Assembly: GCA_965226885.1 (NCBI GenBank)
Contig: CBDDEL010000012.1
Location: 128,001-192,000 of the forward strand
DNA length: 64,000 bases
Source of the DNA: Opitutales bacterium
Lineage (GTDB): Bacteria; Verrucomicrobiota; Verrucomicrobiia; Opitutales; UBA2987
Reading direction: 5' to 3'
Shown here: one piece after another, positions 1 through 64,000 of the stretch
Numbering within the stretch: the first letter of the stretch is position 1
Layout of the letters: each line of letters begins with the position of its first letter
Program-made: the position numbers and the translations under genes
The notes under the pieces: model-generated
What the model saw: the letters and a program-made list of their open reading frames with translations, nothing else
Told to the model about the DNA's origin: nothing
Database searches by the model: none

Positions 1-956
1 ACGGCGGAGCCTTGGCGCTGATCGCCAGCTCACGCGCGGGAGTGTTGCATAATCTTTTCGTAGACAACCAGGCGCTGGGCGAGAGCGACGGCGGGGCGAT
101 TTTCTGCGAATACTTCTCGTGGCCAATAGTGCGCTGGAATATTTTTCTGAACAACCATGCCGGGGACGACGGGGGCGGGCTGGATTCTCAGAAGTTTTCC
201 TACCCCCGGGTGAAGTATAACATGTTTTTCGGGAATAACGTGAACGGTTCGGGCGGAGGCGTTCATGGGGACGATTCACTCATCATGCTGGAGAACAATA
301 TTTTCGCCTACAATACCGCGAAGTCCCACGCCGGTGCGTTGGGCGGCTCGCATGTCTGGCTGCATATCGTAAACAATACGGTGGTCCATAACACATCCGA
401 CAAGCATGGCGGGGGCGTTTATTATTACAACACCAAGAATCCGTTCCTCAAGGTGCCGGTGGTGCGGAATAACATATTTTCACATAACGAACCGGACGAG
501 GTATTTTTCGAACCGCATACGGATGCATCCTATAATCTGATACGCGGCGGTTTCGAAGCGGCTTACGGGGTTTCCGGGCATGAGCCTGGGTTTCTGGACG
601 ACGGCTTGACACTCACAGCGAGCAGCTCGCGTTATGATGGAAGCAGGTTTCAAACGACGATTATGATGGAGGGTTTGACCGCTCATGCGCTCAAGGACCG
701 CGTGGTGCGAATGGGAGACGAGTGGACGCTGGTGACGGACAACAATGTCGAAAGCCTTACGGTTTGGGGAAAGTTTGACATGGAGTCAGGAAGCGAACTT
801 GAGATCATCCCGACATTTCACCTTGCACCGGACTCTGCGAGTATCAACCGGGGGATTTACGCAGATTTTGCGGCGGACGACATAGACGGGCAGCAGCGTT
901 ATTTCCCCACGATCGACCTCGGGGCAGACGAGTATGTACCGGAGGGAGAAGAATAA
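1..956 (+). CDS. Right-handed parallel beta-helix protein with choice-of-anchor-Q-like C-terminus (5' end probably outside window)
   Basis: Repeated GGAI/GGG..FxxN motifs; C-terminal HLAPDSASINRG...DIDGQQR...IDLGADEY. Confidence 0.75.
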   Translation, partial: GGALALIASSRAGVLHNLFVDNQALGESDGGAIFCEYFSWPIVRWNIFLNNHAGDDGGGLDSQKFSYPRVKYNMFFGNNVNGSGGGVHGDDSLIMLENNIFAYNTAKSHAGALGGSHVWLHIVNNTVVHNTSDKHGGGVYYYNTKNPFLKVPVVRNNIFSHNEPDEVFFEPHTDASYNLIRGGFEAAYGVSGHEPGFLDDGLTLTASSSRYDGSRFQTTIMMEGLTAHALKDRVVRMGDEWTLVTDNNVESLTVWGKFDMESGSELEIIPTFHLAPDSASINRGIYADFAADDIDGQQRYFPTIDLGADEYVPEGEE

Positions 957-962
957 GCAGGC

Positions 963-1232
963 TTAGAGCATGTCCTTGATGGTGCGCTCGTATTCGGGGA
1001 AGTAGCGACCGATGAGGGGGAGGTCGAAACTGCTGAGAATCATGGTATTGCTCTCTCTTGCGAGGAGGAACTGGAAGGATTTCTCGATGAGAGTTTCGGG
1101 CGTGACTTCACCGTCGGTCAACTTCCGGTAATAATCATCGGCAAGAGATACGGTGTGCTCGGTGGTGGTGCCGGCTTTGACGGTGACCTGGTAGGTATTC
1201 GCATCGGAATTCTGGACGGTTATTTCTGCCAT
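963..1232 (-). CDS. Small hypothetical protein (89 aa)
   Basis: ATG at 1232 just downstream of the BNR gene stop; MAEITV...SFQFLLARESNTMILSSFDLPLIGRYFPEYE. The upstream part of the listed 227-aa ORF is an overlapping shadow frame. Confidence 0.7.
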   Translation of the reverse strand: MAEITVQNSDANTYQVTVKAGTTTEHTVSLADDYYRKLTDGEVTPETLIEKSFQFLLARESNTMILSSFDLPLIGRYFPEYERTIKDML

Positions 1233-1242
1233 AAGCAAATGT

Positions 1243-2397
1243 TTAAGGTTGCCAGATGGTCCAGGCGATGTGCTGTTCTTTGCGTTCGGCTGTTGCGATG
1301 TAATAGAGGCAGAGGATACGGCCGTCGGGGAGGACGACGGCGCGGGGGTAGCCGAGGTCCCAGTTGAGGCCGTCGTCGCGCAAGATGATTTCATGGCCCC
1401 AGGATTTGCCGCCGTCGGCACTGACTTTGGCCCGCATGCCATATGGAACGCCGCGGTAGCCATACATGACGGCGACACGGCCATCGGGCAGTTTGACAAG
1501 GGCGGGAGGGTTGCCGTTGCGGTGCTCGGTATCGGTAAAGGCGACGATTCCGCGTTTTTCCCAGTCCTCCCCGTTGTTGAGGGAGTATTCGGCTTCGAGG
1601 AAATTGATGTCGACGCGGCCGAGGGCTTCGTCGTCATGGGCGTCAAAACGGCGGCGGACGACGCTGAGGAGTTCGTGGTCGTGGAGGCGGACGGTCGAGG
1701 GCATGACGGAGCGGATGTTGTAGGGATAATGGGTCATCCAGCCGTTGAAAGACCATGAGAGGCCGCCATCATCGGTTTTGGCGCAGAAGGCGCGGTCCTG
1801 TATGCCGGCCTCGACCTGGCCGTCTTTTGCGGAGAGGAAGACGGTGAGGGTATCCTCATCGTAGACGAGGTAATCGGTGCGGGCGGAGAGCGCGTTTTCG
1901 AGGCCGAAGTCGGGAAAGAGGAAGGGGCCGCGCCATTTGTGGCCGCGGTCTTCGGAATACCAGAAGAGGTTGTTGCGGCTGCGGAAGGCGAAATCGGGGT
2001 TGGACAGGTCCATAGGCCGATCGAGGGTGGCGGGATTGTCAGTGGAGAATGCTTCGGTGTGGTGGGTTTCCCAGGTGCGGCCGCCATCGGTGCTGCGGGC
2101 GAGGACGAGGTAACGGGGCTTGCTGGGGTCGCGCGAATGGCCGTCGGGGTAATAGTGGTAGGCGGCATTGGAATAGCAGACGAGGATTTCGTTGCCCCAT
2201 GACCAGACGCCGCGGTTGGCGGCATGAGCGAGGAAGCGGCCTTCCTCGTGGGAAACGATTCCGTGCTCCATCTGCGGCGCGGCGCGGAGGTCAGGCTGCG
2301 GGAGGCAAAGGGCGAAGAGGAGCGTGAGGGTAGCGAGAGGCAGGCAGCGGCGGCCTGGCAGCGAGGTGCGGAATTGGCGGGGGGCGATGGCGATCAT
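1243..2397 (-). CDS. Secreted BNR/Asp-box (sialidase-family) beta-propeller protein
   Basis: Signal peptide; Asp-boxes STDGGRTW, SEDRGHKW, TDDGGLSW, SLNNGEDW, SADGGKSW; DLGYP motif. Confidence 0.85.
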   Translation of the reverse strand: MIAIAPRQFRTSLPGRRCLPLATLTLLFALCLPQPDLRAAPQMEHGIVSHEEGRFLAHAANRGVWSWGNEILVCYSNAAYHYYPDGHSRDPSKPRYLVLARSTDGGRTWETHHTEAFSTDNPATLDRPMDLSNPDFAFRSRNNLFWYSEDRGHKWRGPFLFPDFGLENALSARTDYLVYDEDTLTVFLSAKDGQVEAGIQDRAFCAKTDDGGLSWSFNGWMTHYPYNIRSVMPSTVRLHDHELLSVVRRRFDAHDDEALGRVDINFLEAEYSLNNGEDWEKRGIVAFTDTEHRNGNPPALVKLPDGRVAVMYGYRGVPYGMRAKVSADGGKSWGHEIILRDDGLNWDLGYPRAVVLPDGRILCLYYIATAERKEQHIAWTIWQP

Positions 2398-2445
2398 AGA
2401 TTTAGAATTTTCGATTTAAGATATCTGATTTCAATATTTCGATCC
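2397..2445. repeat. Degenerate heptamer tandem repeat (NNGATTT-like x7)
   Basis: tagattt agaattt tcgattt aagatat ctgattt caatatt tcgatcc. Confidence 0.5.
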
Positions 2446-2603
2446 AATTTTTTGCTTTCAAGGTGATATGGCAAATGATTTTGGTATCTGCGGTCAATTA
2501 TCCCCCTTCCGTCCTGCCCGGACTAGATCAGGCAACAGGAAGCAGAACTTCAAAAAGCTGATAATCCAGACGAACCAGGGATTGGGAGGGCTTGCCGGTC
2601 TTT

Positions 2604-3364
2604 TTAAGCCTGCAAAAGTTCAGGCTTGTTCATTTTCCAGGCGGCAGCGCCAGCCAGGAGGGTCATCAATACGATGATGCCCCATTCGTTTAGCGTTGGA
2701 ATGACGGCCGTGAACGACCCGGCTGGGATGGGGGTGTCGGGCGTGTCTTCCCAGGCCCAGTCGACGATGGTGATCGAGGTGCTGCCTGCTGCAAGGTTGA
2801 CCTGAATCCAGCCGAAGTGCCGCTGGTTTGTGCCCGCATTCGTAAACTGGACGCCGATGTACTTGTTTCCCGCGCCGGGGAAATCGCCAAATCGCCAAAT
2901 GTACGGTAGCCAAGAAGAGGGTATCTGCTATTCCACGTTCCATTCCCGGTAAGGGTGTTGGCAATATTGTAGTTTGCGCTCAAGGCCCTGGCAATACCAC
3001 CCGAGGCAATGATGCTCGCACCATATCGTGGAAAGATTTTGGCGGAAGTAAAAAAGTAGGTGGAACCATAATAGGTCGAGGTGGTATAGGCATGGTTTAT
3101 AATAAAGTTATTAACGCCATCACCGTCCACATCGACGAACAAATTCTTGTTCGTCACCAAAATATTCTGCGGACCGCTGTATTGTAAGACGGCTTCCGCC
3201 GCAGGGGTGACGGCCAGGGCAGCGCCACCGGCAGCAGCACTAGCCAGGGCGAGATTCCCGAGCCTTGCCGGACCTTTCCTCGCCGCAAGGGCCGATGCTC
3301 GGTAAGCATCCAGCTTGTCCTTTAAATCACTGATTTTCTTAACTGCTGGCTTTTTCATCATCAT
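2604..3364 (-). pseudogene. IPTL-CTERM sorting-domain surface protein, frameshifted by an 8-bp tandem duplication
   Basis: Removing one aaatcgcc copy (2881-2896) gives a 250-aa ORF ending ...HFGWIQV...DWAWEDTPDTPIPAG...IPTLNEWGIIVLMTLLAGAAAWKMNKPELLQA*. Confidence 0.85.
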
Positions 3365-3635
3365 TTAGGAGTTTTGGGGTAAACAATCATACTTGTACTT
3401 TCAGGGGTAGAAAGCAGACTGAATTTTCTTATACCCTTAGATGACCTATAAGTCAACAAATACTGCCCCTACAAGGTTTCTGGCAAATCAGTTGCCACCA
3501 CAAGGCAGGCTCATCCCCCTTTGCAGAAAAAATTTTGATCGGCATTTGACTAATACGTATATCGCCACCAGGGAAAACAGCCTGACCCCCTCCCCCCCTT
3601 GCCCTAGGTTAATCAGTTAATCAGGTTAATAGTTA

Positions 3636-5452
3636 GAGGCTGTCCCAAAAATATAAAGATTTTATAGTCAACTGGATGACGTTGATAAAAAGAGCCGGAA
3701 AGAGCAAGTTTTTGCTCGATCCGGCCAAAAAAGGGTTCTATAATTGAGTTAGCGAAAATCAATATAGCCCTTTCTATGAAAAATATAGCCATCCAATGCC
3801 TCCTGCGTCCAGCTTTAACTGTGGTCGACCGGTGCCTCGATTACGATAACTTCCGCGCCACCATTGATCGAATCGATCGGCTGCTGATCGACTCGGAGGT
3901 GGAATCGCAGGCCATTGAGCTGGCCTTGGAGGGGTGGCCGCCAATGGGTCTAAAGGCCCGGCGGCAGCGGGCCAGTTTTGCCATCAAGGCACTGCGCATG
4001 GATACGCTGGGCCGTCTGCTCGGAGGGATTTCGTTTCGGCATTTGTCGCGGGCTCTGGGCAGCAGCGATCTGTTGGCCGACTTTTGCCGTGTCCGGCAGA
4101 TCGATGGCATCAGGGGCATCTCCAAAAGCACCCTGGAGCGGGCCTCGAAGTTTTTCAGCGAAGAGCAGTTGAGGGCCTTGCACCGGACCTTGGCTGAGGT
4201 GGTGGGCGATGCCCTTCTGGCCCGGCAGGTGGGATTGGACAAGCCGATTGACACCACCATTTGCCTGATCGACGGCACCTGTTTGGAGGCTAACATTCAT
4301 TGGCCGACGGACTGGGTATTACTCAAGGATGTAGCCGGCACGTTGCTCAAAGCGATCCGGCTGATCCGCGAGAAGGCCGGTGTGCGCCATCGCATGCCGA
4401 TCGAACCGGAGCCCTTGGCTCGGCAGATGAATCGGCTGTGCATACAGATGACCCACAGCCGGCGGCGAAAGGACAGCGCGCGGCAGCGCAAGGGTATCTT
4501 GAGGCAGATGAAAAAGCTGCTCAAACGGATCGGGGAGCATGCCCGCAGTCACCGGGAATTATTGCAAGCCTGCTGGGAGCAAAGCGATTATAGCGAAAAA
4601 CAGGTCCAACAGATCCTCGCCCGGATGGAGCGCATGAGCGAGCAAATCCCGGTGGTCATCAAACAGGCGCACGAGCGGATCATTGGCGGCCGCCAGGTGA
4701 AAAACGCAGAGAAAGTCTTGAGTGTTTACGAACTCGATGGGCAGGTGATTGTGCGAGGTAAAGCGGGCCAAGAGGTCGAGTTCGGCAACACCCTGTTTTT
4801 GGGAGAAAGCGTTGAAGGGTACCTGCTGGACTGGAAACTCTACGGCAGCCGAACTCCAAGCGAAAATGAACAGATGCAAGAGAGTTTGCAAAGACAGAAC
4901 CGCTTCAACCTGGAAGAACCCATAGCGGCCATGTGCGCGGACCGGGGATTTGCCTCCCAGCGGGCCCGCCGGCAGTTAGCCCAGGAGGGAATCTACGACG
5001 CGCTCTGTGCACGGGCTCCGAAGCAGTTGAAAAAACGGATGGAGGAACCACTGTTCAGACAATTGCAAAAGCGCCGGGCCAGCACCGAAGGGCGGATCGG
5101 GGTATTGAAGAATCGCTGGCAGGCCGGGCGGTTGCGCAGCAAAGGCTTTGCCAACCGCTCGATCAGCGTAGCCTGGTCGGTACTCTCGCACAACCTATGG
5201 AAAGTAGCCAAGATGCTGGCCCAGCAAGACGAACTAAAAACCAAAGCGGCGGCCTAGAGAGCGGAAAAGCAAGGACAATACTTTTTCACAGCCTTACTGT
5301 CGGCTCATACAAAGAAAACCAGGCAACCGGACCCCAAAACCAGTATCCTAACGTCATAGGAGAGCAAAGTTGATACTCTCCCAAATGCAAATACCTCTAA
5401 AATGAGCGCCTATCAGAAGCCCTCGCAAAAATCACCCTTTTGGGACAGCCTC
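3636..5452 (+). mobile_element. ISNCY (ISDol1-like)/IS5-like insertion sequence, copy 1 (1817 bp)
   Basis: Terminal IR gaggctgtcccaaaa; four near-identical copies in window; flanks tagtta / taagta do not match. Confidence 0.9.
3776..5257 (+). CDS. DDE transposase (493 aa)
   Basis: IDGTCLEANIHWPTD, RGKAGQEVEFG, ADRGF, RASTEGRIGVLK motifs. Confidence 0.9.
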   Translation: MKNIAIQCLLRPALTVVDRCLDYDNFRATIDRIDRLLIDSEVESQAIELALEGWPPMGLKARRQRASFAIKALRMDTLGRLLGGISFRHLSRALGSSDLLADFCRVRQIDGIRGISKSTLERASKFFSEEQLRALHRTLAEVVGDALLARQVGLDKPIDTTICLIDGTCLEANIHWPTDWVLLKDVAGTLLKAIRLIREKAGVRHRMPIEPEPLARQMNRLCIQMTHSRRRKDSARQRKGILRQMKKLLKRIGEHARSHRELLQACWEQSDYSEKQVQQILARMERMSEQIPVVIKQAHERIIGGRQVKNAEKVLSVYELDGQVIVRGKAGQEVEFGNTLFLGESVEGYLLDWKLYGSRTPSENEQMQESLQRQNRFNLEEPIAAMCADRGFASQRARRQLAQEGIYDALCARAPKQLKKRMEEPLFRQLQKRRASTEGRIGVLKNRWQAGRLRSKGFANRSISVAWSVLSHNLWKVAKMLAQQDELKTKAAA

Positions 5453-5853
5453 TAAGTATCGTAAACACCTATCTGTATGAGACGACGCAAGCCTCCGCCC
5501 GGAAGGCAATGGATATTCTGGAAGCGCACCTGAAGGCCTATCCCAATAACCCTCTGAATACCGTAATGCATTTTCGAGCCGACTACACATGGTCGGACAT
5601 TCTCTTGGATTACGAAAAAGCGCTTCCCCACGCCCTTGCCCTGGCAGAACAGAAGATGAGCGATCCCTTCCGGTGGAGCCGACACTACTGGCACGTCGCA
5701 TCCATCTACCATCTCCGCCTTAAACAACCGGAAAAAGCCATCCCCTGGTATCAGTCGATTATCGAAGAAACCCCAGAGTCCCCCCATGTCTTCGCCGCGA
5801 AACAGATGGTGCAACAGCTGAAGCAGGAACACGCCTCTGAAGTGGATCATTAA
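5453..5853 (+). pseudogene. C-terminal fragment of a TPR-like protein, 5' end lost at the IS
   Basis: Frame is open from the IS end; ASIYHLRLKQPEKAIPWYQSIIEETPES is TPR-like. Confidence 0.6.
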
Positions 5854-5902
5854 CGCGCGCGCTCCGAGATCGTCAATCATCGCCAGGAAAACCCACATCG
5901 AC

Positions 5903-6859
5903 ATGGCAGAAAACACCAATTCGCAAAAGAAGGTCCGATTCCGGTGGGAAACCCTTTTTAAACGAGATCTGGCCGTTTGCATTGTGCTCGGTCTCTATCT
6001 CATAAGTGTCTTCCATGTCGGCCGCCACGACCTCCGGGAAAAAGGTATCGGTTCTACGGCTTCCACAGTGGTTCGTGTAGCCCATAACCTCAGCGAAAAG
6101 AACGTCAATCGGGCCTTTCGCGAATTAGCCGCCCGCTATCACGTGCTCCACCCCGAAGTTGCCGTCTATATACAATCCATTCCCCTGCGAGCCTACGAAC
6201 AGTGGGTGACGACTCAACTGATGGGGGACACCGCCCCGGATCTCATCCTGCTCCTCGATCGGAGCGGAACCTGGTCCAACCTGGCCCAGGAGCACCTGGT
6301 GGCACTCAGCCCGCACGTCCTTGCGCCCAACCCTTACAACCGGGATAACCCGCATAAGGGAACGCGGTGGAGGGAGACCTTTGTGGATAACATGGAAGGG
6401 GGCTACTTTTTGCACCTCATGGAGTTTTACGGCATACCGCTTACCCTGGATAGCGCCCGTGTATTTTATAATAAGGATTTGCTCAAATCCATTACGGGAA
6501 GCGACCAACCTCCGGAAAACTTTCGAGAAATGATCCGCATGTTTCGCCAAATCGAGGCCTACGCAGAAGGAAGGGAGGAAACCCTGTACCCTATCGCCGT
6601 ATCCCAAACCGATGTAAGGACCTTGTATGATCGGTATTTTCCGACGTTGAATGCGAACATGATGGACAGGTTCAGCTCATTGATGTGGGGAACCCCTGCC
6701 AATCCGCTCTACGAAACGTTTGGCGGGAAATTCGACTACAAAGAGCCAGGAATTCGCAAGGGATTCGAGCTCTTAAAGACCCTCGCACAGTTTTTCCAGC
6801 CGAGTTTTATCATCGACCAGGGGGCACAGATTCGTTTCCTCTTCTTCCAGGGAAAGTGA
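5903..6859 (+). pseudogene. ABC transporter sugar-binding protein, 3'-truncated
   Basis: GDTAPDL, YGIPLT...VFYNKDL, PENFREM motifs; ends at FFQGK where the TGA of an IS3 scar supplies the stop. Confidence 0.8.
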
Positions 6860-6884
6860 TGTCCACTTTTTCCAGTGCACATCA
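6857..6884. mobile_element. 28-bp collapsed IS3 scar (TGA...TCA)
   Basis: 6860-6884 is identical to the IS3 end at 17363-17387. Confidence 0.85.
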
Positions 6885-7141
6885 TACATGTTGGTGAGAG
6901 ACAACTGAATAGAATTTTTAGAGAGTTTGAAGATATACCTATTCACAGATTTATTCTCCAACATCGGCTCAAGATGGTTAAAAAGCTGATCACAGAGGAC
7001 CCTCATTGTTCTATCAAGACCATCGCTTACGAATCAGGTTTCTCAAGTGCGGCGCACCTGAGCCAAAGATTCAAGAAGGAATTTGATATACGGCCAAGTG
7101 AATTTAGGAAACATGTAATAACACGCGGTAGTAGAGCATAG
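6885..7141 (+). pseudogene. AraC-family HTH C-terminal fragment
   Basis: ERQLNRIF...IKTIAYESGFSSAAHLSQRFKKEFDIRPSEFR; no N-terminal domain. Confidence 0.8.
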
Positions 7142-7360
7142 CTCTCTCAAACTTGAAGACACGCTTAACTGCCGACGGATTTTTTGGGTTTTCTTACAAT
7201 TGCACTGGATCATCCCCTGTCCCGGCAGGCAGGGACAGGGTTTCGAAAAAAAACCTCGTAGGACGACAGGCGATCCTGAAGGGCGAAAAGCCGTAGATTC
7301 CCCGCAGTCCCGGCGCGCCGGGACGGGCAGTAGGCTATTTGAGGCTGTCGTTCAGTTCCG

Positions 7361-8269
7361 GTGACAATGTCTGGAAATTGCAACAATCTGTCTGATCGCT
7401 CGCCTTTGTGGTGCGCGGTCGGGTGGCAGGATGGTGATGTACTAAGGTTTTCTCATCCTGAGATTCTACTTTATAACGATCAGGACGTAACCAAGAGCGC
7501 GGAAGGAAATCGCTTCTGTGTCCATGCACCCTTTTTATTCGAAACGGATGGACGGTTGTTCGTTGCTTATTCCAACAAGAAAACAAAATTACAAATAAGC
7601 GAAGTACCGCAGGATCTGCTTAATGGCCTGGCAAACCAACGAAAGGTCCGCAGCGTGTACACAGAACGGCTGAAAGTGTGCGTAGGTGTGCATCGATCAA
7701 GCGATGTCATTGAAGACATCGATCAAGCCATAACCGGAGCCACCCTCATCAAGAGTCAGGACGGTTCTGTGGCTGCATTCATCAATGAAGAATCGCGATA
7801 CATACTCTTCGATGATACCAACGCGCCCTTGAAGGTTGAATTGGGTGAAACCTTCAAACGGTTCAAGAAATTGAAGGATGGAGGATCATTTGCCATTGAA
7901 GCACAGGTCGCATTTGATGGATTGGAAGCCGGTCAAACCATCATTGACCTCAGAAACGAAAAAGGCCAAGGCGTCTTCTGGATTGGTCTTGGGAACGAAG
8001 GTAAAGTAGAAGCACAGTTAATTGATGAAACCGATAGATGTATATTCGTCTCCAGCGCTCCCTTGAGTTTTGAGCCGAAAGATTGGGTTCATTTCGTGGT
8101 CAATGTGGATGGCCTGAGCTTTTTGAGCCAAACTGATCGGAAATTGCTTTTTGGCGGCGGAGCCGACCGGGAAGGTGGTTATAATTATCCTTTCATCGAG
8201 TCTTCCGTTTTTGGGCAACAACAAAGCGCACATCCAGGCAAGGAACGGGACCAGGGATATGCAACATAA
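7361..8269 (+). pseudogene. Fragment of a BNR + LamG-like protein (homologous to the C-terminal half of 21138..23024)
   Basis: DRSPLWCAVG...FSHPEILLY aligns with DRNPVWLSGG...WSQPEIVLY; WVHFVVNVDG aligns with HHLTVIVDG; lacks N-terminus and overlaps the convergent gene. Confidence 0.65.
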
Positions 8270-10205
8270 CCTTGTCAGCGGTGACTTCCGCTGTAAGTGA
8301 ACGTTCGGAGCCGTCAGCTTTGATTTCACAAAACGCCGAGGTTGCAAATTCCGGCCCCAGTTGTAAGGGAACATCCTCGTAGGGCCCAGTGCTGTAATTG
8401 ATAACAGTAATCAAAGCAGCGTTTTTGTCGGGAAGTCGACATATCTGAACAGCAACTCGGGCCCGCTGTTCAACTTGGACGGGAAGCGGCTTCCCACTCA
8501 CCCAGCTAATCAGGTCACTCAATAACGGCGGAAACCAAGGGTGCAGCCAGGAATAGATCGGCCACAACCGGTAGGAAAAATTGATAAAGGCAAAACGCCC
8601 TCCGTTCGGGGATGTCCATTTTAACGACAAAGGCACCAGTGGTTTGCCGGAAACCCCGTGAATCCAGTTTCGAATCTCAGCGTTAGAGATTTCAATGGAA
8701 ACAGGACAGCCGGATACCGGAAGGGCACGGATAAAATAATACAGGTCCCAAACCTTTTGCCCGAGTTGATCCATGCGATCAAAACGAATACCGCCAAGGT
8801 CGTATAGATTGCACGCAGGACCCATTTCACAACCCAGCGATGAAAGGAGATTTCTTTCCTCCAGTATTCGCAGCGAGTCCACATCAAACACGCCGCCTCG
8901 GTCTACCACTTGGTGTACCTGTTCATCGGAGCACCCCGAAAGCGCATTGCCGAAATGAATCACCGCATCCTGCACATTTCGTGTCGCATCGAAAGGCAAA
9001 CCCAGTAATTCCAGATTTATGTTTTGCCTGGACCAGACTCCAATGCCGGCAGGTTGCGTCGTGCCATCCAGCAGTCGAGCGATCTGTTGGATCTGATTTT
9101 TTCTTTGAGCCACATAGTGCACTATTCGTCGGGATTCCCCCGCGGGAATTTCCCCGTAATTATTACTATTCAGACTGGTTGCCGGAGCACTTTCTCCTCG
9201 CGCGAAAATGGTCGCCAGATGTGCATATACGGCCGGCCCTGACTTGCTGCAATCACAATCATTATAGGGGCAGTTCTCACATTCCGGATAAAACTCAAAG
9301 TCTTCCCCCAGCCTTGCTTTCCACTTGGTCACCGACCAAAAGGCCGCAGGGTAATCATACAAGGCCTTTTCCTCCCGATATAACGTAACCTGCGGGCGAA
9401 CGAAGGGCTGATGCGGACCCGCCAGGGCCCGTGCTACCCGCCCCACGTCAATGACCACACTATCAGGAAACATCAATCCAAGCCGCGTCCGCGGTGCAAC
9501 GGCATGCACTGCTTCCTGCATGACCTTTGCGAAATCCTCCAGGTCCCGTGTTGCCAGGTCCAGCATGATCTGACAGGCTCGATTAGATTTTTCCGGATCA
9601 CTGCTTTGAACCAAACTCACCACCGCTTCGCGTGTCGGCGCACAGCCCAACTGCTGGGCAGCTTCCACCACCCGACCAGAATGAAACGCAGTTTCAAGCT
9701 TCACATGAAAATCGTCATCCAAGAACATCAGCCTCGGCTGTAGTGAGGCATAACGGGCATAGACCCGTCTCAGGTGCCGGCGCAATTTGGAACAACGTGG
9801 GTCCAGCACCGGATGCACGGCCCATTTGCCATCCATGGTAATCTGTCGCTCAAATCCAAACCTCTCTACGATTTCTTGCGGCACACGCACATGCCCCAAG
9901 GTGTGAAAAACGTTTAGAGTGAAGATCAATCCCGCAGCGCGGATGGCTTCTGCGCAGGACTGAAGATGGGGCATCAATTGCCTTTCGAATTGAGTTTCTT
10001 CAAGATACCAGGCGTTATAAAGTGTCGTAAAGAGCGACACTTCCTTAAATCCACAGGCTTTGCAGGTGGCCATACATTCTGCAAGGTGCTCCTCACGCGT
10101 TTCAGGGGGAACATAATACCGCAGAATGGGCCCTCGTTCCGGCATTTGCTTATCCAGCTCCCAAGCTTTACTATTTTGTTGGTTATCTTTCTTCGGGGTC
10201 CTCAC
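8193..10205 (-). CDS. Uncharacterised glycoside-hydrolase-like protein (670 aa)
   Basis: Long intact ORF; TLGH, MFLDDDF, VHAVAPRTRLGLM suggest a TIM-barrel GH-like fold; directly downstream of the split BNR gene. Confidence 0.5.
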   Translation of the reverse strand: MRTPKKDNQQNSKAWELDKQMPERGPILRYYVPPETREEHLAECMATCKACGFKEVSLFTTLYNAWYLEETQFERQLMPHLQSCAEAIRAAGLIFTLNVFHTLGHVRVPQEIVERFGFERQITMDGKWAVHPVLDPRCSKLRRHLRRVYARYASLQPRLMFLDDDFHVKLETAFHSGRVVEAAQQLGCAPTREAVVSLVQSSDPEKSNRACQIMLDLATRDLEDFAKVMQEAVHAVAPRTRLGLMFPDSVVIDVGRVARALAGPHQPFVRPQVTLYREEKALYDYPAAFWSVTKWKARLGEDFEFYPECENCPYNDCDCSKSGPAVYAHLATIFARGESAPATSLNSNNYGEIPAGESRRIVHYVAQRKNQIQQIARLLDGTTQPAGIGVWSRQNINLELLGLPFDATRNVQDAVIHFGNALSGCSDEQVHQVVDRGGVFDVDSLRILEERNLLSSLGCEMGPACNLYDLGGIRFDRMDQLGQKVWDLYYFIRALPVSGCPVSIEISNAEIRNWIHGVSGKPLVPLSLKWTSPNGGRFAFINFSYRLWPIYSWLHPWFPPLLSDLISWVSGKPLPVQVEQRARVAVQICRLPDKNAALITVINYSTGPYEDVPLQLGPEFATSAFCEIKADGSERSLTAEVTADKVMLHIPGPVPCLDVRFVVAQKRKTR

Positions 10206-10796
10206 TCCTTAGCCTAAGGCTCAGAAGGGTGCATGTCGGAAAGAAACGCCTCGCTGATTCGCTTCCCAAGAATGAAGTGCTTTCGATCAGGATACCACAG
10301 AACAGCTTCGCCGTTGATCTCCGTGAATCCGCAGTAGTCAATCGCCTCGTAGCGGGGAACGGAAAAGCCGACATCAATAGGCACGTCGTCGATGTCGATA
10401 AAAAGTTTCGGCTTACTCCACCAAATCGGTTGATGCGCTTCGGTGCGAAACGCGCCCACCGACACGTAGCATGGTCGCCTGTTTCGGGTGTCGTGGACAT
10501 CTATCGTATTGAAGGCATTCCCATCGTTATCATGGTAAAACAAAAGATATCTTCCATCGGATAGCCTGTATAGAGGTGCGTTATCGGAGGGGTTTAGAAT
10601 AGAGGCTGTCCCAAAAGGGTGATTTTTGCGAGGGCTTTTGATAGGCGCTCATTTTAGAGGTATTTGCATTTGGGAGAGTATCAACTTTGCTCTCCTATGA
10701 CGTTAGGATACTGGTTTTGGGGTCCGGTTGCCTGGTTTTCTTTGTATGAGCCGACAGTACGGCTGTGAAAAAGTATTGTCCTTGCTTTTCCGCTCT

Positions 10797-12278
10797 CTAG
10801 GCCGCCGCTTTGGTTTTTAGTTCGTCTTGCTGGGCCAGCATCTTGGCTACTTTCCATAGGTTGTGCGAGAGTACCGACCAGGCTACGCTGATCGAGCGGT
10901 TGGCAAAGCCTTTGCTGCGCAACCGCCCGGCCTGCCAGCGATTCTTCAATACCCCGATCCGCCCTTCGGTGCTGGCCCGGCGCTTTTGCAATTGTCTGAA
11001 CAGTGGTTCCTCCATCCGTTTTTTCAACTGCTTCGGATCGCGTGGACAGAGCGCGTCGTAGATTCCCTCCTGGGCTAACTGCCGGCGGGCCCGCTGGGAG
11101 GCAAATCCCCGGTCCGCGCACATGGCCGCTATGGGTTCTTCCAGGTTGAAGCGGTTCTGTCTTTGCAAACTCTCTTGCATTTGTTCATTTTCGCTTGGAG
11201 TTCGGCTGCCGTAGAGTTTCCAGTCCAGCAGGTACCCTTCAACGCTTTCTCCCAAAAACAGGGTGTTGCCGAACTCGACCTCTTGGCCCGCTTTACCTCG
11301 CACAATCACCTGCCCATCGAGTTCGTAAACACTCAAGACTTTCTCTGCGTTTTTCACCTGGCGGCCGCCAATGATCCGCTCGTGCGCCTGTTTGATGACC
11401 ACCGGGATTTGCTCGCTCATGCGCTCCATCCGGGCGAGGATCTGTTGGACCTGTTTTTCGCTGTAATCGCTTTGCTCCCAGCAGGCTTGCAATAATTCCC
11501 GGTGACTGCGGGCATGCTCCCCGATCCGTTTGAGCAGCTTTTTCATCTGCCTCAAGATACCCTTGCGCTGCCGCGCGCTGTCCTTTCGCCGCCGGCTGTG
11601 GGTCATCTGTATGCACAGCCGATTCATCTGCCGAGCCAAGGGCTCCGGTTCGATCGGCATGCGATGGCGCACACCGGCCTTCTCGCGGATCAGCCGGATC
11701 GCTTTGAGCAACGTGCCGGCTACATCCTTGAGTAATACCCAGTCCGTCGGCCAATGAATGTTAGCCTCCAAACAGGTGCCGTCGATCAGGCAAATGGTGG
11801 TGTCAATCGGCTTGTCCAATCCCACCTGCCGGGCCAGAAGGGCATCGGCCACCACCTCAGTCAAGGTCCGGTGCAAGGCCCTCAACTGCTCTTCGCTGAA
11901 AAACTTCGAGGCCCGCTCCAGGGTGCTTTTGGAGATGCCCCTGATGCCATCGATCTGCCGGACACGGCAAAAGTCGGCCAACAGATCGCTGCTGCCCAGA
12001 GCCCGCGACAAATGCCGAAACGAAATCCCTCCGAGCAGACGGCCCAGCGTATCCATGCGCAGTGCCTTGATGGCAAAACTGGCCCGCTGCCGCCGGGCCT
12101 TTAGACCCATTGGCGGCCACCCCTCCAAGGCCAGCTCAATGGCCTGCGATTCCACCTCCGAGTCGATCAGCAGCCGATCGATTCGATCAATGGTGGCGCG
12201 GAAGTTATCGTAATCGAGGCACCGGTCGACCACAGTTAAAGCTGGACGCAGGAGGCATTGGATGGCTATATTTTTCAT
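10797..12278 (-). CDS. DDE transposase (493 aa), copy 2
   Basis: Near-identical to 3776..5257. Confidence 0.9.
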   Translation of the reverse strand: MKNIAIQCLLRPALTVVDRCLDYDNFRATIDRIDRLLIDSEVESQAIELALEGWPPMGLKARRQRASFAIKALRMDTLGRLLGGISFRHLSRALGSSDLLADFCRVRQIDGIRGISKSTLERASKFFSEEQLRALHRTLTEVVADALLARQVGLDKPIDTTICLIDGTCLEANIHWPTDWVLLKDVAGTLLKAIRLIREKAGVRHRMPIEPEPLARQMNRLCIQMTHSRRRKDSARQRKGILRQMKKLLKRIGEHARSHRELLQACWEQSDYSEKQVQQILARMERMSEQIPVVIKQAHERIIGGRQVKNAEKVLSVYELDGQVIVRGKAGQEVEFGNTLFLGESVEGYLLDWKLYGSRTPSENEQMQESLQRQNRFNLEEPIAAMCADRGFASQRARRQLAQEGIYDALCPRDPKQLKKRMEEPLFRQLQKRRASTEGRIGVLKNRWQAGRLRSKGFANRSISVAWSVLSHNLWKVAKMLAQQDELKTKAAA

Positions 12279-12305
12279 AGAAAGGGCTATATTGATTTTC
12301 GCTAA

Positions 12306-13872
12306 CCCGGATATTTCGTAAAAAAAGTATCGTTGATATGCTTAACTGCTGATATACAGCAGGATAGATCAATAATTAAAGCAATATCAGCGATGACAAA
12401 AGGTAAACAATTAAAGCTACAGTTGACAAGGGTAAAAGGCCGCCGTGTGCGGGTTGATTTCAAGGGCGGAGAGGTTACTTCGGATGCCGGACTGCTTTTG
12501 ATCCGGGAAGTGGATCGGCAGTTGGGCTTGACCGAACGAGCGGCCCGACAGTTAGTGGACAAACGGCAGAAGGGCAAAGTACGCCATGAGGTCTTGGGGA
12601 TGCTGCGGCAGCGCGTTTACGGGCTGGTGGCGGGCTATGAGGATTTGAACGACTTTGATACCCTGCGCCACGATCCATTGTTGCAAACGGTAACGGGGCG
12701 CATTGAAACGTTGGCCAGCGCGCCGACTTTGTGTCGTTTTGAAAACGGGCAGGATCGGCGGGCGGCCTTTGCGGTAAACGAGCTGTTGGTCGAACAGTTC
12801 ATGGGCTCCTTTGCCGAGGAACCCGAAGAGATCATCCTGGACTTTGACGCCACCGACAATCCGGTGCACGGGCTCCAGGAGGGACGTTTTTTCCACGGTT
12901 ATTATGATCATTACTGTTTTCTGCCGCTATATGTTTTTTGCGGTGATCAGCTGCTGGTGGCCTACCTGCGGCCGAGCAAGATCGATGCCAGCAAGCATGC
13001 CGGGGCCATCCTCAAATTGCTGGTTAAACGGATTCGCCAAAGCTGGCCCCGTACGCGGATTATTTGGCGCGCCGACAGTGGATTTTGTCGAGACCGGATA
13101 CTCTCTTGGTGCGACCGCAACGAAGTTAGTTACATCGTGGGGATGGCTCGCAATGCACGCTTGCAGCAAGACGCCCAGCAGTTGCAAAAGCAGGCCAAAG
13201 AATGGTTCGAACTAAGGGGTAAAAAACAACGGTTATTCCAGGACTTCGTCTATGCTGCCGATTCGTGGCGATGGCTGCGGTTGGTCATCCATAAAGCCGA
13301 ACACACCGCACAGGGGTCCAACCCGCGCTTCGTGGTGACGAACCTGCCGGGCGATCCCCAGGAGCTTTACGACAAGGTATACTGTGGCCGCGGTGAAATG
13401 GAGAACCGAATCAAGGAACAGATGCAATTGTTCAGCGAGCGCACCAGCGCCCATCAATGGTGGGCCAATCAGTGGCGATTGCTCTTGTCGGCGCTGGCCT
13501 ACACCTTGATGGAAGCCATGCGCCGGTTAGCCTTAAAAGGGACGAAGTGGCCGCGGGCCCAATGCCACACCCTGCGGCTCAAATTAATCAAGATCGGAGC
13601 GGTCATCGTGCGCAACACCCGAACGATTCACTTTCACCTAAGTGAGAGTTATCCTTGGGCCAGTCTTTTCAACCATGCGCCCCGCCGATTGGTGCCAACC
13701 TAAAGGGTGCATTGGTGCTGCCCCCGGCACTACCGAACCAATGGGGGAAAGGGGGCAGTGTCTCTACACCCTGAAAAACACCTAAAAATCAAGACGATCT
13801 GCTCAAAATACAAAGAAATCCATCTCCAATAGCAATAACGAGCCAAACTTTACCCTTCATGAAATATCCGGG
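12306..13872 (+). mobile_element. IS1380-family element type A, copy 1 (nested)
   Basis: IR cccggatatttc; 4-bp TSD ctaa. Confidence 0.92.
12393..13703 (+). CDS. IS1380-family transposase
   Basis: FKGGEVTSDAGLLL, AGYEDLND, LDFDATD, RADSGF, RGEMENRIKE. Confidence 0.92.
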   Translation: MTKGKQLKLQLTRVKGRRVRVDFKGGEVTSDAGLLLIREVDRQLGLTERAARQLVDKRQKGKVRHEVLGMLRQRVYGLVAGYEDLNDFDTLRHDPLLQTVTGRIETLASAPTLCRFENGQDRRAAFAVNELLVEQFMGSFAEEPEEIILDFDATDNPVHGLQEGRFFHGYYDHYCFLPLYVFCGDQLLVAYLRPSKIDASKHAGAILKLLVKRIRQSWPRTRIIWRADSGFCRDRILSWCDRNEVSYIVGMARNARLQQDAQQLQKQAKEWFELRGKKQRLFQDFVYAADSWRWLRLVIHKAEHTAQGSNPRFVVTNLPGDPQELYDKVYCGRGEMENRIKEQMQLFSERTSAHQWWANQWRLLLSALAYTLMEAMRRLALKGTKWPRAQCHTLRLKLIKIGAVIVRNTRTIHFHLSESYPWASLFNHAPRRLVPT

Positions 13873-14140
13873 CTAACTCAATTATAGAACCCTTTTTTGG
13901 CCGGATCGAGCAAAAACTTGCTCTTTCCGGCTCTTTTTATCAACGTCATCCAGTTGACTATAAAATCTTTATATTTTTGGGACAGCCTCTAGAATAGGAG
14001 CCCCTCCATCTTGGTCGCGCATCACTTCTGGTTGCCTGAAAGTTACTCCATCTGAAGTGGACGGGGTTGTTTGGACAATTTTGACGTGGGATTAAGGTGG
14101 AAATCGTGTTCATATTATTTTTTAAAAATATATTTTGTCC

Positions 14141-15040
14141 TTAGCCAAAGACGGGCACGCAGGTGCCCGCAAGCTGTATTGGCGGGGAGGTTGGTTTTGC
14201 TCCGATTGCATGGACTTCGGCCGGGGTCCGGTAGCCCAGGGCTTGGTGGGGGCGCAGGTGGTTGTAGAAGTCCAGGTAGCGGGCTATCCCTTCGCTGGCT
14301 TCCTTTGCCGTGGCGTATTCGCGCAGGTAAATGTCTTCATACTTGAGGGTTCTCCAAAAGCGTTCAACAAATATGTTGTCCAGGTAGCGGCCACGCCCGT
14401 CCATGCTGATGCGCACCCCGGCTTGCCCCAGCACCGAGGTGAACTCGCTGCCGGTAAACTGGCTGCCTTGATCGGTGTTGAAGATTTGAGGTTGGGCCCG
14501 CCTCAGAGCTTCCTCCAGGGCGAGCACACAGAAGCGGCTCTCCAGGGTGTTGGAAAGCTGCCAGCTCAACACGTAGCGGCTGAACCAGTCCAACACCACG
14601 GTCAAGAAAAGGAATCCTCGGCTCAGCCGCAGGTAAGTGATGTCGCTGCACCATACCTGGTCGGGCCGCTCGACCGCCAAACCCCGCAGCAGATAAGGGA
14701 AAATGCGGTGCTGCCGGTGCCCCTGGCTCAAGTTTCGACGCGGATAAATAGCCTCCAGGCCCATTTGGCGCATGAGCCGCTGGATGCGGCCTCGTCCCAC
14801 TGCATGGCCCTCTCGACGCAGCCACTGGGTCATCCGGCGAGAACCAAAAAACGGATATTGGGTGTAGAGCTCATCCATGCGATGCATGTAGAGAACGGTT
14901 CTGCTCGCACTGGGCACGGGCCCGATAGTAATAGCTGCCGCGGGCCAGCCCCAGCAACTGACATTGCCTGCCGATACTGATTTTTCCTTGAAGTGGTTGC
15001 ACCATCTTGCGCCTCTCACCAACCGAATTGTTCAGACTTT
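14141..15040 (-). pseudogene. IS3 OrfB integrase core, with an extra 1-bp frameshift near 14895
   Basis: WCSDITY, TDQGSQF, DNIFVERFWRTLKYE; the N-terminal ISIGRQCQLLGLARGSYYY lies in another frame. Confidence 0.8.
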
Positions 15041-15321
15041 TTTTTTAGCCAATCGCATTCTACTTTCAGCTTTCCAATCTCCTGGTAAAGGTGATCTTTT
15101 TCCGTCTCGTTGTCCTTGCTGAGAGTCTGCCGCTGGCGCGAAAACAGCTCCGTTGCTCCCTGCAAAAGCTGCTTCTTCCATTGGGTCACCTGGTTGGGAT
15201 GCACCTCAAAACGACCGGCGATCTCGTTGATGGTATGAGCGCCCCTGATGGCTTCCAGGGCCACTCGGGCTTTAAACTCAGCACTGTATTGTCTTCTCTT
15301 TCGTGATTTAATAACATTCAT
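15016..15321 (-). CDS. IS3 OrfA (HTH)
   Basis: RRQYSAEFKARVALEA...VHPNQVTQWKK; A9 run near the 3' end. Confidence 0.88.
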   Translation of the reverse strand: MNVIKSRKRRQYSAEFKARVALEAIRGAHTINEIAGRFEVHPNQVTQWKKQLLQGATELFSRQRQTLSKDNETEKDHLYQEIGKLKVECDWLKKKSEQFGW

Positions 15322-16113
15322 AGGTTAGCGGATTTAGTGGTTCAAGACCACCTTATTCCACTGTCCAGTTTTCCCCGTCCATTTCAATCATCATCGCTAA
15401 CACTATACCACACTTGCCCAAGGCGTGTGCGGAGAGAGATAAATAGGTAGTGTATAAAAAAAGAATGTTATTTTGTATTTTTAGCTGTACAAATAGCGTT
15501 AGGCAATTTATTCTTAGTGCATGGTTACTAAAATTATTAATTGTCGGCACTGTGGAAGTGAAAATATCATTAAATTTGGCAAGACGCCCAACCATAAACA
15601 GCGCTACCGCTGCCATGATTGTGGTAAACAAAGCCGCGAAAACCCCACAGTGAAATACACCGAAGAGCAAAAAGAAATGATCCTTCGAGTCTATCAGGAA
15701 CGCAGCAGTCTACGCGGTTTACAGCGCGCCTTCGGGGTGAGTCCCAACACCGTTTTGAGTTGGTTAAAAAAAACGACAATCGCTGCGACCGCTCAAAAGC
15801 ACGATTCTTGCGGCCCGCCGCCATGATGTCATTGAACTGGACGAACTGTGGTCTTTTGTGGGGCGCAAGAGCGATGCCCAATGGGTTTGGATCGCTCTTT
15901 GCCGACGCACCCGTCAAATCCTCTCCTATGCCATTGGGCCTCGGGATTGGTATCGTTGCCGGGAACTTTACGAGCGTCTTGCCACGGGCCTACAAAAGAA
16001 GTGCCACCTACAGCGACTTTTGGAGCACTTATGATGAAGTCTTTCCTCATAACCGATCTGACGTGTACTGGATTTGTTGGACACGGGATTCTCTTATATT
16101 CATTGTTTATTGA

Positions 16114-17040
16114 TTAGTGTGTCAGGCGGCTTGTTTTGGTAAAGGGTTTTGTTTTCTCGTTGCCCCCCAGGGGGGGCAAATATTTTCCCTCGAATTGGAC
16201 TGGGCTTTGGTAACTCAGAGAGGAATGTTTGCGATATCGGTTGTAGAAGATTTCCACGTATTCGAAGACAGTTGATCGCAGTTCGCGCTCGTCGGCAAAG
16301 TGGCGGCCTCGAATCGTGCTGGTCTTGAAGCGGCCGTAGAACGATTCCATGGCCGCGTTGTCGTAGCAGTTGCCTTGGGCGCTCATGCTCGGCTTCATGC
16401 CTAGTTCAGAGACCAGCCTCTGATAGTCGTCGCTGGCGTAGGGGCTGCCCCGATCGCTGTGATGAATAATCCCGGTGCGCAGTGTGCCGCGGGTCATGGC
16501 CGCGGCTTTGAGGGCCTTGCCAACCAGCTTCGCGTCGTTGTGGTTGGAAACGCTCCAGCCCAGCAGGCGTCGGCTGAACAGGTCCATCACCGTGGCCAAG
16601 TACATCCAACCGGCCAGGGTCCGTAGGTAGGTCGTGTCCGCCACCCAGACCTCGTCGATATGGGTCGGCTGGCCATGCTTTTTAAGCACATTGGGGCTGT
16701 AACCATAGGGATGGTTACTGTTGGTTTTTAATGGCTTAAAGCGTTTACTCTGGGTGCTTTTGATTCCCATTTCACGCATCAGACGCAGAGCCCGGTCACG
16801 GCCGCAATCGATGCCCTCATCATCCTTCAGATGGCGGTGCATTGGCCGATGCCCATAGCGGCCCTTGGCCTCTTTGTGTACCTTCAGGATCGCCCCCTTG
16901 ATTCCCTCGTCCTCGATCCGCCGGGCCGAGGGCGCTCGGTGCCTCCAGCAGTAATAGCCACTGCGACAAATCCCCATCGCCGAGCATATTTCCTCGATCT
17001 TGAAGCGCCCCTCGTTGTCTTTGACAAACTGGTACTTCAT
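16114..17040 (-). CDS. IS3 OrfB (DDE integrase core)
   Basis: WVADTTY, HHSDRGS, CYDNAAMESF; ATGA overlap with OrfA. Confidence 0.88.
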   Translation of the reverse strand: MKYQFVKDNEGRFKIEEICSAMGICRSGYYCWRHRAPSARRIEDEGIKGAILKVHKEAKGRYGHRPMHRHLKDDEGIDCGRDRALRLMREMGIKSTQSKRFKPLKTNSNHPYGYSPNVLKKHGQPTHIDEVWVADTTYLRTLAGWMYLATVMDLFSRRLLGWSVSNHNDAKLVGKALKAAAMTRGTLRTGIIHHSDRGSPYASDDYQRLVSELGMKPSMSAQGNCYDNAAMESFYGRFKTSTIRGRHFADERELRSTVFEYVEIFYNRYRKHSSLSYQSPVQFEGKYLPPLGGNEKTKPFTKTSRLTH

Positions 17041-17333
17041 TGTTCGTCCTTGGCAAAGTAGCCCACCGTTTTTTTTAGTATCTGGTTGATCCGCTCCGAG
17101 CGGCGCAGCTCTTTGCGAAGACGATCTATCTCGGCCGCCATCTCCTTCGGACTGCTCTGTCGCTTTGAGGTGGCTTCGCCCTGCTGATCGTCCAGATAGA
17201 GCCTCTTCCACCTATACAATTGGTTGGTGTTGACCCCAAGTTTGGTCGATACCTCGGTGGCGCTCAGACCATCGAGTATCATCAGTTGAACTGCCTCATT
17301 TTTGAACTCTATACTAAAGCGTCTTCTTCCCAT
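17037..17333 (-). CDS. IS3 OrfA
   Basis: RRRFSIEFKNEAV...LGVNTNQLYRW...ILKKTVGYFAK. Confidence 0.85.
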   Translation of the reverse strand: MGRRRFSIEFKNEAVQLMILDGLSATEVSTKLGVNTNQLYRWKRLYLDDQQGEATSKRQSSPKEMAAEIDRLRKELRRSERINQILKKTVGYFAKDEQ

Positions 17334-18341
17334 GCTTCGATTCTCCATTTAGGAGAATCTCGTGTCCACTTTTTCCAGTGCACATCAATCCGTGGGAAAA
17401 GAAACCGGTGAAACGGCCCATGTGGAACGATGGAACAATACCCTGCGCCAACGACTGGGTCGTTTCACACGCAAAACCCTCTCCTTTTCCAAGCTTAAGA
17501 GTATGCATGAAACCTGTCTGAGACTTTTCATTCATCAATATAATCAAGAATTAGCCACCATTCCTACTTAATACACTACCGATAAATATACGACCGTCTG
17601 GAAGCGGAATCGGATTCGACTCGTTCGCCCATTTCAACCCGGGCATATTGGAAGGTACAGTCCAGAGCCTCGCCTTTACCTTCGGGAAGCCAAGTTATCT
17701 GCAAGTCTGACGGATCAGGGCCTTCGGCGATATTCTCAAATCGGATAACCTCGCTCTGGCACCATTCTTTAGGCCTTTCCTCGGAAGCTAGTTTGCTGTC
17801 GAACCGGGTAAAGGGAAAGAGTGCCCGCCCTTGGGCGTCCCATTCGACCTGCCGCCAGCCAAGCCAGGCGACCGGTATATTGGGATCGGGATGGTCTATC
17901 GATCGTCGTTTCATCGGTAGTAGCACTTCGGAGCCCCAGCTGCGTCCGTCGTCGTCTGAAACCCGGCAGGCCAAGTGGGCCATGCGGGTACTGGGCGCCG
18001 GTACATATTTACAGTAAAAAAGGTAAATGCGACCCGACGGGATGATTACGGGCACTTGCCATCCCGCTCTGTCTCCCTTGCTGCCAGCAATTAGCATAGG
18101 TTGGGTCCCCAGCTTTTGCCACCGTCATTGCTTCGGCTGGAAAATAGTCTAAGAATCCATGACTTGAATGGCCCGTGTCCGGTCCACGTAGCAAGCAGAT
18201 CCCCGTTTCTTGTAGCGACAATAATTGTCTGTTCGTTGAGAACCGTGAAATCCTCATCGTCCCATCGTGGATTTCCGTCCGGAGCCGGATGATACACCAC
18301 ATAGTCCGGGCATGTTCTGCGCCACTCCTCCGCGTAGGGGA

Positions 18342-18411
18342 GCGGGCCTTCTTGGGTACTGGCTCGAAATGTAGACGCGGGCCTTCTTGGGTACTGGCTC
18401 GAAATGTAGAC
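18342..18411. repeat. Perfect 35-bp tandem duplication
   Basis: gcgggccttcttgggtactggctcgaaatgtagac x2. Confidence 0.95.
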
Positions 18412-18419
18412 ATTAGTTA

Positions 18420-20252
18420 GAGGCTGTCCCAAAAATATAAAGATTTTATAGTCAACTGGATGACGTTGATAAAAAGAGCCGGAAAGAGCAAGTTTTTGCT
18501 CGATCCGGCCAAAAAAGGGTTCTATAATTGAGTTAGCGAAAATCAATATAGCCCTTTCTATGATCTATGAAAAATATAGCCATCCAATGCCTCCTGCGTC
18601 CAGCTTTAACTGTGGTCGACCGGTGCCTCGATTACGATAACTTCCGCGCCACCATTGATCGAATCGATCGGCTGCTGATCGACTCGGAGGTGGAATCGCA
18701 GGCCATTGAGCTGGCCTTGGAGGGGTGGCCGCCAATGGGTCTAAAGGCCCGGCGGCAGCGGGCCAGTTTTGCCATCAAGGCACTGCGCATGGATACGCTG
18801 GGCCGTCTGCTCGGAGGGATTTCGTTTCGGCATTTGTCGCGGGCTCTGGGCAGCAGCGATCTGTTGGCCGACTTTTGCCGTGTCCGGCAGATCGATGGCA
18901 TCAGGGGCATCTCCAAAAGCACCCTGGAGCGGGCCTCGAAGTTTTTCAGCGAAGAGCAGTTGAGGGCCTTGCACCGGACCTTGACTGAGGTGGTGGGCGA
19001 TGCCCTTCTGGCCCGGCAGGTGGGATTGGACAAGCCGATTGACACCACCATTTGCCTGATCGACGGCACCTGTTTGGAGGCTAACATTCATTGGCCGACG
19101 GACTGGGTATTACTCAAGGATGTAGCCGGCACGTTGCTCAAAGCGATCCGGCTGATCCGCGAGAAGGCCGGTGTGCGCCATCGCATGCCGATCGAACCGG
19201 AGCCCTTGGCTCGGCAGATGAATCGGCTGTGCATACAGATGACCCACAGCCGGCGGCGAAAGGACAGCGCGCGGCAGCGCAAGGGTATCTTGAGGCAGAT
19301 GAAAAAGCTGCTCAAACGGATCGGGGAGCATGCCCGCAGTCACCGGGAATTATTGCAAGCCTGCTGGGAGCAAAGCGATTACAGCGAAAAACAGGTCCAA
19401 CAGATCCTCGCCCGGATGGAGCGCATGAGCGAGCAAATCCCGGTGGTCATCAAACAGGCGCACGAGCGGATCATTGGCGGCCGCCAGGTGAAAAACGCAG
19501 AGAAAGTCTTGAGTGTTTACGAACTCGATGGGCAGGTGATTGTGCGAGGTAAAGCGGGCCAAGAGGTCGAGTTCGGCAACACCCTGTTTTTGGGAGAAAG
19601 CGTTGAAGGGTACCTGCTGGACTGGAAACTCTACGGCAGCCGAACTCCAAGCGAAAATGAACAAATGCAAGAGAGTTTGCAAAGACAGAACCGCTTCAAC
19701 CTGGAAGAACCCATAGCGGCCATGTGCGCGGACCGGGGATTTGCCTCCCAGCGGGCCCGCCGGCAGTTAGCCCAGGAGGGAATCTACGACGCGCTCTGTC
19801 CACGCGATCCGAAGCAGTTGAAAAAACGGATGGAGGAACCACTGTTCAGACAATTGCAAAAGCGCCGGGCCAGCACCGAAGGGCGGATCGGGGGGATCGG
19901 GGTATTGAAGAATCGCTGGCAGGCCGGGCGGTTGCGCAGCAAAGGCTTTGCCAACCGCTCGATCAGCGTAGCCTGGTCGGTACTCTCGCACAACCTATGG
20001 AAAGTAGCCAAGATGCTGGCCCAGCAAGACGAACTAAAAACCAAAGCGGCGGCCTAGAGAGCGGAAAAGCAAGGACAATACTTTTTCACAGCCGTACTGT
20101 CGGCTCATACAAAGAAAACCAGGCAACCGGACCCCAAAACCAGTATCCTAACGTCATAGGAGAGCAAAGTTGATACTCTCCCAAATGCAAATACCTCTAA
20201 AATGAGCGCCTATCAAAAGCCCTCGCAAAAATCACCCTTTTGGGACAGCCTC
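18420..20252 (+). mobile_element. ISNCY/IS5-like IS copy 3 (1833 bp)
   Basis: IRs; carries private 7-bp and 9-bp duplications; flanks tagtta / taaacta do not match. Confidence 0.9.
18567..20057 (+). CDS. DDE transposase copy 3 (496 aa, GIG insertion next to the predicted catalytic E)
   Basis: EGRIGGIGVLK vs EGRIGVLK in other copies. Confidence 0.88.
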   Translation: MKNIAIQCLLRPALTVVDRCLDYDNFRATIDRIDRLLIDSEVESQAIELALEGWPPMGLKARRQRASFAIKALRMDTLGRLLGGISFRHLSRALGSSDLLADFCRVRQIDGIRGISKSTLERASKFFSEEQLRALHRTLTEVVGDALLARQVGLDKPIDTTICLIDGTCLEANIHWPTDWVLLKDVAGTLLKAIRLIREKAGVRHRMPIEPEPLARQMNRLCIQMTHSRRRKDSARQRKGILRQMKKLLKRIGEHARSHRELLQACWEQSDYSEKQVQQILARMERMSEQIPVVIKQAHERIIGGRQVKNAEKVLSVYELDGQVIVRGKAGQEVEFGNTLFLGESVEGYLLDWKLYGSRTPSENEQMQESLQRQNRFNLEEPIAAMCADRGFASQRARRQLAQEGIYDALCPRDPKQLKKRMEEPLFRQLQKRRASTEGRIGGIGVLKNRWQAGRLRSKGFANRSISVAWSVLSHNLWKVAKMLAQQDELKTKAAA

Positions 20253-20277
20253 TAAACTACAGAACTATTTCAAATGA

Positions 20278-21079
20278 GGTAGTGTATAAAAAAAGAATGT
20301 TATTTTGTATTTTTAGCTGTACAAATAGCGTTAGGCAGTTTATTCTTAGTGCATGGTTACTAAAATTATTAATTGTCGGCACTGTGGAAGTGAAAATATC
20401 ATTAAATTTGGCAAGACGCCCAACCATAAACAGCGCTACCGCTGCCATGATTGTGGTAAACAAAGCCGCGAAAACCCCACAGTGAAATACACCGAAGAGC
20501 AAAAAGAAATGATCCTTCGAGTCTATCAGGAACGCAGCAGTCTACGCGGTTTACAGCGCGCCTTCGGGGTGAGTCCCAACACCGTTTTGAGTTGGTTAAA
20601 AAAAACGACAATCGCTGCGACCGCTCAAAAGCACGATTCTTGCGGCCCGCCGCCATGATGTCATTGAACTGGACGAACTGTGGTCTTTTGTGGGGCGCAA
20701 GAGCGATGCCCAATGGGTTTGGATCGCTCTTTGCCGACGCACCCGTCAAATCCTCTCCTATGCCATTGGGCCTCGGGATTGGTATCGTTGCCGGGAACTT
20801 TACGAGCGTCTGCCACGGGCCTACAAAAGATGTGCCACCTACAGCGACTTTTGGAGCACTTATGATGAAGTCTTTCCTCATAACCGATCCGTGGGAAAAG
20901 AAACCGGTGAAACGGCCCATGTGGAACGATGGAACAATACCCTGCGCCAACGACTGGGTCGTTTCACACGCAAAACCCTCTCCTTTTCCAAGCTTAAGAG
21001 TATGCATGAAACCTGTCTGAGACTTTTCATTCATCAATATAATCAAGAATTAGCCACCATTCCTACTTAATACACTACC
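20278..21079 (+). mobile_element. IS1-family element copy 2 (802 bp, apparently intact)
   Basis: IRs; InsA 20353..20658 (CRHC..CHDC zinc finger); InsB IELDELWSFVG...[11 protein letters not shown] to 21070; no TSD. Confidence 0.9.
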
Positions 21080-21137
21080 CAAGAAAAGGCTAAAGCCGTT
21101 CAGAATCCAGACAGACAGTTGCAAATTTCAGACATCC

Positions 21138-23024
21138 TCATCGGTTGAGGTTGAAATTGCTAACTGCCTCCGCGGTGCGTAGGGCGCGGGTATAGATGCG
21201 TAATGAGTGAATCGCGCCTTTCACATTTTCGCCGATGCGTAACGTATCACCACCGTTGGCCTCTCTCAGATGCGGGCTGAATCGACCCCATCCGAACTGT
21301 CGGTATTCACCACCATCACAGAACTTGCCGTCTACGACAAAGGAGATGATCTTCGGACCACCGTCAACGATGACTGTTAGGTGATGGCTTTTTTCCGCCT
21401 CCAAACAATCGGGATCGCAGTCCCATCGGTTTTCGGTTCGCCCATCGTTGAGGACGATCTCGATGGTACCATTATTTGTCGTCTGCAGGCAGAGGCCTTT
21501 GCCGTCGTCGCGGTGGTTTTCGATCAGGACTTGCCCGGGATCAAGGAATTCCAACGCGAACGACACGTCGAGTGTGAATCCCTGACGCAGGTCGCGCGTC
21601 CCGTAACCGTGGCCAGTGTTATCGCGCTCATTGAAATGTGGGAGGTCCGGGGCAGGTATCCCAGCCGTTTTTATTCCGGACTCCTCGGACAGATTCAGGA
21701 TAAGGCCTTCTTCGGCGATTCCTTTGGCCTCGAATGAATTCCACATCCCTTGAAGAAGCACAGGATCGACCTCGTGCACCCGGGCGATAAACTTTTGCGT
21801 TTCGCTGAGATAATAGCAGCCCTTCTCCTCGATGAGGTCGGGATAGCTGATTCGGATGTAGGGGTCATCCTCATAGAGGACGATTTCCGGTTGCGACCAC
21901 TGGATCCGTTTCCCTTCCGGAGTGGCGGTTTCAGTGCCACCGCTGAGCCATACCGGATTGCGATCCTGGTAGGAGATGGTCCTCCGTTGTGGATGTTCGC
22001 GAATCTGCCGCCCGCCGTGATTATGAAACCAGTATAGGAACTTACCGTTCTGGCACCGCCAGGCGAAATTAGCGGCGCGGGGATGCTTCATCCGCCGGCC
22101 GTCGGCATAGGTTGTGTACTCAGGCTCGGTCCAGGTATGGCCACCATCGTAACTGTAGGTGCAGACGGAATACCCCTCGATGGTACGGTAGACGCAATAT
22201 AGGGTTCCATCGCTTAGAACCGTGAAACTCTGTTCTTCGGCAATGGGCCCGCCTCCCGGTGGCGCCTGCAGACCGACCTCGCCATCGGGCAGGGTCTCCC
22301 ACTCGATCTTGTCGGGATCGTCGGCGAGAAGAAGGTTTTGGCTCGCCAGAAGAGCGCCTTCGGACGCTGTGAACCACCCCTCTCCAAAGCCTCCTACTTT
22401 ATGAATGGGAAGAAACGCTGTTCCCTCAAAAGTGAATGGCCGACCCACGTTCCAGAAAAACCGGATTTTGCCCTGGTATACATTTTTGCGATCGATCTCA
22501 AATTCACGGACCGGAATGGTATAGCGCTTGTCGGACCAACTGCGGCCATGATCGTCACTGTATTTGAGAACATAATACCCAAATGAATCCATACGTTGGG
22601 TGTAACCGCTCGAATAGGGCGGGTTATCCGCCTTCAATTCGCGTCTGTTATCTGTGTTGTGGATATAGAAGGCATAGATGCGGCCGGAAGGCGCGGTGAG
22701 AGCAACGGCCCAGGAGGCTTCTGGCCCGCCGGGCGGCTCCATGGGTACGGGATCTTCCCAGGTCTTCCCGCAGTCCATGCTTCGCAAAGAGATCACGTGT
22801 TGGCCTTGCTCTCCTTCTTTTCCCGATCCCGTGGTCATGACGCATAGCCAAGCACCGTCATTTGTCTTCACAATGTAGGGTTGATCTGCGTAGTGGAGGC
22901 TGGGAATCTCGCTTCCGTAGCTGATATGTCGCTTATCCGGCAGAGTTTCCGTCTGCCGCTTGCCTTCGGCGAGTCGCTGGTCGGCTAAGGACGTGCTGTT
23001 GGAATCCCTATTCTGTTGTTTCAT
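21138..23024 (-). CDS. BNR/Asp-box sialidase-like protein with C-terminal LamG-like domain
   Basis: SMDCGKTW, SDDHGRSW, SYDGGHTW; C-terminal HHLTVIVDG...SLRIYTRAL. Confidence 0.8.
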   Translation of the reverse strand: MKQQNRDSNSTSLADQRLAEGKRQTETLPDKRHISYGSEIPSLHYADQPYIVKTNDGAWLCVMTTGSGKEGEQGQHVISLRSMDCGKTWEDPVPMEPPGGPEASWAVALTAPSGRIYAFYIHNTDNRRELKADNPPYSSGYTQRMDSFGYYVLKYSDDHGRSWSDKRYTIPVREFEIDRKNVYQGKIRFFWNVGRPFTFEGTAFLPIHKVGGFGEGWFTASEGALLASQNLLLADDPDKIEWETLPDGEVGLQAPPGGGPIAEEQSFTVLSDGTLYCVYRTIEGYSVCTYSYDGGHTWTEPEYTTYADGRRMKHPRAANFAWRCQNGKFLYWFHNHGGRQIREHPQRRTISYQDRNPVWLSGGTETATPEGKRIQWSQPEIVLYEDDPYIRISYPDLIEEKGCYYLSETQKFIARVHEVDPVLLQGMWNSFEAKGIAEEGLILNLSEESGIKTAGIPAPDLPHFNERDNTGHGYGTRDLRQGFTLDVSFALEFLDPGQVLIENHRDDGKGLCLQTTNNGTIEIVLNDGRTENRWDCDPDCLEAEKSHHLTVIVDGGPKIISFVVDGKFCDGGEYRQFGWGRFSPHLREANGGDTLRIGENVKGAIHSLRIYTRALRTAEAVSNFNLNR

Positions 23025-23025
23025 A

Positions 23026-24381
23026 CTAGAAATCGACTTGTACTCTTTGCACCCGCTGCTCTTCTTTGGCGTGTGTGTACTGGTGCAGGCGGATGCGGTC
23101 GGCGAGGAGCTTTTCCATCAGTTCGGCAGTGATGCGTTCGTATCCCGCGACACCGGTGAGGTTACTCAACTCGTGGGGATCATTGACGAGGTTGTAGAGG
23201 TGCTGCACGCCACCCGCCTGGGGGTCGTAGACAAGCTTCCAGTTGCCGGTGCGGATCATGACCGCGGTGCCGAGTTCCGAGATTATCTCACGATGGATTC
23301 CCGTGGACGAATCACTTCCCATCGCCGCGAGGATGTTGCGTCCCGAACGGATGCGGGACTTCGGCATATCGCATCTGGCCAGGTGGAGAAGGGTAGGATA
23401 GAGATCAAGGTGGGAAAGGAGGCACTTGCTCACGCGTGGGCCGTTCATGCGTTCTTCTTTTGCGATACCCGGACCCGCCATGATGAAGGGCACGCCCACA
23501 CTTTGTTCGTAAAAGAATCGTTTTTCCCAGATGCCGAAATCTCCCAGGTTTTCCCCGTGATCGGAGGTGAATATAACAACTGTGTTCTCAGCCAGGTTAC
23601 GGTCTTTGAGCACCTGAATCAGGGTCCCCATATAACTATCAATCAAGGAACATTTATCCATGTAGTGTGCTCGCCGAATACGTTCTTCTTCCGTGTCTTC
23701 GCGGCCCAGCGGTGCCGGCATATCCTTCGGTCTGTGTTTTAACTCTCCGGGATGCCAAAAGGGAGGATGCGGACCGATAAAGGATAGGTTCAGGTAAAAT
23801 GGTTTATCACCGTTGTAATGCTCGACGAAGTCGATGCCGTGGCGCCCGATAAACCCTTCCGCGGTTTCGTCAGGATCATCAAAGGGATGCCGGTAGCCGC
23901 CTTTTTTCAGCGCTTCTCGGAATTCCTTCAGCTTTCCCTTCCCCTTCAGGTAATGTGTGTATTCGTCGTCGTTGTGCCCGTTCTCGGCATCGTCCTGAAC
24001 CTGGAAGACGTGATCAAACCCGTAATCCGCGATCAGTCCGTTATTTTCGCACGTGTCGACGCCCAGGCCGTAAGAATCGATGTAATGATGCTTGCCGATC
24101 ATCGCCGTGTAGTAACCGGTCCTTTGTAGGTGATGCATGAAGGTATCGTGGCGAAGGAATTCATCCAGTGGTTCCGTCTGGTTGCCACAGATGCCAGTCT
24201 GCGAATTGTGCAATCCGCTCATGATGCAATTGCGCGAAGGCATGCACAACGGCGAGGCGCAATAGGCATTTGTGAAGCGGATCCCCTCCTCTGCCAACTT
24301 CATCAGATTCGGCGTGCTGGACCCCAGCGCGCTGCGCCGGAGGTGATCGGTTAGGATTAAGATGATGTTCGGATGATTCAT
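23026..24381 (-). CDS. Sulfatase (formylglycine-dependent, Cys-type)
   Basis: PNIILILTD, CMPSR (CxPxR), GKHH, FTSDHG. Confidence 0.92.
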   Translation of the reverse strand: MNHPNIILILTDHLRRSALGSSTPNLMKLAEEGIRFTNAYCASPLCMPSRNCIMSGLHNSQTGICGNQTEPLDEFLRHDTFMHHLQRTGYYTAMIGKHHYIDSYGLGVDTCENNGLIADYGFDHVFQVQDDAENGHNDDEYTHYLKGKGKLKEFREALKKGGYRHPFDDPDETAEGFIGRHGIDFVEHYNGDKPFYLNLSFIGPHPPFWHPGELKHRPKDMPAPLGREDTEEERIRRAHYMDKCSLIDSYMGTLIQVLKDRNLAENTVVIFTSDHGENLGDFGIWEKRFFYEQSVGVPFIMAGPGIAKEERMNGPRVSKCLLSHLDLYPTLLHLARCDMPKSRIRSGRNILAAMGSDSSTGIHREIISELGTAVMIRTGNWKLVYDPQAGGVQHLYNLVNDPHELSNLTGVAGYERITAELMEKLLADRIRLHQYTHAKEEQRVQRVQVDF

Positions 24382-24690
24382 ACTTGTAAATGAAGGGAAT
24401 AAGAGCTTTAAAATATATGATATATCAAAAATGTTGACTGGGAAAAACTTTCTTTGTCTTTAGCGGGATGGCGAAGGAGCCCGGAGATTTCGAAGGACGA
24501 ATTAGATTCTGGCTACGAAATACCAAAATGACCGAATACAACGTCTCCAAGGCCATGGTAAAAATGTTCATTGCAGAAGCGGGCGAGCTCGAGGTCGGAA
24601 GAGTAATAGGGTCGGAGGGTACGTTATGAATTGGGGTTGGAGATCAAGGAACGTCTTTACCGCACAGATTTTCATTTTAATATTTGCTAT

Positions 24691-26021
24691 CACTAGTGTC
24701 CAGTTAAGCGGCCAGTCTAAAGTCGTATTTCGTTGATGATGTGTTTGTTGAGTAGCCACATGGATGTGACGCATTTGAAGTTAGCTGGCGCTTTCCGCAC
24801 CCTTTTTGAGACTGGGCAGCATGAACGAAGGCCGCCTTGCATTCACGCAGGCGATGGATTTGCTCCATCGCGAACAGTTCGAACGCTGCGTTAGTCTTTA
24901 TCCCATGCCAAGAACCAGTCGTAGTTTCAGTGCCCGTGATCAGTTCTTGAGCATGGCCTTTGCGCAAATGACATTCCGTGAGAGTTTGCGTGACATCGAG
25001 GCGTGTCTGCGGGGAAGTCCTCACTTGTATGCGATGGGAATCCGGGGCAATGTGACACGCACGAACTTGGCCTACGCCAACGAGCATCGCAACTGGCGCC
25101 TTTACGAAGCATTGGCTCAAGTGCTCATCGCCAAGGCGCGCCGTTTGTATGCCCAAGACGCGATTGGATTGAATGTAGACGAGATGGTTTATGCCCTGGA
25201 TGCCTCGACCATAGACCTGTGCCTGTCGTTGTTTTCGTGGGCAACATTTCGCCGCACCAAGGCGGCCATCAAACTGCATACGATGATGGACTTGCGTGGC
25301 TCCATCCCTATATTCATCAGTATTACAGACGCAAGCGTGCATGACGTGAACATCCTTGATGAACTGGCTTTTGAACCCGCAAGCATTTACGTAATGGATC
25401 GTGGTTACGTCGATTTTCAGCGGCTCTTTCGCATCCATTTGGCTGCTGCCTTCTTCGTCACCCGCGCCAAAAGCAATATGAGTTTTTACGTTAGTGCTTC
25501 CCAACCCGTGGACCGATCCAGCGGAATCAGTTGCGACCAGATCATCGGATTGAAAGTCGCCAAAAGCAAAAGCCAATACCCCGGCAAGCTCCGGCGCATT
25601 CGCTACCGCGATGGCGCAACTGGCCAGAGGCTGGTCTTCCTCACCAACAACTTCACCTTGCCCGCCTTGACTATCGCGGCCATTTACAAAAGCCGCTGGC
25701 GCATTGAGCTGTTCTGCTGGCGCATTGAGCTGTTCTTTAAGTGGATCAAGCAAAACCTCCGCATCAAGGCTTTCTACGGCACCACCGAAAACGCCGTGAA
25801 GACCCAAATTTGGGTAGCCATATGCGTTTATCTCATGGTCGCCTGTTTGAAAAAAGTGCATGGAGTCACTGAAAGTCTGAGTCGGATTCTGCAAGTTTTG
25901 AGTGTGAACGTCTTTCAAAAAGATCCTGTATATCAACTACTTGCAAAGTTCGAAACAAGAAAGCCAAACTTAGCATTACACAACCAGTTGATGCTCAAGG
26001 GCTTTTAACTGGACACTAGTG
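24691..26021 (+). mobile_element. IS4-family element
   Basis: Perfect 17-bp IR cactagtgtccagttaa; flanks similar but not identical. Confidence 0.9.
24821..26008 (+). CDS. IS4-family transposase with an in-frame 21-bp duplication in the YREK motif
   Basis: ALDASTIDL, MDRGYVD, YKSRWRIELFC-WRIELFFKWIKQ. Confidence 0.88.
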   Translation: MNEGRLAFTQAMDLLHREQFERCVSLYPMPRTSRSFSARDQFLSMAFAQMTFRESLRDIEACLRGSPHLYAMGIRGNVTRTNLAYANEHRNWRLYEALAQVLIAKARRLYAQDAIGLNVDEMVYALDASTIDLCLSLFSWATFRRTKAAIKLHTMMDLRGSIPIFISITDASVHDVNILDELAFEPASIYVMDRGYVDFQRLFRIHLAAAFFVTRAKSNMSFYVSASQPVDRSSGISCDQIIGLKVAKSKSQYPGKLRRIRYRDGATGQRLVFLTNNFTLPALTIAAIYKSRWRIELFCWRIELFFKWIKQNLRIKAFYGTTENAVKTQIWVAICVYLMVACLKKVHGVTESLSRILQVLSVNVFQKDPVYQLLAKFETRKPNLALHNQLMLKGF

Positions 26022-26460
26022 ATATTAAATATATCTGGCAGGATAAATGCAACCATATTCACCTCTTTGAAAGTTTCAATTCTATCTTGAAGCCATTGTG
26101 TTTCTTATTCAAGCCCATATTTTCCATTTCATCATAAGAAAATTTGTTTGAAATAATCGCTATGTGTTTAATAATAAGTTATTTAAGTATACTTATAGCG
26201 AAAGCGAACAAATTCTTAAAATCCAATGGGTGACGCAAAAAAGAGCAGTTTTCGGGTTCAATTCAACCGTCGAATCAAGTTGGAGTTCCACGGTGCGAAG
26301 GTTACCAGTGATGCAGGATTGTTACTCTACCGGGAACTTGATGAGGCTTTCGGGCTGACTGCGATAGGAAGCGAAAATGTCGTGGATGTAAACGCCGGGG
26401 AAAAACCGGTACGGTAAAGAGGGCGCTTTAAAACCGGTACGCTTATCCTAGAAAGGAGGA

Positions 26461-27968
26461 GTGTATCGAGATATGAAGCAATGGACAAGAGTGCGGCACA
26501 AAGTGCTGCGGGACAAGCAGAGCAAGCGCTCTGTAATGCGAGAAGAGGGACTGCACTGGGAGACCCTGGGAAAGATGCTGGCCTATTCCCAGCCGCCGGG
26601 ATACCGGCGCAAGAAGAGGCGAGAGCGCAAGATCGATCCGTATGTGGGCTGGATCGAGGAGGTGCTCAAAGCGGACCGGAACGTGCCCAAGAAGCAGCGC
26701 CATACGGCCAAACGGATCTACCAGCGTTTGGGTCGGGAGAAGGGCTACCAAGGGGGCTACACGGCGGTCAAGGAGGTGGTGGCCGAGCTGCGAGCGAGGC
26801 GGCGGGAAGTGTTCGTGCCGCTGGAGCACCGCCCCGGGGAGGGACAGGTGGACTTCGGTCATGCCCTGGTGAAGGAGGCGGGGCAATTGCGTAGGCGGCC
26901 ATTTTTTGCCATGAGCCTGCCCTACAGCGATGCCTTTTTCGTGCAGGTGTTCGAACGGGAGTGCACGGAGAGCTTCTGGGAGGGGCACCTGCGAGCTTTT
27001 GAGTTTTTCGGGGCGGTGCCCCGGCGCATCAGCTACGACAACTCGAAGGTGGCGGTGGGTAAGATTATCGGTTCGCGTGAACGCAAGCTGACCGACGGGT
27101 TTCTGCAGCTACAGAGCCATTACCTGTTCGAGGAACACTTCTGTCTGCCCGCCCGGCCCAACGCGAAGGGCGTGGTCGAGGGGATCGTGCGTTATGCCCG
27201 GGCCAACTTCCTGGTACCGGTACCGCAGGTTCGGGACCTGGAGGAACTCAACGCAAAGCTGTTGGAGGCATGTGAGCGGGACATGGAGCGTAAATTACGC
27301 GGGAAAAGGGCGGTGAAAAAGGAACTGCTGGCCGAGGAGCGCGCCGTCATGCTGCCGTTGCCGCCCATACCCTTTGAAGCGAGCCGCAAACGCTCGACCT
27401 GCGTCAGCAGCCTCTCGCTGGTGCGCTTCGAGTGCAACGACTATTCGGTGCCGGTGCGCTGCGCCCACCATCCGGTGGTGGTGGAAGGGTCCTGTCGGCA
27501 GGTGGTGATCTTCTGTGGGGGCCAAGAGGTGGCCCGGCACCGCCGCATTTGGGATAAAGAGCAAGTCTCTTTCGAGCCGGTGCACTACCTGGCTTTGCTG
27601 GAGAAAAAACCGGGCGCTTTGGACTTCGCCCGCCCACTCTCGGGCTGGCAGTTGCCGCAGTGCCTGCAGGTCCTCAGACGCCGGCTCGAAAGCCAATGCG
27701 GGGGCGAAGGCACCCGGGAGTATATCCGGGTGCTGCGGCTGTTGGAGAAACACCCCATGGCGGCCTTGCAGCAGGCCGTCGTCTCGGCCCTGCGGGTGGG
27801 GGGACTGACTCGTGAGGCCATCGCCCAGTATCTCTATCCTCAGGAAGACTACGGGAGCAGAACCTTCCGGCTGGGGACGGCCATCCACACCTGCGTCACG
27901 TCCGTGTGGCCGCCCCTGACCTCGGTGCCTACAGCGAACTGCTCAAGATTCCAGGAGGGGCTTTATGA
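26461..27968 (+). pseudogene. istA: IS21 transposase IstA with a late +2 frameshift
   Basis: ctggggac at 27871 vs ctggac in copy 2; also NAKGVVE vs NEKGVVE. Confidence 0.85.
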
Positions 27969-28732
27969 AGGAAGAAAAAAACCAGCTGCTGTTACACCAT
28001 CACCTCAAGAAACTGAAGTTGCCCACCATCCTGCGCGAATGGCCGGCGGTGGCCGCGGCTTGTTCCCGGGACCGGCTCGATTACGCCGCCTTTTTGTTGC
28101 ATCTGGTCGAACGGGAGCTCATTGAACGCGAACAGCGGGCCGCCCAGCGGCGGATCAAAAACGCCCGTTTCCCCGTGCTCAAGACCCTCGAGAGCTTCGC
28201 CTTTGAAGCGCAGCCCTCGATCAACGAAGCGCTCATCCGAGAGCTCATGCGCGGGGAGTATGTCGACCAGCGCGAAAACGTGCTGCTCCTCGGTAACGCC
28301 GGTACCGGTAAAACGCACCTGGCCACCGCCCTGGGCTTTGCCGCCTGTGCCCAGGGCCGGCGGATCCGTTTCTTCGGGGTCACCGCCCTGGTTACCCATA
28401 TGCTCGAGCAACGCGACAACCACGACCTGCAGCGCTTCATGAAGCAACTCGAAAGGCTCGACCTACTCATCCTCGACGAACTCGGTTACGTCCCTTTTTC
28501 CAAGACCGGTTCCGAACTGCTCTTCGACGTGGTCAGCCGCGCTTACGAGCGCACCAGTCTCATCGTCACCACCAACCTGCCCTTTGAGAACTGGATCGAA
28601 GTGCTCGGTTCCGAACGGCTCACCGGAGCTCTGCTGGACCGACTCACCCATCGGGTGCATATCCTCGAAGCCAACGGGCAAAGCTACCGCTTGCGCGATG
28701 CTCGACGCCGTCGCCGTGGCACAAAACAATAA
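27965..28732 (+). CDS. istB: IS21 helper ATPase IstB
   Basis: GNAGTGKTH, LLILDELGY, LLDRLTH. Confidence 0.93.
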   Translation: MKEEKNQLLLHHHLKKLKLPTILREWPAVAAACSRDRLDYAAFLLHLVERELIEREQRAAQRRIKNARFPVLKTLESFAFEAQPSINEALIRELMRGEYVDQRENVLLLGNAGTGKTHLATALGFAACAQGRRIRFFGVTALVTHMLEQRDNHDLQRFMKQLERLDLLILDELGYVPFSKTGSELLFDVVSRAYERTSLIVTTNLPFENWIEVLGSERLTGALLDRLTHRVHILEANGQSYRLRDARRRRRGTKQ

Positions 28733-28980
28733 ACGCCTTGGGCCCGGCTCGTCGGCCTCCGGCCTCCTCACCGACCCCAAGCCAATCCCCAAAACCAACT
28801 CCCAAACCCTAAACCTTGACGTACCTGCAATTACTAACCTAAACCTTATTCCAAGCGTACCGGTTTTACCCCGACCCCCGTACCGGTTTCATCCCGGCGT
28901 TTACACGTGGAGGAGCGCACGGGCAAAAATATCCAGCATGGTATAGCGGCTCTGCTTCGGCAGTCTGTCTTCAGTCGCCT

Positions 28981-29180
28981 GGCAACCTACAAGACACGAA
29001 TTGATCTCATCTGAAGCATATCTGAGTTGGCCATCACCAACCCGGATACTCCTGGCATTTTTAACGCTGTCACAGATCAACAGCTTTTTGAGTCCTTCCG
29101 AGAATGGGTCCATATAACTCGTCGGAGGAAGGACTCGAAAAAGCTGGGCAATCATACTGAGGCAACCTACAAGATACGAA
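28981..29180. other. 180-bp structured insertion bounded by a 20-bp direct repeat
   Basis: ggcaacctacaagaCacgaa (28981-29000) and ggcaacctacaagaTacgaa (29161-29180); two hairpin domains between them. Confidence 0.85.
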
Positions 29181-30528
29181 CGATGCGGAGCGACTGCGCT
29201 TTGATCCGGTCATGAGGCAGATTGTCGGGGGTCGTGCCGATTGGCAACCGGCGGCTTCGACCAGTGAAATGAGCCGCTTTGAAACACAGATGTTAACCAA
29301 GCCTGCGAATCTGAGCGCACTGATGGACATGAGTGGTCAATGGATCGACCAGGTGAATAGGCGAGTGGGGATGAAAAAATTGATTCTCGATATGGATAGT
29401 TCGGAGAGCCCTACTTACGGGAAGCAGGAAGGCTCGGCCTTCAACGGTCATTTCGGCTGCACCTGTTACCATCCCCTGTTCTGCTTCAACCAGTTTGGTG
29501 ATCTGGAACGGGCCAACCTGCGTAAAGGCAATGTGCACAGTGCCGACGATTGGTTGTCGGTGCTCCAACCGGTCGTTGCCCGCTATCGTGACTGTCCCCT
29601 GAAACGATTTTTCCGAGGTGACGCAGCCTTCGCCAATCCGGACCTCTACGGTTACCTTGAGCAAGAGAACTTCTCCTATGCCATTCGGCTGCAGAGCAAC
29701 ACGATTTTACAAAAACATATCGCCCCTTTACTCACTCGGCCAGTGGGGCGACCCTCGCGGGCACCCAAGGTGTTTTATACGAGTTTTTTGTATCAAGCCG
29801 CCAGTTGGCAGAGACCTCGCCGGGTGGTGGCCAAGGTCGAGTGGCAGGCCGGAGAGTTATTTGCGCGGGTCGGTTTCATCGTGACGAATCTGAACTGGCC
29901 ACCCAAGAAGGTAGTGAAATTTTACAACCACCGGGGCACCGCAGAGCAGTGGATCAAAGAGGGCAAACATGCCATCCACTGGACCCGCTTGTCCTGCCAT
30001 GACTTTGAGGACAACGCCGTTCGGCTTCAGCTCTTCGGCTTAGCCTACAATCTGGGTAACTTCATGCGCCGGTTGATTCTTCCCGGCAAGGTGAAGCACT
30101 GGATGCTGAGCTCTCTACGGGAGAAACTCATCAAAATCGGAGCAAAGGTGATCCACCATGCCAAGTATATCACTTTCCAGATGGCTGAGGTGGCCATCCC
30201 AAGAGAAATGTTTCGAACCATGCTGAAGCGAGTAGAGCGACTGCGACTCGCACCTGATACGGGGTGAGTAAGAAGATTTTTCGATACAAAAGGAACCAGT
30301 GCTGTGGAAACCTCCAACAGAAGGAAAGACCTTTCCCATGTTTGACCGAACAAAAGGAAAATCAGCAATAATTGTTAAATACTACCGATTTGATCATCAA
30401 ATAACGAAGGAATGGATTGCCAAATCACAATGAAAGTAGATAATTGGATCGAAATATTAGAAAGTAGTTATTTTCAACGATTACGAATGTTCATATGGGA
30501 AATCTCGGCTATAACCATTACAATTATG

Positions 30529-30544
30529 GGTAGTGTATTAAGTA
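30529..30544 (-). mobile_element. 16-bp IS1 end remnant, cut off by ISNCY copy 4
   Basis: ggtagtgtattaagta is identical to 37615-37630. Confidence 0.8.
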
Positions 30545-32361
30545 GAGGCTGTCCCAAAAGGGTGATTTTTGCGAGGGCTTTTGATAGGCGCTCATTTTAG
30601 AGGTATTTGCATTTGGGAGAGTATCAACTTTGCTCTCCTATGACGTTAGGATACTGGTTTTGGGGTCCGGTTGCCTGGTTTTCTTTGTATGAGCCGACAG
30701 TAAGGCTGTGAAAAAGTATTGTCCTTGCTTTTCCGCTCTCTAGGCCGCCGCTTTGGTTTTTAGTTCGTCTTGCTGGGCCAGCATCTTGGCTACTTTCCAT
30801 AGGTTGTGCGAGAGTACCGACCAGGCTACGCTGATCGAGCGGTTGGCAAAGCCTTTGCTGCGCAACCGCCCGGCCTGCCAGCGATTCTTCAATACCCCGA
30901 TCCGCCCTTCGGTGCTGGCCCGGCGCTTTTGCAATTGCCTGAACAGTGGTTCCTCCATCCGTTTTTTCAACTGCTTCGGATCGCGTGGACAGAGCGCGTC
31001 GTAGATTCCCTCCTGGGCTAACTGCCGGCGGGCCCGCTGGGAGGCAAATCCCCGGTCCGCGCACATGGCCGCTATGGGTTCTTCCAGGTTGAAGCGGTTC
31101 TGTCTTTGCAAACTCTCTTGCATTTGTTCATTTTCGCTTGGAGTTCGGCTGCCGTAGAGTTTCCAGTCCAGCAGGTACCCTTCAACGCTTTCTCCCAAAA
31201 ACAGGGTGTTGCCGAACTCGACCTCTTGGCCCGCTTTACCTCGCACAATCACCTGCCCATCGAGTTCGTAAACACTCAAGACTTTCTCTGCGTTTTTCAC
31301 CTGGCGGCCGCCAATGATCCGCTCGTGCGCCTGTTTGATGACCACCGGGATTTGCTCGCTCATGCGCTCCATCCGGGCGAGGATCTGTTGGACCTGTTTT
31401 TCGCTGTAATCGCCTTGCTCCCAGCAGGCTTGCAATAATTCCCGTTGACTGCGGGCATGCTCCCCGATCCGTTTGAGCAGCTTTTTCATCTGCCTCAAGA
31501 TACCCTTGCGCTGCCGCGCGCTGTCCTTTCGCCGCCGGCTGTGGGTCATCTGTATGCACAGCCGATTCATCTGCCGAGCCAAGGGCTCCGGTTCGATCGG
31601 CATGCGATGGCGCAAACCGGCCTTCTCGCGGATCAGCCGGATCGCTTTGAGCAACGTGCCGGCTACATCCTTGAGTAATACCCAGTCCGTCGGCCAATGA
31701 ATGTTAGCCTCCAAACAGGTGCCGTCGATCAGGCAAATGGTGGTGTCAATCGGCTTGTCCAATCCCACCTGCCGGGCCAGAAGGGCATCGCCCACCACCT
31801 CGGTCAAGGTCCGGTGCAAGGCCCTCAACTGCTCTTCGCTGAAAAACTTCGAGGCCCGCTCCAGGGTGCTTTTGGAGATGCCCCTGATGCCATCGATCTG
31901 CCGGACACGGCAAAAGTCGGCCAACAGATCGCTGCTGCCCAGAGCCCGCGACAAATGCCGAAACGAAATCCCTCCGAGCAGACGGCCCAGCGTATCCATG
32001 CGCAGTGCCTTGATGGCAAAACTGGCCCGCTGCCGCCGGGCCTTTAGACCCATTGGCGGCCACCCCTCCAAGGCCAGCTCAATGGCCTGCGATTCCACCT
32101 CCGAGTCGATCAGCAGCCGATCGATTCGATCAATGGTGGCGCGGAAGTTATCGTAATCGAGGCACCGGTCGACCACAGTTAAAGCTGGACGCAGGAGGCA
32201 TTGGATGGCTATATTTTTCATAGAAAGGGCTATATTGATTTTCGCTAACTCAATTATAGAACCCTTTTTTGGCCGGATCGAGCAAAAACTTGCTCTTTCC
32301 GGCTCTTTTTATCAACGTCATCCAGTTGACTATAAAATCTTTATATTTTTGGGACAGCCTC
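30545..32361 (-). mobile_element. ISNCY/IS5-like IS copy 4 (1817 bp)
   Basis: IRs; flanks taagta / tattgta do not match. Confidence 0.9.
30740..32221 (-). CDS. DDE transposase copy 4
   Basis: Near-identical to 3776..5257. Confidence 0.9.
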   Translation of the reverse strand: MKNIAIQCLLRPALTVVDRCLDYDNFRATIDRIDRLLIDSEVESQAIELALEGWPPMGLKARRQRASFAIKALRMDTLGRLLGGISFRHLSRALGSSDLLADFCRVRQIDGIRGISKSTLERASKFFSEEQLRALHRTLTEVVGDALLARQVGLDKPIDTTICLIDGTCLEANIHWPTDWVLLKDVAGTLLKAIRLIREKAGLRHRMPIEPEPLARQMNRLCIQMTHSRRRKDSARQRKGILRQMKKLLKRIGEHARSQRELLQACWEQGDYSEKQVQQILARMERMSEQIPVVIKQAHERIIGGRQVKNAEKVLSVYELDGQVIVRGKAGQEVEFGNTLFLGESVEGYLLDWKLYGSRTPSENEQMQESLQRQNRFNLEEPIAAMCADRGFASQRARRQLAQEGIYDALCPRDPKQLKKRMEEPLFRQLQKRRASTEGRIGVLKNRWQAGRLRSKGFANRSISVAWSVLSHNLWKVAKMLAQQDELKTKAAA

Positions 32362-33858
32362 TATTGTAGGAAGAGAAATTTTTTAAAAAAAGTTGCAATA
32401 TCGCTGGCTTCGGTATCGGCATTAACTATCTACCTCCTCGGGGACCAGGTAATCTCACGGGATGAAGTGCCAACACCAGTGCTGGATGCCTTTGATCAAC
32501 AATATAAAAACGTTGTGGTTCGCGGTTATGGACTCGAGCTCGAAGAGGGTAACACCTACTACGAAATCGAAAGCAACGACGGGGATATCACGCGAGACAT
32601 TCTTTATTTAGCTGATGGAACCGTGGTGGAAATTGAAGAAAGCATTGAGAAAAAGGATTTACCACAAGCGGTCATCAAAACTATCAACAAGGAATATTTA
32701 GGTGCGGTTATTACAAAAGCTGAATTAGTCACCCGCAACGAGTATACGGGATTTGAGGTAAAATTGACCCACGCGAGTAAATCGATTAGCTTGGATATGA
32801 ATTCTCAGGGCGAAATCATCGAACGCAAAGTTAAGTCGGCCATAAAGTCTGGTAATGCTCCGGTTACCTTAAAAGAATTCTTCTTTACCTCCCGCAACGA
32901 AGCCGAGGATGTCGATTCCCCGGCGGTCTGGCATGGGCCGAATGGTGAGCACCTCCTTTTCGCGACGGCAAAAGCAAGCCACAGTGTGGGTGTTTACGAT
33001 GCTCAAAACGGCGCTTTTATTCGGCGTCTGGGCGGTCAAGGCCATCTGGCGGGACAATTCAATCGTCCCAACGGAATTTCCGTCGTGGATAACTTGATGC
33101 TGGTTGTGGAGCGTGATAATCGCCGCATCCAAGTGTTCAGTCTGCCGGACATGGTCTCGTTGACTTCTTTTGGTTCTGAAGTTCTGCGCAACCCATACGG
33201 CCTGTTTGTGCAAAAAGAAGATGATGGTGAATACATCGTTTATGTGACGGATAATTACGAAACCGCGGAGGAAGAAGTGCCGCCGCCCGACCAGTTAGGT
33301 GATCGCGTTAGGGTGTTTGAATTGGCAGTCGAGGGCAATGTGGCTGAAGGAGAACTGACAGAAGACAGGCCCAGCAGCATTGGCGCCACTTCGGGAGCGG
33401 GTGTTTTGAACATCGTGGAATCCATTTATGGGGATCCGGCGCACAACCGATTGATGATAGGAGATGAATATATGGATGCTCCCGGCGGCAAAAATATCAA
33501 AGTTTACGATTTTGCGGGAAATTTTACAGGTGAAACCATCGGCGATGGCGTATTTCAATACCAGCCGGAAGGAATTGCCCTCTATTCTTGTGATGACGGT
33601 TCCGGCTACTGGATTTTTACCGACCAGGGAAAAGCGGCCAATTACTTTCACCTCTTTGATCGTCAAACATTAAGTTTCGTGGGCACTTTCGAAGGAGAAG
33701 TCACTTTGAATACGGATGGGGTGTGGTTAAGCCAAAAAGCGCTCCCGAGATTTCCCCAAGGCGTTTTTTACGCAATTGACAACGACGGCAATGTGGCGGC
33801 TTTTTCATGGGCGGAAATTGCCGGCCCCTTAGGTTTGAAAACCGGCTGCATTGAGTAG
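32362..33858 (+). CDS. Beta-propeller phytase-like protein with N-terminal PepSY-like repeats; native start codon lost at the IS
   Basis: Signal-peptide remnant; VPTPVLDAF..YYEIE and LPQAVIKTI repeats; DSPAVW, QPEGIALY, TDQG, NTDGV; adjacent to iol genes. Confidence 0.7.
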   Translation, partial: YCRKRNFLKKVAISLASVSALTIYLLGDQVISRDEVPTPVLDAFDQQYKNVVVRGYGLELEEGNTYYEIESNDGDITRDILYLADGTVVEIEESIEKKDLPQAVIKTINKEYLGAVITKAELVTRNEYTGFEVKLTHASKSISLDMNSQGEIIERKVKSAIKSGNAPVTLKEFFFTSRNEAEDVDSPAVWHGPNGEHLLFATAKASHSVGVYDAQNGAFIRRLGGQGHLAGQFNRPNGISVVDNLMLVVERDNRRIQVFSLPDMVSLTSFGSEVLRNPYGLFVQKEDDGEYIVYVTDNYETAEEEVPPPDQLGDRVRVFELAVEGNVAEGELTEDRPSSIGATSGAGVLNIVESIYGDPAHNRLMIGDEYMDAPGGKNIKVYDFAGNFTGETIGDGVFQYQPEGIALYSCDDGSGYWIFTDQGKAANYFHLFDRQTLSFVGTFEGEVTLNTDGVWLSQKALPRFPQGVFYAIDNDGNVAAFSWAEIAGPLGLKTGCIE

Positions 33859-33891
33859 CAATTCAAAAATTTTCATGTTACATTAGTTTTC

Positions 33892-34746
33892 ATGAAATTA
33901 GAGGATTCAGTAATCACTCGGCACCGAGAAGGGTTTTTACGTGGCTACACGGCAATAACACGGGGCGGTGAACCCGATCCTGAAGGCGGCTTCGATACCG
34001 GCATCGACTTCGGGATATACCGCCAGGAGCAAGGTGAAATCATTGAGGAGGCACATCCCAAGGAATCCGTCTGGGTTCTGATGAATGGTAAGGTGGAGGT
34101 TTCTTTAAACGGCCAAACCCATGTTATCGAGCGCCAATCGATTTTCAACGATCCCCCTTCGGCAATCCACCTCCAGCCGAACCCCCCCACTCCGGTTCGC
34201 CTGAATCCATTAAGCGATCAGGTAGAATGGGCCGTAGCGCGGACACCAAATGATCGAACGGTGCAGTCCCGACTTTATACGCCCCGAGAACTTGAACCCG
34301 AATACCGTGGCGATGGATTGGTCCAGGGGGCTTGCCTTCGCAATGTCAGGTTGATCTTCGATTACGAGACTCGCAAGGACTCCAATCTGGTAATTGGCGA
34401 AGTAGTCAATTATCCCGGCAAGTGGTCAAGCTACCCGCCACACCATCATGCACAGCCGGAAATTTATCATTATCGCTTTACAAAGCCGCAAGGCTATGGA
34501 CATGCCGAGTTGGGTGATCGTGTATTCAAGGTCAAACAAAACGATACGGTCTTGATATCCGATGGACTTGACCACGCCCAGGTATCCGCGCCCGGTTATG
34601 GCATGTATTACCTCTGGATTATACGGCATCTACCCGAAAATCCCTACACCGGGTTCGTATTTACAAAGGACCATGAATGGACACTCAACCCGAATGATCA
34701 GGGTTGGGAACCAAAGGATTATAAAGGAAATGGAGGTCCCCAATGA
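33892..34746 (+). CDS. iolB: 5-deoxy-glucuronate isomerase
   Basis: GEVV..PGKWSSYPPHHH..PEIYHYRF; APGYGMYYLW; upstream of iolD. Confidence 0.82.
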   Translation: MKLEDSVITRHREGFLRGYTAITRGGEPDPEGGFDTGIDFGIYRQEQGEIIEEAHPKESVWVLMNGKVEVSLNGQTHVIERQSIFNDPPSAIHLQPNPPTPVRLNPLSDQVEWAVARTPNDRTVQSRLYTPRELEPEYRGDGLVQGACLRNVRLIFDYETRKDSNLVIGEVVNYPGKWSSYPPHHHAQPEIYHYRFTKPQGYGHAELGDRVFKVKQNDTVLISDGLDHAQVSAPGYGMYYLWIIRHLPENPYTGFVFTKDHEWTLNPNDQGWEPKDYKGNGGPQ

Positions 34747-36611
34747 GGACACGGCGTCTTTCCATGGCGGCGGCCATAGTCAACTTTCTCAAGAATCAGT
34801 ATACCTCCCGCGATGGCGTCGAGCACAGGCTCATTAATGGGGTTTTCGGTATTTTCGGTCATGGCAATGTAACCGGTTTAGGACAGGCCCTCGAGGAATA
34901 CGGTCGCAGCGATCTTCCCCATTTTCAGCCAAAAAACGAGCAGGCCATGGTCCACACAGCAATCGCCTACGCGAAAACAAAAAAACGTCTGGGAGCGCTA
35001 GCCTGCACCTCCTCTATCGGTCCTGGGGCGACAAACATGATCACGGGCGCGGCCACCGCAACCGTTAACCGTCTCCCGGTTCTCCTTCTTCCAGGCGATA
35101 TATTTGCCAACCGCATACCAGCACCGGTACTTCAGCAATTGGAAGCTCCCCACAGCCAGGATATCAGCGTTAATGATTGCTTCAAGCCAGTCTCTAAATA
35201 CTGGGACCGTATGAACCGTCCCGAACAGATACTTACCGCACTGCCCGAAGCCATGCGGGTTTTGGCCGATCCTGCGGAAACAGGCGCCGTCACCATTGCC
35301 ATGCCCGAAGATGTTCAGGCTGAGAGCTATGACTATCCACTTAATTTTTTTGAAAAACGCGTTTATGCGGTGGAGCGAAACTGCTGTTCTCAAAACTCTC
35401 TCCGGGCCGCTTGCGATCTTATCAAAGCTTCCACAAAACCATTGATTATCGCCGGTGGCGGAGTCCATTATTCGGAAGCCTGCCAAGCTCTCGAAAATTT
35501 CGTAAAAAAGAACGGAATACCTGTAGTCGTAACACAAGCAGGCAAAGGCGCTTTGCTTGACGACAATCCTGCCTGCCTGGGCGCGTTAGGAGTCACGGGT
35601 AATTCCGCCGCCAACCAAGCAGCCGCGCAAGCGGATTTTATTCTGACAATCGGAACCCGTCTGGCCGATTTCACAACCGCCTCCAAAACATTGTTTCAAA
35701 ATACGGCGGTTCGATTTGCCGGAATTAATGTCAACGCCTACGATGCCCATAAGCATGGCGCTCTGCCTTTAGTCGGAGATGCCCGTTCAATCATCGAAGC
35801 CCTTTCCGAAATGCTCGATGGGTATTCCATCTCCAGCCAGTGGCGCGACCTGAATGTGAATGCCAAAGCGATTTGGGAAACGCAATACAAGGAGATCGTT
35901 TACTCCGCGAACAAAGGCAGGAAACTTTTCCAGAGCGAAGTCATTCGCATCCTCAATGATCATTGTAATGAAAATTCAACCGTAGTGCACGCCGCGGGCG
36001 GCATTCCCGGCGATATCCACAAACTCTGGAAATCGAGGGATTATAACGATTATCATTCCGAATACGGTTATTCCTGCATGGGTTATGAGATTGCCGGAGC
36101 GCTAGGTGTGAAAATGGCCGATCCCGAGCGCGAGGTCTTTGCCTTCCTCGGCGATGGCAGCTACTTGATGCTAAACCATGAGATCGTTACTTCGATCCAG
36201 GAAGGACTTAAAATTACCATCGTCCTGAACGACAATCATGGCTATCAATGCATACATGGGCTGCAGCGGTCCTGTGGAGGCAAAAGCTTCGGAAACGAAT
36301 TCCGTCGCCGCACTGAAGAAAATCGACGGCTGGAAGGTGAGGATGTCGATATCGACTTCATGGCTAACGCCAAAAGCCTGGGCGCGACCGTTTTTAAAGC
36401 GGAGGATGAATCGTCTCTGTTGGAAGCCCTCAAGGCGGCCCGTAAAGAAAAAAGGACTTCCCTTATTTATATCCCTGTAGATGCGAATTCCAACATACCC
36501 GGCTACTCCTGGTGGGACGTGCCGATGTCGGATTCTTCAGAAAATCCAAATGTAATGGAAGCTCGCAAAGCTTATAAGGAAGCCAAAAGTAAACAACGGT
36601 TTTATTTCTAA
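34743..36611 (+). CDS. iolD: 3D-(3,5/4)-trihydroxycyclohexane-1,2-dione acylhydrolase
   Basis: GIFGHGNVTG, TSSIGPGATN, HSEYGYSCMGYE, GDGSYLM, FGNEFR. Confidence 0.95.
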   Translation: MRTRRLSMAAAIVNFLKNQYTSRDGVEHRLINGVFGIFGHGNVTGLGQALEEYGRSDLPHFQPKNEQAMVHTAIAYAKTKKRLGALACTSSIGPGATNMITGAATATVNRLPVLLLPGDIFANRIPAPVLQQLEAPHSQDISVNDCFKPVSKYWDRMNRPEQILTALPEAMRVLADPAETGAVTIAMPEDVQAESYDYPLNFFEKRVYAVERNCCSQNSLRAACDLIKASTKPLIIAGGGVHYSEACQALENFVKKNGIPVVVTQAGKGALLDDNPACLGALGVTGNSAANQAAAQADFILTIGTRLADFTTASKTLFQNTAVRFAGINVNAYDAHKHGALPLVGDARSIIEALSEMLDGYSISSQWRDLNVNAKAIWETQYKEIVYSANKGRKLFQSEVIRILNDHCNENSTVVHAAGGIPGDIHKLWKSRDYNDYHSEYGYSCMGYEIAGALGVKMADPEREVFAFLGDGSYLMLNHEIVTSIQEGLKITIVLNDNHGYQCIHGLQRSCGGKSFGNEFRRRTEENRRLEGEDVDIDFMANAKSLGATVFKAEDESSLLEALKAARKEKRTSLIYIPVDANSNIPGYSWWDVPMSDSSENPNVMEARKAYKEAKSKQRFYF

Positions 36612-36619
36612 AAACTATC

Positions 36620-37627
36620 ATGTCTGAAATCAGTTTATCTCAATCAAAAATGCAAATCATGTCCGGCCTAGGGGCGGATTGGTGGAACGACTCCTGCGCA
36701 ACCGATGAACTCTCCCACGCCGTGCAGGAGGGCGCGGTGGGAGCCACCTCTAATCCCGTCATTGTCAGCGCCGCAGTCAAAAGCCAAGAGGATTTATGGC
36801 TGCCCGTGCTGGACAAAATCATACGGGATAATCCATCCGACACAGAAGATGATATTGCCTGGAAACTCATCGCCACCATCGGCAAGGAAGCCGCCAAATT
36901 GCTCTATCCGGTTTATGAAAGGACCAACGGTGAAAAAGGTTATCTTTCCATGCAAGTGAATCCCAAGTTTTATCCCGACAAGGACCTTATGGTCAACCAG
37001 GCGAAATATCTCTCATCGCTCGCGCCCAATATAGCGATCAAGGCGCCGGCAACGCAAACCGGGATTGCCGCGATTGAAGAAATGACGTCTCAGGGAATAC
37101 GGGTCAATGCCACCGTAAGCTTCTCCGTTTCCCAGGCAGTGGCTGCGGCTGAAGCAATGGAGAGAGGAATTAAGCAAGCAAAAAATAACGGGATTGAGAC
37201 TGAGAATATTCACCCCTATGTTACCATTATGGTGGGTCGTGTTGACGACCAGTTACGCCGTGTGCGGGAGAGTGAAAAAATCGATATCGATGCAGGTTTC
37301 ATCGATTGGGCCGGCGTGGCCGTCTTTAAAAAAGCCCACCAGGTATTCAAACCAAGAGGCTACCGGGGCAAGTTGCTCGCGGCCGCTTATCGCAATAATC
37401 TGCAATGGTCGGAACTGATCGACGCCGATGTCCTGCAAACAATACCCTATGCCTGGTGGAACCGATTCAACGACTCGGCCATAACGCCGCATCTCAGTAT
37501 TGAGGAACCTGTCGATGAAATGATTTTAAGTGAGCTTTATGAGAAATTCAGTGATTTTCGCAAAGCTTTTGATGAAGATGGTATGGAACCGGAAGAGTTT
37601 ATCCATTACGATTGGGTAGTGTATTAA
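36620..37627 (+). pseudogene. Transaldolase-family protein, C-terminus clipped by IS1
   Basis: WWNDS, GATSNP, NIAIKAPAT, VNATVSF; last residues are encoded by the IS1 end. Confidence 0.8.
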
Positions 37628-38418
37628 GTAGGAATGGTGGCTAATTCTTGATTATATTGATGAATGAAAAGTCTCAGACAGGTTTCATGCATACTCTTAA
37701 GCTTGGAAAAGGAGAGGGTTTTGCGTGTGAAACGACCCAGTCGTTGGCGCAGGGTATTGTTCCATCGTTCCACATGGGCCGTTTCACCGGTTTCTCTTTT
37801 CCCACGGATCGGTTATGAGGAAAGACTTCATCATAAGTGCTCCAAAAGTCGCTGTAGGTGGCACATCTTTTGTAGGCCCGTGGCAGACGCTCGTAAAGTT
37901 CCCGGCAACGATACCAATCCCGAGGCCCAATGGCATAGGAGAGGATTTGACGGGTGCGTCGGCAAAGAGCGATCCAAACCCATTGGGCATCGCTCTTGCG
38001 CCCCACAAAAGACCACAGTTCGTCCAGTTCAATGACATCATGGCGGCGGGCCGCAAGAATCGTGCTTTTGAGCGGTCGCAGCGATTGTCGTTTTTTTTAA
38101 CCAACTCAAAACGGTGTTGGGACTCACCCCGAAGGCGCGCTGTAAACCGCGTAGACTGCTGCGTTCCTGATAGACTCGAAGGATCATTTCTTTTTGCTCT
38201 TCGGTGTATTTCACTGTGGGGTTTTCGCGGCTTTGTTTACCACAATCATGGCAGCGGTAGCGCTGTTTATGGTTGGGCGTCTTGCCAAATTTAATGATAT
38301 TTTCACTTCCACAGTGCCGACAATTAATAATTTTAGTAACCATGCACTAAGAATAAACTGCCTAACGCTATTTGTACAGCTAAAAATACAAAATAACATT
38401 CTTTTTTTATACACTACC
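37615..38418 (-). mobile_element. IS1-family element copy 3 (InsB frameshifted by +2 near 37795)
   Basis: IRs; InsA 38038..38343; no TSD; joins two truncated genes. Confidence 0.9.
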
Positions 38419-38838
38419 ATCGTTTCCAATGATGATTCCATTTTAACGGCAAAAGTTATAGATCTTTATATTGAAGATCATGGGGTTGCAGCAGAAGATC
38501 AGGTAGGAATCCACTTTAACGATTATGATGGGGCATTCGCTGGTTCAGCTGATAGCGCACATTTGGATGTCGTTTTTGATCGCTATGTCTATCGGAACCC
38601 AAGCGGAGGCCTTGGGACCTTCCAGGATCAGCCATTTCAAGTCGCCTTAGATGCGAAAGCGGTTGGTGCCTCAATACGATTTGAAGCGAAGAACTGTGAC
38701 TTTAAAGATGCGTCTGGCCCCAACTTTCTTTTATCGTCCTATTATTCCAGTGTGGTGTAAACGCCGGGGAAAAACCGGTACGGTAAAGAGGGCGCTTTAA
38801 AACCGGTACGCTTATTACGCTTATCCTAGAAAGGAGGA

Positions 38839-40344
38839 GTGTATCGAGATATGAAGCAATGGACAAGAGTGCGGCACAAAGTGCTGCGGGACAAGCAGAG
38901 CAAGCGCTCTGTAATGCGAGAAGAGGGACTGCACTGGGAGACCCTGGGAAAGATGCTGGCCTATTCCCAGCCGCCGGGATACCGGCGCAAGAAGAGGCGA
39001 GAGCGCAAGATCGATCCGTATGTGGGCTGGATCGAGGAGGTGCTCAAAGCGGACCGGAACGTGCCCAAGAAGCAGCGCCATACGGCCAAACGGATCTACC
39101 AGCGTTTGGGTCGGGAGAAGGGCTACCAAGGGGGCTACACGGCGGTCAAGGAGGTGGTGGCCGAGCTGCGAGCGAGGCGGCGGGAAGTGTTCGTGCCGCT
39201 GGAGCACCGCCCCGGGGAGGGACAGGTGGACTTCGGTCATGCCCTGGTGAAGGAGGCGGGGCAATTGCGTAGGCGGCCATTTTTTGCCATGAGCCTGCCC
39301 TACAGCGATGCCTTTTTCGTGCAGGTGTTCGAACGGGAGTGCACGGAGAGCTTCTGGGAGGGGCACCTGCGAGCTTTTGAGTTTTTCGGGGCGGTGCCCC
39401 GGCGCATCAGCTATGACAACTCGAAGGTGGCGGTGGGTAAGATTATCGGTTCGCGTGAACGCAAGCTGACCGACGGGTTTCTGCAGCTACAGAGCCATTA
39501 CCTGTTCGAGGAACACTTCTGTCTGCCCGCCCGGCCCAACGAGAAGGGCGTGGTCGAGGGGATCGTGCGTTATGCCCGGGCCAACTTCCTGGTACCGGTA
39601 CCGCAGGTTCGGGACCTGGAGGAACTCAACGCAAAGCTGTTGGAGGCATGTGAGCGGGACATGGAGCGTAAATTACGCGGGAAAAGGGCGGTGAAAAAGG
39701 AACTGCTGGCCGAGGAGCGCGCCGTCATGCTGGCGTTGCCGCCCATACCCTTTGAAGCGAGCCGCAAACGCTCGACCTGCGTCAGCAGCCTCTCGCTGGT
39801 GCGCTTCGAGTGCAACGACTATTCGGTGCCGGTGCGCTGCGCCCACCATCCGGTGGTGGTGGAAGGGTCCTGTCGGCAGGTGGTGATCTTCTGTGGGGGC
39901 CAAGAGGTGGCCCGGCACCGCCGCATTTGGGATAAAGAGCAAGTCTCTTTCGAGCCGGTGCACTACCTGGCTTTGCTGGAGAAAAAACCGGGCGCTTTGG
40001 ACTTCGCCCGCCCACTCTCGGGCTGGCAGTTGCCGCAGTGCCTGCAGGTCCTCAGACGCCGGCTCGAAAGCCAATGCGGGGGCGAAGGCACCCGGGAGTA
40101 TATCCGGGTGCTGCGGCTGTTGGAGAAACACCCCATGGCGGCCTTGCAGCAGGCCGTCGTCTCGGCCCTGCGGGTGGGGGGACTGACTCGTGAGGCCATC
40201 GCCCAGTATCTCTATCCTCAGGAAGACTACGGGAGCAGAACCTTCCGGCTGGACGGCCATCCACACCTGCGTCACGTCCGTGTGGCCGCCCCTGACCTCG
40301 GTGCCTACAGCGAACTGCTCAAGATTCCAGGAGGGGCTTTATGA
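38839..40344 (+). CDS. istA: IS21 transposase IstA
   Basis: QVDFG, YDNSK, EKGVVE. Confidence 0.93.
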   Translation: MYRDMKQWTRVRHKVLRDKQSKRSVMREEGLHWETLGKMLAYSQPPGYRRKKRRERKIDPYVGWIEEVLKADRNVPKKQRHTAKRIYQRLGREKGYQGGYTAVKEVVAELRARRREVFVPLEHRPGEGQVDFGHALVKEAGQLRRRPFFAMSLPYSDAFFVQVFERECTESFWEGHLRAFEFFGAVPRRISYDNSKVAVGKIIGSRERKLTDGFLQLQSHYLFEEHFCLPARPNEKGVVEGIVRYARANFLVPVPQVRDLEELNAKLLEACERDMERKLRGKRAVKKELLAEERAVMLALPPIPFEASRKRSTCVSSLSLVRFECNDYSVPVRCAHHPVVVEGSCRQVVIFCGGQEVARHRRIWDKEQVSFEPVHYLALLEKKPGALDFARPLSGWQLPQCLQVLRRRLESQCGGEGTREYIRVLRLLEKHPMAALQQAVVSALRVGGLTREAIAQYLYPQEDYGSRTFRLDGHPHLRHVRVAAPDLGAYSELLKIPGGAL

Positions 40345-41108
40345 AGGAAGAAAAAAACCAGCTGCTGTTACACCATCACCTCAAGAAACTGAAGTTGCCC
40401 ACCATCCTGCGCGAATGGCCGGCGGTGGCCGCGGCTTGTTCCCGGGACCGGCTCGATTACGCCGCCTTTTTGTTGCATCTGGTCGAACGGGAGCTCATTG
40501 AACGCGAACAGCGGGCCGCCCAGCGGCGGATCAAAAACGCCCGTTTCCCCGTGCTCAAGACCCTCGAGAGCTTCGCCTTTGAAGCGCAGCCCTCGATCAA
40601 CGAAGCGCTCATCCGAGAGCTCATGCGCGGGGAGTATGTCGACCAGCGCGAAAACGTGCTGCTCCTCGGTAACGCCGGTACCGGTAAAACGCACCTGGCC
40701 ACCGCCCTGGGCTTTGCCGCCTGTGCCCAGGGCCGGCGGATCCGTTTCTTCGGGGTCACCGCCCTGGTTACCCATATGCTCGAGCAACGCGACAACCACG
40801 ACCTGCAGCGCTTCATGAAGCAACTCGAAAGGCTCGACCGACTCATCCTCGACGAACTCGGTTACGTCCCTTTTTCCAAGACCGGTTCCGAACTGCTCTT
40901 CGACGTGGTCAGCCGCGCTTACGAGCGCACCAGTCTCATCGTCACCACCAACCTGCCCTTTGAGAACTGGATCGAAGTGCTCGGTTCCGAACGGCTCACC
41001 GGAGCTCTGCTGGACCGACTCACCCATCGGGTGCATATCCTCGAAGCCAACGGGCAAAGCTACCGCTTGCGCGATGCTCGACGCCGTCGCCGTGGCACAA
41101 AACAATAA
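40341..41108 (+). CDS. istB: IS21 helper ATPase IstB (L->R in the Walker B strand)
   Basis: GNAGTGKTH; LDRLILDE vs LDLLILDE in copy 1. Confidence 0.92.
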   Translation: MKEEKNQLLLHHHLKKLKLPTILREWPAVAAACSRDRLDYAAFLLHLVERELIEREQRAAQRRIKNARFPVLKTLESFAFEAQPSINEALIRELMRGEYVDQRENVLLLGNAGTGKTHLATALGFAACAQGRRIRFFGVTALVTHMLEQRDNHDLQRFMKQLERLDRLILDELGYVPFSKTGSELLFDVVSRAYERTSLIVTTNLPFENWIEVLGSERLTGALLDRLTHRVHILEANGQSYRLRDARRRRRGTKQ

Positions 41109-41808
41109 ACGCCTTGGGCCCGGCTCGTCGGCCTCCGGCCTCCTCACCGACCCCAAGCCAATCCCCAAAACCAACTCCCAAACCCTAAACCTTGACGTAC
41201 CTGCAATTACTAACCTAAACCTTATTCCAAGCGTACCGGTTTTACCCCGACCCCCGTACCGGTTTCATCCCGGCGTTTACAGTGTGGATACCACGGAAGA
41301 ATACATCCTTAAAAATAACAAAGGGGACGGGGGTAACGATGGAGTTATTGTACAAACAAATTTGTTCTCTTTAGGTGTTAGTGTAGGGGTAAATGTAAGC
41401 CTGGATATGTCTGGAAACGTATTTACTAATATTTCTCGATTTGGTGTTTTCATTAACCAGGGTCAAGCGGTTAAAGATCAGCTAGACATCAAAATCGAAG
41501 ATAATGTGCTTGTAGGTGCACCAGGTAGTATCTCTGGAATCCGAGTGTTTGAACAACCTGGCGGTGTCACGCTTGCCTCTTCAATGGATGCGGGTGGTGG
41601 AGCTCTCGGTAGTGAAGGAAATAATTCTATTGCGTGCTTTGCATTCGATCTTAGCGCAGATGGGCCTTATGACCTTGTTGCAGAAAACAATTGGTATGGC
41701 AGTCCTGCAGGACCAATTGCGATTTTAGAATTAAACGGTGGTACAGTAGATTTTGAGCCTTTTTTAACGGAAGACCCAGCATTGATTGAAGATGAAGATG
41801 ACGATTAA

Positions 41809-42939
41809 TACCAAATCGCAAAAGGATTGATAAAGATTAAAAAACAGCTATAAAGGCGGAATGAGAAGATATATGGGAACCGATGAAGACCGTGAACGTA
41901 TCAAGAAATTGCTCAACAAAGAGGCTGTCGGCTGGCGTAAAGAGCGTTTGGTGGCATTAAAAATGGGCTTCCAGCCGCACCACAGCATTGATGAAATTGG
42001 AGCCATCGTGGGCCGAGGCAAAGCGACGATCCAGCGTTGGTTTGACAAATATCGTGCTGCAGGGCTCGGGGCGGTGCTTACACGCGCCTACAAAGGCGGG
42101 ATCAAAAGCCGTTGCGACAAAGAGGTGGAGGCCTTCTTGCTCAATGGTTTGAAGGTCGCGCGCTGGAACACAGCCGTTCAGGCGGGGCAAGAGCTGGAGC
42201 GACATTTCGGGCGCTCCTTCGCCTACAAGACGGTGTGGCGATGGCTAAAAAAATGCGCCGGGGTGCTTCGAGTCCCTCGGCCCGTGCATGAGAAACGGGA
42301 CTCGGCAAAAGCGGAAGCGTTCAAGCGAGACTTTTTTAAGATCCTCCAGGAGCTTTCCCTCACCCGAGGCAATCGGGTTCGGGTGTGGTTTGCCGATGAA
42401 AGCCGTTTTGGTTTGCTTCCGGTGTACCGCCGGTGCTGGACGCAAAGAGGGCTTCGGCCGCACAAAAAATATCAGACAAGATACCAGTGGAGCTACTGTT
42501 ACGGAGCCCTCGACGTGGTCAACGGCGAGATGGTATGCATCCAAACCCCTAGCACGAATCTACAGTGGACGGAGGCTTTCCTCCAACAGATCAAAAAGCA
42601 ATATCCTGAGGAGGAACATGTGGTTGTATGGGACGGGGCAGGCTTCCATCCGCACGACTCGGAGCACCCCAACGTCCCCCCGGGCATACATATCGTGAAT
42701 TTGCCGCCGTATAGTCCTGAACTCAACCCGATTGAAAGACTTTGGGATATGATACAGGATCAAACGGCCAACAAACTGTGGCCGAGCATTGAGCGACTCG
42801 AAGAAGTCGTCGCAACCCATCTCAAAGACTGGTGGGAGGACACTGAAAAAGTCCTCTCTTTAGTTGGCGGAGGCTGGCAGCACATTCAAGCAAACGCTTC
42901 TGCCAAATAACTTATTATCATACCTAATGAGATTTGGTA
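41809..42939 (+). mobile_element. IS630-family element
   Basis: IR taccaaatc / gatttggta; TA(A) duplicated at the upstream gene's stop codon. Confidence 0.85.
41861..42910 (+). CDS. IS630-family transposase
   Basis: FADESRFG, WDGAGFH, LPPYSPELNPIERLW. Confidence 0.93.
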   Translation: MRRYMGTDEDRERIKKLLNKEAVGWRKERLVALKMGFQPHHSIDEIGAIVGRGKATIQRWFDKYRAAGLGAVLTRAYKGGIKSRCDKEVEAFLLNGLKVARWNTAVQAGQELERHFGRSFAYKTVWRWLKKCAGVLRVPRPVHEKRDSAKAEAFKRDFFKILQELSLTRGNRVRVWFADESRFGLLPVYRRCWTQRGLRPHKKYQTRYQWSYCYGALDVVNGEMVCIQTPSTNLQWTEAFLQQIKKQYPEEEHVVVWDGAGFHPHDSEHPNVPPGIHIVNLPPYSPELNPIERLWDMIQDQTANKLWPSIERLEEVVATHLKDWWEDTEKVLSLVGGGWQHIQANASAK

Positions 42940-43095
42940 TAAGATCTAAAAAAGTTTCAGAACACTAAAACCGTCGATAATCGCAAGAGATCGCGTAAAA
43001 CGAAATATTGATGGTGGTGTTTGATTGTAATTTTCCAACGCAATATTCAGTTGGCTAGTGTGATAAATACACGTTAGATGAAATTGAAACTAATA

Positions 43096-43740
43096 TTACA
43101 AATATTTCAGGTTTTGGAATAGTTTGTTTATTTTTTCAGCATCCTTATTGCCGGGCGATGACTCGACTCCGCTGTTGATGTCCACATAACGGGTTCCACT
43201 TGTTTGGATGGCTTTTTTGATATTGTCCGGGTTTAATCCACCAGCTAGTATCCAGGTTTTTTCCGGGTATTTATTTTTTAAGGAGTTGAATGCTTGCCAA
43301 TCGCCCGTTTTACCTGTGCCTCCATAAAGTTTGCCGGAGTGGGCATCCACCAAAAAAGTATTGGCATATTCAAGAATAGCTTCGGGAAATGATTCACCTT
43401 CGGGAAGGCGCGGAGCGAGCCAAAGCCGCTCTGGACTAACCATATTCGACCACTCGGCAATAGTGGTATGATGAGTGGAGAGGGGAAAATGAATTTGAAA
43501 AAAATCGAAGCCCAGGGCGAACCGTTTCTTCAAATCTTTGGGCGTTGGGGCAACGTCCACCATTACCCGTTTGCCGGGGGGAATTGTTTCCAGCAGCTCC
43601 TTCGCCCTTTCCAGGCTGACAGAGCGGGGCGATGGGGGATAAATATTGATGCCGATGGCATCGGCTCCCAATTCTAACGACGCTATTGCATCCCCCTGCC
43701 GGGTGATCCCACAAACTTTGACTTTAATACGGTTAGACAT
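43096..43740 (-). CDS. trpF: Phosphoribosylanthranilate isomerase
   Basis: VKVCGIT, YGGTGKTGDW, LAGGLNPDN, DINSGVESSPG.KD. Confidence 0.93.
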   Translation of the reverse strand: MSNRIKVKVCGITRQGDAIASLELGADAIGINIYPPSPRSVSLERAKELLETIPPGKRVMVDVAPTPKDLKKRFALGFDFFQIHFPLSTHHTTIAEWSNMVSPERLWLAPRLPEGESFPEAILEYANTFLVDAHSGKLYGGTGKTGDWQAFNSLKNKYPEKTWILAGGLNPDNIKKAIQTSGTRYVDINSGVESSPGNKDAEKINKLFQNLKYL

Positions 43741-43752
43741 CGTTTAATTAAA

Positions 43753-44541
43753 TCAGGAATTTGTGGAGTCCGTAAATTTTTTCACCAACGCCTGCACGAT
43801 GCCGTCCAAGGTAGCCTCCACCGCTTCGATACCTACAGACATTCCGGCTTTGCGCATAGCATCCGAGGTAACGGGCCCAATGCTGCACGTTAGGGGATGC
43901 CGGGCCTCTTTTTCGAGTTGCAAATGGGAAGCCTGATCGACGAACGATTTGACGGTGGAGGGACTGGTGAATATTACCACATCAGCACCTTGCTGGCGAA
44001 AGGAAATTGCGGCCGGATCATTAGTCAGATCGGATTTTAATGTTTGATAAACGGGAAAGGTATCCACAATGGCGGCAGCCTCATTGAGTTTTTTTTCTAA
44101 AATATCGCGATTGATATTTCCGGTTACAAGGAGGATTTTTACGCTATCCAGGCTTTGCTCCTGGCAAAGGGCTTCGGCCAAAGCCTCCGAGGTTGCCTCA
44201 TCGGGAATTAGATCGATTTTCAAATGATGAGCTTTAATAGCCTTGGCAGTGCCTTTGCCAACCGCTGCAATGCGTAAAAAACCGAGGGATCGAATATCCT
44301 CGAAATGTTTAAAAAATTGCTCAAAAAAATATTTTACCCCATTGGCGCTGGTAAATACTAACCAGTCGTACTGAGCGATTTCCGCAAAGACCTCTTCTGC
44401 CGTTTGGGGATCGAAATAGGGTTGAATTTGGATGAGCGGCAGTTCTAAAGGCACGGCTCCAGCTTCTTCGAGCTTCCTGCTTAATTCAGCCGCCTGTTGT
44501 GGACTCCTCGTAACGACCACCCTTTTGCCGCCCAATGTCAT
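43753..44541 (-). CDS. hemD: Uroporphyrinogen-III synthase
   Basis: VVVTRS, VFTSANGV, AVGKGTA, FTSPSTV, IGPVT. Confidence 0.92.
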   Translation of the reverse strand: MTLGGKRVVVTRSPQQAAELSRKLEEAGAVPLELPLIQIQPYFDPQTAEEVFAEIAQYDWLVFTSANGVKYFFEQFFKHFEDIRSLGFLRIAAVGKGTAKAIKAHHLKIDLIPDEATSEALAEALCQEQSLDSVKILLVTGNINRDILEKKLNEAAAIVDTFPVYQTLKSDLTNDPAAISFRQQGADVVIFTSPSTVKSFVDQASHLQLEKEARHPLTCSIGPVTSDAMRKAGMSVGIEAVEATLDGIVQALVKKFTDSTNS

Positions 44542-45407
44542 TTTCCGGTAAATTCCCCGGCGATTTCTTCGATCTTTTTCATGGCCGAATCATCATCGAA
44601 AGCGGACATATCGTATTCGTGAAAACCACTTTCTTCCACAAAAACGAGCAGCCGGTTGTGGCACAAGTGAACGGCATAGGAATTATGACATCCGCCCCCC
44701 AGCAAACCCAGAAAATGCCGTTCCAGGGAAACCGCCCGGGCCGTTTCCCGATCCAGTAACGGTGAAAATTTCTCAACATCTTCCTCCCTGCATTCCAGGG
44801 CAACGGCCCCCTGACCGGCGGCCGGAACCATTTGGCACACATCGAATGGTTTGAATTCGACGCCCGGCCAACTTTTGAATCCCAACCGTTTCAATCCGGC
44901 GGCGGCCAGGATAGTGGCCTCGGCATCGCCTCTGCTGATTTTGTTCAGCCGCGTATCCACGTTTCCCCGAATCTCACCCCAGACCGCCCGGGGAAACAAA
45001 ATCTTGGCCTGGGCTCTGCGTCGAGGGCTGCCCGTGGCGATGAATGCGGGGCTGGTGCAATCCTCCCTAACAACGAGCACATCATGAGCGAGTTCCCGCG
45101 GCAGATAACCGGCCAGGGCCAGCCCGCTTGGCAGGCTCGTCGGCAGGTCTTTGGCGCTGTGTACGGCAAGATCGCAACGGCCCTCCAACAAAGCCGTTTC
45201 CAATTCCTTGGTGAAAAGCCCTTTGCCGCCTTCCTTTTCCAGAGACCAGCCCTGCCTGCGGTCGCCGGTTGTGACCAGCGGCATAACCTGAAATTCAACC
45301 CCCGGCAGCTTCTCCGCCAAAAAGTTGCGCGTCAGCTCGGTTTGAGCCAAAGCGAGAGGGCTTTTTCGTGTTGCCACGGTTATTTTGTTTTGTGGCATGT
45401 TCTGCAA
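44538..45407 (-). CDS. hemC: Hydroxymethylbilane synthase
   Basis: ATRKSPLALAQ, GKGLFTKELE, AVHSAKD, RGNVDTR, LGGGC. Confidence 0.95.
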   Translation of the reverse strand: MQNMPQNKITVATRKSPLALAQTELTRNFLAEKLPGVEFQVMPLVTTGDRRQGWSLEKEGGKGLFTKELETALLEGRCDLAVHSAKDLPTSLPSGLALAGYLPRELAHDVLVVREDCTSPAFIATGSPRRRAQAKILFPRAVWGEIRGNVDTRLNKISRGDAEATILAAAGLKRLGFKSWPGVEFKPFDVCQMVPAAGQGAVALECREEDVEKFSPLLDRETARAVSLERHFLGLLGGGCHNSYAVHLCHNRLLVFVEESGFHEYDMSAFDDDSAMKKIEEIAGEFTGK

Positions 45408-45419
45408 AATGTTGGCGGC

Positions 45420-46445
45420 TCAATAAGCGGCCTGGGCCCCTTTCAAATTTTTCTTTTTTATCCAGGGCATCATGCCGCGCAGTCGTTGGCCGGTTTTCTC
45501 GATCAGGTGGTCCTCACCTTCTTTCATGAGGGCATTGTAATTTTTCAAACCTGAATTGTATTCATTGACCCACTCCTTGGCGAACTTGCCGGATTGTATA
45601 TCTTTCAATATGGCTTTCATGGTCCGTTTGGTCGATTTGTTGATTACCCTCGGGCCGCGTGAAACATCGCCCCATTTGGCGGTTTCCGAGATCGAAAAAC
45701 GCATTCCTGCGATGCCCGATTCCACCATCATATCGACGATCAGCTTGAGTTCGTGCAAGCACTCGAAATACGCCATTTCCGGTTGGTAGCCCGCTTCCAC
45801 CAGAGTTTCGAAACCAGCCGTTATCAAAGCGCTGGCCCCACCGCAAAGAACGGTTTGTTCGCCGAACAAATCCGTTTCTGTCTCCTCTTTGAAGGTTGTT
45901 TGCAAAACTCCCGCCCGTGTGGCCCCGATCCCCTTGGCCCAGGCCAGAGCGTTTTTCTTGGCATTTTTAGAAGAACCTTTGGCCATCGCGATAAGCGCTG
46001 GCACACCTTTTCCTTCCAGGTATTGGCTGCGCACAACATGGCCGGGGCCTTTGGGAGCAACCATTATCACATCAATACCGCGGGGTGGTTTAATGAGGCC
46101 GAAATGGATGGCGAATCCGTGGCTGAACAAGAGCGTTTTTCCCTTCTCCAGATGAGGCAGAAGGTCGTTGGTGTAAACATCTGCCTGCTTCATGTCGGGC
46201 ACCGCCAGCATGATGATATCCGCCCGTTGGGCCACCTCGGCGTTTGAACAAACCTCGAACCCATGTTTGCGGGCCACCCTGACCGATTTGCTTTTCGGGT
46301 AAAGTCCCACGATGACCTTCAGACCGCTGTCCTTGAGGTTCAAAGCATGGGCGTGGCCTTGAGAGCCGTAGCCGATCACGCCGAGCGTTCTATTTCTGAG
46401 GACGCGAAGATCGGCGTCTCTGTTTGTATATACTGTAGCAGGCAT
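45420..46445 (-). CDS. ilvC: Ketol-acid reductoisomerase
   Basis: IGYGSQGHAHALNL, APKGPGH, ETDLFGEQ. Confidence 0.97.
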   Translation of the reverse strand: MPATVYTNRDADLRVLRNRTLGVIGYGSQGHAHALNLKDSGLKVIVGLYPKSKSVRVARKHGFEVCSNAEVAQRADIIMLAVPDMKQADVYTNDLLPHLEKGKTLLFSHGFAIHFGLIKPPRGIDVIMVAPKGPGHVVRSQYLEGKGVPALIAMAKGSSKNAKKNALAWAKGIGATRAGVLQTTFKEETETDLFGEQTVLCGGASALITAGFETLVEAGYQPEMAYFECLHELKLIVDMMVESGIAGMRFSISETAKWGDVSRGPRVINKSTKRTMKAILKDIQSGKFAKEWVNEYNSGLKNYNALMKEGEDHLIEKTGQRLRGMMPWIKKKNLKGAQAAY

Positions 46446-46519
46446 AATTATAATTGTTCTATTTCGGATTTAACAAAAAAATTCAGCAGGTAGCGCAATG
46501 AGGCATCACTGACCTTTGG

Positions 46520-47002
46520 TCAAGTAAACATGCGGCGTTCTAGGGCGAGATTGCCGGTGCGGGCCAGGTCGTTGATCCCGAACGGTTCAATCAATTCGTA
46601 GAAAGCCTTTATTTTGCCTTCGTTGCCGGTCACCTCAATAATCACACTGGTAGGGGAAGCATCGATGATTTTGGCCCTGAAAATATCGCAAATCTGCAAA
46701 ATCTCGGAACGGGTTTCGGAGCTGGCATTGACTTTTACCATGAGGAGTTCGCGAGCTACGAATTGGCCCTTTTTAAAATCCTTGATATCGATTACGTTGA
46801 CCAACTTATTAAGCTGTTTAACGGCCTGGTCGAGGTGGGACTCATCGCCGTAGACGGTTGCCGTGATGCGGGAAATCTCGGGATTTTGGGTGGGCGCCAC
46901 ATTGAGAGTATCGATATTGAATCCGCGCCCGCTGAACATCCCGGCCACGCGCGCAAGCACGCCGAACTTATTTTCAACCAGGACCGATAATGTATGTTTC
47001 AT
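46520..47002 (-). CDS. ilvN: Acetolactate synthase small subunit
   Basis: LSVLVENKFGVLARVAGMFSGRGFNI ACT domain. Confidence 0.95.
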   Translation of the reverse strand: MKHTLSVLVENKFGVLARVAGMFSGRGFNIDTLNVAPTQNPEISRITATVYGDESHLDQAVKQLNKLVNVIDIKDFKKGQFVARELLMVKVNASSETRSEILQICDIFRAKIIDASPTSVIIEVTGNEGKIKAFYELIEPFGINDLARTGNLALERRMFT

Positions 47003-47125
47003 GGCAAATAGGTTTTATTTATGCGGTTTGAAGCTTAACTGTCAGTAATTGTCAGAAAATTTTGATATAGGGTTAAGTCTTTCAGAAAAACATTCAAGCG
47101 TGAATTAGTCGGCCATGGAAACTAG

Positions 47126-48698
47126 CCCGGATATTTCATGAAGGGTAAAGTCTGGCTCGTTATTGCTATTGGAGATGGAGATGGATTTCTTTGTATTTTG
47201 AGCAGATCGTCTTGATTTTTAGGTGTTTTTCAGGGTGTAGAGACACTGCCCCCTTTCCCCCATTGGTTCGGTAGTGCCGGGGGCAGCACCAATGCACCCT
47301 TTAGGTTGGCACCAATCGGCGGGCCGCATGGTTGAAAAGACTGGCCCAAGGATAACTCTCACTTAGGTGAAAGTGAATCGTTCGGGTGTTGCGCACGATG
47401 ACCGCTCCGATCTTGATTAATTTGAGCCGCAGGGTGTGGCATTGGGCCCGCGCCCACTTCGTCCCTTTTAAGGCTAACCGGCGCATGGCCTCCATCAAGG
47501 TGTAGGCCAGCGCCGACAAGAGCAATCGCCACTGATTGGCCCACCATTGATGGGCGCTGGTGCGCTCGCTGAACAATTGCATCTGTTCCTTGATTCGGTT
47601 CTCCATTTCACCGCGGCCACAGTATACCTTGTCGTAAAGCTCCTGGGGATCGCCCGGCAGGTTCGTCACCACGAAGCGCGGGTTGGACCCCTGTGCGGTG
47701 TGTTCGGCTTTATGGATGACCAACCGCAGCCATCGCCACGAATCGGCAGCATAGACGAAGTCCTGGAATAACCGTTGTTTTTTACCCCTTAGTTCGAACC
47801 ATTCTTTGGCCTGCTTTTGCAACTGCTGGGCGTCTTGCTGCAAGCGTGCATTGCGAGCCATCCCCACGATGTAACTAACTTCGTTGCGGTCGCACCAAGA
47901 GAGTATCCGGTCTCGACAAAATCCACTGTCGGCGCGCCAAATAATCCGCGTACGGGGCCAGCTTTGGCGAATCCGTTTAACCAGCAATTTGAGGATGGCC
48001 CCGGCATGCTTGCTGGCATCGATCTTGCTCGGCCGCAGGTAGGCCACCAGCAGCTGATCACCGCAAAAAACATATAGCGGCAGAAAACAGTAATGATCAT
48101 AATAACCGTGGAAAAAACGTCCCTCCTGGAGCCCGTGCACCGGATTGTCGGTGGCGTCAAAGTCCAGGATGATCTCTTCGGGTTCCTCGGCAAAGGAGCC
48201 CATGAACTGTTCGACCAACAGCTCGTTTACCGCAAAGGCCGCCCGCCGATCCTGCCCGTTTTCAAAACGACACAAAGTCGGCGCGCTGGCCAACGTTTCA
48301 ATGCGCCCCGTTACCGTTTGCAACAATGGCTCGTGGCGCAGGGTATCAAAGTCGTTCAAATCCTCATAGCCCGCCACCAGCCCGTAAACGCGCTGCCGCA
48401 GCATCCCCAATACCTCATGGCGTACTTTGCCCTTCTGCCGTTTGTCCACTAACTGTCGGGCCGCTCGTTCGGTCAAGCCCAACTGCCGATCCACTTCCCG
48501 GATCAAAAGCAGTCCGGCATCCGAAGTAACCTCTCCGCCCTTGAAATCAACCCGCACACGGCGCCCTTTTACCCTTGTCAACTGTAGCTTTGATTGTTTA
48601 CCTTTTGTCATCGCTGATATTGCTTTAATTATTGATCTATCCTGCTGTATATCAGCAGTTAAGCATATCAACGATACTTTTTTTACGAAATATCCGGG
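47126..48698 (-). mobile_element. IS1380-family element type A, copy 2
   Basis: IR cccggatatttc; TSD ctag; private 6-bp duplication at 47171-47182. Confidence 0.93.
47301..48611 (-). CDS. IS1380-family transposase
   Basis: Near-identical to 12393..13703. Confidence 0.92.
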   Translation of the reverse strand: MTKGKQSKLQLTRVKGRRVRVDFKGGEVTSDAGLLLIREVDRQLGLTERAARQLVDKRQKGKVRHEVLGMLRQRVYGLVAGYEDLNDFDTLRHEPLLQTVTGRIETLASAPTLCRFENGQDRRAAFAVNELLVEQFMGSFAEEPEEIILDFDATDNPVHGLQEGRFFHGYYDHYCFLPLYVFCGDQLLVAYLRPSKIDASKHAGAILKLLVKRIRQSWPRTRIIWRADSGFCRDRILSWCDRNEVSYIVGMARNARLQQDAQQLQKQAKEWFELRGKKQRLFQDFVYAADSWRWLRLVIHKAEHTAQGSNPRFVVTNLPGDPQELYDKVYCGRGEMENRIKEQMQLFSERTSAHQWWANQWRLLLSALAYTLMEAMRRLALKGTKWARAQCHTLRLKLIKIGAVIVRNTRTIHFHLSESYPWASLFNHAARRLVPT

Positions 48699-48824
48699 CT
48701 AGGTATGTATCCGCGCCTTTCCAGCGTTGGCTATCAATAAACTGCTGATCATCAACGATAACAGGTCTGGTTTCGATTGTCGGCTCCCATCCCAAACTCC
48801 CGGAAACCTGCACATCTCTGGCTC

Positions 48825-50720
48825 TCAGCGGGGTTTTGTCGCGGTTGCGTAGCGCAACTGCCCGTAGCGCAACTGCCAATTGATCTGGATTCCTCCGCCC
48901 TCTGTGTTGGCCAGCCCCACGTAATCGATGAGGCTTTCCGCAACTCGATCGGGTGTGGTCTTTTTGGCGGAAAACAGGGTCCAGCAGAATAGGGCCATTG
49001 TTTCGCGGTCCGGAAACCGCCACGGGACGTCTTCCAACCGGCAGTTACTTGCCATAAGGCCCGCCTCACCGAGGCCGTCTTCGAACTCGTTTTCTTCGAT
49101 AAATACCCCCTGGTGGCCGCCTTGGGTAAAGCGGTCGATGAATTCGTTGAGAAACGCGCCGGTGGGTGTTCCACTGGCCACATCGGCCACGACCAACTGC
49201 CCGCCCGGCTTCAGCAGACGGTTCCACTCTGCGTAAACCGGTGCCCGGTCAGCAACATGATGCAGGCCGGCCAGACTGAGGATCACGTCGACGCTGGCGT
49301 CGGGTAAGGCAACAGCGGGCATTTCGTGATGGAGGACACGGTAGGCTCCAGAAATCGCTTCGGCGAACTGAGGAGAGGGTTCGACGCATATAATCTCAAC
49401 ACCGCCACGTGTTCGGGCATGGACGCCATCAGCGACGACTCCGCCCCCGGCCGGGGTGTCCATAACGACCTGACCCGTTGTGAAAACGGCTCTGTCCAAC
49501 AGCGCATTGATTTCCGCCTGCCTTGCGTTCAGGCAAATCGTTTTAGCCTTATTGTAATCATGACCGCGGGCCTCGAAAGTTTTCTTGTAATCTCCCCCCG
49601 TCTGCCGCGAATCATCGAGATCCTGACCGGTTCCGCCACCTTTATTGACCGCGCCCGAGACAAAACCCGCAGTTCGCACATAATAGGCGAGAATGCCCTC
49701 GTAGAGTCGTTCCATGGTTTCGGATTGGTAATCGTAAAGCTGCGAGTCATTGAAGCCCGCCCAAAGAACGGGAAACGGATTCGGTTCCCATACGATGAGC
49801 TTGCCGCTTTTGTCATAGCTGTAGTCAAAGGCAACGAAATCGAGACCGAGAGCCTTTCGCGACCGGTTCAGTATTTCGTGGTTGGGATCGGGGTTTTCGA
49901 CATAGTCGGCTTCCTCCTGTCGTGTGTGGGCGTTAAAGACTCTCAGGTCAGCATGAACGATCCAATTTTGAGAAATGATGAGGTGGCGGGGGACGCCTTC
50001 ATCGCCAAAAAGGACGTAACGGTATTTTCGATAGAACCCGTCCTCGCTTTGCACGTCGATATACTCAACGGCCACAGGGTGTGAGTAGGCTTGCCAATCT
50101 ACCTGGTGGACATCTTCCTCCTGGCGAATCAGGAAGCAAGACCCCGAATGCACCCGGTCCTCCCGAATAAAGAATGGAGGAATAAGGCCGCCGAAAGAGG
50201 AAAGAAACGCCTTTCGATCTGTGATTCGCACGATTCTGGCGGTTCGGATGCCAAGTTTGCCCATGATGGGAAGAGCGCCCGATTTTATGGAATTCGACAA
50301 CCCCTCCACCGCATGGACAATCGGGATTCCACGCGCGCGGCACTTTCGTTGCATCCTCATGGCGAAATAATAATCCAAAGGATAATTCTCCTTGAGGGGA
50401 TCCTGGAGCCACGGGATAAAGAGAGCGACGCGATCCCAGTCGATTCCCCAGGCAGGCAAACGGCACAACTGCATCCGCGAGGCAATCTCCGGGCGGGAGG
50501 ACCGCACCCATTGCAGGAAATGCTCATTGTAATCGGTGAGACGACTGGGATGCCGAGCGATCAGGATGCGGCGGCTATCATGCTCGCGCAACGAGGCATT
50601 GTGGGGCGCATCCGAACCTTGCGCTTTGCGGTAACACGCGAAGGTTTGGATCGAATGTCGTGTCTTCGGACTTAAAAAGCGCCAGGCCAAACGGAGCCAG
50701 CTTCTGTCTTGTTGTTCCAT
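48825..50720 (-). CDS. ATP-grasp-like domain fused to a class I SAM methyltransferase
   Basis: YRKYR...LGLDFVAFDY...IVWEPNP; VMDTPAGGG, SLAGLHH, LLKPGGQLVVADV. Confidence 0.7.
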   Translation of the reverse strand: MEQQDRSWLRLAWRFLSPKTRHSIQTFACYRKAQGSDAPHNASLREHDSRRILIARHPSRLTDYNEHFLQWVRSSRPEIASRMQLCRLPAWGIDWDRVALFIPWLQDPLKENYPLDYYFAMRMQRKCRARGIPIVHAVEGLSNSIKSGALPIMGKLGIRTARIVRITDRKAFLSSFGGLIPPFFIREDRVHSGSCFLIRQEEDVHQVDWQAYSHPVAVEYIDVQSEDGFYRKYRYVLFGDEGVPRHLIISQNWIVHADLRVFNAHTRQEEADYVENPDPNHEILNRSRKALGLDFVAFDYSYDKSGKLIVWEPNPFPVLWAGFNDSQLYDYQSETMERLYEGILAYYVRTAGFVSGAVNKGGGTGQDLDDSRQTGGDYKKTFEARGHDYNKAKTICLNARQAEINALLDRAVFTTGQVVMDTPAGGGVVADGVHARTRGGVEIICVEPSPQFAEAISGAYRVLHHEMPAVALPDASVDVILSLAGLHHVADRAPVYAEWNRLLKPGGQLVVADVASGTPTGAFLNEFIDRFTQGGHQGVFIEENEFEDGLGEAGLMASNCRLEDVPWRFPDRETMALFCWTLFSAKKTTPDRVAESLIDYVGLANTEGGGIQINWQLRYGQLRYATATKPR

Positions 50721-50803
50721 CGTAATACGTTAATTATTTGTGTCCGCAGAGCGAAAGCTAAAAACAGGCAGGCTGAAGGGGTGGAGCCCTGGTTGCGGCT
50801 CAA

Positions 50804-51802
50804 TTAATGGGTGCCGATGAAGGCGCCGCCGTGCTGGTAGGTGAGTTCCCGCATGAGGTTGGCGTATTTGAGGCCGGTGCGGGTGAAATGCCGCTCGAAT
50901 TTGATGACGTGGGGAAAGCCGATGGCGTTGATCGTGATGGGTCTTTCGCCGGTCTCTTCGTCGGGACTGTTGGCGGTGTCGATACGGTTCAGGACTTTTT
51001 CCGCGGTTTGGGTGAATTCGTCCCCGAAAATGTAGATGCCGATTTTATTTTCCGGCGTTTTATCATCGCGAAAGGTGCGGATGGCCCGGAGGATGCCGGG
51101 AACGGGGTTGCTTTGGCTGTGGTGTTCGTACCTGAGGATGGCTCGATTGATGTGGTCGCGCGCGACCCGGCTGTCAGGTATCCATTGTCCGCGGCTTGAG
51201 CGGAGGATGAAATTGCCGTCGGCGTCCATGGCCTGGATGGCTTTGACAATGGGATAAATTTCCAGGGTTTCCCTGATTTTGGTGGTGACGGATCTCCAGA
51301 TTTGCCCGGTGCTGGGATCGCGCATGCTTCCGGAGGTGTCCAAAATGAAAATGATATGGTTGCTCAAGACGGGCACTCCGATGGGCAGGTCGGACTCGTT
51401 TTGGGGAATGTCCACTATTTTTTCGCGTGCGTCGATTTCCTCTTCCAGGTCGTCCACTTCGGCGATGAGTTTTTCTTTCCCGAAATCAGCCTCCTTGATC
51501 CGGTTGATCAATTCATCAATGTCCGTTTGCAGGGAGGCGATTTTTTCCTCTTTTTCTTTTTCAGTCTGTTCGTTTTGCTTAAGAATATCTTTGAGCTGCT
51601 GTTTTTTTGATTGGATGCTCTGCAGTTCCGTCATGCGCTCCTGAAAGAGTTTTTCCAGGGTGTCGCGGATATCGAAAATAACCAGCCTCTCCGAGCCCAG
51701 GGAGATGACGAACAATAGTATGACGGCCCCGAAACCGCAATTGATGACATCGAGGAATGAGAGGCTGAAGACGGAGAGATCGCGTTGTTTCTTTTTGCTC
51801 AT
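50804..51802 (-). CDS. Membrane-anchored coiled-coil + vWA domain protein
   Basis: SLSFLDVINCGFGAVILLF TM; MIDAS FILDTSGSM; ATGA coupling with the upstream gene. Confidence 0.85.
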   Translation of the reverse strand: MSKKKQRDLSVFSLSFLDVINCGFGAVILLFVISLGSERLVIFDIRDTLEKLFQERMTELQSIQSKKQQLKDILKQNEQTEKEKEEKIASLQTDIDELINRIKEADFGKEKLIAEVDDLEEEIDAREKIVDIPQNESDLPIGVPVLSNHIIFILDTSGSMRDPSTGQIWRSVTTKIRETLEIYPIVKAIQAMDADGNFILRSSRGQWIPDSRVARDHINRAILRYEHHSQSNPVPGILRAIRTFRDDKTPENKIGIYIFGDEFTQTAEKVLNRIDTANSPDEETGERPITINAIGFPHVIKFERHFTRTGLKYANLMRELTYQHGGAFIGTH

Positions 51803-52863
51803 GTCTCGGGCCAGTTTTTGGAGGGGCAAATAAAGGAGCCTTCGGTTTTCGTCGCCAGAAGCCAATAGCTGGTGGCGGCGGCGGGGTCACCGCTTAATGG
51901 CAGCATGATTGTGTTGATGGGAATGCCCAGGGGGGCCTGGCGCAAGGCGGCGTTGTACATGCGCACTCTGGACTGCTGGTCGATGATGGGCCCGGCCGGC
52001 ACCGAATCGCTCAAGGTGGGCAGGCCGTCCACAAAGAGGATGAGGTTGTCCGGCTTGGGGTTCATGCCGCCGACATGGAAAAAAGCCCGTTCCAGGTTGG
52101 CTCCGCCCCGGGGGACGACTTCCTTCATTTTCCCCAGCGCTTCGGCCATGGTTTGCCGGTCCGAGATTTCCAGCCACTCACCCGCCCTGAGCGGAATGAC
52201 AGACTCAACTTCTTTGCTGAAGAATAGTATCTGGTAGGTGGTGGGCGGTTTGAGGGCGGTCAGCATCCATTCCAGGGCCCGCATGGTCTGCTTCCATTTG
52301 GGGGCCGCTCGTTTATCATCCTCGTTGCCGGCGAGCCGTTCGATGGCCCCGTCGATAGTGTCGTCGAGCATACCGCCGGAAGCTTCCACCAGAAAGAGGA
52401 CCCGTTCGCCATCGAGCTTGAAATCGGTCAGGTATTGGCGGCGGGTGGGGTTGGGCATGGGAATGGGCACTTCTTCGGGGACGGTGGGCAGGTGTTCCAA
52501 ATCACCCAGGAGGATCTCCCGCAGCTCCTCCATTTCGGAAAGTTGAGAGAGCATGAGGCTCAGGTCCGTCGTCCTGTCGGTCAAAGTGGTGGAAAAATCA
52601 ATCTCCTTGAACTTCAACTCCTGTAATCGTTTTTTGATCTCCTCAATGGAGCTGGCTAACTGCATAAGGAGCTTTTCCTCCCCCTGGATGTCCCTGCGCA
52701 ATCGACCCAGATCTATTTCCGTGTCGGAGAGTTGGTTAACCGTATCCGCCGACTTTTTTCCGCTGGTCAGGACGAAGAGCAGAATAATGGCTCCAAACCC
52801 ACAACAGATGACATCGAGAAAGGCCATGCTGAGGGGCTGGAGCGCTTTTTTCTTCCGGGCCAT
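51799..52863 (-). CDS. Membrane-anchored coiled-coil + vWA domain protein (degenerate MIDAS)
   Basis: SMAFLDVICCGFGAIILLF TM; FLVEASGGM; FVDGLPT. Confidence 0.82.
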   Translation of the reverse strand: MARKKKALQPLSMAFLDVICCGFGAIILLFVLTSGKKSADTVNQLSDTEIDLGRLRRDIQGEEKLLMQLASSIEEIKKRLQELKFKEIDFSTTLTDRTTDLSLMLSQLSEMEELREILLGDLEHLPTVPEEVPIPMPNPTRRQYLTDFKLDGERVLFLVEASGGMLDDTIDGAIERLAGNEDDKRAAPKWKQTMRALEWMLTALKPPTTYQILFFSKEVESVIPLRAGEWLEISDRQTMAEALGKMKEVVPRGGANLERAFFHVGGMNPKPDNLILFVDGLPTLSDSVPAGPIIDQQSRVRMYNAALRQAPLGIPINTIMLPLSGDPAAATSYWLLATKTEGSFICPSKNWPET

Positions 52864-52900
52864 GGTGGATGGGGTGTTTTGGCCGTAAAATTAAGTCAGA

Positions 52901-54391
52901 TTAGCCGGCACAATGAATAAGAAGCCATTGGGCCGTCGAAGTTCCATCCTCAAGGCCGAGGGCGAGGGTGAGAAGGTCGCCCGGTTTGAGAAATTCCCCG
53001 TTGGCGGCCGGTTGGCCGTTCAGGAGGAGGACTCCATTGGTGGAATTATCCAATTGGACCCGGCCATCGGAGTGGCGCGTGAGGGAGAAGCCCTCGGGAC
53101 AATTCTCAAAGGTTTCGCCGAGGTTAAAGCCGGACTGGCTGATGCGGCGCCCGATGCCGCCACAAACCACATGGGTGGGCGCCATTTCCCCCCCGGCCTC
53201 ATTATTTTTTTTGCTCGAAGGGACGGTAATATTATCGTCCGAAGGCTCCCTATTCATCTTTTCGCTGGCCGGGGCTAATCCCAATTGGTCGAGGTCGATG
53301 GCGGAAGTGATGCTCGCTTCCTCCAGGTTCTTGAATACCGAGGCGGTTTTGCCGATGAGGGCGGCTCCGCGAGCGGCCGAGCCAAATTCGGTTACGGTGA
53401 TGGAACAATCGATGGCGGATGCGATTTTTTCCGCGAGGCCCGGAATCTTGGCGGCCCGCTCACTGAAAATGAAGGGAATGCTTTTTATTTCCTCCGCAGT
53501 CCAGGATTCTTTGACGACTTTTCCCATTATCTGGGCCAGAGATTCGGTAACCGGTTCGAGGTATTTGGCCGCCATGTCTCGATAAACGGACATTTTCCTC
53601 GATCGCTTGAAGCTTTCCATCTCAATGGTGGCTTCTTCCCGATCCTTGAACCATTCCAGCAGGTTTTGAGTCTGGTTGTAGAATAGCTGTTCCGTTTTGG
53701 CTTCGTGGGTGACGTCGAAAGCGGTTTGGCTGAGAAAACTGTTGGCCAGTTTGGGGTTAAGTTCAGCAAAAATGTGGTGGAACCCGATGGGTGCGGTGGC
53801 CAGCCGGACGCTCCGCAGCAGGGGTTTCAACTGCAGGATGCTGAAGAAGGTGGACCGGGCATGGACATCTATATGGAAGGCCGTTGAGGCCCCGGCCCCG
53901 ATGCCGAGCGGTTTTATTTCCGCCGCCAGAGAGGCGCAGGCCATATCGACAATACCGGCCAGGGGGATGTTCAAGTCCTGCGTGAGTCCCAGAATGAGGC
54001 CGATTTTTTCATCATCGCCATCTTCCCCGGCGAGGTAATTGCCGGGCAGGGCGAATACCACTTTGCCCACCGGTCCGCCGGCCTGAATGTGCTTCCAGAT
54101 CATGCGCAGGTGGCGGTAGGCCAGTTCGGAATAGCGGGGGGCCTTGCCCGGCACATTGAGGTCGGAGAGCCGCAGCGACAACTGGTCCCAGCATTGATCG
54201 GTGACGTAGCGCGGGTAAACCCTGGACCTGATTTGAGCCTGCCGGCCACAAATATAGCGTTCGCCATCGTAATAGACAAACCCTGGGCTTCCTGTGCTGG
54301 AAGATTCCAGTTCTATATAATGGAATTTCGATTCAGCGGCTTCTACGGCGACAAAGCCTTCATCGCAAAATTCAATGCCTATGGTTCTCAT
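52901..54391 (-). CDS. Divergent Hsp70/actin-fold protein with C-terminal FHA-like domain
   Basis: IGIEFCD, VVFALPG, AAKIPGL, AARGAAL; STNGVLLLNG...LKPGDLL. Confidence 0.6.
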   Translation of the reverse strand: MRTIGIEFCDEGFVAVEAAESKFHYIELESSSTGSPGFVYYDGERYICGRQAQIRSRVYPRYVTDQCWDQLSLRLSDLNVPGKAPRYSELAYRHLRMIWKHIQAGGPVGKVVFALPGNYLAGEDGDDEKIGLILGLTQDLNIPLAGIVDMACASLAAEIKPLGIGAGASTAFHIDVHARSTFFSILQLKPLLRSVRLATAPIGFHHIFAELNPKLANSFLSQTAFDVTHEAKTEQLFYNQTQNLLEWFKDREEATIEMESFKRSRKMSVYRDMAAKYLEPVTESLAQIMGKVVKESWTAEEIKSIPFIFSERAAKIPGLAEKIASAIDCSITVTEFGSAARGAALIGKTASVFKNLEEASITSAIDLDQLGLAPASEKMNREPSDDNITVPSSKKNNEAGGEMAPTHVVCGGIGRRISQSGFNLGETFENCPEGFSLTRHSDGRVQLDNSTNGVLLLNGQPAANGEFLKPGDLLTLALGLEDGTSTAQWLLIHCAG

Positions 54392-54405
54392 GGGGCGCCT
54401 TTAGA

Positions 54406-55284
54406 TCAGGAAAAAGTGACCTCCGTTTCTTCCTGGTAGGGAATTTTCATGACTGCGATTAATTTTTCCCGGCAGTATTCCTCGACATCAAAAATGAGGC
54501 TCTCCTGGCGGGATTGCAGCAAATGGATGAAATACATGAGGAAAATGCTTAAAACCAGAGCGACGAAGGTTGAGTTGAAAGCCAGCCCGAGAGAGTTGGT
54601 GACGCCCTGAATGTCCCCGCGGATGGCCCGGTCGGCTTGGGCGAGGGCTTCGCCGATGCCCCTGACCGTGCCGATGAACCCGACCGAGGGTATGGCCCAG
54701 GCGATGTAGCGCACTAGCGATAAATCGGAATCCAGCCGGTCCGCCTCCGACTCTGAAATCTCGCGCACAGCCTGGGAGACATCCTGGATGGAATGGGTGG
54801 AATGAAACCTGTAAAGGCCGGTTAAAATAACGGATGGCAGCAGCTTGCCGATTAAATCGGGCGTATTTTTAAGGCGCGATTCGAGGTGTTTGCAATGACT
54901 GAGGGCTTCCAGGGGAATGATACGCTCGCCGCGATCGATATCGACATAGGTTTCCCCCATGACCTTCTTCTCTTTATAAACCAGGAAGAGCTTGTAAATA
55001 ATGATCGTCATGGCCCAGGAAAGGAGCACAAAGCAGCTTTCCTGCTCATAATTTTTAAGGATGATGTAAATATTGCGCTCCGGCACGTAACCTTCCTTGC
55101 CGCTGTCCTGGTCGCGCAATACCTGCTGGGTGATGGCAATGGTTTCCGCCTGGGGCCGTATATGCAGCGTGTAAATGGCGTGAATGATCACGAAAGAGAG
55201 GACCAGACCGAGGAACTGGACAATATTTTCCCTGGAAAAAAGCGTGTATTTTATATTTTTATTGGACATCTCATTTCTCTGCAA
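54406..55284 (-). CDS. MotA/TolQ/ExbB proton-channel family protein
   Basis: AIPSVGFIGTVRGI...LGLAFNSTFVAL. Confidence 0.9.
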   Translation of the reverse strand: MQRNEMSNKNIKYTLFSRENIVQFLGLVLSFVIIHAIYTLHIRPQAETIAITQQVLRDQDSGKEGYVPERNIYIILKNYEQESCFVLLSWAMTIIIYKLFLVYKEKKVMGETYVDIDRGERIIPLEALSHCKHLESRLKNTPDLIGKLLPSVILTGLYRFHSTHSIQDVSQAVREISESEADRLDSDLSLVRYIAWAIPSVGFIGTVRGIGEALAQADRAIRGDIQGVTNSLGLAFNSTFVALVLSIFLMYFIHLLQSRQESLIFDVEEYCREKLIAVMKIPYQEETEVTFS

Positions 55285-55714
55285 CCGATGAGCCGATTCT
55301 ATGGGTTACATTAATTAGAAAACCCGGAGGGCTTTTTATTTCCAAAAGGTATATTCCGGGTAGACTCTTGGCTTACGATTATTTTCCATGTTTAAATATT
55401 GTTATATAGAATAATACCGGACAAACTGAAATTGTTGCAAAATCAGGCAAAAAAAAAGGAAACGATGGGCAGCGCAACCATCCTTCTGACTTGGCAAAAG
55501 TGGAATACCCTTTTGTTTGCGGCTCGCAATGCTGGATGGATACCTCAAAATATTTTAAATTGGAAAAATCCCCTTAGAATCCATATTTTTTGTGCCCAGA
55601 TGCAAATATTACACTTTTCCATACCAAATCGGGAAGAAATCCGCTTGCAAAATACTCTATAAACTGTATAAAAGTTAAGGCCGCAACAGATATTTTTAGA
55701 TCAAGCTCATCAAT

Positions 55715-56284
55715 ATGAAATACAATACCTGCATTAACAAACTATTGGCCGGCTCGCTGGTCGCGCCTTTAATCTTTTTGAGCGGGTGCCAAACCAGCTC
55801 GCACACGACCAAGGGGGCCACCACCACCGCCGTGGCGGGCGGCGTCGCGGGCGGCATTATCGGGCACCAGAGCGGAGAAACCGGAGAGGGCATCATAATC
55901 GGTGCGCTCGGCGGGGCAGTCATCGGTGGGCTCATAGGAGCCGCCAAGGACGCCAAGGAAGCCCGTGAGCAGGAGCAAATTGCCCAGGAACGCGCCTACC
56001 AGCAGGAAATCGCCAAAATGCGCGAAATGGCCGCTCGCGAGGCCGCCACCCGCGAGGAGGAGCTGGCAATCGCCGAGGGTATGCGTATTACCGAGCGCGA
56101 ATTGATCGAGGCGGAGGATAAAGCCAAAGTGGCCGAAGCGCGCCTGAAAAAACTGCAAGCGGAACTGGCGACGGCCAAAAACAAGTCAACCTCCTTGCAG
56201 GACGCGGAGAAACGCATGTCCGAGGCCGAAGATAAAATACGCGAGCTGGAAGAAAAACTGAAAGAACTTAAAGGAGATGAGTGA
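55715..56284 (+). CDS. Glycine-zipper lipoprotein with coiled-coil tail
   Basis: Lipobox LSGC; GGVAGGIIG...GALGGAVIGGLIG. Confidence 0.8.
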   Translation: MKYNTCINKLLAGSLVAPLIFLSGCQTSSHTTKGATTTAVAGGVAGGIIGHQSGETGEGIIIGALGGAVIGGLIGAAKDAKEAREQEQIAQERAYQQEIAKMREMAAREAATREEELAIAEGMRITERELIEAEDKAKVAEARLKKLQAELATAKNKSTSLQDAEKRMSEAEDKIRELEEKLKELKGDE

Positions 56285-56370
56285 AGTCCGCCCACCCATT
56301 CAATCCCATTAAATCTCATTTAATTTATTTGTCCTAATCGTATCATAAAACTCTCAATCAGGAGGTCGCC

Positions 56371-57093
56371 ATGAATGGCATCCAGAAAATCCATCGCATA
56401 ATATTCATCTTTATTTCTGCCTTTTTTCTTGGTGGGTGCGCCTCGACCTATTCTTTTAAAGTGGATGCCATTAATAACCCGGAGGCCACCGAGTACCAAT
56501 CCTACAAAATTGTCAGTTCAAACCCGGAGGTGAGCGAGGAGGACTTGCAATTCAAGGAAGTGGCCGAATACGTCAAAACCTCCCTTTCCGGCAAAGGCCT
56601 CTACGAAGCGCCGGATATTGAAAGCGCTGACGCTGACATGATTGTGGATATTTCCTATGGCATCAGCGAACCGCAGGTCGATTTCAAAACCTACACGACG
56701 CCGGTTTATGCCATGGTCGGGGGCGGTTATCGAACCGTATCGACCCCCGTTGTCGGTCCGAATGGAAAGGTGCGCATGGTCACCACTACCATTTACATCC
56801 CACCCCGCAAACAAATTGTCGGGATGGAAGAGCAGATCGTCCCCATTACCAACTATGAGAAATTTCTCCGCATGACCTCTCGTGAAAACCAGGATGCCGA
56901 CGAAAGCGAGGGCCCCGTGCAGGTTTGGAGCATTTATGTAAAAAACAAGGATGAAAGTGAAGATCTTCGAAAATACCTCCCGCTGATGGCGGCTGCGTCC
57001 GTTGATTACGTGGGGGAAAATACGGAACAGCAGCAAGAGGTAAAAATCAAGGATACCGACGAATCGGTTGCCTTCATCAAGGAGGGCATGTAA
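56371..57093 (+). CDS. Lipoprotein (DUF4136-like), paralog 1
   Basis: RBS aggagg; lipobox LGGC; clear similarity to the next gene. Confidence 0.7.
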   Translation: MNGIQKIHRIIFIFISAFFLGGCASTYSFKVDAINNPEATEYQSYKIVSSNPEVSEEDLQFKEVAEYVKTSLSGKGLYEAPDIESADADMIVDISYGISEPQVDFKTYTTPVYAMVGGGYRTVSTPVVGPNGKVRMVTTTIYIPPRKQIVGMEEQIVPITNYEKFLRMTSRENQDADESEGPVQVWSIYVKNKDESEDLRKYLPLMAAASVDYVGENTEQQQEVKIKDTDESVAFIKEGM

Positions 57094-57186
57094 TACAAGA
57101 TCGGTTGCTGCCAGCCGGCGCCGGCGCTGGCGGATAGTAAGAATATTGAGGTTAAGGCAATTTAAATGAACCACAGGAGGCTGGCC

Positions 57187-57960
57187 ATGAAACAGGACAT
57201 TGGAGCGTGTTGGATAAAGATTTCCCTGTTTTTTGCGCTTGTCTTGCAGGGCGGATGCGAAACCACTTCCCACACTTTCAAGGTTAATGCCATGAAAAAC
57301 CCGGAGGTGGAGGAAGGCAGGTCGTATCGGATTGTCAGCTCGCATACTAACACGGTCGATGAAACGGATCCTCAATTCCATGAAGTCTCCGAATATGTAA
57401 AAACCGCATTATCCGGAAAAGGCTATTACGAGGCTCCCAATGCCGAGAACGCCGACCTGATCATCAATATCGCCTATGGCACGGCCCCCCCCAATATTTC
57501 TTTCAAGACGGTTAATAACCCGGCGGCTCCCGGTTCCATCCACAACCCTATTGGCAGCAGCACCTATCCCGGCTCCCGCTATCCCAGGAGGGGTTATTCG
57601 CGCGGGGGCATTCCCCCTATAGCCGGGCCGATCGGCCAGCCTGTGCAAGCTCCTCAAAACGAAGTCGTTCCGATTACCACCTACGAGAAGTATTTGCAAA
57701 TTACGGCCATCGACAACCGCACGGGCAAAAGCCTTGAAGACTCTCCCCATGCCTGGCAGGTGACCGTAAAAAACAGGGACGAAAGCGATGACATCGATAA
57801 ATATTTGCCCCTCATGGCGGCGGCTTCCATCACTTACGTCGGCCAGAGTACGGAAAGCCAGGAAGTTATCACCCTGAAAGAGTCGGACAGGGATGTTGCC
57901 TTCGTCAAAGCGAACAGTGCAGAAATGGTCAGGGAGCAAAAAGTCTCCAAGTTTCAGTGA
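57187..57960 (+). CDS. Lipoprotein (DUF4136-like), paralog 2
   Basis: RBS aggagg; QGGC; shares FKV.A..NPE, EYVKT.LSGKG.YEAP, YLPLMAAAS. Confidence 0.7.
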   Translation: MKQDIGACWIKISLFFALVLQGGCETTSHTFKVNAMKNPEVEEGRSYRIVSSHTNTVDETDPQFHEVSEYVKTALSGKGYYEAPNAENADLIINIAYGTAPPNISFKTVNNPAAPGSIHNPIGSSTYPGSRYPRRGYSRGGIPPIAGPIGQPVQAPQNEVVPITTYEKYLQITAIDNRTGKSLEDSPHAWQVTVKNRDESDDIDKYLPLMAAASITYVGQSTESQEVITLKESDRDVAFVKANSAEMVREQKVSKFQ

Positions 57961-58077
57961 TTTCCCGTCTCACCGGAGGGGAAACTGGTTGAGGGTGCTG
58001 CAAAATATTTTAAGTTCTGCCAATGGATTTTTGCAAATGGATTTACAGGAGCGGCTGCCTGGGGTATTCATTTTTCA

Positions 58078-58482
58078 ATGAATATTTATACTCCTGAAAA
58101 TAGCCGGATTGTCCTCGAAACTGCCACTCGCGAGGTTATCGCGGAATTGGTGGGAGCTGGAATCGAGGGCACAACCGTCAACTACAGCATTGCCCATGTG
58201 AAAGTCCTGCCGGGCGGCTTGACACCGAAACACTTTCATCCCGATGTCGTCGAGACCTATTGCATCATCAATGGGCGCGGCCTCATGACACTGGACGGCG
58301 AAGAGGCGCAAGTGGGCCCCGGAGAGGTCATCCACATCAACCCGCCCAGCCACCACAAAATGGTCAACGCCTTCGAGGAAGACCTTGAAATGATCGTTGT
58401 GTGCGCCCCTTCCTGGACGCCGGATTGCACGGTTTGGCTGGAACAATGGCAGGACGGGCGTCTCGTTTCCCTGGAAACTTGA
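58078..58482 (+). CDS. Cupin-domain protein
   Basis: HFHPDVVETY..INGRG...HINPPSHH. Confidence 0.85.
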   Translation: MNIYTPENSRIVLETATREVIAELVGAGIEGTTVNYSIAHVKVLPGGLTPKHFHPDVVETYCIINGRGLMTLDGEEAQVGPGEVIHINPPSHHKMVNAFEEDLEMIVVCAPSWTPDCTVWLEQWQDGRLVSLET

Positions 58483-58511
58483 GATAGGTTCTACTGCTTG
58501 AGAAGCTGCCG

Positions 58512-59018
58512 GTGGATGAGATTTTCGATATCGTTGACGACCGTGATGAAGTGATCGGGCAGAGACCGCGCAGCGAAGTCCACCGTTTGGGACTCCGGCA
58601 CCGGGCCGTTCATATTTTGGTCTGCAACCGGCAGGGAGAGGTTTTTTTGCAAAAACGATCCATGAGCAAAGACACCCATCCCGGCACTTGGGATTCATCC
58701 GCGGCCGGTCATCTCGAAGCCGGGGAAGGTTATGATGAAGCAGCCGCCAGAGAATTGCAGGAAGAACTCGGCCTGTCACCCGGCGGTCTGCTGCAATACC
58801 TATTCAAGCTCGACGCAAGTCCCGCCACGGATGAGGAATTCTTGCAGGTTTACCGCATTGAAAATGAAGGACCCTTTACCCTGCAGGCCTCGGAAATAGT
58901 ATGTGGAGATTGGTTTTCTGCTGACAAAATCACGCAATGGATTGCGGAAAGGCCCGGCGATTTTCCCCGGGCCTTCATTCTCGTATGGAAAATTTATAAC
59001 GAACGGCAGACGCATTGA
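58512..59018 (+). CDS. NUDIX hydrolase (IDI/YfcD-like)
   Basis: LRHRAVH, LQKRSMSKD, GHLEAGEGYDEAAARELQEELG. Confidence 0.9.
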   Translation: MDEIFDIVDDRDEVIGQRPRSEVHRLGLRHRAVHILVCNRQGEVFLQKRSMSKDTHPGTWDSSAAGHLEAGEGYDEAAARELQEELGLSPGGLLQYLFKLDASPATDEEFLQVYRIENEGPFTLQASEIVCGDWFSADKITQWIAERPGDFPRAFILVWKIYNERQTH

Positions 59019-59053
59019 GCCGGAAAACAGCATCCAACATCCTGTTTCCCTCC

Positions 59054-59425
59054 CTACAATATATCCGAAGGAATCAAATCCCCATCCACAAAGCGGGGTA
59101 CGCAAAGGACGCACAGCCGGTTTCCCGAAGAGGTCTCCTCGATGACATGATGAACCCCCTTGGGGATGACGCAAAGCTCGTCCGCGCTTAATTCCTCGTT
59201 CCAGGTGCGGCCGTTTTCCGGGTTGTGGAATTTCAGCTTCACGGTGCCGTCGAGAACAAAATAGATTTCTTCAAACTTCTCGTGGTAATGCCCTTTTGTG
59301 GGCTGGCTGTTCGGTAGAACGGCCACGCTTAAGGAATCATAGTCATCGTCCGTCAGGATTTCATGAATGTTCCCGCAAGTATTGCTCGTTATGATGTGAT
59401 GGTCTTTGACTTTTTTGACAATCAT
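59054..59425 (-). CDS. Cupin-domain protein
   Basis: HYHEKFEEIYFVLDG...IPKGVHH. Confidence 0.85.
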   Translation of the reverse strand: MIVKKVKDHHIITSNTCGNIHEILTDDDYDSLSVAVLPNSQPTKGHYHEKFEEIYFVLDGTVKLKFHNPENGRTWNEELSADELCVIPKGVHHVIEETSSGNRLCVLCVPRFVDGDLIPSDIL

Positions 59426-59438
59426 TTTGGCCGCCGGT

Positions 59439-60383
59439 TTATTCCACTTCCTTCGGTTTGGTATAACTGCCCTCGTAAGGTTCACCAGTGCATTCGATTC
59501 CGCAGGTGTGCTGCAGGTTGGGAACCCGCGCTATGCATTCCAGCACGATGGGCACCGCCCCGGCGGTGATGCGTTGCACGCTGTTTTGCATGTCCTCGAA
59601 GGTGAAGGGGCGTGTGCCCACGGCAGGATTGGAGACGGAGTTGAGGAGCGCGAAATGGATTCCCAACTGTCGCGCGTAAATCGTTTCCGTGCCGACATTG
59701 TGGCTCACCCAGTCGGCCCCCATTTTGCGCATCATGCGGATTTCGGCTGGGGTCTCAAAACGGCCCGGGTCGTCCTGAATGATGACCCCGGATGTGTGGA
59801 TGCGGCCGTGATAACTCTTTTTGGCTTCTTCCATAAGCAGCCTCCGCAGGTCCGGGCAAAGGGGCACGGCAAAGTTCGGGAAAACGCCTTCTCGCACAAT
59901 GCCGGCAGCATTTAACACATTTTGCGGCCTTTGGTTGGCATAGAGGATTAAATCATCCGCGATGAGCAAGTCGTCGAAATCGTAACCGGTGTTGATGGCC
60001 CCGCCAGTGGCCCCGCCGAAGGCATGGGTGACACCCAATTGGTGCAGCGCCGCCCAGGTGGTGACAAATTCCCAACCCGTCTTCTGGTTTTCTTTTCTGC
60101 CCTCTTTCCCATGCATGCGGATATAGTAAAACGGCGTCCCCTTGTAACGCATGCGGTAAATGGGCGGGCTTTCCCCGGCCTCGGTTTGTACCGTAAAAGA
60201 GCCCTCCTCCTCCACCAAACCCTTGCCGAAATCCGGCGGGTAGCCAAAAGATGTGCCGCCCACCACCGCGATGGTGGTCTTTTCCTCGGCACCGAGATGT
60301 AACGGTATAGCCATGAAGGCCAATGCCACCAGACCCATGTGAAAAATGCAAATAAGATTTTTTTGTAGCTTCATTAATTTCAT
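59439..60383 (-). CDS. MTAP-family purine nucleoside phosphorylase with N-terminal signal peptide
   Basis: IAVVGGT, RMHG, PGRFETPAEIRM, ETIYARQLGI, VSNPAVG. Confidence 0.8.
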   Translation of the reverse strand: MKLMKLQKNLICIFHMGLVALAFMAIPLHLGAEEKTTIAVVGGTSFGYPPDFGKGLVEEEGSFTVQTEAGESPPIYRMRYKGTPFYYIRMHGKEGRKENQKTGWEFVTTWAALHQLGVTHAFGGATGGAINTGYDFDDLLIADDLILYANQRPQNVLNAAGIVREGVFPNFAVPLCPDLRRLLMEEAKKSYHGRIHTSGVIIQDDPGRFETPAEIRMMRKMGADWVSHNVGTETIYARQLGIHFALLNSVSNPAVGTRPFTFEDMQNSVQRITAGAVPIVLECIARVPNLQHTCGIECTGEPYEGSYTKPKEVE

Positions 60384-60674
60384 AATTTCCTCCGTGTAGG
60401 TGGAACAGCCTGATTAATTCATTTCATTTGGCAATATTTCACTTGTAACTGCCCCTGCAAAATGTAGGTAGTTGTTTTAGAGCCTATGCTTGCTTAGTTT
60501 TTTCTATCTAAAATTATTGATTTGGAACGTTCCCCGATGAACGTGCCTAATATTGTCGGCTATGCCATTATCGAGATGGGGCCGAAAATTTGTTTTGATT
60601 TCACCTGAACGACTAATGTGTCGTTATTCCAGGTGAATTTAGCCGTTTTAAAAAATACCAAGCATAAGCATAAA

Positions 60675-61223
60675 ATGACTACTTCTCTTTTTGAACTCAA
60701 CACCGCCCGCCTTCGTTTAATCGCGGCCACCGCTGAAACCGTGAACGCGGAAATGAACGACCACAACCGATTGTCTCGGTTGCTGCGGGCCGATGTGCCC
60801 AAAAACTGGCCACCCGACTTGACCGAGGATGTGCTCGCATTCACGGCCCGTAAACTAAAAGCCAACCCGGCCGATACCGGCTGGTATTCCTGGTACATGG
60901 TCCTGGCCAAGGAATCGCCCGAAAACCCCGTAGTTATCGGAGTTTGCAGTTTTAAAGGACGGCCCAAGCGCGACGGTGTGGCCGAGATTGGCTATTCCGT
61001 TCTGCACCAGCATCGCAAAAAGGGATATACCACGGAAGCGGTTGGCCGTTTGCTGCAATGGGCTTTCGACCAGGGTGAGGTGAGGAAAATAATCGCGGAA
61101 ACATATCCAGATTTGCTAGCCTCGGTGCGGGTCATGGAGAAAAACGGTTTTCTCTTTTCCGGTCCCGGCTCCGAGGAAGGCGTGGTTCGCTACAGCAGAT
61201 CGCTCACTCGGGGCAGTCTTTAA
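60675..61223 (+). CDS. GNAT (RimJ/RimL-type) acetyltransferase
   Basis: EIGYSV..HRKKGYTTEA...ASVRVMEKNGF. Confidence 0.88.
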   Translation: MTTSLFELNTARLRLIAATAETVNAEMNDHNRLSRLLRADVPKNWPPDLTEDVLAFTARKLKANPADTGWYSWYMVLAKESPENPVVIGVCSFKGRPKRDGVAEIGYSVLHQHRKKGYTTEAVGRLLQWAFDQGEVRKIIAETYPDLLASVRVMEKNGFLFSGPGSEEGVVRYSRSLTRGSL

Positions 61224-61251
61224 AAAAAGGCTGCTGGCAGATACCGTGACC

Positions 61252-63141
61252 TTACCAGACAACAGGATGGGTTGCCCCTGTTACGACATTGATTAATCCC
61301 TCCGGAGCGCCCTCGAAAGGCGCCACCAGGCACCATTTCCAGGGTGTGCAGGTGAGGAAAACGAAGATCATGCGCCGGGGCAGTCCCGGTTCGCCGATCC
61401 ACTCCATTTCGTCTGCCGCCGCATAGAGGTTGTTCAATTCTGCAGCCACCTCATGCGGCGGGCGGGCGCTCATCAATCCGCCAATTTCAAACCGCACACG
61501 GGCCGTTATGACGCCTTCGCGTACGAGGACCCAGCCGCCCCCCATGGCCGCGAGTTCGTTGACCGCCAGGGCCATGGCGTCGTCGTCGTTGCCGATTACC
61601 CACAGGTTGTGCAAATCGTGCGACACCGAGCAAGCCAAGGCCGAACGCGGTGTTTTCGGCCCCACTGTTCTCCAGAACATTTTCCCGATTTTGCCCTGGC
61701 CCGTATAACGGTCGATCAAAGCCAGTTTGGTGATCTCCTTTTCGGCCTCCGGCAGGACCAGGCCATTTTCCACCGGGAGCGTTTCGGTCAGAAAATTTTC
61801 TTCAAAATGGAAAGGTTTGAGGACGGCCGCCTGCACCGTTTTCCTGCCCTCGGGGGCGGGTATATGAAAATCCTCGGCCCTTAGTTGGCGCGGCAAATTT
61901 ATGGTCTCTCGCGCCCACTGCGGCCAATCGATTATTGGAGGATCGAGAAGGTATTTCCCGTTTTCAGCCGCCAACATGCCATCCGCGTAAACCTGTTTGA
62001 TATCGACGGTTTCGGGGTTTTCGAGCAAAACCACGTCGGCAAAACGACCGGGAGCCAAAGACCCCACCAGGTGATCGATGCCGGCGTGTCTGGCCGGGTA
62101 GAGGCTGGCCATGGCGTAGGCGGCTTCCACCGGCGCACCGCTTTTGATGGCCACCCGCAGGTTGTGGTCGGTGGTGCCGATTTCGAGGGCTTCGGCAGCG
62201 TTGCGGTCATCCGTTGTAATCGAGAGGTGCGACCAGTCTTTTATGCCCTTTTTCTTGAAGTAAGGGATGATCTGCGGCAGGGCGTGGTAGCGCAATTGCA
62301 GGAAAATTCCCCGGTTGAGCTTGTTCCAGGCTTCCTCCGCGAAACCCACTTCGTGGTCGCTCTCCAGACCGGCGGCGGCGAAGGCGTTAATGTCGCCCAG
62401 CTCTATCAAACCGGCCCCGTGCCCCTCGATGACTCCGCCGGCATCCCGGGCCGCCTGAATGACCTCCCAAATCCGGCCGGAACCGTCTAGTTCGGTGTTC
62501 CAGACCCGGGGCCAGTCCATGACTTCCCCCAATCCGATGACCCAGGGGTGGCGGGCCATATTTTCTCTGACTTCGGTGTAGCCATAGTAGCCCCCGCCGG
62601 TTTCGTAGGGCGTTGGAGGAGTGGCCGAGCCCAGTTCGGGAAAAATTTTCAAGGGGCTGCCGTGTTCCCTCGGCATCAGCCAGAACTCGACATTGTGCTC
62701 GCCGCTGACATTGGAAAATTCGTGGGAGCCTTCCACCGTCCAGGTGTTGCCGAACGGTATTACTAACGCGGCCTCAAATTCCGGTGTCAGGTGGGAGCTT
62801 TCGATATGCTTGTGCGATTCTCCGAACCCGGGAGCGGCGTAGAGGCCCTCGGTATCGACCATTTTAATAACTTCGCCAGTCCATTGGCCGGAAGGCCCTG
62901 TCCAGGCGATGCGTTTACCCTTGATCACGATATCCCAATTCTTTTGCCAGGTGAGCGTATGCACGTCTAGCATAGTGACGTGGGCCAGAATAAGGTCGGC
63001 TTTGTCCTGGCCCATGGCCACACGCATGAGATTTTGCCGAATCCGGGTTTCCTCATCAAAGGTAAAGTCTCCCCCATCGGCCCAAAGAAAGGCGGTCCCG
63101 GCCCCAATAATGAAAAGAGAAAGGATAGTGCATTTTTTCAT
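61252..63141 (-). CDS. Adenine deaminase-family amidohydrolase with N-terminal signal peptide
   Basis: PGFGESHKHIESSHL, GLGEVMDW, IEGH, SDHE, TTDD, SVSHDLHN. Confidence 0.85.
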   Translation of the reverse strand: MKKCTILSLFIIGAGTAFLWADGGDFTFDEETRIRQNLMRVAMGQDKADLILAHVTMLDVHTLTWQKNWDIVIKGKRIAWTGPSGQWTGEVIKMVDTEGLYAAPGFGESHKHIESSHLTPEFEAALVIPFGNTWTVEGSHEFSNVSGEHNVEFWLMPREHGSPLKIFPELGSATPPTPYETGGGYYGYTEVRENMARHPWVIGLGEVMDWPRVWNTELDGSGRIWEVIQAARDAGGVIEGHGAGLIELGDINAFAAAGLESDHEVGFAEEAWNKLNRGIFLQLRYHALPQIIPYFKKKGIKDWSHLSITTDDRNAAEALEIGTTDHNLRVAIKSGAPVEAAYAMASLYPARHAGIDHLVGSLAPGRFADVVLLENPETVDIKQVYADGMLAAENGKYLLDPPIIDWPQWARETINLPRQLRAEDFHIPAPEGRKTVQAAVLKPFHFEENFLTETLPVENGLVLPEAEKEITKLALIDRYTGQGKIGKMFWRTVGPKTPRSALACSVSHDLHNLWVIGNDDDAMALAVNELAAMGGGWVLVREGVITARVRFEIGGLMSARPPHEVAAELNNLYAAADEMEWIGEPGLPRRMIFVFLTCTPWKWCLVAPFEGAPEGLINVVTGATHPVVW

Positions 63142-63146
63142 TTTGT

Positions 63147-64000
63147 TCAGATAAGTGATAAACGTTGCAGAGTCCAGAATAAGGCCACCAAGCTGATAAT
63201 GGCGGAGCCGGGGATGAGAATGGCCTTCTTGAAATGCAGCCAATTGCGAAACCACCCCACGGCGCAGAAAGCCGCACAGAGCACGGCGATTTGCCCCAAC
63301 TCGACCCCGATGTTGAAAAACAAAAGAGAGGGAACCAATTCACGGCCGGAAATTTCCAGTTCCAGAAGCACATTGGCAAACCCCATGCCATGCAACAGCC
63401 CAAACAGGAAAACTACCGCCAGCCTGGTTTTACTCAAATTAGCGCGCAAAATGTTCTCCAATCCGACATAGACAATGGAAAGGGCTATGAGCGGCTCGAT
63501 CAGACTTGACGGAAGGGTAAAAATATCCAGCACGGCCACGGCCAGGGTGATGGAGTGGGCCAAGGTAAAACAGGTTACCTGGGCCAGCAGGGGTTTCCAC
63601 CGGATGGCCAGCAGAAAAAGCCCGACGACAAAGAGGATGTGGTCGAGCCCGCCCGGGATTATGTGGGTAAAGCCCAATTCAAGATATTGCCCGGCGAGAA
63701 AAACCCAGCCCATGACGGCCTCCTGCGGCTCCGGTGGCTTTGAGCCGGATGCTTCGGTTGCTTGCCCGGCCTCGGTCTCGGCCTCAGTCAGCCGGACCGG
63801 TTGCAGGGTAAACGGCTCGATTTTCTGACCGCCTTGCAGCCAGCGGGTGATGCGTCGATTTTCACCGATCGTTTTAATGGTCAGAACAATGGGCATTTCA
63901 ACCGGTATCTCAGGATCGGTGTGAAAAGAGAACGCTGCCTCATTTTGGGGCAGTTTTTCCACTAGTTGAATTTGCGTCATGGGCGCCGCCATGGGGCTGA
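63147..64000 (-). CDS. HupE/UreJ-family membrane protein (5' end probably outside window)
   Basis: LGFTHI..GLDHILF, FTLAHSITL, FGLLHGMGFA, FNIGVELGQ. Confidence 0.88.
   Translation of the reverse strand, partial: SPMAAPMTQIQLVEKLPQNEAAFSFHTDPEIPVEMPIVLTIKTIGENRRITRWLQGGQKIEPFTLQPVRLTEAETEAGQATEASGSKPPEPQEAVMGWVFLAGQYLELGFTHIIPGGLDHILFVVGLFLLAIRWKPLLAQVTCFTLAHSITLAVAVLDIFTLPSSLIEPLIALSIVYVGLENILRANLSKTRLAVVFLFGLLHGMGFANVLLELEISGRELVPSLLFFNIGVELGQIAVLCAAFCAVGWFRNWLHFKKAILIPGSAIISLVALFWTLQRLSLI

Follow-up and report, generated by a model that had tools for sequence, protein, structure and literature searches.

The 180-bp insert splitting an IS1380 transposase gene in the window (the whole stretch of 64,000 nt analysed) is very probably a defunct 'solo left end', left behind by an IS110-family insertion sequence, and so a remnant of a known kind of element. 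An apparently unexplained element would in this way be accounted for as the fossil of a known system. Comparison with full-length copies established, at the level of sequence, what the remnant is, which element it descends from, the predicted structure and guides of the RNA encoded there and the exact position at which the remnant ends.

The transposase frame ran to ...SVFSRLA before the insert and resumed with DTNDAERL after it. A repeat search identified a 20-nt direct repeat at 28981-29000 and 29161-29180 (19/20 positions, 95% identity) with 180-nt spacing; the insert, its repeat with a single mismatch and the broken frame were as described in the first-pass annotation. The excision of one repeat unit gave a site 1 nt shorter than that of the in-frame IS1380 copies, in agreement with the shortfall expected from precise removal. 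Neither terminal inverted repeats nor a gene were found in the insert, and Rfam searches with the insert and with the full element from contig C17 (described below) returned no family, only sub-threshold miRNA/snoRNA noise. Folding of the insert interior gave minimum free energies of -54.9 kcal/mol for the minus strand (z -3.4) and -54.3 kcal/mol for the plus strand (z -5.0), and the second domain folded alone had a z of -5.8, with the z-scores based on mononucleotide shuffles. Both stem-loop domains proposed earlier were recovered whichever strand was folded, and the repeat search placed the 7-nt outer stem of the first at 29001-29007/29074-29080 and the arms of the second at 29081-29099/29127-29146, with one bulged base. 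A direct repeat, cctggca (28978-84 and 29051-57), which had been read as a match between a loop and the left junction, was indeed present, but the same 451-bp scan contained three other exact repeats of 7-8 nt, placing it at chance level, and its copy at 29051-57 belongs to a CCAGG/CCUGG stem conserved in relatives with unrelated targets. Contigs from public runs, which possibly include the source sample, matched the insert without differences (X2 record 19 over 28990-29192, X1 records 2 and 3 over 28981-29190). The left junction was bridged by none of the listed public-run contig pieces.

A longer version encoding an IS110 recombinase, suggested as a check on the first-pass annotation, was found on contig C17 of this genome (G000), where it occupies the same IS1380 site, and, intact, in the same-genus genome G004. 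The open reading frame downstream of the left non-coding end (LE) on C17 matched DEDD_Tnp_IS110 (PF01548, 1.8e-22) and Transposase_20 (PF02371, 2.2e-11), and the intact 309-aa recombinase of G004 matched the same families (PF01548, 1.4e-22; PF02371, 1.8e-17), the protein consisting of an N-terminal DEDD (RuvC-like) and a C-terminal Tnp (Transposase_20) domain. The C17 gene, the sole recombinase gene of the element in this genome, was broken by a MITE of ~300 bp, which is counted in the 1553-bp length of that copy. Core to core, the element measured 1250-1262 bp (~1.25 kb) in G001, G039 and G094, and the LE upstream of the recombinase gene was 310-312 nt long. The parent element had no terminal inverted repeats; both ends were bounded by a repeated CT core, and the junction pattern X-CT-[TGTAGGTT..........CACA(G/A)TTG]-CT-Y was seen in C17 of G000, G004, G001, G039 and G094. 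A search of genome contigs with the G004 recombinase gave no more than two loci, which came from a single MAG record; the more distant relatives were obtained by a separate genome search. The TCGT recurring 3' of the right end in G004, G001 and G039 was considered as a part of the element and dropped, because TCGT is absent from G094 and pairs with the right-target guide in both G039 and G000. TTGCAT of the right end and TAGGTT of the left end, recognized by eye, would sit 17 bp apart across one CT, and these putative -35-like and -10-like boxes may reconstitute a promoter across the right-end/left-end circle junction.

The insert comprised the first 178 bp of the LE and the CT core, except for a flipped hairpin of 66 bp; after this hairpin was reversed, 181 of 182 positions were identical to the C17 left end. 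Read along the minus strand, it starts with the CT core at 29172-29173, the true insertion junction. LE nt 1-25 follow (29147-29171), including the right-donor tip TGTAGGTTGCC (29161-29171) and, by eye, the -10-like TAGGTT (29164-29169). The second domain (29081-29146) lies on the plus strand, inverted with respect to the remaining LE sequence and 100% identical over 66 nt to the opposite strand of C17, and corresponds to the conserved bridge-RNA 5' stem-loop (loop CCGAGAAUGGG..CUCGUCGGAGG). In the first domain (29001-29080, minus strand), the alignment and the consensus fold place one half, the 5' one, of the target-binding loop's basal stem (~29003-29018), together with a conserved hairpin (29019-29048), the CCAGG half of a stem (29051-29055) and a second stem-loop, which is weak. 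Also on the minus strand are the left-target guide (LTG) coding sequence TTCGTGT with the CT core (28992-29000), which is the final IS110 sequence retained and marks the deletion or recombination endpoint, and an 11-nt copy of the left-end tip (28981-28991; right-donor-like and identical to LE nt 1-11). The resemblance to IS110 bridge RNAs pointed out earlier was thus well founded. The two hairpins are not the guide loops of such an RNA, as had been supposed, but the 5' stem-loops preceding them; the guide loops are deleted except for the LTG. The right-target guide, donor loop and 3' stem halves being absent and the 5' stem-loop inverted, the insert is not a complete bridge RNA gene. Public-run contigs could not discriminate a solo copy with the hairpin in canonical orientation, as opposite-strand joints equally fit the C17 copy.

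The interrupted IS1380 copy lies on the plus strand. Its left end and the start of its transposase gene (piece 1, 26170-26405) were delimited by BLAST against the other IS1380 copies of the genome and by reading the sequence. An IS21-family element is nested in the same copy at 26406-28906 (+), with istA (26461-28125) and istB (27965-28732) supported by the Pfam matches IstB_IS21 (7e-74) and Mu-transpos_C_2 (2.6e-22); terminal inverted repeats TGTAAACGCCGG/CCGGCGTTTACA and a 6-bp target duplication, CGTGGA, were read at its junctions. Nested IS elements and MITEs are dense in this genome. Piece 2 of the transposase, ending in ...SVFSRLA, occupies 28907-28980 according to sequence comparison, and piece 3, opening with DTNDAERL, extends over 29174-30267 (ORF 29212-30267; Pfam DDE_Tnp_1_4, 1.6e-102). 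The first 7 nt of piece 3, read on the opposite strand, are the left target TTCGTAT. Piece 2 was 96.8% identical to the copy at C17:723 and 89.5% to the main IS1380 family, and piece 3 was 98.9-99.6% identical to the main family. The pieces flanking the insert on the left and right belong to different lineages (89.5% versus 99.1-99.6% identity to the main family), which points to an inter-copy event. The AGYED motif reported as intact in another IS1380 of the window was found there in two copies, at ~12630 (+) and 48374 (-); these represent a more distant IS with LVAGYEDLND, and a search for the in-frame AGY(E/K)D IS1380 site gave no pattern matches in the window.

The LE is predicted to encode a bridge RNA with two 5' stem-loops followed by a target-binding and a donor-binding loop. 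Alignment of five left ends (79% mean column identity) gave a consensus fold of 93 pairs, 31 with compensatory changes, these five distinct left ends constituting the whole support for the fold. Over 85 pairs, 90.6% of the cells were paired versus 38-49% when the partners were slid, and 32 pairs changed on both sides versus 6-13, so that the covariation sought among homologues was present. None of 500 shuffles reached the observed pairing values, a control that overstates significance because the five left ends are mutually related. In helix 5, the hairpin at 29019-29048, 12 of the 13 pairs changed on both sides. The 5' stem-loop motif gave 25 locus hits, with different stem sequences in the more distant relatives, and its orientation was canonical in all of them except the window copy. 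Pairing between the right-donor guide and nt 1-8 of the left end is likewise part of the consensus fold.

The guides are predicted to send the element to a conserved stretch of IS1380 transposase genes that codes for ...AGY(K/E)DTND..., where the target reads TTCGT(A/G)T-CT-TTGTA on the element strand. The left-target guide TTCGTGTCT and the right-target guide (..UACAAAG) match this site. Of 16 junctions, 14 had a left flank (7 nt, plus CT) that agreed at 7-9 of 9 nt with the homologous LE position of the same element; of the two misses, one LE was interrupted by another IS and one came from a distant relative. On contig 21 of G004, the right end of the element adjoins an in-frame IS1380 site, CT-TTGTATCC, the exact complement of the guide UACAAAG, the right-target guide being complementary to CT-TTGTA. 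On the donor side, the loop sequences ACAGTTG and ACAATTG match right ends ..ACAGTTG and ..ACAATTG, and CUACAAG of the donor loop is complementary to CT-TGTAG. The first-pass annotation was right to propose site-specific targeting of a conserved IS1380 motif, though the property belongs to the full element.

What comes after TTCGTGTCT in full copies is TGAACCG, part of the distal hairpin in the target-binding loop; in its place the window has TGTAGGTTGCC, leading into IS1380. The remnant thus ends exactly at the 9-nt LTG (TTCGTGT+CT). Because the LTG copies the target and a copy of the 11-nt LE tip lies on its other side, the two together make up the '20-bp repeat', in line with the earlier view of a repeat that derives in part from the donor instead of being a simple target duplication. 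The 11-nt patch substitutes for 12 nt of IS1380, which accounts for the 1-nt shortfall and the ACC codon. A shortfall produced by the insertion reaction itself was rejected, because the right end on contig 21 of G004 adjoins an in-frame site. The same patch was detected at insert-free IS1380 sites, once in this genome (C15:382563) and twice in G004. CTTGTAGGTTGCCAGG occurred four times in the five genus genomes: in the window, on C15 of G000 and twice in G004.

We infer the catalyst of the cut and the order of events from this arrangement. A crossover in the CT core of the LTG-coding DNA, or in the surrounding 11-nt identity, would have led to the loss of the rest of the element, i.e. the right-target guide, the donor-binding loop, the recombinase gene and the right end. 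Since the LTG must copy the left half of the target, the guide DNA forms a built-in pseudo-target. At the partner site, IS1380 would have been fused to the initial 11 nt of the element itself (TGTAGGTTGCC), an arrangement for which insert-free examples exist in this genome and in G004. Catalysis by the bridge recombinase, acting on the pseudo-target and a donor-like or half-matched site, is narrowly favoured over plain microhomology, its chance being close to even but short of it. An 11-nt identity (TTCGTGTCTTG) between the guide DNA and the 1-nt-short IS1380 site argues against an enzyme-made cut, as it permits an enzyme-free event with the same product; so do the right half of the pseudo-target (TGAACCG), a poor match to the right-target guide, and the fact that neither the predicted precursor, in which the right end adjoins the 11-nt patch, nor a reciprocal product was found among the four CTTGTAGGTTGCCAGG sites and in the five genus genomes. 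Moreover, a core-only exchange cannot generate the 11-nt patch, which weighs against the solo-left-end explanation. The sole recombinase gene of this genome being broken by a MITE, the event would be old or made by a copy since lost.

The same remnant could also have arisen without a recombinase, through illegitimate (microhomology or replication-slippage) recombination between TTCGTGTCTTG in the guide DNA and the 1-nt-short IS1380 site of another copy, which would have joined two lineages and discarded the rest of the element. We consider this course quite possible, if on balance doubtful. In its favour, the shared 11 nt can be read directly, IS1380 of two different lineages flanks the insert, and nested IS elements and MITEs crowd the genome; enzyme-free rearrangements have also reached this DNA, as is clear from the flipped 66-bp hairpin of the fragment. 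In addition, the insert-free, 1-nt-short sites are most simply explained as footprints of slippage between the imperfect repeats CT-TGTAGGTTGCC and CT-TNGTANCCNGCC. However, 11 nt is very short for recombining distant loci, the endpoint falls exactly at the one spot of the element which the recombinase-RNA complex is built to recognize, and the internal endpoints of partial IS110 products are reported to be non-random and recurrent (available part of 10.64898/2026.08.14.744561). A further reading, the closest to the idea of the first-pass annotation, takes the 180-bp unit as a present or former mobile partial circle, excised by recombination of the guide pseudo-target with the left junction (both reading left-target-CT), with the circle junction TTCGTGT-CT-TGTAGGTTGCC, and re-inserting in an attP/attB-like manner at IS1380 sites with the same 20 bp, the single-repeat sites being the empty or excised state. 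The insert ends are indeed the same 20-bp site, and single-repeat sites occur in G000 and G004, with two or more IS1380 backgrounds represented; a marine-sediment run (X10) likewise has contigs with such a site (joint 28991 to 29171). According to the accessible portions of the respective reports, ISPpu9 circularises its small-RNA module alone (PMC12288879) and partial IS110 fragments reintegrate (10.64898/2026.08.14.744561). Against a mobile circle, only one occupied site was found: this genome holds one solo copy, the pattern CTTGTAGGTT-N160-190-CTTGTAGGTT matched only the window among 401 genomes of the order, and a clade-wide signature scan of metagenome contigs gave two hits, both chance matches inside a coding gene. 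It also leaves the first origin of the 11-nt patch and the chimeric IS1380 flanks unaccounted for, and a fragment without a complete guide loop would depend wholly on a full element, of which the genome has no intact copy. The mobile circle is therefore improbable, and the non-autonomous mobile element postulated earlier found no support. An unrelated origin (a tyrosine/serine-recombinase att relic, a novel autonomous small element, or an assembly or template-switch artefact) would fit an insert devoid of terminal inverted repeats, genes and Rfam matches, but its probability is close to nil given the 181/182 identity to an IS110-family left end and the public-run contigs carrying the insert unchanged. 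No integrase is needed or seen, and the att relic considered at first is contradicted by the longer version, which encodes an IS110-type recombinase and nothing else, and by the repeat being guide plus LE tip.

For IS621, the available text of PMC11208160 describes an RNA with the order 5' stem-loop, target loop, donor loop and an LTG that has the sense of the left target plus core. As far as that text goes, the parent element resembles IS621 and the IS110 group in its DEDD + Tnp recombinase, lack of terminal inverted repeats, CT core and long upstream LE, as well as in the module order of the RNA, the sense of its 9-nt LTG and the -35-like/-10-like boxes, read by eye, which would unite only across the right-end/left-end junction. 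It differs in an LE of ~310 nt versus the 177-nt IS621 RNA, in two stem-loops before the target loop, the first with a strongly conserved loop sequence, and in targeting the transposase coding sequence of another IS where IS621 targets a REP element; the window copy, in turn, is a truncated, non-functional piece. Half-match recombination (10.64898/2026.08.31.748434) and the reuse of an element terminus by partial IS110 circles or fragments, which reintegrate (10.64898/2026.08.14.744561), both as described in the accessible parts, provide mechanistic context and not support for catalysis. Like such partial products, the remnant keeps one true terminus (the right-donor side), an internal end and half-site junctions. 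Guide-coding DNA is not named as an internal endpoint in the portions of these two reports that were available, and the remnant differs in ending exactly at the LTG. In ISPpu9, an IS110-family element, a non-coding RNA module exists and circularises apart from the transposase gene, the ssr9 sequence lying downstream of that gene in several solo copies (PMC12288879, available part); here, it is the upstream end, with a single solo copy and an incomplete RNA gene.

The cut placed exactly at the guide-coding sequence offers a mechanistic lead. Tentatively, and with rather less conviction than for the enzyme-made cut itself, the LTG-coding DNA, being the left half of the target plus core by design, may generally offer the recombinase of the same element a built-in pseudo-target, with self-recombination producing solo left ends and partial circles, and element loss leaving a frameshifting 11-nt LE patch in the IS1380 transposase. 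Were this true, self-recombination at the LTG could explain the 2026 reports of partial IS110 products with recurrent internal endpoints, and one insertion sequence would permanently disable copies of another. Guide self-mimicry as a real recombination hotspot would bear on IS110 decay and partial-circle shedding, and on bridge-editor design, where a donor plasmid would carry an undesirable half-matched substrate in the form of its guide-encoding DNA. A literature search on IS110 bridge-RNA self-targeting surfaced reviews only, and the idea may still have been published. The left ends also add a predicted bridge-RNA clade from Verrucomicrobiota, with its guides, its target in the transposase gene of another IS and its conserved 5' stem-loop loop. 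IS4321 and IS5075 are IS110-family elements inserting in the terminal repeats of Tn21-type transposons. The parent element likewise inserts site-specifically into a conserved sequence of another transposable element; unlike theirs, its target lies inside a transposase coding sequence, AGY(K/E)DTND, and not in a terminal repeat.

In the window, the IS1380 transposase frame ran ...SVFSRLA up to position 28984, was broken by 180 bp covered by no noteworthy ORF and resumed with DTNDAERL.... The repeat search revealed a 20-nt direct repeat around the insert (28981–29000 and 29161–29180, identity 19/20), a long hairpin with one bulged base (29081–29146, domain 2) and a 7-nt outer stem in the preceding domain 1. 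Both domains refolded on either strand (interior, z = -3.4 for the minus and -5.0 for the plus strand; domain 2 folded alone, z = -5.8; mononucleotide shuffles), and the excision of one repeat unit left a site 1 base shorter than the in-frame IS1380 copies. Since the repeat, hairpins, refolding and shortfall were all reproduced, the first-pass annotation had described the insert and its frame break accurately. The "other IS1380" in which it had seen an intact motif was a more distant IS, present twice (about 12630, plus strand, and 48374, minus strand), whose transposase keeps ...LVAGYEDLNDFDTLRH.... The studied IS1380 copy also contains an IS21-family element (26406–28906; istA, istB; 6-bp target duplication CGTGGA), so that two unrelated insertions reside in it. 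Four copies of a further IS, with a gene for a 493-aa DDE transposase (DDE_Tnp_1, 1.1e-05), lie in the window (3873–5458, 10600–12181, 18664–20255 and 30543–32124), one of them immediately downstream of this IS1380, and the same IS truncates the IS1380 copy at C17:723.

BLAST against the whole genome (G000) found exactly one other copy of the insert, at 887149–887339 of contig C17. There, the 160-nt interior was the end of a 1553-bp insertion occupying the same IS1380 site, the 5' part of IS1380 ending ...GGTTACAAG and the 3' part restarting ATACGAACGATG. The insertion encodes, on the strand opposite to the window plus strand, a protein with DEDD_Tnp_IS110 (1.8e-22) and Transposase_20 (2.2e-11) domains. 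The same-genus genome G004 carries the element at 99–100% identity with an intact recombinase of 309 aa, so that a longer version encoding an IS110 recombinase, which the first-pass annotation had envisaged, exists in both places. The window insert corresponds to the non-coding left end (LE), upstream of the recombinase gene in the element orientation, and thus belongs to a known kind of element, the IS110-family bridge-RNA elements. A 300-bp MITE-like element (C17:888230–888540, about 2231–2540 of locus record L001; ends GCTGTCCCAAA... and ...TTTGGGACAGC) breaks the only IS110 recombinase gene of G000, tblastn detecting no second copy there; it has 23 further full or partial BLAST matches in G000, nearly all in C17:729–895 kb and contig C4. 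In G004, an IS200-like element (L003, 1006–1452, plus strand; Y1_Tnp, 4.5e-34) bordered by CCCCGTAGC..GCTACGGGG hairpins splits the LE of the intact element just upstream of the left-target guide (LTG).

Read in the element orientation, the junctions were TTTTCGTGT-CT-[ TGTAGGTTGCC ... GACACAGTTG ]-CT-TCGTAAAC in G004, TCTTCCT-CT-[ TGTAGGTTACC ... CACAATTG ]-CT-TCGTCTTG in the relative G001, TCATCG(C/T)-CT-[...]-CT-TCGTCCC in G039 and ACCTCCC-CT-[...]-CT-GCAAGC in G094. The CT core flanks the element on both sides, and no terminal inverted repeats were present at the junctions read. The element was 1250–1262 bp long in G001, G039 and G094, the 1553 bp of the C17 copy including the MITE of about 300 bp. 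On contig 21 of G004, the right end of a truncated copy abutted an in-frame IS1380 site, ...CACAGTTG-CT-TTGTATCCAGCCAGGCG; together with the flank readings, this junction indicates TTCGT(A/G)T-CT-TTGTATCC as the natural IS1380 target, which on the IS1380 strand corresponds to the codons for G-Y-K-D-T-N. Six in-frame target sites were unoccupied in G000, consistent with the element being inactive there now.

The RNA of IS621 is reported to consist of a 5' stem-loop and, after it, a pair of stem-loops containing internal loops, the first binding the target and the second the donor, with the LTG in top-strand sense (Durrant et al., PMC11208160). The alignment of five LEs (G000 C17, G001, G039, G094 and G091; recombinase identity down to about 45%) gave a consensus fold of 93 pairs, with compensatory changes in 31. 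For 85 pairs, 90.6% of cells were paired versus 38–49% with partners slid by 1–3 columns, and 32 pairs were changed on both sides versus 6–13. This control is fairer than shuffling, in which none of 500 shuffles matched the observed values but the significance is overstated because the sequences are few and related. The fold comprised a long 5' stem-loop, a weak short stem-loop, a CCAGG/CCUGG stem around a strongly covarying hairpin (both sides changed in 12 of 13 pairs) and a target-binding loop, and a donor-binding loop immediately 5' of the ATG. The LTG of G000 and G004 was UUCGUGUCU, with ..UUACAAAG on the target loop's 3' side. The donor loop carried ACAGUUG, equal to the sequence of the right end, and CUACAAG, complementary to CT-TGTAG at the LE tip; the consensus fold pairs the latter guide with LE nt 1–8. 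Of the 16 junctions with sufficient sequence, 14 showed 7–9 of 9 matches between the element's own left flank (7 nt, plus CT) and the homologous LE position. The misses were the distant relative G082 and the G004 LE, in which the guide lay outside the scanned stretch because of the IS200-like element. Guides varied by element, tracking the flanks (TTCGTGT, TCTTCGT, TCATCGT, ACCTCCC, ACCCCGT, CTGGATT, CTGGATC and others). Covariation and guide–flank agreement thus identify the LE as encoding a predicted bridge RNA; neither the insert nor the full C17 element matched an Rfam family. Judged by eye, a TTGCAT close to the right end and the TAGGTT of LE nt 3–8 would be spaced 17 bp apart across one CT and are a plausible candidate for a junction promoter; the IS621 circle junction is reported to reconstitute a promoter (PMC11208160).

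Judged from sequence comparison, domain 2 represents the bridge RNA gene's 5' stem-loop. The loop sequence CCGAGAAUGGG..N..CUCGUCGGAGG gave 25 locus hits in 13 genomes across the phylum (L007, L008, L017, L018, L020, L021, L023, L025, L030 and others), always about 45–60 nt beyond the CT-TGTA(G/T)G start of the LE, and is a candidate recombinase-binding motif. The stems were quite unlike in sequence in more distant relatives; the loop was nearly invariant among the IS110-family LEs of the phylum, whose recombinases are 32–51% identical. Within domain 1 lay the second, weak stem-loop, one half of the CCAGG stem, the hairpin with strong covariation (the inner stem of the first-pass annotation) and the 5' half of the target loop's basal stem. 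The proposed outer stem ttgatct/agatcaa was not conserved in relatives. The heptamer cctggca, singled out for its match to the left junction, was nothing special, as the same 451-bp scan held three further exact 7–8-nt repeats. It is the complement of UGCCAGG and was rejected as a guide, CCAGG being invariant among relatives with unrelated targets and pairing with a downstream CCUGG, lost from the window.

With the 66-bp hairpin turned back, the insert equalled the C17 LE at 181 of 182 positions, extending from LE nt 1 (29171) to the last nucleotide of LTG and core (28992). The LTG of full copies leads into TGAACCG of the distal hairpin, that of the window into TGTAGGTTGCC, with IS1380 (AGGCG...) next. 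The right copy of the 20-bp repeat consists of the IS1380 left target TTCGTAT, CT and LE nt 1–11, and the left copy of the LTG-coding DNA TTCGTGT, CT and a second copy of LE nt 1–11. The repeat is therefore the outcome of a guide that copies its target and of an 11-nt LE-tip patch on the far side, the sole mismatch being the A/G between target and guide; with this composition, a target duplication or att core was rejected. The near-perfect palindrome of the 5' stem-loop (29081–29146; compare L001 1183–1248) was flipped including its bulged base, and the crossover must have fallen within the outer 9-bp arms. Its orientation was canonical in every other copy seen, and public-run contigs carried both orientations, possibly from two different loci. 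The insert is non-functional because the right-target guide and the entire donor loop are lost, the 5' stem-loop is inverted and the only recombinase gene of the genome is broken.

The patch substitutes for 12 nt of IS1380 (TTGTATCCTGCC -> TGTAGGTTGCC), which results in an ACC codon and a frameshift. Insert-free IS1380 sites 1 base short were found at C15:382563–382582 and C17:723724–723743 in G000, at 2509–2528 of L015 and at G004:C29:179291. The same 11-nt patched site occurred without the insert at C15:382563 and twice in G004, on two or more backgrounds of IS1380 (A-like for G000, B-like for G004), and in marine-sediment run contigs joining 28991 to 29171. C17:723743 showed a milder 1-nt-short variant (CT-TGTAGCC..), and the right junction of the full C17 copy was likewise 1 nt short (CT-TGTAACCC). 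An exchange restricted to the CT core cannot yield such sites, and we infer that they are footprints of imprecise element loss. In such a loss, the imperfect direct repeats of the two junctions, CT-TGTAGGTTGCC and CT-TNGTANCCNGCC, would have recombined through slippage or branch migration, with later re-insertion into the altered sites.

The flanks of the insert differed in IS1380 lineage. Positions 28907–29000 were 89.5% identical to the main IS1380 family and 96.8% to the C17:723 copy, whereas 29171–29400 were 99.1–99.6% and 92.9% identical, respectively (29171–29804, 98.9% to the main family); the insert therefore marks the join between two IS1380 copies. A crossover in CT, or in the surrounding 11-nt identity TTCGTGTCTTG, would give exactly the window product if guide-coding DNA of an element residing in a main-family IS1380 met a patched site of another copy, with or without a right-end junction at that site. 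That the recombinase made this solo LE has, in our estimate, nearly an even chance. In terms of bridge recombination, the partner of a pseudo-target would be a site that is donor-like or half-matched; reactions of the half-match type were recently reported (10.64898/2026.08.31.748434), and partial IS110 products are described as reusing one terminus and stopping at recurrent internal positions (10.64898/2026.08.14.744561). The right half of the pseudo-target matches the right-target guide poorly, and neither a reciprocal product nor a precursor was found in five genomes of the genus, which speaks against the enzyme. An enzyme-free event at the 11-nt microhomology yields an identical product and is a serious possibility, though somewhat short of even. 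Reintegration of a 180-bp circle, or another route, is unlikely; the RNA module of ISPpu9 is reported to form circles alone (PMC12288879).

Of 401 genomes from the order, one had the spacing pattern of two LE tips, and this was the window itself; the guide-CT-LE tip signature of any clade member gave two hits in metagenome contigs, both chance matches inside a coding gene devoid of LE features. Other copies of the solo unit, which the first-pass annotation had thought worth seeking, were therefore absent from this material, and the unit counts as an isolated remnant within this sampling. No description of the clade, its IS1380 target or the guide endpoint was found in the open papers searched. 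A solo LE in G002 (L005, contig C135) was cut inside domain 1 at an endpoint different from that of the window and adjoined an unrelated gene. G001 carried eight copies of the LE start plus hairpin in addition to the full-length LE on contig C6. In one of the eight (L012, contig C51), another IS interrupted the target loop and the left junction lacked the CT core.
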